Shown one piece after another: positions 1 to 64,000 of a DNA stretch of 64,000 bases; the stretch's first letter is position 1; each line of letters begins with the position of its first letter. The stretch comes from Saccharolobus solfataricus P2 (GTDB taxonomy: Archaea; Thermoproteota; Thermoprotei_A; Sulfolobales; Sulfolobaceae). Under the pieces are notes generated by a model. It was not told where the DNA came from, did not search any database, and was given only the letters and a program-made list of their open reading frames with translations. Location of the stretch: assembly GCF_000007005.1 (NCBI RefSeq), contig NC_002754.1; one strand, written 5' to 3'. A program made the position numbers and the translations under genes.

Positions 1-10558: not shown

Positions 10559-12083
10559 ATCTTATCTCCTCCTCTATACCAAATTGTCTCGCCCTTAATA
10601 TTTGATTCCATACTTCAAAATAATTAAAAATTTTTTTACTTAGGAGTATTTTTAGAAATTCAGCTCTTAAGTTTAATTCGTCGTAAAGAATCCCTATATT
10701 TCTACGTTCGATTCCTCTCCTGATTGCGACCTTATTTTCTATAAGGTAAGAAGATCCTCTTCCGGCAAAGATTATCTTATCTTCTGTAGGATCATATGTG
10801 AATGCTGGTATATAAACTACGTCATTAGTAACAGGATCTATATCAATTATTTCGTCAACTTCAACCACTCTTCTTATTAAATTGCCTTTTTTATCGTATA
10901 GTGCGGTCTGAAATAGTGCTATATTAAGGTTATTAATATAACTTTTAGGCACCTCTATAGGATAACCAGTAAGCCTTTGTACAAGCGTTCTTATATTTGC
11001 TGCATGAAAGGTTGCCATAACTGAATGACCAGTCTGCATTGCTTGGAATGCTACGTTCCCTTCCTTATCTCTTATCTCGCCTACTAAAATATAATTAGGT
11101 CTTTGCCTTAAAGCAGCTTTAAGTAAGTCGAATAATTTTACACTTCCCTCACCACCTGTTTCTCTAGTAACTTCTGCTACCCAATTAGAGTGCGGTACTG
11201 TAAGTTCTGGAGTATCTTCTATTGTTACTATTTTTAAATTTGGAGGGATGAAAGCAGTAATTGCGTTGAGGGTAGTTGTCTTTCCGGAGGCAGTTTCTCC
11301 GCATACGAACAAGTTCATTCCCTCGTCTAACATCATCCATATATATGCTGCAAGAAGTGGAGACAATGTACCGAAGGAGATTAACTGAGTTACACTGATT
11401 GGTATTTTACTGAATTTTCTTACAGTTAAATTAGAACCTCTTCTACTTATATCAATTCCATAAACGAAGTTAACTCTTGATCCATCTGGCAAGCTTGCAT
11501 CAATTATTGGCCTGTTATGAGATACTGGTCTATATGTTTTCTCGCTTAAAGAAATTATTAGATTGTCTAGCTCCTCTTCATTCTCAATTAATAATGATGT
11601 CCTCATAGGGCCGAATACCTTGTGCACAATGTAAATGTGACCTAAGCCTGGAATCGATATATCCTCGATAAATGGATCCCTAATTAATGGCTCTAATATG
11701 CCTGAATATAATTTATCTCTTACGAAATGATAAATTGCGTATTCCTTTGGTACAGATATTCTTATCTTAGTTAGTATTTTATCTAAAACTCTCCTCATAA
11801 GTATCTCCTTTTCTTCGACAGTAGGTGGTGGCTCTGTATTACCAATGGTTTTTGCGAATTTCTCCTCTATTTCTTCTATTTCTTTAGGTTTCGGTCTCGG
11901 AGGTTCTATCACCGTATATTGGTTATAACCATCCTCTGCCTTTGTACTCTGAACATGAATGTAAATGTATTTATCTACTTTATAAATTGCATTATAATTC
12001 TTACTACCTTTCAGTTTATTCGGGTCATCAATCATTACTGGTTTTTCCGGAAATCTAGATAAGTAATCTTCAATAAAGCTCAT
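10542..12083 (-). CDS. arlI: Archaellum assembly/motor ATPase ArlI (FlaI)
   Basis: 513 aa; GETASGKTT Walker [17 protein letters not shown]...TFHA. Confidence 0.96.
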
Positions 12084-12085
12084 GG

Positions 12086-12790
12086 TTAAGCCCTCGATAG
12101 GGATAGTGGTACGACCTTTATTCCTAAAGCTGGGTCTATATCGAATGAAATAGCATCAGCTCCTTGTATACCACCTATTGTTTTAATTCTCTCTAGGACC
12201 TTTATTCTTCTTCCTCCTATGCTTGTTGCAGAAAGTTTAAAATAAACGTCGACTATGCTTGTGATTCTACTCTTTAGTTCCTCATTAAACACATCTGGGT
12301 GGACGGTAAATAATATAAGCTTTCCTAGATCAACTAACACTCTAGCATCTTTCATGAATTGCAAAATTTGCTTTATTTCTGCGAACGTGGCAACTATTGA
12401 CAAACTATCGATAATGATGAAGTCCATATTCTTCCTCCTTTTTATGAAGTCTATGATTATCTCAAGTATTTTATTTGCTAATCTTGAATTCCAATTAAAT
12501 TTATTCGTGTTTAACGGAGCAATTCCTAAGACGCCTTTTAAGAAAAACGGTATTAGATCAATTTTTACATCTTTCATCTTTTTCAAATAGTCTTTACTAG
12601 TTTGTTCTGTCGTTATTATATAACCCTTTTTCCCACCTATTAGTAGTCCATAACAAAATTGTGCAGATAAAACACTTTTACCAGTTCCATGATCTCCCTC
12701 AATCATGATTAGTGCGGGAAACGGCAATCCAGATAATCTTCTATCTAAATCCTCATTTCCGGTTTTTATTATCACAGTATACCCCTCCAT
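12086..12790 (-). CDS. arlH: KaiC/RecA-fold archaellum protein ArlH (FlaH)
   Basis: 234 aa; EGDHGTGKS Walker A, IIDSLS. Confidence 0.95.
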
Positions 12791-13260
12791 ATTGCTTCTG
12801 GTCCATAATTAGAGGCAACTACTACAGTAGCCATAGTATTAGGGTATGGAGGATATGGTAAATCAGCTATAAATGTACCTACCATGTTTGGATTAATTAA
12901 AACGGTATTTGAGACCCATTTATATGGGCCTAAGTTTGTGGAGTAATTATAGTTAGAAATTATAAGAGTAGATATGTTACTTATATTTGCATAATATTTA
13001 ATAATTATTGCGAAATCCCTAAAATCAAATAATGCAGTAGATCCATTATTGGTTATTGTTATATATAATAAGTTACCATTTATCGCTATACTCTTTATGA
13101 ATATTCTAGTGTTAAGTTGATTTAGTTCCATGTTTTGCCTTAAATTCTCTGCATGCAATAAGAGTTGCTGACTTTTGATATACGCTTCTAAAGCAATTAA
13201 TCCCAGCGAAATTGTAATGAAAAATATTAGCACATATGCTACTACTTGCGAGACTCCCAT
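12772..13260 (-). CDS. arlF: Archaellum stator protein ArlF (FlaF)
   Basis: 162 aa; N-terminal TM, ITNNGS beta-sandwich motif; operon position. Confidence 0.9.
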   Translation of the reverse strand: MGVSQVVAYVLIFFITISLGLIALEAYIKSQQLLLHAENLRQNMELNQLNTRIFIKSIAINGNLLYITITNNGSTALFDFRDFAIIIKYYANISNISTLIISNYNYSTNLGPYKWVSNTVLINPNMVGTFIADLPYPPYPNTMATVVVASNYGPEAIWRGIL

Positions 13261-13439
13261 ATCTAACTCGCCTCAAATGTATAGCTGACTGAGTATCCAT
13301 TAGGGGTAACCAACTGAACTGTATAATATTGCGTAGTGGATAATGGTGAGGATAAATATATGATAATTTTAGCTACAGATCCAGGATATAATGTATTAGT
13401 ATTAACAACCCAATAGGGTAATGTACTAGAGTTATATCC

Positions 13440-14612
13440 GGGAGTGTTCTCATGCAGTCATCTTATTCGATATCATATAGTAAAATTAAATCAGGCTAGA
13501 AATTTTCACAATTAGTCGTTTCGATCGAGATGCAGCCAATGAATTAGAACATGAAAACAGCCTCTGAAAAAGCTTATGTGCGAGGGTTGCGAGATTTTTT
13601 GTGAGGGTTACCAGGATGAACCTCGTAACCCTCGCACAATTAATACTTATGATTCTAAGAAATTTAAATCTTAAGCCGAGAAAGTACGAGCTAAAGGATA
13701 TTGCATTAGCATTAGCAGCCTACTCCTTGGGAGTTCAAATCACGAAAACGGGAATCCCACCATCAACCCTATACTACTATTTGAGGAAAGTAGGGATAAG
13801 GAGGAGAAGAGAAAGCAGACCAACATGCCCATCATGTAACTCTAACAGAGTAGTGAAGAACGGCTCATCTAGAGGGAAAGCAAAATACAAGTGTAAAGCA
13901 TGTGGAAAGACGTTTTACGACGTCACAAGTCATAGAATGGATAGGGAACAGAGGGAGAGAATCTTAAAGGAGTACTTGAACAGGATGAGCATGAGGGCAA
14001 TATCAAGAGTTGAAGGTAAACCATTGACTACTGTTTACAGCCTAGTGAGGAGGATTGGGATAAGGGCCTTTACGAATCTAACGATCTTGAAGGGTGAGCT
14101 CAAGAATTTCACAGCTAAGTCTACGGTGTTTGACGAGTTCTGGACTTATTTCCGTGTTAGGCATGGGGTGATGAGGGAGGATTTGTGGATTTGGACTGCT
14201 CTTGCTGATGGTGTGCCTTTCTATGAGTTTGGGGATAGGAGTTATGGGACTTTTCGTTATCTCTTGGGTTGGTTACCTAGGAGTGAGGTAAACTATACTG
14301 ACTACTATTGTGTTTATCAAGTTCTCGATAATCGTGTAGCGGGTAAGAAGTATACTTATCTTGTGGAGAGCCATAATTCTTGGTGTAGGTCTCATTTGGC
14401 GAGGCTGGCTAGGGATACTAAAGCTGTTACTAGGAGTGGGAGGATGACGGAGTACAGTTTGGCCTTGTTGAATGTAATGTACCCTCACGTATTCTCAAGG
14501 GAGAGAACTCCCTTAAATGAGGCATACTTGAAGGGAGTACAGTATATTAGAGAAAACTTGATATAATTTTACTATATGATATCGAATAAGATGACTGCAT
14601 GAGAACACTCCC
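13440..14612 (+). mobile_element. ISC1173 (IS1 family), complete copy
   Basis: Exactly 1173 bp; perfect 49-bp IRs starting GGGAGTGTTCTCATG; 8-bp TSD TTATATCC at 13432-13439 and 14613-14620. Confidence 0.95.
13601..14566 (+). CDS. IS1-family transposase of ISC1173 (first ATG at 13616)
   Basis: Zn ribbon CPSC...CKAC, HTH, DDE-type residues (FDEFW, TDYY, VESHN). Confidence 0.93.
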   Translation: MRVTRMNLVTLAQLILMILRNLNLKPRKYELKDIALALAAYSLGVQITKTGIPPSTLYYYLRKVGIRRRRESRPTCPSCNSNRVVKNGSSRGKAKYKCKACGKTFYDVTSHRMDREQRERILKEYLNRMSMRAISRVEGKPLTTVYSLVRRIGIRAFTNLTILKGELKNFTAKSTVFDEFWTYFRVRHGVMREDLWIWTALADGVPFYEFGDRSYGTFRYLLGWLPRSEVNYTDYYCVYQVLDNRVAGKKYTYLVESHNSWCRSHLARLARDTKAVTRSGRMTEYSLALLNVMYPHVFSRERTPLNEAYLKGVQYIRENLI

Positions 14613-14900
14613 TTATATCCTATCTGCTGTAGATTTCCTTGCGGGCCAAAGTATAATACACTATTTTTTAAGTTAAAAATTATCGATTCTCCTATATTAT
14701 GTAGGTATACTATTACAGTTGTAGAACTGGAATTCGTAACATAATCTATTTGAAGATCAGTAACCAATCTTTGGGATTGTAACATACTATATGATACCAT
14801 ATTAGTAGAAATTGACGATACTACGGAAAAAACCGAACCTGCAAGCACTCCTACCAATGTAACTGCTACGATTAGCATTATTGTCTCGCTAATCACTTCA

Positions 14901-15659
14901 CTAGCCATTCTTCCCAACCTCCAATACCAATAGATACTTTTTCATTTCTGCAGTCACGGAGGAGTAACTTTCGGCAACACTCATTGCAATATTTGCTAAA
15001 TCTTTTGCTCTTATCTTTCCATTATTAGTCCTAATATAAGATTGTATCTTGTTAACAATGAACATATCATCTGCAGAGATATAACCTAGTTCATATAAAG
15101 CTGTCAACTTAGAATCCTCATAGTCTAAGATTTCTAGCAATACACAATTTCTAATGAAAACGCTCAAATCTATATTCGATGTTCCAACAATTTCCGCTAC
15201 AGCCTTTAATTCTTTACTACCTTCTGGCCTCTGTTCGCCTTTAGACTGCTCTGATATGATATTGAAAGGTGATGATGAATCAGCTTGAGCAGATTTTAGA
15301 GATAAAACGGCATCTTCAATAGAAGAATTTAATTTCTGTAAAGTCTGCTTTAAATCTTCTATAGATGTATTTAGAACATTTACTAGATCATTTTGATATT
15401 TATCCATTCTACCTATTAGGTTCTTAAGAAGTTCTTCAATCTCCTTGGTAGAATTACTCGTAACTCCTTGTTGTTGCTGATTTTGTGTAGTAGAAGCAGT
15501 TTGAGTTGTTTGTATATTTTTAGGCCTAGTTATTCTTGGCAATACTATCTTAAAAAAGGATATAAAGAATGCTGCCAAGGGTATGCTTATGCTAATCAGT
15601 AAAATAAATAGTGGAGACTCCACTAGTTGTTGCAATTCAGGTAAGTTTATGTTTATCAT
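14901..15659 (-). CDS. arlX: Crenarchaeal archaellum ring protein ArlX (FlaX)
   Basis: 252 aa; N-terminal TM then coiled coil; between arlB and arlG; SD GAGGTGA. Confidence 0.85.
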   Translation of the reverse strand: MININLPELQQLVESPLFILLISISIPLAAFFISFFKIVLPRITRPKNIQTTQTASTTQNQQQQGVTSNSTKEIEELLKNLIGRMDKYQNDLVNVLNTSIEDLKQTLQKLNSSIEDAVLSLKSAQADSSSPFNIISEQSKGEQRPEGSKELKAVAEIVGTSNIDLSVFIRNCVLLEILDYEDSKLTALYELGYISADDMFIVNKIQSYIRTNNGKIRAKDLANIAMSVAESYSSVTAEMKKYLLVLEVGKNG

Positions 15660-15733
15660 CCCTCACCTCACGAATGCTATAAATGGAAAAAAAGATGAAA
15701 TACCTTTTTCTTACCTTTTTTAGCACTTTAATC

Positions 15734-16657
15734 TCACCCTATTACTGATACGCTACCCTCTGGCTGGTATATATATTCAGATATTGTGAGAGGAGATCCT
15801 ATATTTGGTGTAATTTGTATTGTTATTGTCTGATATTGAAATACATGACTTCCTAGATCTGGTCCAAACAAAAGTATTACTCCTATTACTGATCCGGCGG
15901 GGGCGATAGCACTCCCTATTAACGGATCTCCTGCCACTGGATATGTAAATGCAAATGTCTGATTAACAAACACATAGTAAGTAACTAGTTTGCCGCTTAT
16001 ATTGAGAGTGAAAGTAAAACTATTGTCATTCTTCAACCATGATGGAAGGCTAGATAGAGATAGAATGCTACTATTAATAAATATTGGTGATGGTGTTTTT
16101 GTACTAAGATAATAATTATATAGTGTGTAATTAAGTGCTAGTAACGCATAGTAAGGATTAGGATAATATACATATGTTTGACCTGCACTTGTCTGCTGAT
16201 TTACGAGATCTAAGTACTGTCCATTCGCGTATACGACATTCGCTAGTTCAGATGGGGATACTGTTAATAAGGTGTATTTATATATATTTGAGTACGTCAC
16301 TCCTTCTGCAGATGCAGTAAACGAGATGGCTGTAGTAGTGGGCGACAATTCCACGCTAGAAACTCCAGAACTTGGAGATACTGTAAAGTATATCCAGTAG
16401 CTTCTAGTATTTAATGGATAGTTAACAGCATATAGGACAGAGCCGGATAGTGTTAGTGCTGTTGACGCTGTCTCCTCTCCTTTATTTATAGTGGATTTGG
16501 CTTTCTGTGTCACAAATAATCCCATATTTATAGCCACGTAAGCTAATACTGATGCAGTTATTATAAATGCTATTAATATTATTGCAGTGTCTAATCCCGC
16601 TAATCCTTTCCTTTTCACTTTTTTGTTGTATTCCTTTAACATCTTTTTGGAGTTCAT
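15734..16657 (-). CDS. arlB: Archaellin ArlB (FlaB)
   Basis: 307 aa; class III signal KVKRKG/LAGLDTAIILIAFIITASVLAYV; many NxS/T sequons. Confidence 0.96.
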   Translation of the reverse strand: MNSKKMLKEYNKKVKRKGLAGLDTAIILIAFIITASVLAYVAINMGLFVTQKAKSTINKGEETASTALTLSGSVLYAVNYPLNTRSYWIYFTVSPSSGVSSVELSPTTTAISFTASAEGVTYSNIYKYTLLTVSPSELANVVYANGQYLDLVNQQTSAGQTYVYYPNPYYALLALNYTLYNYYLSTKTPSPIFINSSILSLSSLPSWLKNDNSFTFTLNISGKLVTYYVFVNQTFAFTYPVAGDPLIGSAIAPAGSVIGVILLFGPDLGSHVFQYQTITIQITPNIGSPLTISEYIYQPEGSVSVIG

Positions 16658-16695
16658 TTTTTGGTCACTTGCTGAAATCCGTTTCTCAGAACACT

Positions 16696-16733
16696 TTTAA
16701 AAATCTCTCTCTGATTTTCGACTACAGGTCGAC
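16696..16733 (-). promoter_or_regulatory. arlB promoter: TATA box TTTTTAAA, purine-rich BRE, and upstream inverted repeat TCGAC-N5-GTCGA (candidate ArnR site)
   Basis: TATA at 16703-16696, ~40 nt before the ATG; palindrome at 16718-16732 just upstream of the BRE. Confidence 0.65.
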
Positions 16734-16779
16734 ATAACTTTAGGCTATTTTTTAAGTAACTGTTAGCAAGTAATATTTA

Positions 16780-17265
16780 ATGGCTCCTATCTTTCTAGAA
16801 TACAAGGTTGTACATGATAATATTACATATTATATTATTTATGTTTTTATATATAATTTATCATTAAAGTTAGTAACAATGTATACAATAAATCCAAGTT
16901 CTCATACAATTCTTAACTATAATGTATCTTTAGAGCCCGAACAAATTTTTTCAAATATCACTGGAGTATCTACATATTATAGCTTAGATGGAAAAAAGAT
17001 TCTTGCTTACGAAGACAACAACGGTAGTATAATCGTAGCATATAACGGGTTAATTCTGAAAAAGGCTAGCAATAACTCTGTTCGTTATCTCATAGCTGCT
17101 AACTATCCTGGAATTGATAACAGTAAATTTCCTAGTCTTTATAAGCTAGCTGAAATCTCCATTTTTGATTCTAATATAAGGGTCCTAGTTTTAGGGGTTT
17201 TACTAACTATTTTGTCATCCTTCATCCTAAAGGTTATGGTGGGACGATATGATAAGGTTAGATAA
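16780..17265 (+). CDS. Hypothetical beta-rich protein with C-terminal TM anchor
   Basis: 161 aa; TTTTTAAG box ~24 nt upstream (leaderless geometry); multiple NxS/T. Confidence 0.7.
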   Translation: MAPIFLEYKVVHDNITYYIIYVFIYNLSLKLVTMYTINPSSHTILNYNVSLEPEQIFSNITGVSTYYSLDGKKILAYEDNNGSIIVAYNGLILKKASNNSVRYLIAANYPGIDNSKFPSLYKLAEISIFDSNIRVLVLGVLLTILSSFILKVMVGRYDKVR

Positions 17266-18718
17266 ACGTAACTTCATTCCTTGGATTTCTATAGTTCTTT
17301 TATTATGTGCCTACTCCATAGGGACTGGCCTGTATATAACTATACAGCGTGTTACGTATTATCCTATATTTGAATCTAAAATTGTTTCAGTATTTCTTAC
17401 AATATTCTCATCATCCTTGATTACTTTTTACAATTATAAGAAATATGTCTTTCTACTTCCGTTATCTCTATTGTCTTTCTTCTCTGTGTCGTTAACTCCC
17501 CTTATAATATCTATATTTATTTTATATGAGTTAAAGAAAGTTGACCGAACAGTTAGTATTATATTGCTAATAATAAATGCTTCCATGATATCATGGCTTA
17601 TTCTACGTTTACTATTAGGCATTAATACTTACTTTTCTATTCCTCTAATGATTTTAGAAGCGGGAGCACCTACGGTAATTCCATTTATATGGTTTGTTGG
17701 AATAATATTATCTGCTTATAAAAGAAATTTAAGTAGTAAAAGCCAACTATTTATCAATCCCTTAATTCCATTCATTGTGGTACTACTTATTTCTCTAATC
17801 CCTTACCTTCCTTTTATAAATCCTTACAAGTTTCCAGAAACTGTTGATTTCAAATATTACTATTCATGGCTTTTGGCACCCACTTTCAGTGGATGGTTCT
17901 TCGACTCCAGGCCTGTGTATTTGATGCTTTTATATGCGTTGTCACTCATTTTTAAACCGTATACAGTAGCGTACTATGAATTTATATTTCTCTCACTTCT
18001 TTATACATATTCTGCATATAAACTAGCCTCAGCAATAGATAAATCTATAGCTTCCTTATCTGCCTTATTAGCTTCGGTATCTCCTATGCTAATGACCTTC
18101 CTCTATTCTGGTTTGGAAGCCAATTTATTTTCAATATCATTGATGTTTATCTCAATGTCGTATCTTTTCAAAAAAGAGAAATTAAGTTTAGCGATACTAT
18201 TTTCTTTATTATCAATGTTCTCTCACATATACGCTTGGGCTCAATTATCAACTGGAATAACTCTATATTATCTTCTTAAATCAATTATACATAGATCCAG
18301 ACCAGACAACTATACATTAACGTATTTGTCCTTCTCAATTCCTTTTATAGCAATTGGACTCTTTCTTATATTAAGTGGCGTTTTTCCTCTACCTATGGAA
18401 TTATTAAATTATACTCAACTTATATACCAGATAGCGGTAGTGAGTTGGGGATCCAACAACGCCTTGCTTTACTTTTTGTTATCGTCTTTTGGAAATAGGT
18501 ATGTTAAGGAAGGAGTTCTAAATTTCGTTTATTCAATTTCGGTATTTGGTATTATCTTTGTATCATCAGCAACCAATTTAATTATCGACTTACCTCTTTT
18601 CATTCCAGCTGCATATACCATAAGAAACGTTAATAGGCGAAGTACTTCTATACTATTGGTCTTAAGTTTAATATTGTGGGGTATCTATATGAGCATTAAC
18701 AGCGTTCCTATGCTATAA
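17249..18718 (+). CDS. Polytopic membrane protein, GT-C-fold glycosyltransferase-like (tentative)
   Basis: 489 aa; >10 TM segments; loop ETVDFKYY...SRP resembles the acidic-aromatic loop of GT-C enzymes. Confidence 0.55.
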   Translation: MIRLDKRNFIPWISIVLLLCAYSIGTGLYITIQRVTYYPIFESKIVSVFLTIFSSSLITFYNYKKYVFLLPLSLLSFFSVSLTPLIISIFILYELKKVDRTVSIILLIINASMISWLILRLLLGINTYFSIPLMILEAGAPTVIPFIWFVGIILSAYKRNLSSKSQLFINPLIPFIVVLLISLIPYLPFINPYKFPETVDFKYYYSWLLAPTFSGWFFDSRPVYLMLLYALSLIFKPYTVAYYEFIFLSLLYTYSAYKLASAIDKSIASLSALLASVSPMLMTFLYSGLEANLFSISLMFISMSYLFKKEKLSLAILFSLLSMFSHIYAWAQLSTGITLYYLLKSIIHRSRPDNYTLTYLSFSIPFIAIGLFLILSGVFPLPMELLNYTQLIYQIAVVSWGSNNALLYFLLSSFGNRYVKEGVLNFVYSISVFGIIFVSSATNLIIDLPLFIPAAYTIRNVNRRSTSILLVLSLILWGIYMSINSVPML

Positions 18719-18785
18719 CTATGCTTAACATTATCTCGTTGCTTACATAAAAATTTTGTAAGACGATGCTTTGTTAGCTTGTCAA

Positions 18786-19000
18786 GAGTGTTCTCAGGGA
18801 GTGTTCTCATGCAGTCATCTTAATTAGATAAATGATAGTAAATTTATATTCAGATTGGAGGTGCTCATAATTAGTCATTTTGATCTATGGGTAGCCGTGG
18901 AATTAGAACTTGCAAGGCATTTCTTGAAATATGGTTTATGTTTGAGGATTACGAAATTTTTGTGAGGATATAGCTAAGATAAACCTCCTAACTTGTATAA
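18786..19000 (+). mobile_element. Diverged ISC1173-like left-end remnant with tandemly duplicated IR tip
   Basis: GAGTGTTCTCA-GGGAGTGTTCTCATGCAGTCATCTT, alignable with 13440-13640; no right end visible; 19000 is approximate. Confidence 0.75.
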
Positions 19001-19090
19001 CTTATTACGACTACGTAAATAAAATTGTTGATTACATCCCATAAACTATAATAGTAAGATTTTTATTTTTCCTTAAGAAGAGATTAATTA

Positions 19091-19492
19091 ATGATAAGAG
19101 AGATATACAAGTTACTATTAGTCGGTGTTATCTCCTTCTTAATAATTGTAACTGTAATATCTAGGCTTTACATTGTTCTCGTTCCTATTGTGTTGTTTTC
19201 GATATACTTAATTAATGAGTCTAGAATACCAGAAATAAAAGATTTAAAATCATTTCATAAATACGTGGAAAAAGTTTATGGAAGAGATTTTGCAGCCATA
19301 ATTAAGAAGAGATATAACATTATTCAAGGTGATTTAACGTTAGCTTATTTCCCATCGTCAATCGAAGATAATACCGTAGTTATAGCCAATACTCATCTAA
19401 TCTTGAAGATAAATTCCAGAGTATTTGTATTGAGTAAATATGAGGGTGTTGATTACCTAGTAGATATAATTAAAGGGAATGTTGCGAGCTAA
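19091..19492 (+). CDS. Small membrane-anchored hypothetical protein upstream of arnR-like gene
   Basis: 133 aa; two N-terminal TM segments. Confidence 0.7.
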   Translation: MIREIYKLLLVGVISFLIIVTVISRLYIVLVPIVLFSIYLINESRIPEIKDLKSFHKYVEKVYGRDFAAIIKKRYNIIQGDLTLAYFPSSIEDNTVVIANTHLILKINSRVFVLSKYEGVDYLVDIIKGNVAS

Positions 19493-19574
19493 GGATGTAT
19501 TCTTTATATAGATAATATAGTTTGGCTAATTATAATCAATATTTAAATAGATCATATCGTAAATAATTAATAGA

Positions 19575-20387
19575 ATGTCTTATAATGTGTTCGATGTATT
19601 AAGGGAGCTAGATTCCATTGTAGATTTTGCTAGAGCTAAATTACAGTGGGATATTTTATTTTTCATAAATTCTAGGGGGCCTTCATCCATTTCAGAAATA
19701 GCTGAAGGTACCAATAACAGCAAAAAAGCGGTAATAGATGCTATAAGGAAACTAGTAGAAAAGGAACTGATTATTAAGGTTAAGTATGACGTCTATGATT
19801 TATCCGAGAAGGGAAAGCAAGTATTAAATAAACTCAATTACTTTACATCTCATACAGTATCTACCCAAAAAAGTGTTGATGGCGATAATAATGTATTATC
19901 AAATAATGCAGATAACCCTTCACAGAATTACTATTTGTTAGAACTAATAAAGATGTCTTTGCTTAATAACGGTACCTTACCTATTGACAAAGTGAGTAGA
20001 GAATTGGGGATATCTAAACAGACAGTCAAGTACTATCTAGAATTATTCATGAGGAAGAAGATTTTTAAGAAGGTAAACAAGAAGAGCTTGTTAGGGAAGA
20101 GTGTTCAAACTGTTGTACTTACTAGTGAGGGTAGAAAAATAGCTTACAAGGTACCTAGTCTAATTAAAATAAGGAATAACTTATTTCTAAGACTACTATT
20201 AAAAATAACTTTTAGTATAAGTTATGAATCAGCTTTGATGAAGCTTATGGTTTTCTTCGCATTATCTTCACCCATAATAATATATTATGATGGCGATCCA
20301 CCCGTTCGTATACTTGGCATTGTATGGTTATATATGCTGGTCTTCACCTCACTATTGAGTATATTCGCCTATTTAACAATGAGATAG
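19575..20387 (+). CDS. arnR: Membrane-anchored winged-HTH transcription factor, ArnR-like archaellum regulator
   Basis: 270 aa; N-terminal wHTH (SISEIAEGTNNSKKAVIDAIRKL), second HTH-like region, two C-terminal TMs; next to the arl operon. ArnR versus ArnR1 not resolved. Confidence 0.75.
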   Translation: MSYNVFDVLRELDSIVDFARAKLQWDILFFINSRGPSSISEIAEGTNNSKKAVIDAIRKLVEKELIIKVKYDVYDLSEKGKQVLNKLNYFTSHTVSTQKSVDGDNNVLSNNADNPSQNYYLLELIKMSLLNNGTLPIDKVSRELGISKQTVKYYLELFMRKKIFKKVNKKSLLGKSVQTVVLTSEGRKIAYKVPSLIKIRNNLFLRLLLKITFSISYESALMKLMVFFALSSPIIIYYDGDPPVRILGIVWLYMLVFTSLLSIFAYLTMR

Positions 20388-20400
20388 GTGATGGTCACAT

Positions 20401-20889
20401 ATGGAGTTAATTAATGTCAGTCTTCTATATTTGGTAACGGGAAATTATACTCATTATCTTATGTTGATTACTATACTTAATGTAAGCAAAAATTTTGCAA
20501 TTATAAACATGACTGAGATAAGTCATAACATTACATTATCATATGTGGTAGCCTATCCAATTTTCCTTCTTTACATACCAAACGTAACGCAACAAAGTAT
20601 AGTCACTCAGTTCGAGGGAATCAGCACTACCATTGTTAACATACTTAACTTTACGATTTATGTTGATGTATACAATAGCATAGTTGTCCATTACATAGGA
20701 AACGGAATTAATGTAACTCTAATTGGAGCTACAATTCCCCTAGGGCCAGGAGTCTACAAACCAATCCCTTCCTATATATTAGGTCACCAAAGAACTGGTA
20801 GTACCGTAGAAGAATACGAGATATTTCTTCTTACAATTGTGCTAGTAGTTTCGTTCTACGTTATATTCGAGAGGATGAATAAAAAATGA
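20401..20889 (+). CDS. Hypothetical beta-rich protein with C-terminal TM anchor
   Basis: 162 aa; SD GGTGA; many NxS/T. Confidence 0.7.
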   Translation: MELINVSLLYLVTGNYTHYLMLITILNVSKNFAIINMTEISHNITLSYVVAYPIFLLYIPNVTQQSIVTQFEGISTTIVNILNFTIYVDVYNSIVVHYIGNGINVTLIGATIPLGPGVYKPIPSYILGHQRTGSTVEEYEIFLLTIVLVVSFYVIFERMNKK

Positions 20890-21068
20890 AAATATATAAT
20901 CTCGGAAGAGCTTTAGTTTTGACTGGTATAATAGAGTTAATATTGGCTTCTCTTTTTTATTCTGATAAGAAAGTTATTTTATCAGTATTATTGGGGGATT
21001 ATTCGTATTTTTGTCTACTTATCGGTGTTATAGTTATAGCCGTATATGGAGCTATAACTAAGAATTAA
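20886..21068 (+). CDS. Small two-TM hypothetical protein
   Basis: 60 aa; ATG overlaps the previous stop. Confidence 0.55.
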   Translation: MKIYNLGRALVLTGIIELILASLFYSDKKVILSVLLGDYSYFCLLIGVIVIAVYGAITKN

Positions 21069-21251
21069 TGTTTTTGAATTATGGAAACTATTTTATTCTC
21101 CAATCTTCTACATGTTTTGGGAGTTTGTCGTAATCTTTTATGAGTGTGAGCACAAATTTCATTCATTTGAGACTTAGTTTAAGTTCCCCTAATATCACTT
21201 TTCCTCAAATGCTTTAATTGCGTAACAAAACTTTTTGAAAAAGTTAAAAAT

Positions 21252-21415
21252 GGGAGATTCAGAGATCCATTGGGAATTCACTTTATTTTAAAGATTACTA
21301 CGAAATTAACTAAATGAAGACGATTAACTAGCAGAGATGCATGACTACTAATGTTAACATCTTTACAACCGCATTATTTACAAATTACAATTCGCAAAGG
21401 AGAACTGAATCATCC
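21252..21415 (+). mobile_element. MITE, SM4-like (164 bp)
   Basis: Imperfect TIRs GGGAGATTCAG / CTGAATCATCC; 8-bp TSD TTAAAAAT (21244-21251, 21416-21423); homologous to 23966-24130 and 27635-27797. Confidence 0.85.
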
Positions 21416-21701
21416 TTAAAAATTGTTACATCTTCTCTTTTTCAGCATTCAAATCCTATGTTAAATTGAAAATAAACTAATACTTTATAAGGAATTATAC
21501 TAAATTAACAAAATTATTGCCCACTCTCTCTTTTATCGTAGATCTGTTAAAATTACGGGTATAATTGATGATATTAATATATGTTTCTAGTTGTAGATTA
21601 GCTATATTTAATTATTATTTAATATATTCTTGAGATAGCGTTTTATAAGTAATAATGAAGACTTATAACCTATAACTAGTAATATCTATAGGGGATAATT
21701 T

Positions 21702-21920
21702 GTGGAAAAGATAGTGAAAGTTAATGATACCACTTATATACTAGAAAATGAACGATCGGTTGTTATAACATTCAAACTAGAAGAAAATAATTTGAGTACT
21801 GTCGATGAAATTGTGAAGAAATTAGGTTATGAGCATAGGAGCGATTTCATTAGAGATGCCATAGAGAAATATATAAGCTATCTTAAGTCAAGCAGTAATA
21901 ACAGTAAAAAGGATTATTAA
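21702..21920 (+). CDS. Ribbon-helix-helix (CopG-like) DNA-binding protein
   Basis: 72 aa; VITFKL beta strand + VDEIVKKLGYEHRSDFIRDAIEKY. Confidence 0.8.
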   Translation: MEKIVKVNDTTYILENERSVVITFKLEENNLSTVDEIVKKLGYEHRSDFIRDAIEKYISYLKSSSNNSKKDY

Positions 21921-22043
21921 TGAATAATTAAGTTAAATTAATATAATTTAGTTTAATGAGGTATATATTAAAGAAACATAGACAAGGGAAATTAAAAAGC
22001 TCCACATAGCTAAGGTATGATTCTGAAAATATAAGAATGGCGC

Positions 22044-23068
22044 TGCTTTGTGGATTGCTTCAGAATTGTACAAAAAGTTTATAGATTATTCGTTAAGTAT
22101 TACCTATGGGAAAGAGTAAGTACAAGAGGGACTGGAGCAAGTACGACGAGAACGTCATAACTAGATATAAGTTGATGTTCCCCTTCTACGTATTCGAACA
22201 TTGGTGGGACTTATTAGCAGAGGAGAACAGGAACGCTAGGACAAAGTATAAAGCCTAAAGGAGTTCAACGAATTCCTAGCATTCTTACACATCTTCCTAC
22301 CTTGCAATAGAAGGAGTATTAAGAGCCTTAGAACAATTGAAGATCATCCCCACAAGCCTCGAACAATATGGGAGAGAGTGAGGAACATGAACATAACCTT
22401 CCCCGAGACAAGTGATGAACTTGAAGTAATTGCAGACGCTACCGGCATTAGCACAAACACGGGAGGACAATACATTGTTGCCAAGTGGGGTAAGACTAGG
22501 GATTCAAAATTCCTCAAGATCGAGATAGTAATGGACAATAACGAATTCAACGTGGTAAACGCTGAGGTCACTAGCAACGAGGTTGAAAGTGTAAAAACAG
22601 TTAAGGATCTTCAAGATAAGGGAAAGAAGTTTTATGGAGATAAGACATATGACGTCAATGAGGTTTACAAGACCGGAGTTGAGGTTGTAGTTCCTCCCAA
22701 GAAGAACGCTTCTACTAAACGCCATCTTGCTAGACGTAAGGCTGTGCGGGAGTTTAGGAAGTTGGGTTATGATCGTTGGAGGGAGGAGAAGGGTTATGGC
22801 GTTAGGTGGAGGGTCGAGTCCTTGTTCTCTGCGGTGAGGCGTACTTTTGGGGAATCGGTTAGGCAAGTTTTGCTGGGCAAGTAGTTGAGGCTAAGCTCAA
22901 GTTCTGGGCTTACGCGTGGATGGTTCACTTGGCGAATTCTGTAGTCGGTAGGACTCAAGCATTAGGGTGTAAGCTTGAGAAGAACGTTGAAATAAATATT
23001 AATTACTGAAAAAATTAGTGTTATACAATATCGTTTTAATGAGACAAATTGAACGAATCAACAAAGTA
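22044..23068 (+). mobile_element. Decayed ISC1058-like (IS5 family) element, 1025 bp
   Basis: IRs TGCTTTGTGGATTGCTTCA / TGAACGAATCAACAAAGTA; degenerate 9-bp TSD GAATGGCGC / GAATAACGC. Confidence 0.85.
22106..22972 (+). pseudogene. IS5-family transposase, multiply frameshifted
   Basis: MGKSKYKRDWSKYDENV... breaks after ~50 codons; DATG and RWRVESLFS fragments are in other frames. Confidence 0.85.
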
Positions 23069-23124
23069 GAATAACGCATAAAATTTTTATTTTGCAATGG
23101 AGAAGAGTTTTGAGGTTTGTAAAT

Positions 23125-23862
23125 ATGGAAGTCGTTTATGTACTTGGAGTGAAAGGCGGTATAGGTAAAACAACCTTCTCTCTTTATTTTGCTAATCAGC
23201 TATCTTTAACGGGTAAAAAAGTATTGTATATCGATCATGATTATTTTTCCTTTGGATCCTTAATATTGGGGCATAATGATCTTGGACTACTTGAGGAGAT
23301 CGAAAATAATTTACCAATATTTTCAAGAAGTTTGAAAAACATCAATAATCTCTACATTTTAAAACTTTTTTCAAACCCTTTAGATGCTAACAAGGATTAT
23401 TCTTTATTAAGCAACAGTATTCCTCAAGTTGTAAATAGCATTGCTAAGATGGGATTGGATTATGTTATTTTAGATTCTTCAGTAGGTATACTTCCAGATA
23501 ATGATATTGTGATCGGATTACTAGAAGAGTTAGATGTAGAGAAAAAAGGAGTATTCTTAAGTGATATGTTATCTGTAAATTCTACTATAAAATATGCTAA
23601 ACTGTGGGAAAATGCGATAAAATATAAGATATTAGTTATAAATATGGTTCCGCCAATACCAGAGGACTTATCTGAAGCTATGAAAATTGCAAATAAAGTC
23701 TATGATGATAATAATAGCAAGTTATTCAATACTGTTGTAGTTGTTCCATTTGACGAGAAAATGTATAACTATAAACCATTAGGCAATGAATATGAAAATG
23801 AGAGACTCAATACTATATTATCATGTATTGTTAATAGATGTAATACTCTTATAATAAACTAG
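23125..23862 (+). CDS. ParA/MinD-like (SIMIBI) ATPase 1
   Basis: Deviant Walker A GVKGGIGKTT, YIDHD, VILDSS; ATG 23125 preferred over TTG 23092. Confidence 0.85.
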   Translation: MEVVYVLGVKGGIGKTTFSLYFANQLSLTGKKVLYIDHDYFSFGSLILGHNDLGLLEEIENNLPIFSRSLKNINNLYILKLFSNPLDANKDYSLLSNSIPQVVNSIAKMGLDYVILDSSVGILPDNDIVIGLLEELDVEKKGVFLSDMLSVNSTIKYAKLWENAIKYKILVINMVPPIPEDLSEAMKIANKVYDDNNSKLFNTVVVVPFDEKMYNYKPLGNEYENERLNTILSCIVNRCNTLIIN

Positions 23863-23965
23863 ATATTGCTAAATTATATGTGTTAAATATCTATAGGAAA
23901 ATTTTATTTATGAGAAATGGAATTTATAAGATTATATGCAAAAATATTTGTTCTTTACCACTTAA

Positions 23966-24130
23966 GGGCGATTCAGTTCTCCTTTGCGAATTGTAATTTG
24001 TAAATAATGCGGTTGTAAAAATGTTAACATTGGTAATCATGTGTCCTCTATTACTCGGTCATCTTCATTCAGTTAAATTCGTAGCAATCTTTAAAATAAA
24101 GTGGATATACAATGGGTAATTGAATCTCTC
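23966..24130 (-). mobile_element. MITE, SM4-like (165 bp), inverted relative to the 21252 copy
   Basis: TIRs GGGCGATTCAGTT / AATTGAATCTCTC; 8-bp TSD CCACTTAA (23958-23965, 24131-24138). Confidence 0.88.
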
Positions 24131-24279
24131 CCACTTAAATGTCGAGTTAGATTACGTTTAGCGATTATATAAAATTAAACTTGGTCTCCAAATATATATA
24201 TAATATACTATAAACAAAAAAAAAAGAGAGAGATTTTTCTAGAGTAGATTTATAAGGTTGTTTACGTTAATAGAAATAG

Positions 24280-25047
24280 ATGATAAGGATAAATGTTGTC
24301 GGTTTTAAAGGTGGTTCTGGAAAATCTACTATATCATATCATTTAGCCAGACAGCTAAGTGAGTATTATAATGTAGTACTTGTTGATAAGACATATTCTG
24401 GAACTATAAGCCGGATATATAACATAAACAATAATATCTTTTCCTTTCTGAAAGGAAGGAACGAGTTGTTCTATATTAATAAGAATAACCTTTCAGTTAT
24501 AAATATGTCCTTTTTGAATGAGGATGATCTAAATGGTATTGACTTTAACGCATTCAAATACTTATATAGCAAATTAACAAAGGATAGCGATATAGTCATT
24601 GTAGATCATTCATCTATCCCTCATGATTTCGCAACTGAGATAGAATTGAAGGCATTTATGGAAAATTTTAGAAACTTCGCATATAATACAGTACTTGTTC
24701 TTAGTGGAGATGAGATTCCAATAAAAAAATATTTAAACTATACCGTACTGTTAAACGATTTTGTAAAGAATTATGCTGAGAAAATCTTAGGTATTTCTTT
24801 ACCAACTGATGTAAAATTTCTAAAAATCGTAGCAGTGATTATAAACAAAATTCTTAAAGGTCAAGAAAGTAAGTTGGAGGAGTTCATAAGAGGAGATGAG
24901 ATACTGCAAAGATCTGCCAGATTCATAATTCCCTATTATCTTTCTCTCACACAAAGACATTTCAAGGATATTGATCCTCCTAAAGAGATAAGTGATATTA
25001 CAAGATATATATTAGACTTCTTAAGAGAGCCAACCTCAATTTTATGA
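24280..25047 (+). CDS. ParA/MinD-like (SIMIBI) ATPase 2
   Basis: 255 aa; GFKGGSGKST, LVDK, VIVDHS. Confidence 0.85.
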   Translation: MIRINVVGFKGGSGKSTISYHLARQLSEYYNVVLVDKTYSGTISRIYNINNNIFSFLKGRNELFYINKNNLSVINMSFLNEDDLNGIDFNAFKYLYSKLTKDSDIVIVDHSSIPHDFATEIELKAFMENFRNFAYNTVLVLSGDEIPIKKYLNYTVLLNDFVKNYAEKILGISLPTDVKFLKIVAVIINKILKGQESKLEEFIRGDEILQRSARFIIPYYLSLTQRHFKDIDPPKEISDITRYILDFLREPTSIL

Positions 25048-26058
25048 TACTTGTAGCATTATTCTCCCTTCTCTATTTTCGTTCATAATCTCTTTTACCG
25101 CCTCTACACCTTCATCTAACTTGTAAGTTTTGTGGACTTTTACCTTGCAATCCTTACACAGATTTATTAATTCCATTAGTTCCTTCCTAGATCCCCCCGT
25201 GGTTCCAACTACCTTTATATGCCTTCCGTATAGGGAGCTTAGATTTACCTTCACTTCACTTCCAGTTAAAGTTCCAAAGAACGCCAATTGACCATCTAAA
25301 CCTAGAACCTGTAAGCTATTTTCCCACATTGAGGAGCCTAAGGAGTTTATTACTACATCGGCCATTTTCCCATTGGTTATTTCTTTAACCTTTTGCACTA
25401 CATCATCATATCCTACTATGTAATCTGCACCAAACTCTTTTAACCAGTTCTTTCTTGAAACCGCTATAACTGTTGCCCCGAACTTTTTAGCTAGTTGTAC
25501 TGCGAAAAGTCCGGTATTGCCACTCGCACCAAATATTACTATAATATCGTTAGGGCCTACTTCTAATTCTTTTAGAGAATGGTATGAAGTTAGAGCTGCT
25601 ACGGGTAAGCTAGCGGCGACATCCCAACTCATACTTTCCGGAATTTTGAAAATGTTTTTATCTGGAACCGAAAAGTATTCTGACCATCCGCCGTTAGTTA
25701 TGACACTCATTATCCCGCCGTTTCTACATAACATTTCCCTTCCAGATAGGCATAAATCACAAGTACCATCAAATACTCTATTGTACACTACTACCTTATC
25801 CCCCTTATTTAATCCTTTTACATGATCCCCCACTTTTTCAACTACTCCAGCTAGTTCTGCTCCGGGGATATGGGGCATTGGAGTAACTGGAATTGCGTTA
25901 ATAACAAAGTAATCTATGGGGTTTAAACCAGATTTAACTACTCTTATCAAAACGTCATGCGGACCTAATTGTGGTTCTTGAACTTCTTTTACCTTGAGAT
26001 TTTCTAAACCACTCTTGTCGAAAACTAGGGCTTTCATAAGAGTTAGTCTTATCTGCAA
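25042..26058 (-). CDS. Medium-chain (zinc-binding ADH-family) oxidoreductase
   Basis: 338 aa; GLNPIDY, structural-Zn segment DGTCDLC...C, GASGNTG. Confidence 0.9.
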   Translation of the reverse strand: MQIRLTLMKALVFDKSGLENLKVKEVQEPQLGPHDVLIRVVKSGLNPIDYFVINAIPVTPMPHIPGAELAGVVEKVGDHVKGLNKGDKVVVYNRVFDGTCDLCLSGREMLCRNGGIMSVITNGGWSEYFSVPDKNIFKIPESMSWDVAASLPVAALTSYHSLKELEVGPNDIIVIFGASGNTGLFAVQLAKKFGATVIAVSRKNWLKEFGADYIVGYDDVVQKVKEITNGKMADVVINSLGSSMWENSLQVLGLDGQLAFFGTLTGSEVKVNLSSLYGRHIKVVGTTGGSRKELMELINLCKDCKVKVHKTYKLDEGVEAVKEIMNENREGRIMLQVS

Positions 26059-26089
26059 TATAAATCGGTTACTTAACTTTAGGTAACTA

Positions 26090-26449
26090 CTATCCTCTTA
26101 TTCCTATCTTAGCCTTATTCTTAAAGCTAATATACTCATACGCTAGGCTTACGAAATCTTCATCAGCCTCTTCGCACTTCTTCTTTATTGTAATGTATCT
26201 CAAGGTCTCTAATTCTACAGATGTTAAGTTAGTTATGTATAAAAATATATTTGTTGGCTTGTGTAATAAAATGGCTTCAGCTCCTTTAAGTACAAATAGG
26301 TGGAGTTTTTCTCCATCCTCCTCTTCAATAACCTGTAGATTAATTGGAAAATTAGTTATCTTTTTTATCCATAGGTTCTCTAGCATTATTACTTCTTCAT
26401 TGTCGTTTAACTTTTCAATGTTTTTAACAAATTTCTCAATCACACTCAT
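26090..26449 (-). CDS. Hypothetical protein (119 aa)
   Basis: Start MSVIEKFVK at ATG 26449 preferred; the longer track start overlaps the divergent ATPase gene. Confidence 0.7.
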   Translation of the reverse strand: MSVIEKFVKNIEKLNDNEEVIMLENLWIKKITNFPINLQVIEEEDGEKLHLFVLKGAEAILLHKPTNIFLYITNLTSVELETLRYITIKKKCEEADEDFVSLAYEYISFKNKAKIGIRG

Positions 26450-26537
26450 GAGCGTTATACAATACGTTTTATATACTTTTAAGTTTGAAGCGGAAAAATT
26501 ATTAAACGAGATATAGAGTATTACATAGAGAGAATTA

Positions 26538-27158
26538 TTGATAACGAATATCATCAGACTTTTGAGTATTAAAGGAGGTGTTGGTAAAAGCTCTATAGCT
26601 TATGCGTTAGCGAGAATTATCTCTGCTTCTGGGTACAAGGTATTATTTTTAGATATGGACAACCTTCACACTATTTCAAGAGTATTGGGAGTTAAGGATT
26701 GTGAGCTAACATATACAAGAGATTTTTTCGTATTTGCATGTGATGATTTTAGTAAGATTTCGTTTAATAGCTATGAATATGTGATAATTGATACTTATTC
26801 TGGGATCTCTAGTGAAACGCTTTCAGCTATTAGCGGGGATCATGTTTACAATATTTTTATTTCAGACTTTTCTTCTATTGATAATACTTTAAATTATATA
26901 AAGGAGTGGAATGGTAAGAAAACTACTAATTTTTTAGTTGTAAATATGGTCATAAGGGAAGATAATGAGAATGATATTTTATTAAGAAGGTTTTTCGATT
27001 CTTTACTCCTTAAAATTAATGTGGCGATAAATAAGATATTTTTATTTTTCTTTGATGAAAATTATTATGGATCTTATAAAGTTGATCTAAATCATATAGA
27101 ACTCTTAGCTAGTTATGTACTAGGTGAAATGAGTGAATCTGATCTAAACTTAGGATAA
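26538..27158 (+). CDS. ParA/MinD-like (SIMIBI) ATPase 3
   Basis: 206 aa; SIKGGVGKSS, FLDMD, VIIDT. Confidence 0.82.
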   Translation: MITNIIRLLSIKGGVGKSSIAYALARIISASGYKVLFLDMDNLHTISRVLGVKDCELTYTRDFFVFACDDFSKISFNSYEYVIIDTYSGISSETLSAISGDHVYNIFISDFSSIDNTLNYIKEWNGKKTTNFLVVNMVIREDNENDILLRRFFDSLLLKINVAINKIFLFFFDENYYGSYKVDLNHIELLASYVLGEMSESDLNLG

Positions 27159-27270
27159 GTAATACCATTTTTTAGTATTACTACCAAGGAATCTTTGCCG
27201 TCTACTTTCAATTCAACATATTTTTTGACAACTATCAAGGCTTTTAAAAGAACGCAGTGATAATTAGGAT

Positions 27271-27543
27271 ATGGGTAATAAAGTTTTCACATTTGGTGAT
27301 ATCAGAATTAGGGAAGTTAAGGGAAAGTATTATGTTTACTTAATAGAGAAGGACTCAGAAGGTAAGAGAAGGGATAATTATGTAGGTCCTTTAGATGAAA
27401 TCGTTAAAGGGTATATGCGGGGGACGGGATTTGAACCCGTGCAGGCCTTCGCCAGCGGAGCCTCAGTCCGCCCCCTTTGCCCTAGCTCGGGCACCCCCGC
27501 ATATCAATACTTTATATTAACTAGGTATAAAGTTTTACCATAG
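27271..27543 (+). pseudogene. N-terminal fragment (intN) of an SSV-type integrase running into the tRNA att site
   Basis: FTFGDIRIREVKGKYYVYLIEKD...YVGPLDEIV resembles the SSV1 D-335-like N-terminus; homology ends where the antisense tRNA begins at 27416. Confidence 0.8.
27416..27500 (-). tRNA. tRNA-Leu(GAG)
   Basis: GCGGGGG acceptor stem, anticodon arm GCGGA-CTGAGGC-TCCGC, long variable arm, T-arm ACGGG-TTCAAAT-CCCGT, discriminator A; no intron. Confidence 0.95.
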
Positions 27544-27634
27544 AATAAGACAGAAGGACTTCAGGAAGTAGATGAATGTTTCAAACTTTAAGACTATAAT
27601 TCAAGGAAGGAACGGAGTTAAGAAGCTCTTTTTT

Positions 27635-27797
27635 GGGTTATTCAAGTATTTGTTGATAATTCACTTTATTTCAAAGACGCTATGGATTTAACTAAATTAA
27701 AACGACTGAATAGCAGAGATACATAGTTACTAATATTAACATTTTTTATATCTACATTATTCGCAAATTATAATTCACAAAGAGACTTGAATCACCC
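27635..27797 (+). mobile_element. MITE, SM4-like (163 bp), older and more diverged copy
   Basis: TIRs GGGTTATTCAAGT / ACTTGAATCACCC; alignable with the other two copies; TSD degenerate. Confidence 0.8.
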
Positions 27798-28181
27798 TTC
27801 TTTTGAAGTGAGAATAACTTAGGTTAATAGGAAGAGATACTCTATGGATCTCATTTCATTTGATAACTAGGTGGATATAGAAAGATTTGTTCAAGATAGC
27901 TATTTGAGCATTAGAGAAATTCTATAAATAAAGAGTTTAAACAAATAGTTATTATTACTCATGATATTAGTATGTGATTCAATGACGTAGAGATTGATAG
28001 GGAAACTTCTATTATTCGAATTTATGGTATCTAATTATCTCTCTACTGCTGCTTAAATTTACAATTGATAGGATGCGGGAACTCCCTCATTGGAAAAAAT
28101 TAATCCGAGTACGATGTAAAAAGTTTTAGCGTGGTCTCTCGCTTAGTTGTTCTTTAAAAGTAAGTTGAAGGTGTAAGGTCT

Positions 28182-29171
28182 TTGGTAGGCAATAAAGTAA
28201 AATCCTTTATGTTACCGATTATTTCGTATGCTGTTCCTACATTTGTGTTAGTTTATCCATCGTTCTTTGTAAGCTGGCTCAGTGAGTCTATGCATTTAGC
28301 GTATTGGGAGGTGTTCGCAATAGTTGCTTTACCATTTCTAGGCAGAATAATTGGCTCTTTCATATACCAAGTATTCAAAAATAGTGTAATTTCTTACTGC
28401 TTTCCATTTCTTGGCTTTTTGGTTATTCTTCAAAATTTTTTAGGAGCTTTAATTTTTGTGAGATTTCTAGTAGGGGTAATATTTGGTCTGTTAACGAGCT
28501 ATGCTGTTGAGAGTGCAGTTAAAAGTGGTAGAAATGTGTTAGTAGGTTTTACCACCGCAGGTTGGCCTATAGGTTGGGTAATTAGTTATGTTGCATATGT
28601 TTTACTTAAAAATTGGAATGTAATTAATATAAGTGGAATTTTGATAATGTTATTAGCGCTATTTGAATTAAATGGGAAGGAGTTTGGAGAGAGAAGTAAG
28701 ATTTCTGTATCCTTTCCTAGGCTTACCTCAATATTGATTTATGTATCAGCATTAACACCAGCTTTCATTTTGCAAGTCATGCCGAGCTTTTTGGAGGTGA
28801 TAAAACTTACTTGGTTAATCCTTCCATCCTATTTATTATCAATTCCAACTTATGTGCTTTTACCTATAATTAGCGAAAAGGTAGGAATTAGAAAGGTTTT
28901 GGTTATTAGTTCCATTATTGTAATACTTAGTTGCGTTATTACCTTTCTTCTATTACCCATGATGGTAATTGTTTTCACTAGTATCGGTCTTGGTATTTTA
29001 GGGATAACACCGAAATATCTTGCAATTAGAGGTGAAGATCCAAAGAGGATGGGTTTGGCCTTGAACATTGGTTCAGTAATGGGTCTTATATTACCAGTAG
29101 TGTATGGGCTAATGCCATTTTCATCAGAGTTTTTATTATCCATTTTAATGGTTTTAATGATATTAATATGA
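28182..29171 (+). CDS. MFS transporter
   Basis: 329 aa; multi-TM, GRIIG and ISEKVGIRK motif-A-like loops. Confidence 0.8.
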   Translation: MVGNKVKSFMLPIISYAVPTFVLVYPSFFVSWLSESMHLAYWEVFAIVALPFLGRIIGSFIYQVFKNSVISYCFPFLGFLVILQNFLGALIFVRFLVGVIFGLLTSYAVESAVKSGRNVLVGFTTAGWPIGWVISYVAYVLLKNWNVINISGILIMLLALFELNGKEFGERSKISVSFPRLTSILIYVSALTPAFILQVMPSFLEVIKLTWLILPSYLLSIPTYVLLPIISEKVGIRKVLVISSIIVILSCVITFLLLPMMVIVFTSIGLGILGITPKYLAIRGEDPKRMGLALNIGSVMGLILPVVYGLMPFSSEFLLSILMVLMILI

Positions 29172-29225
29172 AACGAGATCGGCAGATTTTTAAGGTACAA
29201 GATCTTAAAGACATAATGATTAGGG

Positions 29226-30336
29226 ATGAGTCTTTGACGAATATGCTTTAAATAAGCAGGAATTGAAGGCACTAATTAAGGAATTGAAGAAATGGAAAGC
29301 GCCAGCCACTGTACTTCTGTCTTTATATATACCACCCGGTAGGCCTATTCCCGACGTAGTTAATCTTCTTAGACAAGAGTACTCCATAGCTCAGAACATA
29401 AAGCTCAAGAGAACTAGAGATGCTGTACTTTCCGCAATAGGTGCAGCAATAGACAGGCTTAATAAGATACCGAAGATAGATGGTAATGGTTTGGTATTGT
29501 TTTGTGGCGAAAATTTTGATACTGAGGACTTTAAGTGTTTTATGTTTTCTCCACCTGATAAAGTTCCATTATTCTTTTATAGAACAGATAAGGAATTTCA
29601 TCTAGAATTTTTAGAGGATATGGTGGAGGATACTGCAGTATATGGCCTTATAATTGTGGAGAGGGATGAAGCTACTATAGGTTTGCTTAAGGGGGCTAGG
29701 ATAGAAATTTTGGAGGAGATTGAAGGTTTTGTACCAGGTAAACATATGATGGGAGGGCAGTCTCAGAGAAGAATCGATAGAATAATTGACGAGATGTATC
29801 ATAATTTCTTAAAGGAGGTTGGTGAGAAAGTGAATGCGTATTTTATGCCTTTTGTTCAGAATGGTAAGATGAAAGGTGTATTATTAGGAGGTCCAGGATA
29901 TGCTAAGGAGGATTTCTATAAAGAAGACTATGTTGACTATAGAATAAAGAATTTAATTTTACAACCTTTAATTGACGTTTCTGACCAAGGTGAGGTTGGG
30001 TTAAGGGAAATGATAATGAAGGCTGAGGATTTGTTAAAGAATCAGCAGTACATTGAGGTAGAGAAATTACTAGAGGAATTAAAGTATCATTTGGCTAAGG
30101 ATGATGGATTGATAATTTACGGGAAGGAACAGATTAAGAAAGCTATGGAAATAGGGGCTATAGAGGCTATAGTAATTCATGAGGACTCTACTGATAAAGA
30201 ATTGGAGAAATTAGCACAAGATGCAGAAAATTACGGTGTTAAAGTTTTTGTTGTTGGTGATGAAGTGCCAGAGGCTGAATGGGTTAAAAAAACATTTAAT
30301 GGTATAGTAGGTAAGTTAAGGTATAGGCTATATTAG
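29226..30336 (+). CDS. prf1: Peptide chain release factor aRF1. Track ORF starts at TTG 29263; the proposed true start is ATG 29226 with a +1 frame change at CTT-TGA.
   Basis: NIKL (NIKS-like) and GGQ motifs; in-frame codons upstream of the TTG (DEYALNKQE) extend helix 1 but have no in-frame start. Confidence 0.93.
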
Positions 30337-30969
30337 TCAGACTATTTTTCTTCTTTTCATTTCTGTAAGTATTTTATCTAATGAGATGGGTGGATTCTCT
30401 ATGCCATAACTCTCAACAAAATTCCTTTTAAGTTCATTTATATCGATATCTTTAGTTTTCCTTTCTATCAAGATTTTATTCACTAAGTTGATTTCGTCCT
30501 CCCAATAATTCCAAGGATACATAAACCATGCCCAGCTTACTATTTCTTCAGCATAGTAATCTGGTATTATTTTTGCAGCAGGCTTTATGTATTGTAAGGT
30601 CGCTGTTTTTACTTCTGTTGGTCTAAAATTTTCCATTACATATTTCCGGGCTAATTCTATACTATCTCCGGTATCTGTTATATCATCTATTATAAGTACG
30701 TTCTTATCTGATAGATCAACCTTAAACGGATACTTCACTTTAGCCTCTGGAGTGTGTGATGCTGTTTCTATCCAATGTTCTATCTTTATTGATAATATAT
30801 CAAAAACACCTAAGACGTCAGCCACTAACCTAGCTGGAACCAAACCTCCTCTTGCTATTGCAACTATTACATTGACGTTATACTCATCAGCTTTAATTTT
30901 CTCAGCCAATTTGGTAGAGAGACTTACTATTTCATCCCATGTTACCACTTTCACTGGTATTTTTTGCAA
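30337..30969 (-). CDS. Purine phosphoribosyltransferase
   Basis: 210 aa; IARGG and PRPP-binding [12 protein letters not shown]. Confidence 0.9.
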
Positions 30970-31053
30970 AATTAACTCCCCAAAAAATCTCTGTTAAAAC
31001 TTTATCAATTTTTTGGTTTATACTTTATAAGGTATGTTAGTGTATTTCATCTT

Positions 31054-31866
31054 ATGATTGAGCAAAATGAAAAAGCCTCGATTGGGATTATTGGCGGATC
31101 TGGACTATACGATCCGGGTATCTTTTCGGAGAGTAAGGAGATAAAGGTGTATACACCTTATGGGCAACCGAGTGATTTTATAACTATAGGTAAAATAGGG
31201 AATAAATCTGTAGCCTTTTTACCTAGACACGGAAGGGGACATAGAATTCCTCCTCATAAAATAAACTATAGGGCCAATATTTGGGCATTAAAAGAACTTG
31301 GTGTTAGGTGGGTGATTTCAGTTTCTGCAGTAGGTAGTTTAAGAATGGATTATAAACTTGGAGATTTTGTTATACCAGATCAATTTATAGATATGACTAA
31401 GAATAGAGAATACAGCTTCTTTGATGGTCCTGTAGTAGCTCATGTCTCAATGGCTGATCCATTTTGTAATAGCTTAAGGAAATTGGCAATAGAGACCGCA
31501 AAAGAATTAAACATAAAGACGCATGAAAGTGGTACCTATATATGTATTGAGGGTCCTAGGTTTTCTACAAGGGCTGAGAGTAGAACGTGGAGAGAAGTTT
31601 ATAAGGCTGATATAATTGGTATGACGCTAGTCCCAGAGGTTAATCTTGCGTGTGAGGCACAAATGTGTTATGCCACTATTGCTATGGTAACTGATTACGA
31701 TGTTTTCGCTGAGATCCCTGTGACAGCAGAGGAGGTTACTAGAGTTATGGCAGAGAATACGGAAAAAGCTAAGAAACTTTTATATGCGTTAATTCAAAAA
31801 CTACCGGAAAAACCAGAAGAGGGGTCGTGTTCCTGTTGCAACAGTCTGAAGACAGCACTAGTATAA
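31054..31866 (+). CDS. mtnP: S-methyl-5'-thioadenosine phosphorylase
   Basis: 270 aa; GIIGGSG, RHG, EGPRFST, GMT-VPE; C-terminal CSCC. Confidence 0.95.
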
Positions 31867-31904
31867 AGAAATTAGTGAGGTTTTTTAACATTAATTTTCC
31901 TCAA

Positions 31905-32612
31905 ATGGATTTAATAGTATACGGTCGTGGTTTGGAGCTTCCTGCATTTACTCTTGGAAGAGCTCTTTCTTCCTTGAAGAATAAGATGATCAACGTATTA
32001 AATATTTACGATTTTCTTTTTATCTGCAACCCCTACATTGAGGTTTCAAACGTTGTGGCATTTACGGGGGACGAAAACGAACTACGTGATCTTTTGGATG
32101 GTTTGGAAAGTCTAAGGGTAAATGGGCGTATTTATTTTTGCGGCATAACAAATATTAAACCTAGATATAACTTTGTTTCAATTACGAGTTTTGATAAAAG
32201 TTTCTGCGAGATTAATCTATCATTATCTATCTTGAAGATATTGAGTAATGATAATATAAAACGAGAAAAAATGATTTTGGATCAATTAAATGATATTTCG
32301 GACTTAGATGATTACGTGAAGAACTACGCTAATGTTTTTAGTTTGGATCAGCCTATCCTCTTGTCTCCAATCATGCTCCCGGCCAAGTCTTTCCTAGAGA
32401 GTCTCGGAGTAAATGTTTCAAGTTATTTTGACACTAAAATATTAGATAGCGTGCAGATAGTGTATACTGGTGTCGATATGCATATTATTAAGAGAGTGAT
32501 TTTTTCCTTGAGATCTAAGGGGAAGAAGGTTACTGATATTTTGATAGATGCAGACCCGCTATTAGCACCCATATATTTAAGTATGATTATGTTTTACTTA
32601 AAAAAGAAATAA
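31905..32612 (+). CDS. Hypothetical protein
   Basis: Long open frame between mtnP and the prenyl synthase; ATG 31905 avoids overlap with mtnP. Confidence 0.7.
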   Translation: MDLIVYGRGLELPAFTLGRALSSLKNKMINVLNIYDFLFICNPYIEVSNVVAFTGDENELRDLLDGLESLRVNGRIYFCGITNIKPRYNFVSITSFDKSFCEINLSLSILKILSNDNIKREKMILDQLNDISDLDDYVKNYANVFSLDQPILLSPIMLPAKSFLESLGVNVSSYFDTKILDSVQIVYTGVDMHIIKRVIFSLRSKGKKVTDILIDADPLLAPIYLSMIMFYLKKK

Positions 32613-32628
32613 AGGAGGTTCAGCTAAT

Positions 32629-33474
32629 TTGAGTATTATAGAGTTCTGGTTAGAGGCTAAAGCTACTATTGACCGTTTAATAGAGCAGTTTCTAAACTCA
32701 AATAGGGATTGGGATCTAGTTGATATAAGTAGTTATATTCTTAAAGATGGTAAACGATTTAGGGGAACTTTAAACATGTTCTTCACTGTCGCTTTAGGAG
32801 GAGACATTAAAGATTCTTATGGAGGGGCTTTAGCTATTGAAATTCTCCATTCTGCTTCCTTAGCTTTGGATGATATAGTTGATCTCGACGCGACTAGGAG
32901 AGGTGATAAGGCTGCATGGGTTGTATATGGAAATAGAAAAGTAATTTTTATAACGAATTATCTTATTCCTACAGCTCTAAGGATAATTCAGACTTCTTAT
33001 GGTGACGATGCTTTAAATACTAGTATTGAGTTATGGAAAGACACCTCAGTGGGTGCTCTAAGGGATATGTATGATAATAGTGATTATATACGAACAATTG
33101 AATTAAAAACCGGTAGTTTATTTAAGCTCTCTACGGTACTATCAGCCTACGCTTCTAAACACTATAATACGAAACAACAGATGCTGGATGTAGGCAAGTA
33201 TTTAGGGATAATCTATCAAGTAATAGACGATTTTGTTGACTATAAAACTAAGAAAGTAGAGGAGATAGATGGTAGTGCAAAGCAATTGTTTAAATATTAT
33301 CGAGAAGGAAAGTTAGAAGAATATGTTAGGTCAGTATATTTAGAATATAAGCAAAAATATGATGAGTTAATAAGTAATATTCCCTTCCAATCTAAATATC
33401 TTAGTGAGATAAGGTCACTCCCAGAGTTCTTAGCTAACGGGCTTCTAAAGGAGGCTAACATAGATAAGATTTAA
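32629..33474 (+). CDS. trans-Hexaprenyl pyrophosphate synthase
   Basis: 281 aa; GKRFR, LDDIVD...RRG, YQVIDDFVD; SD GGAGG. Confidence 0.9.
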   Translation: MSIIEFWLEAKATIDRLIEQFLNSNRDWDLVDISSYILKDGKRFRGTLNMFFTVALGGDIKDSYGGALAIEILHSASLALDDIVDLDATRRGDKAAWVVYGNRKVIFITNYLIPTALRIIQTSYGDDALNTSIELWKDTSVGALRDMYDNSDYIRTIELKTGSLFKLSTVLSAYASKHYNTKQQMLDVGKYLGIIYQVIDDFVDYKTKKVEEIDGSAKQLFKYYREGKLEEYVRSVYLEYKQKYDELISNIPFQSKYLSEIRSLPEFLANGLLKEANIDKI

Positions 33475-33503
33475 GAAATTTAAATTCAAGGTCTTTTTGG
33501 TGA

Positions 33504-34397
33504 ATTATTATTAGACTTGCAGTAATCCATGAATCTGAGAAGGTTACTAAGGCTTCTAAGCAACTTTTACTTGAGGTAAAAAGTAGAAATCATAGTGCGT
33601 ATTATATAAGAATTTCCAAACTAAATGCAGAAATAACCGAGCATGGCATAGAATTTACATATAGTGGAAGGAAGGTTGATATAGATGGAGGACTAATAAG
33701 GAACTTGGGCTTCATCTCTACTACTGAGCAGTTCATAAAGAGGTTCGATGTATTAAGGGAGCTAGAAAGAAATGGAGTAGTACTAATGAATAGGCCAGAT
33801 TCGATGTTGCTAGCCAGGGATAAGTTTGCAAGTTTAATGAGAATGAGAAGGGCAGGTATTCCAGTTCCAAACACTGCACTAGTAGAAGATCCCTTCGAAG
33901 TTATGAGATTAGCAGAAAGATGGGGCGAAGTTGTGATAAAACCTGTAGTGGGAAGTCTAGGTTTAGGATCCGTTAAGGTTTCAGATCCAGATATAGCGTT
34001 TAGAGTAGCTAAGGCTATTTTATCGGTAAATCAGCCAGTTTACGTTCAAAAATATGTAAAGAAACCAGATAGAGATATTAGAGTGATTGTAATTGGGGAT
34101 AAAGTTCTAGGAAGCATATATAGAATATCGAAGAGTGGATGGAAAACTAATATAGCCCAAGGCGCTACAGCACAAGTTTTAATTCCAGATGCAGAATTAG
34201 AAGAAATAAGCTTAAAGAGTGTTAGAGTCCTCGGTTTGGATTATGCTGGGATAGATATTATAGAAGATGTGGAGAACGGTGGTTATAAGATAATTGAAGT
34301 TAATGCAGCACCTTTGTGGGACGGATTTGAGGCAGCTACAAATATTAATCCAGCTAAATATATTGTCACGCATTTAATAGAAAAGATTAGGAGATGA
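33504..34397 (+). CDS. RimK/LysX-family ATP-grasp ligase; start uncertain
   Basis: ATP-grasp motifs ([22 protein letters not shown]). The frame is open from 33504, 67 codons upstream of the track TTG, with no ATG/GTG/TTG in that stretch. Confidence 0.88.
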
Positions 34398-34443
34398 GGA
34401 ATAGAAAACCGTCTGAAATGTGATGAAGAGCTCTCGCTCCTGA
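34391..34443 (+). ncRNA. Box C/D guide sRNA overlapping the rimK-like stop codon
   Basis: C box GAGATGA (34391-34397), 15-nt guide, D' CTGA, C' GTGATGA, 13-nt guide, D box CTGA (34440-34443). Confidence 0.75.
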
Positions 34444-34444
34444 T

Positions 34445-34906
34445 TTAAAGATCGAGCTCTTTCTTGTCCTTTATTGATCTAAGTACAAGCATTGTATACG
34501 TCGAGGTGACTCCATCCATATTTCCTATCTTATCTAAAACTTTTGCTAAATCTTCTCTAGTCGGTACTCTCACTTTCAGTACCGCATAATATTCTCCAGT
34601 TACATCATAAATTTCGTAGATTTCTTTCATTTCCACTAATTGTTTTAGTATATTATCGTATTTCTTAGGATCAGCTTTTATTAATATGAAAGCTACAACA
34701 CTGAGCCCTATCTTATCGAAATCTATTTCAGTATAAAAACCCTTAATCACACCATTTTCTTTTAATCTCTTTATTCTGACATATATTGTAGCCTCGCTTA
34801 AATTAAGCATCTTGGCTAGCCTTGAGAAAGGTATTCGTGAATCTTGTTGTAGTATATTAAGTATCTTTTTATCAATATCGTCAAGATAGTAAAATGAGGA
34901 ATTCAA
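34445..34906 (-). CDS. Lrp/AsnC-family transcriptional regulator
   Basis: 153 aa; LDDIDKKIL...DSR...LA..LNLSEAT; VTGEY. Confidence 0.93.
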
Positions 34907-35901
34907 ATAAGAGACCTCCCAAAGATCTTTATTAAATCAACTCTATTAAATTCGCCTATAGCAAATTTTAAAATTAGTTGAGGATCATTGTTAAGAAGAG
35001 CCTTCGAAAGTCTTGCCGTGCCTGGATCGTTCTCTTTTGTCATTTTTATAATTTTAGCGTGCCAGTTTAATGACCAATATAACTTACTCTTTTTAAATTC
35101 TTTTTTGAAATCTTTTCTATTTAATATAGAATCGGCTAAAATTTTTGAAGAAATAATTGATGGTCTTATTCCCTCCCCAGTTATTGCATATACTGTACCC
35201 AAAGCCTCACCAGTATAATTACCGTCTAATCTGTCTTCTATTACCCCGTAATCAGTAACCCTAGCCCCATGAAACGTTCTAATTCTACCCTTGAGGATTT
35301 GTTTCAATCTTTCCTTTAGCTCCGGTACCTCAGCATATCCTCCAATTCCGATTTTAGATCCCTCCCTATCTGGAAATACCCAAGCGTAACCCAAAAAGCC
35401 AGAGTAAAAATAGAATTCCACAACTTCTTTATCTATTTCGTAGTCAGTAATGTATTGAATAGCTGGTATTGACATAGACTTACTTACACTATAATGGCCT
35501 GTTGCAAATATCACTTTATCGTGATCTAGTGATTTATCGTTTATGTAGTACTTATCATCTTTTTTTACGACTTTAGAATTAAATTCAACATTTACTTCTT
35601 GTGAAAGTCTTTTCAAGAAAAGAGGCTTATCAATTATGTATCCTAACTTATTATCTGTCCTTATATCAAATACAAGTTTATTATCAAGATATATTCTAAA
35701 ACCCCTTATCTCACTAATTATAGTTTCATTGGGTATTGGTATTATATTTTCTATCCCAGTTATTAAGCCCCATGCACAAGGCTTAAGTCCAGGCTCCGGC
35801 ATGCTCTCGTAAACAGTTGCCTCAACTTTCCTACTTCCTTTTAAAAAGTAAGCTAAAGATAATCCTGCAGGACCAGCTCCTACTATTGCTATTCTCGTCA
35901 T
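34903..35901 (-). CDS. FAD-dependent oxidoreductase, geranylgeranyl-reductase family
   Basis: 332 aa; GAGPAG, KPCAWG, GYAWVFP, GEGIRPS. Confidence 0.85.
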
Positions 35902-35908
35902 ATGTTAT

Positions 35909-36421
35909 TCACTTTTTTCTGAAGTAAAATAAAGCTATAATAGCCAATATTAAAAATCCAGTATATAAGGGCAAGAGTGCGTAAAAGTTTGTTATGAATA
36001 CTCTGCCTATTATTGCTCCGACAATTAAAACTAATATAAATGCAAAGAAACCGTTTCCTATATCTAGTATATCTGCCTTTATTAAATTAGGTAATATCGA
36101 TTTTAGGACCAGAAATAAGTTATATATGAACGGAATAGATAAGGCTAACGTAACTATTGCAAATTTATACTCATCTTGATATGCCATTGCGAAGAAAATA
36201 CCCGCTACATCTGCGAATGTTGATAGTGTTGTAAAGTAGAGGGTGCTAATTGCGGTTTTTATATCGTTGGACCAAGGTTTTTCAGAAATTAAAATATACA
36301 CTGCAATAACGAAGTCTATTATAGCTCCTACTAAAAATCCTATAAATGAATCTATTAACCCTGGAATTACTGGTAAAATAATCATCAATATGGAAAGGGG
36401 TAACGTGTAACTGGCTTTCAT
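35909..36421 (-). CDS. Hypothetical membrane protein
   Basis: 170 aa; ~5-6 TM. Confidence 0.75.
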   Translation of the reverse strand: MKASYTLPLSILMIILPVIPGLIDSFIGFLVGAIIDFVIAVYILISEKPWSNDIKTAISTLYFTTLSTFADVAGIFFAMAYQDEYKFAIVTLALSIPFIYNLFLVLKSILPNLIKADILDIGNGFFAFILVLIVGAIIGRVFITNFYALLPLYTGFLILAIIALFYFRKK

Positions 36422-36478
36422 CCTATTCTTAAAGACTATTAATTAGAAAATAAAAATATCTATTCCCAATAGAAGAGT

Positions 36479-37309
36479 GTGAGATATAATTTACCAGTAC
36501 TCGTAGTACACGGCGGGGCAGGAAGTTGGCAAATAGCTGATCAAGATAAGGCAAAATTGACAATAAGCGAAGCGTTAGAAAGAGGGTACTATGAATTTAG
36601 GAAAGGTTCTGCAATAGAAGCTGTAGTAGAGGCAATATATTATATGGAGGAGTCTGGGGTTTTCGATGCTGGAAAGGGTAGTGTGAGAAACTCAGCCGGC
36701 TATATCGAAATGGATGCTGGAATAATGGTAGGTAATACACTTCAAGTGGGAGGTATAATGGGGTTAAGAGAGGGCAGTGCGATAAAAAAGGCATTGGAAA
36801 TCCTATTCCAAAATAGGCATGTATTGATGATAGGTTCTAATTATAATAGTTCGAATTCTAATAATAGTGCAATTTACGAAAGTAAGGTTTCTGGAGATAC
36901 TGTAGGTGCAGTAGCATTAGATCAGCATGGTAATCTAGTTGCAGGAACTAGCACTGGAGGTATAAAAGGAAAATTACCAGGTAGAGTTGGTGATTCCCCT
37001 ATTCCGGGTGCTGGCTATTACGCTACGTCTAATGTGGCAGTTTCTAGTACTGGAATTGGTGAGATAATTTTAAGGATATTACCCGCTAAAGAAGTTGATA
37101 TTTTGGTCTCATTGGGTTTCACTATTGATGATGCACTAAGGGCGGTAGTAAATAAGGTGACTAAGACTTTCGGAAAAGATAATATAGGAATGATTGGATT
37201 AGATAAGTATGGAAACGCCTCAGCTTACTATAATACAAAAGGCATGGCTAGAGGTGTTATCTCCTCTGATGGAGTCAAGAAAGTATATGTCTTCGAGGGT
37301 GACATCTAA
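36479..37309 (+). CDS. Isoaspartyl peptidase / L-asparaginase (Ntn hydrolase)
   Basis: 276 aa; VHGGAG, GD/TVGAV nucleophile, TSTGG, GRVGDSP. Confidence 0.92.
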
Positions 37310-37849
37310 ATGAAAATCTTAGTAATGAGCAACATTAGATTCCCCGAGCCTCATGTTGAAAGTACTTTATCAAGTATAATAAAGAAGGAAGAGCCTGAGG
37401 TTATTGTATTGAATGGCGATACTACCCAATGTTATTGGGATTATGAGTGCCCCAGAGTTATTGATGTACTTTATGTTATCAGAAGTATAGCACCTTGGGC
37501 TCAGATAATTTACGTTCAAGGAGATATGGATCCGCATGCGATAAAATGCATAACTGCAGAACCCAGATATAGGGAGGAGATAATTGGTACAACTATGTAT
37601 ATTGCAGAAGCAGCTTCTGTCAAATATCACATTATTCATGGGCATCAAGGAGAAATAGATCAGTTAAGGAAAAGTATTGGAGCAGGCCCATGGGATTGGT
37701 TAGTAATAGGTCAATATAAGAGATTAGAAATAGATAAACTAGCAAGGGTATTATATAGCGGTGGTATAACTAGAGAATTCCCACCTGAGGCAAGGGGTTA
37801 CGTAGTTATAACAGACTCCAATTTTTATATTAGAAATCTTAGAACTTAA
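37310..37849 (+). CDS. Calcineurin-like metallophosphoesterase-fold protein, partly degenerate
   Basis: 179 aa; LNGDT, QGDMD, HGHQ. Confidence 0.65.
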
Positions 37850-38082
37850 CCACATATTGGGAAATACAATCTTCTGGAAAGTTCTATAATTTTCACATCA
37901 TATACTTCCTCTATAGGATTTAAATCAGACCCTTCTTCCCAAATCATGTAGCCGTTTGCAAATATGCTATTCTTCTCTCCACTATAAAACAGTATTTCCT
38001 TTATAAACGGTATTTTTCTTAGAGAGTTGATTATTCCTCTTATGTTTTTATCTATTATCCTATACTTGACTACAACAATCAC
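37846..38082 (-). CDS. Small hypothetical protein
   Basis: 78-aa ORF filling the gap, convergent with the upstream gene. Confidence 0.6.
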
Positions 38083-38175
38083 ATATTATAATTGTCCCTA
38101 TATTCTCTTAAGATAATTGATAATAATAGATGGTATTTTCATAAACCATTTAAATTTGAGTCTTACTAATAGCTT

Positions 38176-38559
38176 ATGCAACTTGAAAATAAGCCCATTA
38201 TTGTGATCTCTTCAACCAACAGCGAGGAAATACCGAATTTTGTAAGGGCGATGTTTAAGGATTGTAGATTAAACGGGAGTAAGAAGTTAGTAATAAATTT
38301 CGTTTCATCAATCTCATATCCAGAGTTTGTACAAAACGCTAGGGAAGCTCTTTTAGATAATATAGATTTGGGTGTGTACATCTATATATGGAAGCCGGAA
38401 GAGGTTGACCAAATGATGAGAAGGATTATGGAAAATCATAAGGATATGAAAGGGATGATAATATATTGCGATGACAATAATAAACATATGATCGAAAAAA
38501 TACTTCCTAAGATTCCTAATTCGATAAAGGCTAATATTATAAAGGATTATTGTAAATAA
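38176..38559 (+). CDS. Conserved Sulfolobales hypothetical protein (DUF5751-like, tentative)
   Basis: 127 aa; alpha/beta pattern. Confidence 0.7.
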   Translation: MQLENKPIIVISSTNSEEIPNFVRAMFKDCRLNGSKKLVINFVSSISYPEFVQNAREALLDNIDLGVYIYIWKPEEVDQMMRRIMENHKDMKGMIIYCDDNNKHMIEKILPKIPNSIKANIIKDYCK

Positions 38560-38598
38560 TTTTTTATTCTAACGAGAGGAGTAGATAGTGGTGCTAAA

Positions 38599-39961
38599 TT
38601 GAAAAGAGCCGAATATGATGTTTTGATTATTGGTTTAGGAATAGCTGGCGCGTCACTTGCTTGGAAATTGTCCCAATCTAATCTCAAGGTCTTAGCAATA
38701 GACAGTAAACCTTGGAATAGATTTGGGGATAAACCTTGTGGAGATGCTATAAGTAAAGAACATTTTGATAACTTGGGGTATGCCTTATCCTCAAGGTAAA
38801 GAGTTAGAGGAAAAAGTAGAGGGTATAAGGCTATACAGCCCCGATATGAAAACTATTTGGACTGTAAAAGGAGAAGGTTTTGAAATTGATTCTCCTAGTT
38901 ACGTACAGAGATTAGCCAAGGAGGCTAGAGATAGGGGAGTTGAAATTTTGGATCTAACAACAGCAATGAAACCTATAGTAATAGGCAATAAGGTTGAAGG
39001 TGCAGTTTTATTTAACAGAAGAACTAACGAAACTATCGAGGCTAAGGCTAAAATTACCGTTGACGCCACTGGATATTCAACTAGTTTCAGAAATAAGTTG
39101 CCGTTTGAATTTCCGGTGACTGAAACATTAGATGACAAAGATGCAGATATCGCTTATAGAGAAGTACTAAATACTAAAGACGAAATTGAGGAATACCCAT
39201 ATTTAAGGATATTCATAACACAGAAAGCCTCACCAGGGGGATATTGGTGGTACTTCCCTAAGGGACCGAACAAGGTCAATGTTGGTCTAGGTATACAAGG
39301 AGGTATGGGTTATCCCAGTATTCATGAGTTTTACAATAAATATGTTGACTATTATGCTCCGGATATAGATAAGAATAGACTCTTAGTTAAAGGCGGGGCG
39401 TTAGTACCGACGAGAAGACCATTAGCGACTATCGTATGGGATGGTGTAGCAGTAATAGGTGACTCAGCATTTACAGTGAATCCAGTACATGGAGGAGGCA
39501 AAGGTTCTGCAATGATTTCAGCTTACTGTGTTGGTAAAGCTATACTTAATGCCTTTGAGGTTAATGATTTCTCGGCAAAAGGACTATGGGATGCTAACGA
39601 ATGTTATATAGAGAGATATGGTGCTAAGCAAGCTAGCCTTGACTTGTTTAGGAGATTTTTACAAAGGTTAAGCGACGATGAGATCAATTATGGAATGAAT
39701 AGAAAAGTCATAAGAGAGGAGGACTTATTAGAGGCGAGTGCAAATGGTGATCTCCAACTTTCCACAGCAGAAAAAGCGATGAGAGTTATAATGGCTCTAG
39801 GGAAACCATCACTACTTTTTAAGCTAAAGACTGTTGCTGAGTATATGAAGAAAGTTAAGGACGTTTACAAACACTTCCCAGCAGAACCTAAAGACTTAAT
39901 GAAGTGGAAACATAGCGTGGACTCGATAATTTTAGAATTTAATAAAGCTTTGGAAAAGTAG
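38599..39961 (+). pseudogene. Digeranylgeranylglycerophospholipid reductase (GGR) split by a 1-nt frameshift; real mutation or sequence error
   Basis: ORF1 has GLGIAG and KPCGDA ending ...HFDNLG; ORF2 resumes MPYPQGKEL; the junction TTGGGGTATG (G-run 38775-38778) has one G too many. Confidence 0.85.
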
Positions 39962-41548
39962 TATAACTATAAGTAAAACATACGGTGTTATCAAGGGGAT
40001 CCAGAACGTTTTTGAAGTGTAATTTCCTACGTCTTCCAGTGCCTTAAGCATAATAGATATTATTTTTCCGAGTATCTTTACACCTTTTATTTTAACTACT
40101 TTATATTCTACTCTATTTATTTCCTTCATATTCTCTGTAGACCTTTTAATTAGTTCAGATGCAATATTCACAAGATCTTCACAAAAAGTAGCCGGAGAAT
40201 ATGTGATCCCTAAACTTACTCCAGTACAAGAATGGTCATCTGGCGTGACTAAAATTACCTTGTCCACAATCTGTCTTACTGCATTAGATATAGCGTAATT
40301 AAGTTCTTTAGTTGAGTTATTAGCGTAAATGTAAACGATGGACACTCTCTTTACTCCATCATCAAATGTGAAGACACGTATACGGTTGTCGCATAATCCA
40401 TCACATGCTTTACCTAACTTTCCCTCCGAATATCCTACCATAAGTCTCCTTGTGCTTTTAATCCCTCTTTGATCCGCGATGAAGTCCTTTAGACTATTTA
40501 TTTCATGACTATCATATTCTCTTTCTAAGAAAGAGTTATGGCAATCAATAAGGTAATTGTTTGAAGACAACATATATTTCCACAGGGAAGATGGTAAATC
40601 GTCTATCCCAAACTCTGGTCTCTCCATAAACGATACTCTAAACTTATCGAATTCTAATGATGTAATATCAAAAGTAGAGCGTCTCTCGATTGAAATGCCA
40701 TAAAAAGTCGCTTTATTCCAATCATTACGTTCTATAGTGCTTTTTGAGATAGCTTCTATTACTTTATTTACTTCTGCTGATGAGGGTAAATCTAATTCGT
40801 GACTACCTGGTCCATGGAATACTGTTACTATGTTATTTCGTAAGGCTTTTTCAATATCGTAGACAAATCTAGAACTACCAACGTTATCGAAAACTCCGAA
40901 ATGTATTTGGGGTATCATAAACAAAAAATCGTCCAATTTGTACATAAATACGTTCAGAGTAGTTTTTACAGAGATAAGATTTAGAAAATTTTCCAAAGGG
41001 ACCTTATTCTTTTCTGTTATAGCAGTTATGAAGGGAACAGCTACTTGCGTTGATTTTAGCCCAAGTATTTTTACGCCCTTTCGATTAACAGTATATATAT
41101 AGAAATGAAATATTAACCCTATAATAAGTATATATAGTAAAAAAATAATCGAATATTTAAAGTAAAATATTATAGGAACATATGATGTAATTCCAGATAA
41201 CACTATTGAAGGAATTTCTTTATAACTACCTAAGAGAATATACGCCATTAAAGGCATGAAAAATCCAAACGCGTAAAATGGAGTTATAGGTAACAGAGAA
41301 AGTAGAAGATAAGGTATCGCAGTTAGATTCATCATAAACAAGGCTATTTTTATTTTATTCTTAAAAATTATTATCAAGAGAATTGAATAGAGCACAAACG
41401 AAAATAGATAATCGAAAGTGAGTTGGAAACTCCTTAACAGTATAAGCAATGATTCTACTGAAAAAGTTGTTGCAAATATTTTTATACTAGGCAGAGTTTT
41501 AAGATAACCATAGTATTTCCTTGTCAAATTTTCAGTATCCATGTCCAT
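39932..41548 (-). CDS. DUF2070-type archaeal membrane protein
   Basis: 538 aa; N-terminal TMs, PQIHFG, HGPGSHE, DCHNS, TPDDH motifs. Confidence 0.8.
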
Positions 41549-41578
41549 GATAAGTTGATGGGGTGAAATAAAATAGTT

Positions 41579-41869
41579 TTGTCAATTAATAAGGAAAAAC
41601 TAGGTGCAGACAAGGTAATAAAAAATTCGTTAGACTATTGCGATTTATATATCATACAAAAAGGTGATAAAGTGTTTCTTCTATACCTATTTGAGAGACG
41701 AGGATACTATTATTTCAAAATAATGCCGGAAATTGTCGGAAAATGGGAAGATTGTGAAAACGTAGTCTATACTGCATTTGGGCTTTTTGGTTTTGTAAGT
41801 AACCAAGAAGAATTAGAGCAAAAAATTAAAGAGAAGATTGAGGTGTTAATGCGAAATGTCAGTACTTAA
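41579..41869 (+). CDS. Hypothetical protein
   Basis: 96-aa ORF overlapping the start of the HAD gene. Confidence 0.7.
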
Positions 41870-42650
41870 CGGCTATCAATTAATAATAAGTGATGTAGAT
41901 GGGGTAATAGTAAGAGAAGGAGATCCAATATGGGAGAATATTCAAGCGCTAAGGAATATACAAAATAACGGAGTTAAGATCATATTTGTAACAAACAACT
42001 CTGGTTTTAGTAGGATCTTATTATCTAGGCAGTTATCATACTTAGGCCTTAAAGTTACCCCAGATATGATAATTACAAGTGGTTTAGCTGCAGCAATTTA
42101 TATGAAAGAAAAACTCAATGTCAAATCAGTATTCGCAGTAGGCGAAGAGGGCCTTATTGAAGAATTGAAAAATCACGGTTTTTTAGTATTCTCAAGCGCA
42201 GAATCAGAGAGAATTTTACCAGACGCGGTCGTAATGGGATTAGATAGGTTAAGTACCTATGATAAACTGTCGTTAGCCATGAGGTGCATAAGCAAAGGAT
42301 CGAAATTTATAGTAACAAATATGGACAGGCTTTGGCCAGCTAAGGATGGATTAAAATTGGGTGCCGGTGCGTTAGCTAGTTCTATAATTTACGCGTTAAG
42401 AAGGGATCCGGACTTCATAGCTGGGAAACCTAATACTTGGATAGTAGAAATAGCCATGCGGATTTCTAATGTTAAGAAGTTAGATAAGATTCTAGTTATA
42501 GGAGATCAAATAGAGACTGATATCCAGATGGGGTACAATATAGGTGCCGACACTGCATTAGTCTTAACTGGAATATCAAACGTAGATGATGTTGATAGGA
42601 GTAATGTTAAGCCGAAATATGTAGTAAATACTTTATTAGACCTTTTGTGA
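41856..42650 (+). CDS. HAD-IIA (NagD-like) hydrolase
   Basis: 264 aa; [19 protein letters not shown]. Confidence 0.93.
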
Positions 42651-42697
42651 AATTGTAGAAAGAATACTTAAAAACTATTACGCAAATATAAACATGT

Positions 42698-45346
<2,649 letters not shown>

Positions 45347-45350
<4 letters not shown>

Positions 45351-46228
45351 TAGGAATGAAAATAGCTTATTATCCTGGATGTGCAACCCATGGTCTATCT
45401 AAGGATGTAGATATAGCCACAAAAAAGGTAGCAGAAGTACTTGGGGTTGAGCTAGTTGAAGTACCAGATTGGAACTGTTGTGGTGGTGGATTTTATGATG
45501 AGTATGACGAAGTTGGTCATGTAGCCCTTAACTTAAGGAATTTATCGCAAGTAGAAAAGATGGGTCTTACGAAAATGGTAACACCATGTAGCGTGTGCCT
45601 TCATAGTCATAGATTAGCTACATATAAATATAAAGAGGATAAAGATATAAAAAGGAAGACTGATAAAAGACTAGAGGGCACTTCAGTTAAATATGAGGGA
45701 AAAGTCGATGCAGAACACATAGTTTGGGTTCTGTTAAGAGATGTAGGATTAGAAAATATTAAGAAACACGTTAAGAAACCTCTGACTGCACTTAAAGTAG
45801 GCACTTATTACGGATGCCAAATGTTAAGACCAGAGCAAATAATGGGATTTGAGAAGGCTTATAATCCCAGTAGTTTATCTGAACTAGTTGCAGTTACTGG
45901 GGCTACACCGGTTCCTTTTCCTGCCATGACCTCATGTTGTGGATTTCCACTAGTTGGAAGTAATCCTAAAGGCGCTTTGAAGTTGGCATTTAACGTTCTT
46001 AATAGCGCTAAACAGTCTGGAGCTGATTTAGTAATACATCCATGCAGCCTATGTCACCTTCAGTTGGACTCCTTACAGTTAAAGGTTAAGGCTGAATTTA
46101 ACATAGGTTGGACTATGCCTGCAATATATGTGACGCAGCTATTGGGTTTATCCTTCGGTTTCAGTCCTGAGGAACTAGGAATAGGAAAGCTTGCGATTGA
46201 GGTACTACGAAGTAAGGGAGTGATATGA
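45347..46228 (+). CDS. sdhC: Succinate dehydrogenase CCG-domain subunit (SdhC/SdhE type)
   Basis: 293 aa; YYPGC, CCGGG, CCG, CSLC (HdrB-like). Confidence 0.92.
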
Positions 46229-46594
46229 ATGAGTGAGGAAATCAAAAAAGTTATTCAAGATATTGGGGGAAAGCCAGATGAATGGGTTAATGTTTCCGAA
46301 AGGCCAGGAAAGGAACCATTTGCGAAGGAACTCAATTATAGTCTCGAGGATTATTTCTGGGGTAAGGTTCATGTGAGGAACGAAGGGGATATTTATGTTT
46401 TAGTGATCTCAAAGGACGTATTCAATTGGAAAGAAAGGATAAAGGATTTGAAACTTAATGGAAATGTTATTGATGCGGCTGGAGGTCTGATGTGGATTCA
46501 AGAGTTTAATATCCAAGGGTTAAAAAGAGATTTCGAGTTCTTAAAGACTTTCATAGAAGATATAAGGAAGCAAAAACAACAGAAAACTTCATAA
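46229..46594 (+). CDS. sdhD: Succinate dehydrogenase small subunit (SdhD/SdhF type)
   Basis: 121 aa; fourth gene of the operon. Confidence 0.85.
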   Translation: MSEEIKKVIQDIGGKPDEWVNVSERPGKEPFAKELNYSLEDYFWGKVHVRNEGDIYVLVISKDVFNWKERIKDLKLNGNVIDAAGGLMWIQEFNIQGLKRDFEFLKTFIEDIRKQKQQKTS

Positions 46595-46615
46595 TTTTTT
46601 ATTATATACTTATAT

Positions 46616-46670
46616 GGCCATACTCAGCAGACACCCGCGTGTCCCGTGGGAGAGTGAAGTTGAGGCCTCC
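46616..46670. ncRNA. Candidate small structured RNA
   Basis: GC-rich island between convergent genes; nested stems GGCC/GGCC, TCAGC/GTTGA, GACAC-CCGC-GTGTC; followed by a T-run on +. Confidence 0.45.
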
Positions 46671-46681
46671 TCTTTTTCTTT

Positions 46682-48040
46682 TTAACTTTCCACTACTTTC
46701 AACAAGTCTTCGTGGTCTAATTTATAGGTTATTAAATACTCATCGGATACTCTTCTAAGATCAGCATTATCTCCCCTAATCATGACACTTATTAGTTGAG
46801 AGTTGGCCTCTTTTAATGATCTTCTCACAGTAGTTTCTGCAATTTTATCTTCTCCATCTGTTAATAATATTATTTCACTTACCCCTTTAACATGACCTTC
46901 CTTTATGTCTTCGCAAGCAGATATTATTGATCTGCTTATATCTGTACCACCTCCTCCTCTAATTTTCCCTATATACTCTATCATTTTTATGACGTCTTTG
47001 CTCTTGGCATTCTTCTGAACTTTAATTAATGGATACGGAATATTGTCGAAGAATCTGAGGTAGAAATCTCTATTTTCTCTTTTTGCTCTACTGTATAATG
47101 CTAGTGCTACAGCTTTGGCCCATAATATTTTCTCTCCATCCATACTTCCCGATTTATCAAGTAATAGATATATGGGGCCTAATGTTTCTTTAATCTGTTT
47201 TTGATATAATAACAACTGGCCTTCTGCTAGTTTCAAGTAAAAGAGCATATCTGGTAGGGCCAATTCGGAGTAGACTATCCTTTCAATATCACTTCCCTCT
47301 TCATATCCGTATAATTCACCTTTCGAGAATCTAGTTGTCCTCCTCTTTGTAATACTACCTAATTTTGGAATACCACTTAAAAACTCCAAGATCTTCTTAA
47401 TTTCAGTATTCCTTGCGAGTCTTAACACTTCATGAATCTCTCCTTCAAACGTTAGGACGCTTCCAGTGCCTGCTCCATTCCCTCCAACGATCTTTTGCAT
47501 GTTTCTCACTGAATTGGCATCCTCTATGGCCTTAGACATTGCCTTCTCATGGGCTTGCCTGAGGACCTTTTCCATAGATTGTTGATTGGAATTCTTTTGT
47601 TCTTTCCCTTCTTTTGAAGAGCTTCCTTTCATTAAACCGTTTAGTATCTCTTCAGCCGCTTCCCTCTCCTCCATAGATTGGGAGGTCTTCTTTATTCTTT
47701 CTAACTCCTCAATAAGATTTTGGACGTAACTCACGGTTAAAGCTAAGCTCACAGCAGAGTTCACAATTGAGTATTCCCTGTTTTTTAGAACTATGTCAGA
47801 AGATAGAGTGGAATTTACTAATGAATAAGCTATCTCTTGGTTCTTTTCTATTTCACTTTTTCCTTTGGTTATTGGCAATGGTAAATAGTGCACGTAATAG
47901 GTGTCAACTAAAAACGTTTCATTTAATTGTACATCTCTTCCTAGTAATTTTTTCAAAGTATATGATATTCTTTCTCCTCTATATTTAACTAGAGGATCTC
48001 TATAGTCTATTCCTCTTAATACACCTTCCTCTTCACTCAT
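46682..48040 (-). CDS. VWA-domain protein (ViaA/CoxE-like)
   Basis: 452 aa; [22 protein letters not shown]. Confidence 0.92.
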
Positions 48041-49185
48041 GGATAAATCCCTAATTTTCTAGCCACTTTTTCTATTAATTTGTCTATCTCACTTAAAACT
48101 TCTTTGGAAAACTCTTCAACTTTCTCATCTCCACTTTCTTTGCCTAAAGCTACTATTCTATCTCTAGTTGCCCTTAGACTTCTAATCAATTCAATTAGTC
48201 TAGGATCAGACTCATTCGCTGCTTCGACATATTTCGCAGCTTCCTTAATGTTATTATATATCTCATTCAATTCTTTCATATATTTAATTGGTGTCTTTAA
48301 CTCTTCAGATAATAATGCAGCTACTTTTTCAAAGTCATCTATTTCCCTTGGAGCTATATATTTTAAAACTATTAGATCTTCCTCAGTAGCCTTCAGTCTA
48401 CTATTCAATATTGCATGCGCAGAAACCACTTTTAGAACTTTACCCTTTCTTCTATCTGATAAGTGGATTCCCTTTTCCTCAAGCATTGCATATAGTTTCA
48501 ATAATTTGTTCTTAACTCCAGACAAATCAACTTGGGATAAGTATGAATATAGCTTATCTAAATGCTCTATGTTCATTATTGGTTCCTTGACAGCCCATCT
48601 ATTGGTAAATTCTATTTCCCATGTCGCATCTAACAGCTGTTTCCATAGCTCCTCTCCTACTGGTCTAGCGTAATGCCTTAAAAGTAATCTATCGTATAGT
48701 GCCTCCAACTCTGGTTCATCTGGTACTCTATTGCTTGCTGATATTAGTGTCCTTAAAGGTACCTTTATCACGTTATAACCATCATAAATTACTCTCTCGT
48801 TTAACAATGATAATAAAGCGTTAAGGATTGCAGAGTTTGCATTGAATATCTCATCTAGAAATGCTATTTGGCTCTCTGGTAGTCTATCTTTTGTAATTCT
48901 TTTATATTGTCCATCTTTTAGGGCATTTATATCAAGTGCTCCAAATAATTCTGCAGGTTCAGTGTATTTCGTTAATAGGTACATGAAGAATTTAGCGTTT
49001 AACAATTCTGCAGCTCTTCTCGCTAGAGCCGATTTCGCGGTACCAGGTTCTCCTATTAGTATTACATGCTCTTTACTAAGTAAGGCTAATGTAATCACTT
49101 TTGCTTCTTCTTCCCTTCCTATAAACGGTGCCATTAAAGCTTCCATGAATTTCTTGGGTAATTCAAGTAATGTCTTTTCACTCAA
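48037..49185 (-). CDS. MoxR-family AAA+ ATPase (RavA-like)
   Basis: 382 aa; [34 protein letters not shown]. Confidence 0.92.
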
Positions 49186-49621
49186 TTTTATCCCATTCTT
49201 AACTTCTCAATTTTAGCTTATAAACAAAAATTAAGAACGGTCTTATACGAAGAAGGGGAAGAACTCTTATCCTTTAAGGTGGAAAAACCAGATCTAACCC
49301 AATTTCTTTGACATTCCTTATGTGGCTCTAATACTTTTATTTCCTGATTTTAAGTAATATTGAGAATCCTTATTCAACTGTTAACATATAATAAATAGTA
49401 TAATATAATGAAAAATATCTATTGGCTATAGTCACTCTGCACATTCCTTTAATTCAAGATTTATCTTGTACACAATTTAAAATTCTTAGGATCATATATC
49501 AACTTACTTCTCTTTCCTTTTCCCCTTCATGTTTAATACTTTTTAACATCCTTTCATTAACACATAGATTTATAAATGGATAAAATGATATTTGAAATAA
49601 CAAATCTGTGAGTCGAGTCGA

Positions 49622-50068
49622 ATGGAAGAAAAAGTAGGTAATCTAAAACCAAATATGGAAAGCGTAAATGTAACCGTAAGAGTTTTGGAAGCAAGCGAAG
49701 CAAGACAAATACAGACAAAGAACGGTGTTAGAACAATCAGTGAGGCTATTGTTGGAGATGAAACGGGAAGAGTAAAGTTAACATTATGGGGAAAACATGC
49801 AGGTAGTATAAAAGAAGGTCAAGTGGTAAAGATAGAAAACGCGTGGACCACCGCTTTTAAGGGTCAAGTACAGTTAAATGCTGGAAGCAAAACTAAGATA
49901 GCTGAAGCTTCAGAAGATGGATTTCCAGAATCATCTCAAATACCAGAAAATACACCAACAGCTCCTCAGCAAATGCGTGGAGGAGGAAGAGGATTCCGCG
50001 GTGGGGGAAGAAGGTATGGAAGAAGAGGTGGTAGAAGACAAGAAAACGAAGAAGGTGAAGAGGAGTGA
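49622..50068 (+). CDS. ssb: Crenarchaeal single-stranded DNA-binding protein
   Basis: 148 aa; single OB fold ([14 protein letters not shown]) + G/R-rich and acidic tail. Confidence 0.96.
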
Positions 50069-50346
50069 ATTTTGAAGATGTGAAAGATAAAAAACCAAAG
50101 AAGATAGGCGAGTTGATTGATAGGAGCGAAGAGAGTGATAATTACATAGTAAAAGTGGCTGAAGACAAAGTATACGAGCTTGCTCCTATAGCTTATTATA
50201 TTTGGGCTATGTGTGATGGTAATAGAAGTGTGGATGAAATAGTTAATGAATTAAGTAAAGAGGCAAATTTAGATATATCACAAGTACGTGACCCCGTAGT
50301 AATGGTATTAGACGAGTTAGAAAAGGCGTCACTCATAACTTTTTAA
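50065..50346 (+). CDS. PqqD-like winged-helix protein
   Basis: 93 aa; [27 protein letters not shown]; GTG start overlaps the ssb stop. Confidence 0.8.
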
Positions 50347-50371
50347 TCCGTATAAGATATTGTTTTTTTAT

Positions 50372-52012
50372 ATGAGAGTATTTGTTAAGGATGAATTGTT
50401 ATACTCAATAGAGGAAGCGATAAGAGTCTATTTATCATCACTAAATTTCATCCCTAAAACTGTAGAAGTAGAAGTAAAGGACTCTTTTGGATACGTGTCA
50501 GCAGAAGATCTGAACTCGCCAATTGACTATCCTCCATTTTCAAGGTCTAACGTAGATGGTTATGCCTTAAAGTCCTCATGCACTCCCGGAGAACTGAAGG
50601 TGATAGATAGAATAGAAATTGGTGAATTTAAAGAAGTTCACATAAATGAGTGCGTAGCTGTTGAAGTAGATACTGGAGCAATCATCCCAATGGGTGCGGA
50701 TGCCGTAATAAAAGTTGAAGATGTCAAAATAATAAGTGGTAATCTCATAAAAGTAGACAAAAAAATGACTTTTGGCCAAAATATTGGGTGGATAGGAAGT
50801 GATATTCCTAAAAATTCAATTATATTGAGAAAAGGTGAAGTGATTTCCCATGAGAAGATTGGCTTGTTAGCGTCATTAGGAATAAGTAAGGTAAAGGTAT
50901 ATGAAAAGTTAAAGGTATATCTAATTGCAACGGGAGATGAACTTGTTGAACCTGGTAACTCCTTGTCCCCAGGCAAAATTTATGAGTCTAATCTACATTA
51001 CCTATATTCTAAGCTTAAACAAAATTATCAAATAGTTGGTCTTTCATTACTTAGAGATGATATAGAGAGCATTAAAAATGAGATAAAGAGAGCTATTTCG
51101 CTTGCTGATGTTTTGATACTAACCGGTGGCACTAGCGCTGGAGAAAAGGATTTCGTCCACAGAGCTATAAAAGAGTTAGGTAGTATAATAGTTCATGGTA
51201 TAAAGATAAAGCCTGGAAAGCCGACCATTTTAGGAGTAGTAGATAACAAGCCGGTAATTGGATTGCCTGGGAATATAGTATCTTCAGTTGTAGTTTTTGA
51301 TACGGTTATCTCAGAAATTCTGAGAAATCTCTATCCTTCCCGCAAAGAAATTGTTGAATTAGGCAAAATTAAAGCTAAGTTAGCACTGGGGACTAAGGCT
51401 GATAAATATAGAAATACTCTAATTCCAGTCTATTTGTTTAAAAGTGTTGATAGTTCCTATTACGCACTTCCAGTAAAGTTCGAGAGTTATATGATAGGTA
51501 CTTTTTCCTTAACTGAGGGTTATATAATGCTTAATCCAAACGAAGAAATCGAAGAAGGTAAGGAAGTTGAGGTTAACGTGAAGAAGTTTGATGATTCGAT
51601 ATCTATTATAGGAGAAGAGGATAAGAGGATTCTAAATTCAGATACGAAAAATGTATTGCTGGGTTCCTTGCCTGCAAAAAAAGCTATAGAATACAAATTT
51701 GGAGATGTTGCAGTTATTAGTTCGTTGTATTCTTCATCAGTAGATAATTATGATAGGGTTTTCTGTAGGCAAATTTTAGTTAATGGTGAGGGAGAGGAAA
51801 TAGGTTATGACGATTGGATTGGGATGTCCAAAATCGTAAAGAACCCGGTAGTGAAGTTAAGATCTCCTTCCACAATTTACTCGTTATTAGGAAAGGCTAA
51901 GGTTTATGCTCCAGAAGGCTATATTATTGGTAAAAAGGTATTCGAGGAATGTCTATACATGATAGGAATTAGTGAAAGAGGCAAGAGGTATCTAAGCACG
52001 ATAAAAGTATAA
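50372..52012 (+). CDS. moeA: Molybdopterin molybdotransferase MoeA with C-terminal extension
   Basis: PPFSRSNVDGYA, TGDEL, TGGTSAG, IKPGKP, GLPGN; ATG 50372 preferred. Confidence 0.92.
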   Translation: MRVFVKDELLYSIEEAIRVYLSSLNFIPKTVEVEVKDSFGYVSAEDLNSPIDYPPFSRSNVDGYALKSSCTPGELKVIDRIEIGEFKEVHINECVAVEVDTGAIIPMGADAVIKVEDVKIISGNLIKVDKKMTFGQNIGWIGSDIPKNSIILRKGEVISHEKIGLLASLGISKVKVYEKLKVYLIATGDELVEPGNSLSPGKIYESNLHYLYSKLKQNYQIVGLSLLRDDIESIKNEIKRAISLADVLILTGGTSAGEKDFVHRAIKELGSIIVHGIKIKPGKPTILGVVDNKPVIGLPGNIVSSVVVFDTVISEILRNLYPSRKEIVELGKIKAKLALGTKADKYRNTLIPVYLFKSVDSSYYALPVKFESYMIGTFSLTEGYIMLNPNEEIEEGKEVEVNVKKFDDSISIIGEEDKRILNSDTKNVLLGSLPAKKAIEYKFGDVAVISSLYSSSVDNYDRVFCRQILVNGEGEEIGYDDWIGMSKIVKNPVVKLRSPSTIYSLLGKAKVYAPEGYIIGKKVFEECLYMIGISERGKRYLSTIKV

Positions 52013-52250
52013 ATAATAATAGGCTTAATTTGGAGTAATGCTCTAAAGTATTAAATTAAAGATATAACTAGCTCTCTATCAAAGTTAGGTTATATGATCG
52101 ATAGCTGTTACCGACAGTATCCGATAAACTATGAACCTTTCATCTAATATTATCCATTATTGCTATATCTCTCTTCGCTATTGGATAAGCGGATGTTATA
52201 TGCCTCCACAAGATAATAAGAAATTTATAAGTACTATTATTATTTAAGTT

Positions 52251-53186
52251 GTGGAGTGTAAAAGGGCTAGGGCGTATTCCAGTTCGGCTAATTTAGGTTC
52301 GGGCTTCGACATATTATCAATAGCACATACTGCGTTTTTTGACACTGTGGAAATATGTGTTGAGAATAAGAATTTAAATAACATTATAGTTGAAAGTAAT
52401 TCAAAAATCCCACTAGAACCAAATAAGAACTCTGCTACTTATCCAATAGTTAAGATTATGGAGGAAATAGGGATAAAGGCTAGCCTTAAAGTTAGAGTAA
52501 TAAAGGGTATTCCAGAGGGTTTAGGATTAGGGAGTAGTGGAGCATCGGCTGCTGCTGCTGTCATGGCGTTCAATAATCTATTTAACCTAAACTTGTCTAA
52601 GGAGGATCTTGTCAGATATGCAATGTATGGAGAGATCGCCTCTTCTGGGTCTCCTCATCCAGATAATGTCGCCGCTAGTGTTTTTGGCGGAGTTGTGTCT
52701 GTAGTTTCCGTTAGTCCGGTTAAAGTTGTTGAAATACCTATAAATTACTCATTTGATATTTTGCTTTTCACCCCATTAAATGTGCATATTGAAGAGAAAA
52801 CTAAGAAAGCTAGGGAAATGGTACCTAAAACAGTTACACTTTCTGATTATATAAATAATTCGAGATATATATCGTCATTACTTCTTGGTTTCATTAAAGG
52901 GGAGAGGGAGTTGATAAGATTAGGTTTAAACGATAAAATTGTAGAAAAGGCAAGACTTCCCTTATTCCCTTACTATCCTAAAATTAAAGAGGTTGCGATA
53001 AAATATGACGCAATAGGCGCTTGCGTAAGTGGTGCAGGTCCTTCAATCCTAGTTTTGACCGATAAGATGACCGATGAAAATAAAATTGTAGAAGAGGGAA
53101 CTAAAACTTGTAATGAATTCAATGTTGAATGTAAAGTTATTAAAGCCAAGATTGCTGGAGGTGTAGGGATTGAAGGACGCGACTAG
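52251..53186 (+). CDS. thrB: Homoserine kinase
   Basis: 311 aa; SSANLGSGFD, PEGLGLGSSGAS, HPDNVA, SGAGPS. Confidence 0.93.
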   Translation: MECKRARAYSSSANLGSGFDILSIAHTAFFDTVEICVENKNLNNIIVESNSKIPLEPNKNSATYPIVKIMEEIGIKASLKVRVIKGIPEGLGLGSSGASAAAAVMAFNNLFNLNLSKEDLVRYAMYGEIASSGSPHPDNVAASVFGGVVSVVSVSPVKVVEIPINYSFDILLFTPLNVHIEEKTKKAREMVPKTVTLSDYINNSRYISSLLLGFIKGERELIRLGLNDKIVEKARLPLFPYYPKIKEVAIKYDAIGACVSGAGPSILVLTDKMTDENKIVEEGTKTCNEFNVECKVIKAKIAGGVGIEGRD

Positions 53187-54300
53187 AGCAGTAAGGGAAG
53201 ACATAGATGACTTAACTGGTGCTATAACTACTCCTATATATCAGACTTCTGCCTATCATTATCCCGAGGGAGAAAAATATAGATATTCTAGGGAATCAAA
53301 TCCTACTGTTCTAGAGCTAGCTAAGAAAATAGTAGAACTTGAGAACGCTGAGATGGGTATTGCGTTTTCTTCTGGGATGGGAGCTATCTCCACTACTGCC
53401 CTAGCACTGCTAAAGCCTGGAAATAGTGTTTTGGTTCATCGTGACATGTTCGGGAGGTCCTATCGTTTCTTTACAGACTACCTTAAAAACTGGGGTGTTA
53501 ATGTAGAGGCATCATATCCTGGGAACAATAATATTATAGAGAAAGCAAAGTCTAAGAGGTATGATGTAATATTTGTGGAGAATATCACAAATCCACTATT
53601 AAGGGTTATAGATGTCGCTGAATTATCCAAGGTAGCAAAGGAGCAAGGAAGCATATTGATTGTAGATGCGACTTTTTCTACCCCAATAAATCAAAAGCCA
53701 TTGGAGTTAGGAGCTGACATAGTAGTGCACAGTGCGTCGAAGTTTTTGGCTGGACATAATGACGTAATAGCGGGATTAGCTGCTGGTTACAGTAAGTACT
53801 TAAATGTTATAGATCAAATGAGAAGGACTTTAGGAACTTCTTTAGATCCTCATGCAGCATATCTAACTTTGAGGGGTATTAAGACTCTTAAAATAAGGAT
53901 GGATGTTATCAATAGGAATGCGGAGCAAATCGCTGAATTTTTAGAAGGACATCCTAAAGTCGTAAAAGTATATTATCCTGGTCTTAAGTCTCATGTGGAT
54001 TACGATATAGCGAGAAAGGTTCTTAAAGGATTCGGAGGCGTTTTAAGTTTTGAAGTAAATGGAGGTCAAGAAAGTGCGTTAAAAGTAATGAAATCACTTA
54101 AGTTGATAATCCCTGCACAAACGCTTGGTGGGGTTAATTCTGTTATATCACATCCGGCCACTATGTCACATAGGACACTTAGTTTAGAAGAAAGAAAGAT
54201 AGTTGGGATAACTGATAGCCTCCTCAGACTTTCCGTTGGAATAGAAGATGTAAATGACTTGATAGAGGATCTAGATAGGGCATTGAGCACTTTATACTAG
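53170..54300 (+). CDS. metB: Cystathionine gamma-synthase-family PLP enzyme
   Basis: 376 aa; YSRESNPT, SSGMGAI, HSASKFLAGH, RLSVGIED. Confidence 0.85.
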   Translation: MKDATRAVREDIDDLTGAITTPIYQTSAYHYPEGEKYRYSRESNPTVLELAKKIVELENAEMGIAFSSGMGAISTTALALLKPGNSVLVHRDMFGRSYRFFTDYLKNWGVNVEASYPGNNNIIEKAKSKRYDVIFVENITNPLLRVIDVAELSKVAKEQGSILIVDATFSTPINQKPLELGADIVVHSASKFLAGHNDVIAGLAAGYSKYLNVIDQMRRTLGTSLDPHAAYLTLRGIKTLKIRMDVINRNAEQIAEFLEGHPKVVKVYYPGLKSHVDYDIARKVLKGFGGVLSFEVNGGQESALKVMKSLKLIIPAQTLGGVNSVISHPATMSHRTLSLEERKIVGITDSLLRLSVGIEDVNDLIEDLDRALSTLY

Positions 54301-54611
54301 ATTATTGTTCTTATTTCATGTCTTAATTCTTCCTCTAACATTTCTCTTATCTCTCTTCTGTGTACTCTGCTTAAATGTAAATAAAGTCCTTTTTTTGTGA
54401 AGGGTCCTCTATTACATAATTTACAATATAATAAATTATTATTCTCATAAACTAGCCAAAAAGATACTTTATCTATAACGTTCAAAGCCAATTTCTTTGA
54501 GGAAATTCCAACCAACTTAATTATCTCATCGTCCTTGACCATCATTTTACAAGCTTTCTTAACGCTAGGATCAATCAATTTTTCTGCAATTATTGTAATT
54601 CCACTGTCCAT
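54297..54611 (-). CDS. Small C2H2 zinc-finger protein
   Basis: 104 aa; CKLC-x12-H-x4-H. Confidence 0.8.
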   Translation of the reverse strand: MDSGITIIAEKLIDPSVKKACKMMVKDDEIIKLVGISSKKLALNVIDKVSFWLVYENNNLLYCKLCNRGPFTKKGLYLHLSRVHRREIREMLEEELRHEIRTII

Positions 54612-55129
54612 TTTTCATCCCATACTGAAGCAATGCCTATTGAAACTGTGGCTAATGCTATTAGTCTGTTGGCTCTTTTCTCCAAGTTAGTGAAGTCAAA
54701 GAATTGTTTCACATCATTTATGTCTATTCCCAATACCCTTAGAATCCTTTCCACTTTAACTTCCAATTCTAATATTTCAGTTTCTAATGTTCCTATATCT
54801 AGTTTTCTCTTAACATCTATGATGAAATCTAATATATCCCCTAATTCATTTTCACTTATTTCATTAAAGACACTCGTTATCTTCCTTCTAACCTTTGAGC
54901 CTATAACTTCTGCCATCCCTGGAGAATAGTCGATTGGTGATAATTTAGAAATCCACAGATCAATATATTTCATTATGGTATTCCTCACTTCCTCACTCTC
55001 CCCTTCCAATTCAAGCACTATGGATGCAGCAGCCAGTATGTGAGCTAATGCCTCACCTACTCTTAGCTCCTCCTCGTAAGTAGTAAACATGTCGATTGAC
55101 GAATTTTTACTATCAATTTCCGTGCTCAA
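54590..55129 (-). CDS. Hypothetical helical protein
   Basis: 179 aa; overlaps the start of the zinc-finger gene. Confidence 0.75.
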   Translation of the reverse strand: MSTEIDSKNSSIDMFTTYEEELRVGEALAHILAAASIVLELEGESEEVRNTIMKYIDLWISKLSPIDYSPGMAEVIGSKVRRKITSVFNEISENELGDILDFIIDVKRKLDIGTLETEILELEVKVERILRVLGIDINDVKQFFDFTNLEKRANRLIALATVSIGIASVWDEKWTVELQ

Positions 55130-55266
55130 GATCTATTCCCTACCTATTGTGCTTTGCGGATGAAAATATGAGAGAGAGATCAGATAATACTAAATCGCCG
55201 GATGGTATGATGTGATAGTGGTATTATTAGGATAACTTAAAGTATAAAGTAGGAAAAGATTTAAAT

Positions 55267-56274
55267 ATGAAAGCATTTGTTTTCGGGATTGGCGGTGGAG
55301 GTGACGTAGTATCTGCAATAGTTGCATATAATTACTTAAGGAAGTTAGGTTACGACGTTTTGCTTGGTTCAGTAGTTTGGGAAAGATATGTAGAGGATCC
55401 TATACCAGGACCCATATGTTTTGATAACATAAGAAACGGTGTTTTAGTAAATCAAGGTCTATACAAGGTTAATAGGGATACCTATGCGATTAGAGGCAAT
55501 AGGCGAGTAGTACCTCAATTAGTAAGAGCTGTTAGAGCATTAAATTTAGGTGAGGCTTATGGAATTTGTAATAAAGATGGGGTAATAGGTCTTTATTCAT
55601 CATTAAAAGAGTTTGTAAATAAGGAAAAAATTGACCTAATAGTAGGAGTAGATGCAGGAGGTGATGTACTGGCCAAGGGTTGTGAGGAAACTTTAGGTAG
55701 TCCACTCATTGACTTTATCTCTTTAGCATCGCTTGTCAAGTTAGAGGAAGATGGCTATAATGTTATGCTAGGAGTTATAGGAAGTGGCAGTGATGGAGAG
55801 TTACAATATGATTACTTTCTTAAACGGATCAGTGAAATAGCTTCGTTAAATGGTTTGCTAGATATTAAAGGTTATGATAGGGAAACAGCGAATCTAGTGG
55901 GGAGGATTTTGAATGAAGTTACTACTGAGGCATCAAAGATTCCTTTTGATGCATTCAAAGGATTATACGGAGAGATAACCATTAGAAACGGTACAAGAAA
56001 GGTTCTAGTTACTCCAATATCTGCTGTTATGTTCTTTCTTGACCCCATTAAGATAGCCGAGACTAGTCCCCTTTACAGCCTTGTTAAAGATTCTATTTCA
56101 ATTGATGATGCTAAAAAGAATCTTAATGAAGTTGGTATATATACTGAATATAATTTTGAAGAGGATTTATATAACGAATTTGGTTTAAACGCTTCTCATG
56201 CTTCTGCATATGATGTGGATAGGATTAGAGTAGAAGGTAAGAGGAAATTGGGAGGCGTTAAAATAAAGTGCTAG
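55267..56274 (+). CDS. DUF1152-type protein
   Basis: 335 aa; GIGGGGDV, VDAGGDVL, GSDGEL. Confidence 0.8.
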   Translation: MKAFVFGIGGGGDVVSAIVAYNYLRKLGYDVLLGSVVWERYVEDPIPGPICFDNIRNGVLVNQGLYKVNRDTYAIRGNRRVVPQLVRAVRALNLGEAYGICNKDGVIGLYSSLKEFVNKEKIDLIVGVDAGGDVLAKGCEETLGSPLIDFISLASLVKLEEDGYNVMLGVIGSGSDGELQYDYFLKRISEIASLNGLLDIKGYDRETANLVGRILNEVTTEASKIPFDAFKGLYGEITIRNGTRKVLVTPISAVMFFLDPIKIAETSPLYSLVKDSISIDDAKKNLNEVGIYTEYNFEEDLYNEFGLNASHASAYDVDRIRVEGKRKLGGVKIKC

Positions 56275-56304
56275 ATTTTTATTATTGCATATTTATATTG
56301 CTAT

Positions 56305-64000: not shown

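Follow-up and report, generated by a model that had tools for sequence, protein, structure and literature searches.

A putative programmed +1 frameshift at the start of the aRF1 gene of Saccharolobus solfataricus and related Thermoprotei

Synthesis of the class-I release factor aRF1 in Saccharolobus solfataricus P2 probably depends on an obligatory programmed +1 ribosomal frameshift at codon 4 of the aRF1 gene, and the same would apply to most Sulfolobales and Desulfurococcaceae (probability about 0.8). The window, meaning the whole stretch of 64,000 nucleotides from contig NC_002754.1 that was analyzed, reads ATG AGT CTT TGA C at 29226–29238, with ATG at 29226–29228, CTT at 29232–29234, TGA at 29235–29237, and C at 29238. 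The frame-0 mini-ORF (29226–29237, plus strand) hence encodes only Met-Ser-Leu before its stop. The aRF1 reading frame lies in +1 relative to this ATG and extends from GAC 29236 to TAG 30334–30336 (29236–30336, plus strand); joining codons 29226–29234 to it at 29236 yields an aRF1 of 369 amino acids. Upstream, this frame reads TGA (29227) GTC TTT GAC GAA TAT GCT TTA AAT AAG CAG GAA TTG (29263), so that it is shut by TGA 29227 and contains no ATG, GTG, or TTG before TTG 29263. The motif, the closed +1 frame, and the 369-residue product had been described in the initial annotation, and all were reproduced in the window sequence. Two overlapping elements make up the putative shift site: the slippery tetranucleotide C-UU-U (29232–29235, plus strand), on which CTT 29232–29234 would be exchanged for TTT 29233–29235 by the proposed +1 slip, and the frame-0 stop with its next base, UGA-C (29235–29238, plus strand), which by analogy is proposed to sense the aRF1 level. 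The ORF contains the GGQ motif of the aRF1/eRF1 family of class-I release factors as GGQSQ, shares 96% identity with the protein of S. islandicus, and matches A. pernix aRF1 (PDB 3AGK) with an E value of 4.8e-133 over query residues 6–368. Its closest relatives carry the eRF1_1, eRF1_2, and eRF1_3 domains (Pfam PF03463, PF03464, and PF03465) in precomputed annotations.

Conservation was assessed in 112 aRF1 loci, consisting of the window and 111 loci for which protein similarity was the sole criterion of retrieval; the survey does not extend to Thermoproteales, Euryarchaeota, Thaumarchaeota, and Asgard archaea. The design consists of a start codon, usually two more codons, N-TT, a T-AG or T-GA stop in frame 0, and aRF1 in the +1 frame, and a detector with a single fixed rule was applied to all loci. 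The cassette is clear in 81 of the 112 loci (70 unique sequences), and 82 loci are detector-positive when the ambiguous locus L086 is added, which satisfies the rule yet has an in-frame GTG that could serve as start. Locus L077 is likewise ambiguous: it has an extra T and would require a −1/+2 shift. The rule is matched by 1.3% of shuffled upstream regions and by 0.4% of random anchors; when applied to the other wrong frame, it matches none of the 112 loci. The occurrence of the cassette upstream of aRF1 is thus far beyond chance. The design with three sense codons recurs in 71 of the 82 motif-positive loci, and in 70 the start codon is ATG. On the aRF1 tree, the cassette occurs in all 23 rows of the Sulfolobales clade, in 34 of 35 rows of the Desulfurococcaceae clade, and in two further clades; as a trait on the tree of 109 sequences, it requires two to three changes as opposed to about 26 with shuffled labels. 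An identical cassette is found in three complete S. islandicus genomes, in Sulfodiicoccus acidiphilus, and in Metallosphaera yellowstonensis, and two complete Thermogladius chromosomes also contain a cassette. The sources comprise isolates, complete chromosomes, and many metagenomes. The cassette upstream of aRF1, for whose ATG-NNN-CTT-TGA-C form a comparison across Sulfolobales had been suggested, extends well past that order.

Downstream of the shift site, the alignment behaves as a coding sequence. The entropies at codon positions 1, 2, and 3 are 0.67, 0.52, and 1.31 bits, and the peptide is conserved, which argues that the +1 frame is translated in the stretch that separates the stop from the homologue of codon TTG 29263. 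In relatives without the shift, a colinear N terminus is encoded in one frame. Locus L108, for instance, reads ATG AGC ATA GAG GAA AAG (MSIEEK) in a single frame, and the shift-type locus L046 has ATG AGT ATT TGA followed by GAG GAG AAG (MSI-EEK), colinear with it. The aRF1 cassette thus combines a conserved site, coding constraint, and colinear in-frame orthologues, as is expected of a programmed frameshift.

At the shift site, N-TT-T is invariant in the motif-positive loci, and the main shift codons are TTT (32), CTT (26), and ATT (22). The stop is TAG in 63, TGA in 18, and TAA in one of the 82 loci, its presence in all of them being built into the detector rule. The RF2-like CUU-UGA-C of the initial annotation hence holds for the window and not as a general form, since UUU and AUU also serve as shift codons besides CUU, and UAG is the most common stop. 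A C follows the stop directly in 60 of the 82 loci and provides a weak termination context. The first +1 codon encodes serine in 61 cases, all of which use AGY, compared with 46% AGY elsewhere in the same genes; this exclusive use of AGY argues that the stop itself is under selection. The ratio of AGC to AGT is 48:13 at the shift site and 240:281 elsewhere in the same genes. At AUU-U sites, re-pairing in +1 would retain only two of three base pairs.

Upstream of the cassette, ATTTTTAAGG (29186–29195, plus strand) is predicted to be the TATA-like box of the aRF1 promoter, and all aligned Sulfolobaceae loci share a T/A-rich box at −39 to −31 relative to the ATG. From the TATA-to-start spacing that is usual in archaea, the transcript is predicted to start near 29218 and to have a 5′ leader of about 8 nt. 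The uORF from ATG 29216, which had been named as a competitor, does exist; most other Sulfolobaceae lack this ATG. The uORF was set aside as a relevant element because its conservation is limited to the closest relatives and because its position is probably at the start of the transcript or ahead of it. The G-rich tract AGGG (29222–29225, plus strand) abuts the start codon on its 5′ side and is 6 nt away from the shift codon. The purine run AGGGATG, noted earlier as being 3 nt 5′ of CTT, is at 29222–29228, but for the G-rich tract the distance of 3 nt has to be corrected, as it is located 6 to 7 nt 5′ of the shift codon. A G-rich triplet occurs within −11 to −6 of the shift codon in 65 of the 70 unique cassettes, and the frequency of G reaches its maximum of 95% at a distance of 9. 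The tract may act as a Shine-Dalgarno (SD)-like stimulator. It is missing in a Metallosphaera-like clade that is predicted to be leaderless, which leaves an RF2-like stimulatory role unproven. Among the genes of the window, reliable SD spacings with which the closeness of the tract could be compared are few. Farther 5′ of the ATG, an SD-like GGTG-type motif is found in 27 of 48 Desulfurococcaceae-type cassettes by tetramer count; such a motif makes sense only if the ATG of the mini-ORF is the true start. Conserved RNA structure downstream of or flanking the cassette was sought with RNAalifold on ungapped alignments of both main cassette types, and none exceeded column shuffles with one exception. 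This is a hairpin of 6 bp (−1.4 kcal/mol) in the Sulfolobaceae set, which consists of invariant bases, includes three G-U pairs, and was dismissed in view of growth near 80 °C. An Rfam search of 28900–29600 returned nothing relevant.

The proposed mechanism would start with initiation at AUG 29226 and translation of Met-Ser-Leu. The peptidyl-tRNA-Leu(GAG) would then occupy CUU in the P site, with UGA followed by C in the A site. Upon arrival of aRF1, the tripeptide would be released and no useful product made. If the A site remains empty, the P-site tRNA would slip from CUU to UUU, GAC would enter the A site, and the 369-residue aRF1 would be completed; the G-rich tract may aid this slip through base pairing to the 16S rRNA 3′ end. 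That the frame is corrected by a ribosomal slip at the cassette is suggested by the sequence comparisons. By analogy with E. coli prfB, tRNA-Leu with anticodon GAG, the decoder of CUU, would be the slipping tRNA; its gene (27415–27501, minus strand, ARAGORN) is the sole tRNA gene in the window. Because the stop is decoded by the product of the gene itself, low aRF1 would lead to more frameshifting and high aRF1 to less. By analogy with bacterial prfB (RF2), this points to a convergent negative feedback on aRF1 synthesis. A shift with a tripeptide as the only nascent chain on the tRNA is unusual, as prfB shifts at codon 26. Further points against the mechanism are the distance of the G-rich tract from the shift codon and its absence from one clade, the lack of conserved downstream RNA structure, the incomplete re-pairing at AUU-U sites, and the ambiguous loci L077 and L086. 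The RF2-style +1 shift in aRF1, as first put forward in the initial annotation, is supported by the conservation, the +1 coding signal, and the loci that lack another start. Its further remark that such a loop is not known to be described in archaea agrees with the literature search: no earlier description of an aRF1 frameshift in archaea was found in the full-text literature, paywalled papers aside, and the literature yielded no N-terminal peptide, reporter, or Sulfolobus ribosome-profiling data on the shift.

The competing explanation without any recoding takes the mini-ORF as a regulatory uORF and lets aRF1 start at TTG 29263 or its equivalent, minus the first 12 residues. TTG 29263 (29263–29265, plus strand) is in frame and is used by annotation pipelines as the start of a 357-residue protein, all public annotations use TTG or a later codon, and the cloning of recombinant aRF1 has relied on annotated ORFs (PMC10516650). 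In most relatives, however, the homologous codon is no start at all but TTA, CTG, CTC, CTT, or CTA. Among the 82 motif-positive loci, 35 have no in-frame ATG, GTG, or TTG between the stop and the conserved core, so the annotated start cannot be general, and 61 lack any in-frame start that preserves the first helix. The skipped stretch is, moreover, conserved as coding in the +1 frame and colinear with the single-frame orthologues, and annotated N termini are inconsistent, ranging from 244 to 363 amino acids inside one cluster of 90% identity. In an AlphaFold2 model of the exact window translation from GAC 29236, the first helix spans residues K10–K21 of the product; initiation at L13 would thus cut this helix. 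The earlier suggestion that the NKQE residues extend the first helix is modestly upheld by this model and by the 3AGK alignment, which begins at query residue 6. On these grounds, a start of aRF1 at the TTG appears very improbable, ATG 29226 is taken from the sequence as the real start codon, and TTG 29263 is most likely merely Leu13. Some truncated protein could arise from TTG 29263 in the window organism. Noncanonical initiation in the aRF1 frame was rejected, since GTC/GCC/GTT/CTA-TTT-GAC/AGC contains no conserved near-cognate start. The truncated version of the window aRF1 was found on 138 contigs, and of six joined, trans-frame aRF1 products, none is present in a collection of 15 billion proteins.

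Correction at the RNA level, by polymerase slippage on the T run or by editing that removes one U, is just as hard to sustain. Slippage usually needs runs of seven or more T, and the runs of three T seen here are far below this requirement. A run of three to five T is always at the site, and transcriptional slippage is known for frame correction in prokaryotes (PMC5009743). The length of the run varies, though, whereas the stop codon is invariant, and neither the exclusive AGY serine nor the lack of nonstop triplets after TTT is explained by a model that needs no stop. A sequencing or assembly error, or a mutation specific to one strain, can practically be discarded, as the comparative data refute it: the cassette recurs in 81 loci, and the truncated protein is spread over the contigs mentioned above. 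A genuine indel of one base does occur in the window at 38779, within the gene for geranylgeranyl reductase (GGR), where an extra T is absent from S. islandicus; the second irregularity, near 33500, is conserved and resembles an AUU start preceded by a GGUGA SD. Neither of these anomalies, raised as caveats in the initial annotation, weakens the case for the aRF1 frameshift, and the concern that a deleted T would restore an ordinary gene is countered by the identical cassette in complete genomes of cultured strains. The remaining alternative accepts a real obligatory shift without feedback, which would set a fixed ratio or sense temperature, polyamines, or the general translation load. It is unlikely, though clearly less so than the others. 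Without exception the A site holds a stop, for which the gene itself encodes the decoding factor, and the weaker stops TAG and TGA in 81 of the 82 loci, together with the frequent C behind them, are what a sensor of termination rate would select. For prfB, this sensing logic is experimentally established. On the other side, a response to aRF1 is not readable from the sequence, and with only three sense codons, any factor of early elongation could act. Polyamines, furthermore, drive the +1 shift of antizyme at a stop codon, as cited in PMC8211752.

Compared with prfB, the putative aRF1 shift shares many features: the gene encodes a class-I release factor, the frame-0 A-site stop is read by this factor, P-site CUU is followed by U so that tRNA-Leu(GAG) can re-pair on UUU, the stop is followed by C, a G-rich tract is present on the 5′ side, and full-length factor would arise only after the shift, which implies negative-feedback logic. 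Unlike RF2, aRF1 belongs to the eRF1 family and is not homologous to it, and the host is an archaeon; hence, the cassette would be a functional analogue and no member of the prfB family. In addition, the shift occurs at codon 4 instead of 26 with a tripeptide as the failed product, UUU-U and AUU-U are used besides CUU-U, and the G-rich tract is 6 to 7 nt instead of 3 nt from the shift codon and absent in the variants predicted to be leaderless. Since aRF1 decodes all three stop codons, UAG, UGA, and once UAA can be used in its cassettes. Eukaryotic antizyme (UCC-UGA-U) and Euplotes are further examples of +1 shifting set off by an A-site stop that is decoded slowly. Antizyme frameshifting is a feedback sensor for polyamines, not for a release factor, and makes use of a pseudoknot downstream and of elements upstream; in Euplotes, shifting takes place at AAA-UAA/UAG throughout the genome. 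Closest in protein family are the eRF1-like genes R726 of Mimivirus and mg280 of Megavirus, which combine a frameshift and a readthrough inside the gene and were proposed to be autoregulatory (Jeudy et al. 2012, PMC3521657). They likewise encode a factor of the eRF1/aRF1 family that needs a frameshift at an internal stop, but with two recoding events inside the gene as opposed to the single +1 shift at its start in aRF1. According to the same paper, homologues in archaea and eukaryotes lack such regulation (PMC3521657), and for Thermoprotei, the aRF1 cassette contradicts this statement. Within the same genus, fucA1 of S. solfataricus undergoes a programmed −1 frameshift on A-AAA-AAT with a putative stem-loop (Cobucci-Ponzano 2006, PMC1616953) and represents the sole case of a cellular archaeal gene for which ribosomal frameshifting was demonstrated by experiment (2021 review, PMC8211752). 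The fucA1 shift is restricted to two strains, the homologues of other Sulfolobales being full length. The aRF1 cassette differs from it by the +1 direction, by the position at a stop, and by conservation across orders.

RF2 autoregulation is the textbook example of a regulatory frameshift. If the reading proposed here is true, the unrelated aRF1 would have convergently acquired a slippery stop that senses its own termination activity in at least two archaeal orders, and evolution would be seen to find such self-sensing repeatedly. Going by PMC8211752, it would also be the first case of a conserved +1 frameshift among cellular archaeal genes. In its full extent, the conclusion is considered likely: an ancient obligatory +1 shift would be the normal route of aRF1 synthesis in Sulfolobales, Desulfurococcaceae, and allied Thermoprotei, would form a release-factor-sensing loop independent of prfB, would be the first programmed +1 case in a cellular archaeal gene, and would leave the aRF1 N termini misannotated in all databases searched and the recombinant proteins built from these annotations truncated. 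All public annotations of aRF1 from these lineages seem to begin at the wrong codon, and structural or biochemical studies based on a clone of the annotated ORF would have worked with aRF1 truncated at the N terminus. An upstream ORF of three codons is invisible to frameshift detectors because these need two sizeable ORFs, and other such cases may be hidden from gene finding. With a length of about 16 nt and some variants predicted to be leaderless, the cassette offers a minimal natural system for archaeal frameshifting and termination kinetics at high temperature.

The long ORF at the frameshift site encodes the archaeal class-I release factor aRF1 (eRF1 family). Among database entries, its best relative is annotated in S. 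islandicus as 'peptide chain release factor aRF-1' (96% identity); relatives carry the domains eRF1_1/2/3. Read mechanically, it extends from TTG 29263 to 30336 and comprises 357 aa. It is preceded by a cassette at 29226-29238, in which a mini-ORF starts with ATG 29226 and ends at the in-frame TGA at 29235, as read from the sequence ...GATTAGGG ATG AGT CTT TGA C GAA TAT GCT TTA AAT AAG CAG GAA TTG AAG.... In the aRF1 frame, which is shifted by +1 and continues from GAC 29236, the codons before TTG 29263 are TGA (29227) GTC TTT GAC GAA TAT GCT TTA AAT AAG CAG GAA. Hence, this frame is shut by TGA 29227 and contains no ATG, GTG or TTG until 29263. Skipping the T of TGA fuses Met-Ser-Leu to Asp-Glu-Tyr... 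and yields a product of 369 aa. The motif, the closed frame, the missing start before 29263 and the joined product had all been described in the initial annotation, and each proved correct on rechecking.

The cassette is already visible in the raw upstream sequences of relatives. Examples include Stygiolobus (TTAGGG ATG AGT CTT TGA C), Ca. Acidianus copahuensis (CAGGG ATG AGT CTT TAG C), Staphylothermus (GAGGG ATG GGT TTT TAG C), the complete chromosomes of Thermogladius (GGGT ATG GGC/GGT TTT TAG C), Desulfurococcus (AGGG ATG AGT CTT TAG C) and other Thermoproteota (ATG CCT ATT TGA T; GTG AAT AAT ATT TAG C). Loci were fetched by protein similarity alone, ignoring the motif (32 from one-genome-per-species contigs and 80 from metagenomes), and were scored by a single fixed rule. 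The rule demands a start codon, at most 8 codons, an N-TT shift codon and a stop whose frame trails that of aRF1 by one base; this stop lies 24-36 codons 5' of the conserved LSLYIPP core, and the aRF1 frame is open from the stop on. It matches 82 of the 112 loci, the window included. Its hit rate is 1.3% for shuffled upstream regions and 0.4% at random positions; applied to the other wrong frame, it matches 0/112. One locus (L086) was set aside as ambiguous, leaving 81 clear cases with 70 distinct 59-nt sequences. Among the 82 matches, the P-site codon is TTT (32), CTT (26) or ATT (22), the stop is TAG (63), TGA (18) or TAA (1), and the next base is mostly C (60) or T (19); the upstream ORF has three sense codons in 71 and starts with ATG in 70. 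Hence, the description of the motif as CUU-UGA-C fits the window but is too narrow for the shift codons and stops of the whole set.

The initial annotation had cautioned that removal of one T from the TTT run would leave an ordinary gene. Three complete genomes of S. islandicus (CP001400, CP001404 and CP046616) carry the identical cassette, Sulfodiicoccus acidiphilus has ATG AGT CTT TGA G, and Metallosphaera yellowstonensis carries the cassette too; from this sequence comparison, the cassette is not a sequencing error. In contrast, a single extra T in the window (38775-38782; at 38779) splits a geranylgeranyl reductase gene into 38599..38799 and 38765..39961, with CTTGGGGTATGCC in the window versus CTTGGGGATGCC in S. 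islandicus, whose gene is unbroken (453 aa). This T has the look of a real indel or sequencing error and, by sequence, is a non-conserved, strain-specific frameshift or sequencing error. It bears out one of two further single-nucleotide anomalies noted earlier, but the other, at 33499-33515, is conserved in S. islandicus. Here the mechanical ORF of a RimK/LysX-like ATP-grasp gene begins at TTG 33705, and a conserved N-terminal extension of this gene contains no ATG, GTG or TTG. S. islandicus shares the sequence GGTGA ATT ATT ATT AGA CTT GCA without change, and its gene is annotated with a non-canonical start (290 aa). The simplest reading would be an AUU start 6 nt 3' of a perfect GGUGA SD; the geometry GTG AAT TAT TAT TAG A is also compatible with a +1 shift at a stop, although re-pairing would be poor.

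In most relatives, the counterpart of TTG 29263 is TTA, CTG, CTC, CTT or CTA. No in-frame start far enough upstream to retain the first helix exists in 61/82 motif-positive loci, and 35/82 lack any in-frame start codon from the stop up to the conserved core. The peptide from the stop to the TTG-homologous codon is conserved as (S/D)(K/E)Y.(L/I).(K/R).E in Sulfolobales and as SYSEE.(L/I)E.L(K/R)VD in Desulfurococcaceae; across the Desulfurococcaceae set, this stretch varies as coding DNA does, with 0.67, 0.52 and 1.31 bits at codon positions 1, 2 and 3. Relatives without the shift carry the same N terminus in a single frame: the nonshifting locus L108 reads ATG AGC ATA GAG GAA AAG (MSIEEK), and the frameshift-type locus L046 reads ATG AGT ATT TGA followed by GAG GAG AAG (MSI-EEK). 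The alignment with 3AGK, the crystal structure of aRF1 from A. pernix (E = 4.8e-133), runs from query residue 6, paired with chain residue 10, a point within the stretch lost under the TTG start. AlphaFold2 modeling of the unaltered window translation beginning at GAC 29236 (mean pLDDT 83.8) places the first helix at product residues K10-K21, and an aRF1 begun at residue L13 would lack its first turn. Judged from these comparisons, initiation at the TTG cannot account for aRF1 in general.

On an unrooted maximum-likelihood tree of 109 aRF1 sequences, the cassette requires 2-3 changes versus ~26 with shuffled labels. It occurs in 23/23 rows of the Sulfolobales clade, in keeping with the upstream conservation that the initial annotation proposed to look for, in 34/35 of the Desulfurococcaceae clade and in two more clades. 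The Pyrodictiaceae clade, the Acidilobaceae (Tiamatella) clade and an Aeropyrum-like group lack it; because the tree is unrooted, gain and loss are indistinguishable. The sole Desulfurococcaceae-clade row lacking it, L077 (Desulfurococcus-like; metagenome Ga0065719_106579), reads ATG GGT CTT TTA GCT ~100 nt 5' of the LSLYIPP codons and is one T longer than its sister L069. The additional T places TAG in the +1 frame, so that a -1/+2 shift would be needed for aRF1; this T stems either from misassembly of the homopolymer or from genuine variation. In one clade of metagenome loci (L112, L083, L098 and L086), an in-frame TTG serves as the aRF1 start. In L112, GGG GTT TAG immediately precedes this TTG in frame and resembles a cassette remnant, and L086 keeps ATG GGG GTT TAG T in frameshift geometry beside an in-frame GTG. 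This lineage may be mid-transition between the shift and nonshift states.

The frame-0 stop itself is under selection, judging from codon choice. Serine at the first +1 codon is encoded by AGC or AGT in 61/61 cases, versus 46% AGY among the remaining serine codons of the same genes. The AGC:AGT ratio is 48:13 at the site and 240:281 elsewhere in the genes, so C is favored 3' of the stop, and TAA nearly never occurs. A shift driven by a slow stop predicts all three features, whereas models needing only the T run, for example transcriptional slippage, predict none of them. The RF2-style +1 frameshift is supported, with three corrections that concern the range of shift and stop codons, the G-tract spacing and the character of the other two anomalies, and a P-site slip is the best explanation of aRF1 synthesis. 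Here, Met-Ser-Leu-tRNA would occupy CUU in the P site while the stop fills the A site; aRF1 would then free the tripeptide, or the tRNA would shift to UUU, GAC would be decoded next and full-length aRF1 would be made. On UUU, the tRNA would retain G-U, A-U and G-U pairs, as in E. coli prfB. Re-pairing would be perfect on UUU-U, and two of three pairs would be retained on AUU-U. The window's only tRNA gene, tRNA-Leu(GAG) (27415-27501, minus strand), whose product decodes CUU, lies 1.7 kb 5' of the cassette.

A predicted TATA-like box lies at 29186-29195 (-39..-31 from the ATG in Sulfolobaceae) and predicts a leader of ~8 nt starting GAUUAGGG, with a start site that we infer from the box. In the Metallosphaera-like clade, the box is ~7 nt nearer the ATG, so a leaderless mRNA is predicted by the same reckoning. 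The upstream purine tract noted previously recurs as a G-rich triplet in 65/70 unique cassettes and is wanting only in the predicted leaderless clade, but its spacing is not 3 nt: unlike the prfB stimulator, which has that spacing, this putative stimulator lies farther off, within -11..-6 of the shift codon. The distance is held even with the start codon 5' of the tract (e.g., ATG GGG AGC ACT ATT TAG). In loci without the shift, the G tract lies 6-11 nt 5' of the start codon; hence, in frameshift loci, roughly the usual SD spacing separates the tract from the shift codon instead of from the start. Many Desulfurococcaceae-type cassettes (27/48 unique, by tetramer count) have an additional SD-like GGTG 5' of the ATG, as expected for a true initiation site. 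No conserved RNA structure was found 3' of the site, and an Rfam search there gave no match.

Jeudy et al. 2012 (PMC3521657) described such regulation as absent from archaeal and eukaryotic release factors. Within the non-paywalled literature searched, neither a 2016 frameshifting review nor a 2021 archaeal recoding review (PMC8211752) contains an aRF1 case; the latter gives fucA1 (-1) as the only established case in cellular archaea. The text of the large GeneTack survey nowhere mentions an archaeal release factor, and a 3-codon upstream ORF is, in our estimation, probably too short for a GeneTack-type detector. None of six joined products is present in a collection of ~15 billion proteins, which holds the truncated form. 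Annotated starts of relatives are scattered: lengths in one 90%-identity cluster are 244, 322, 347, 350, 353, 357 and 363 aa, and Sulfolobaceae annotations (cluster of P0001/P0121) use differing Leu or Met codons. A consistent aRF1 start is thus clearly beyond gene callers.

The stop is read by aRF1 itself, so the balance between tripeptide and full-length product should depend on the aRF1 concentration; by analogy, we infer a feedback of the aRF1 level on its own synthesis. Because aRF1 is unrelated to RF2, the system would parallel prfB in function but stand outside the prfB family. For a cryo-EM study (PMC10516650), the S. acidocaldarius aRF1 gene was cloned, and the deposited chain 8HKU has only 232 residues. 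Recombinant aRF1 produced from annotated ORFs may lack the true N terminus.
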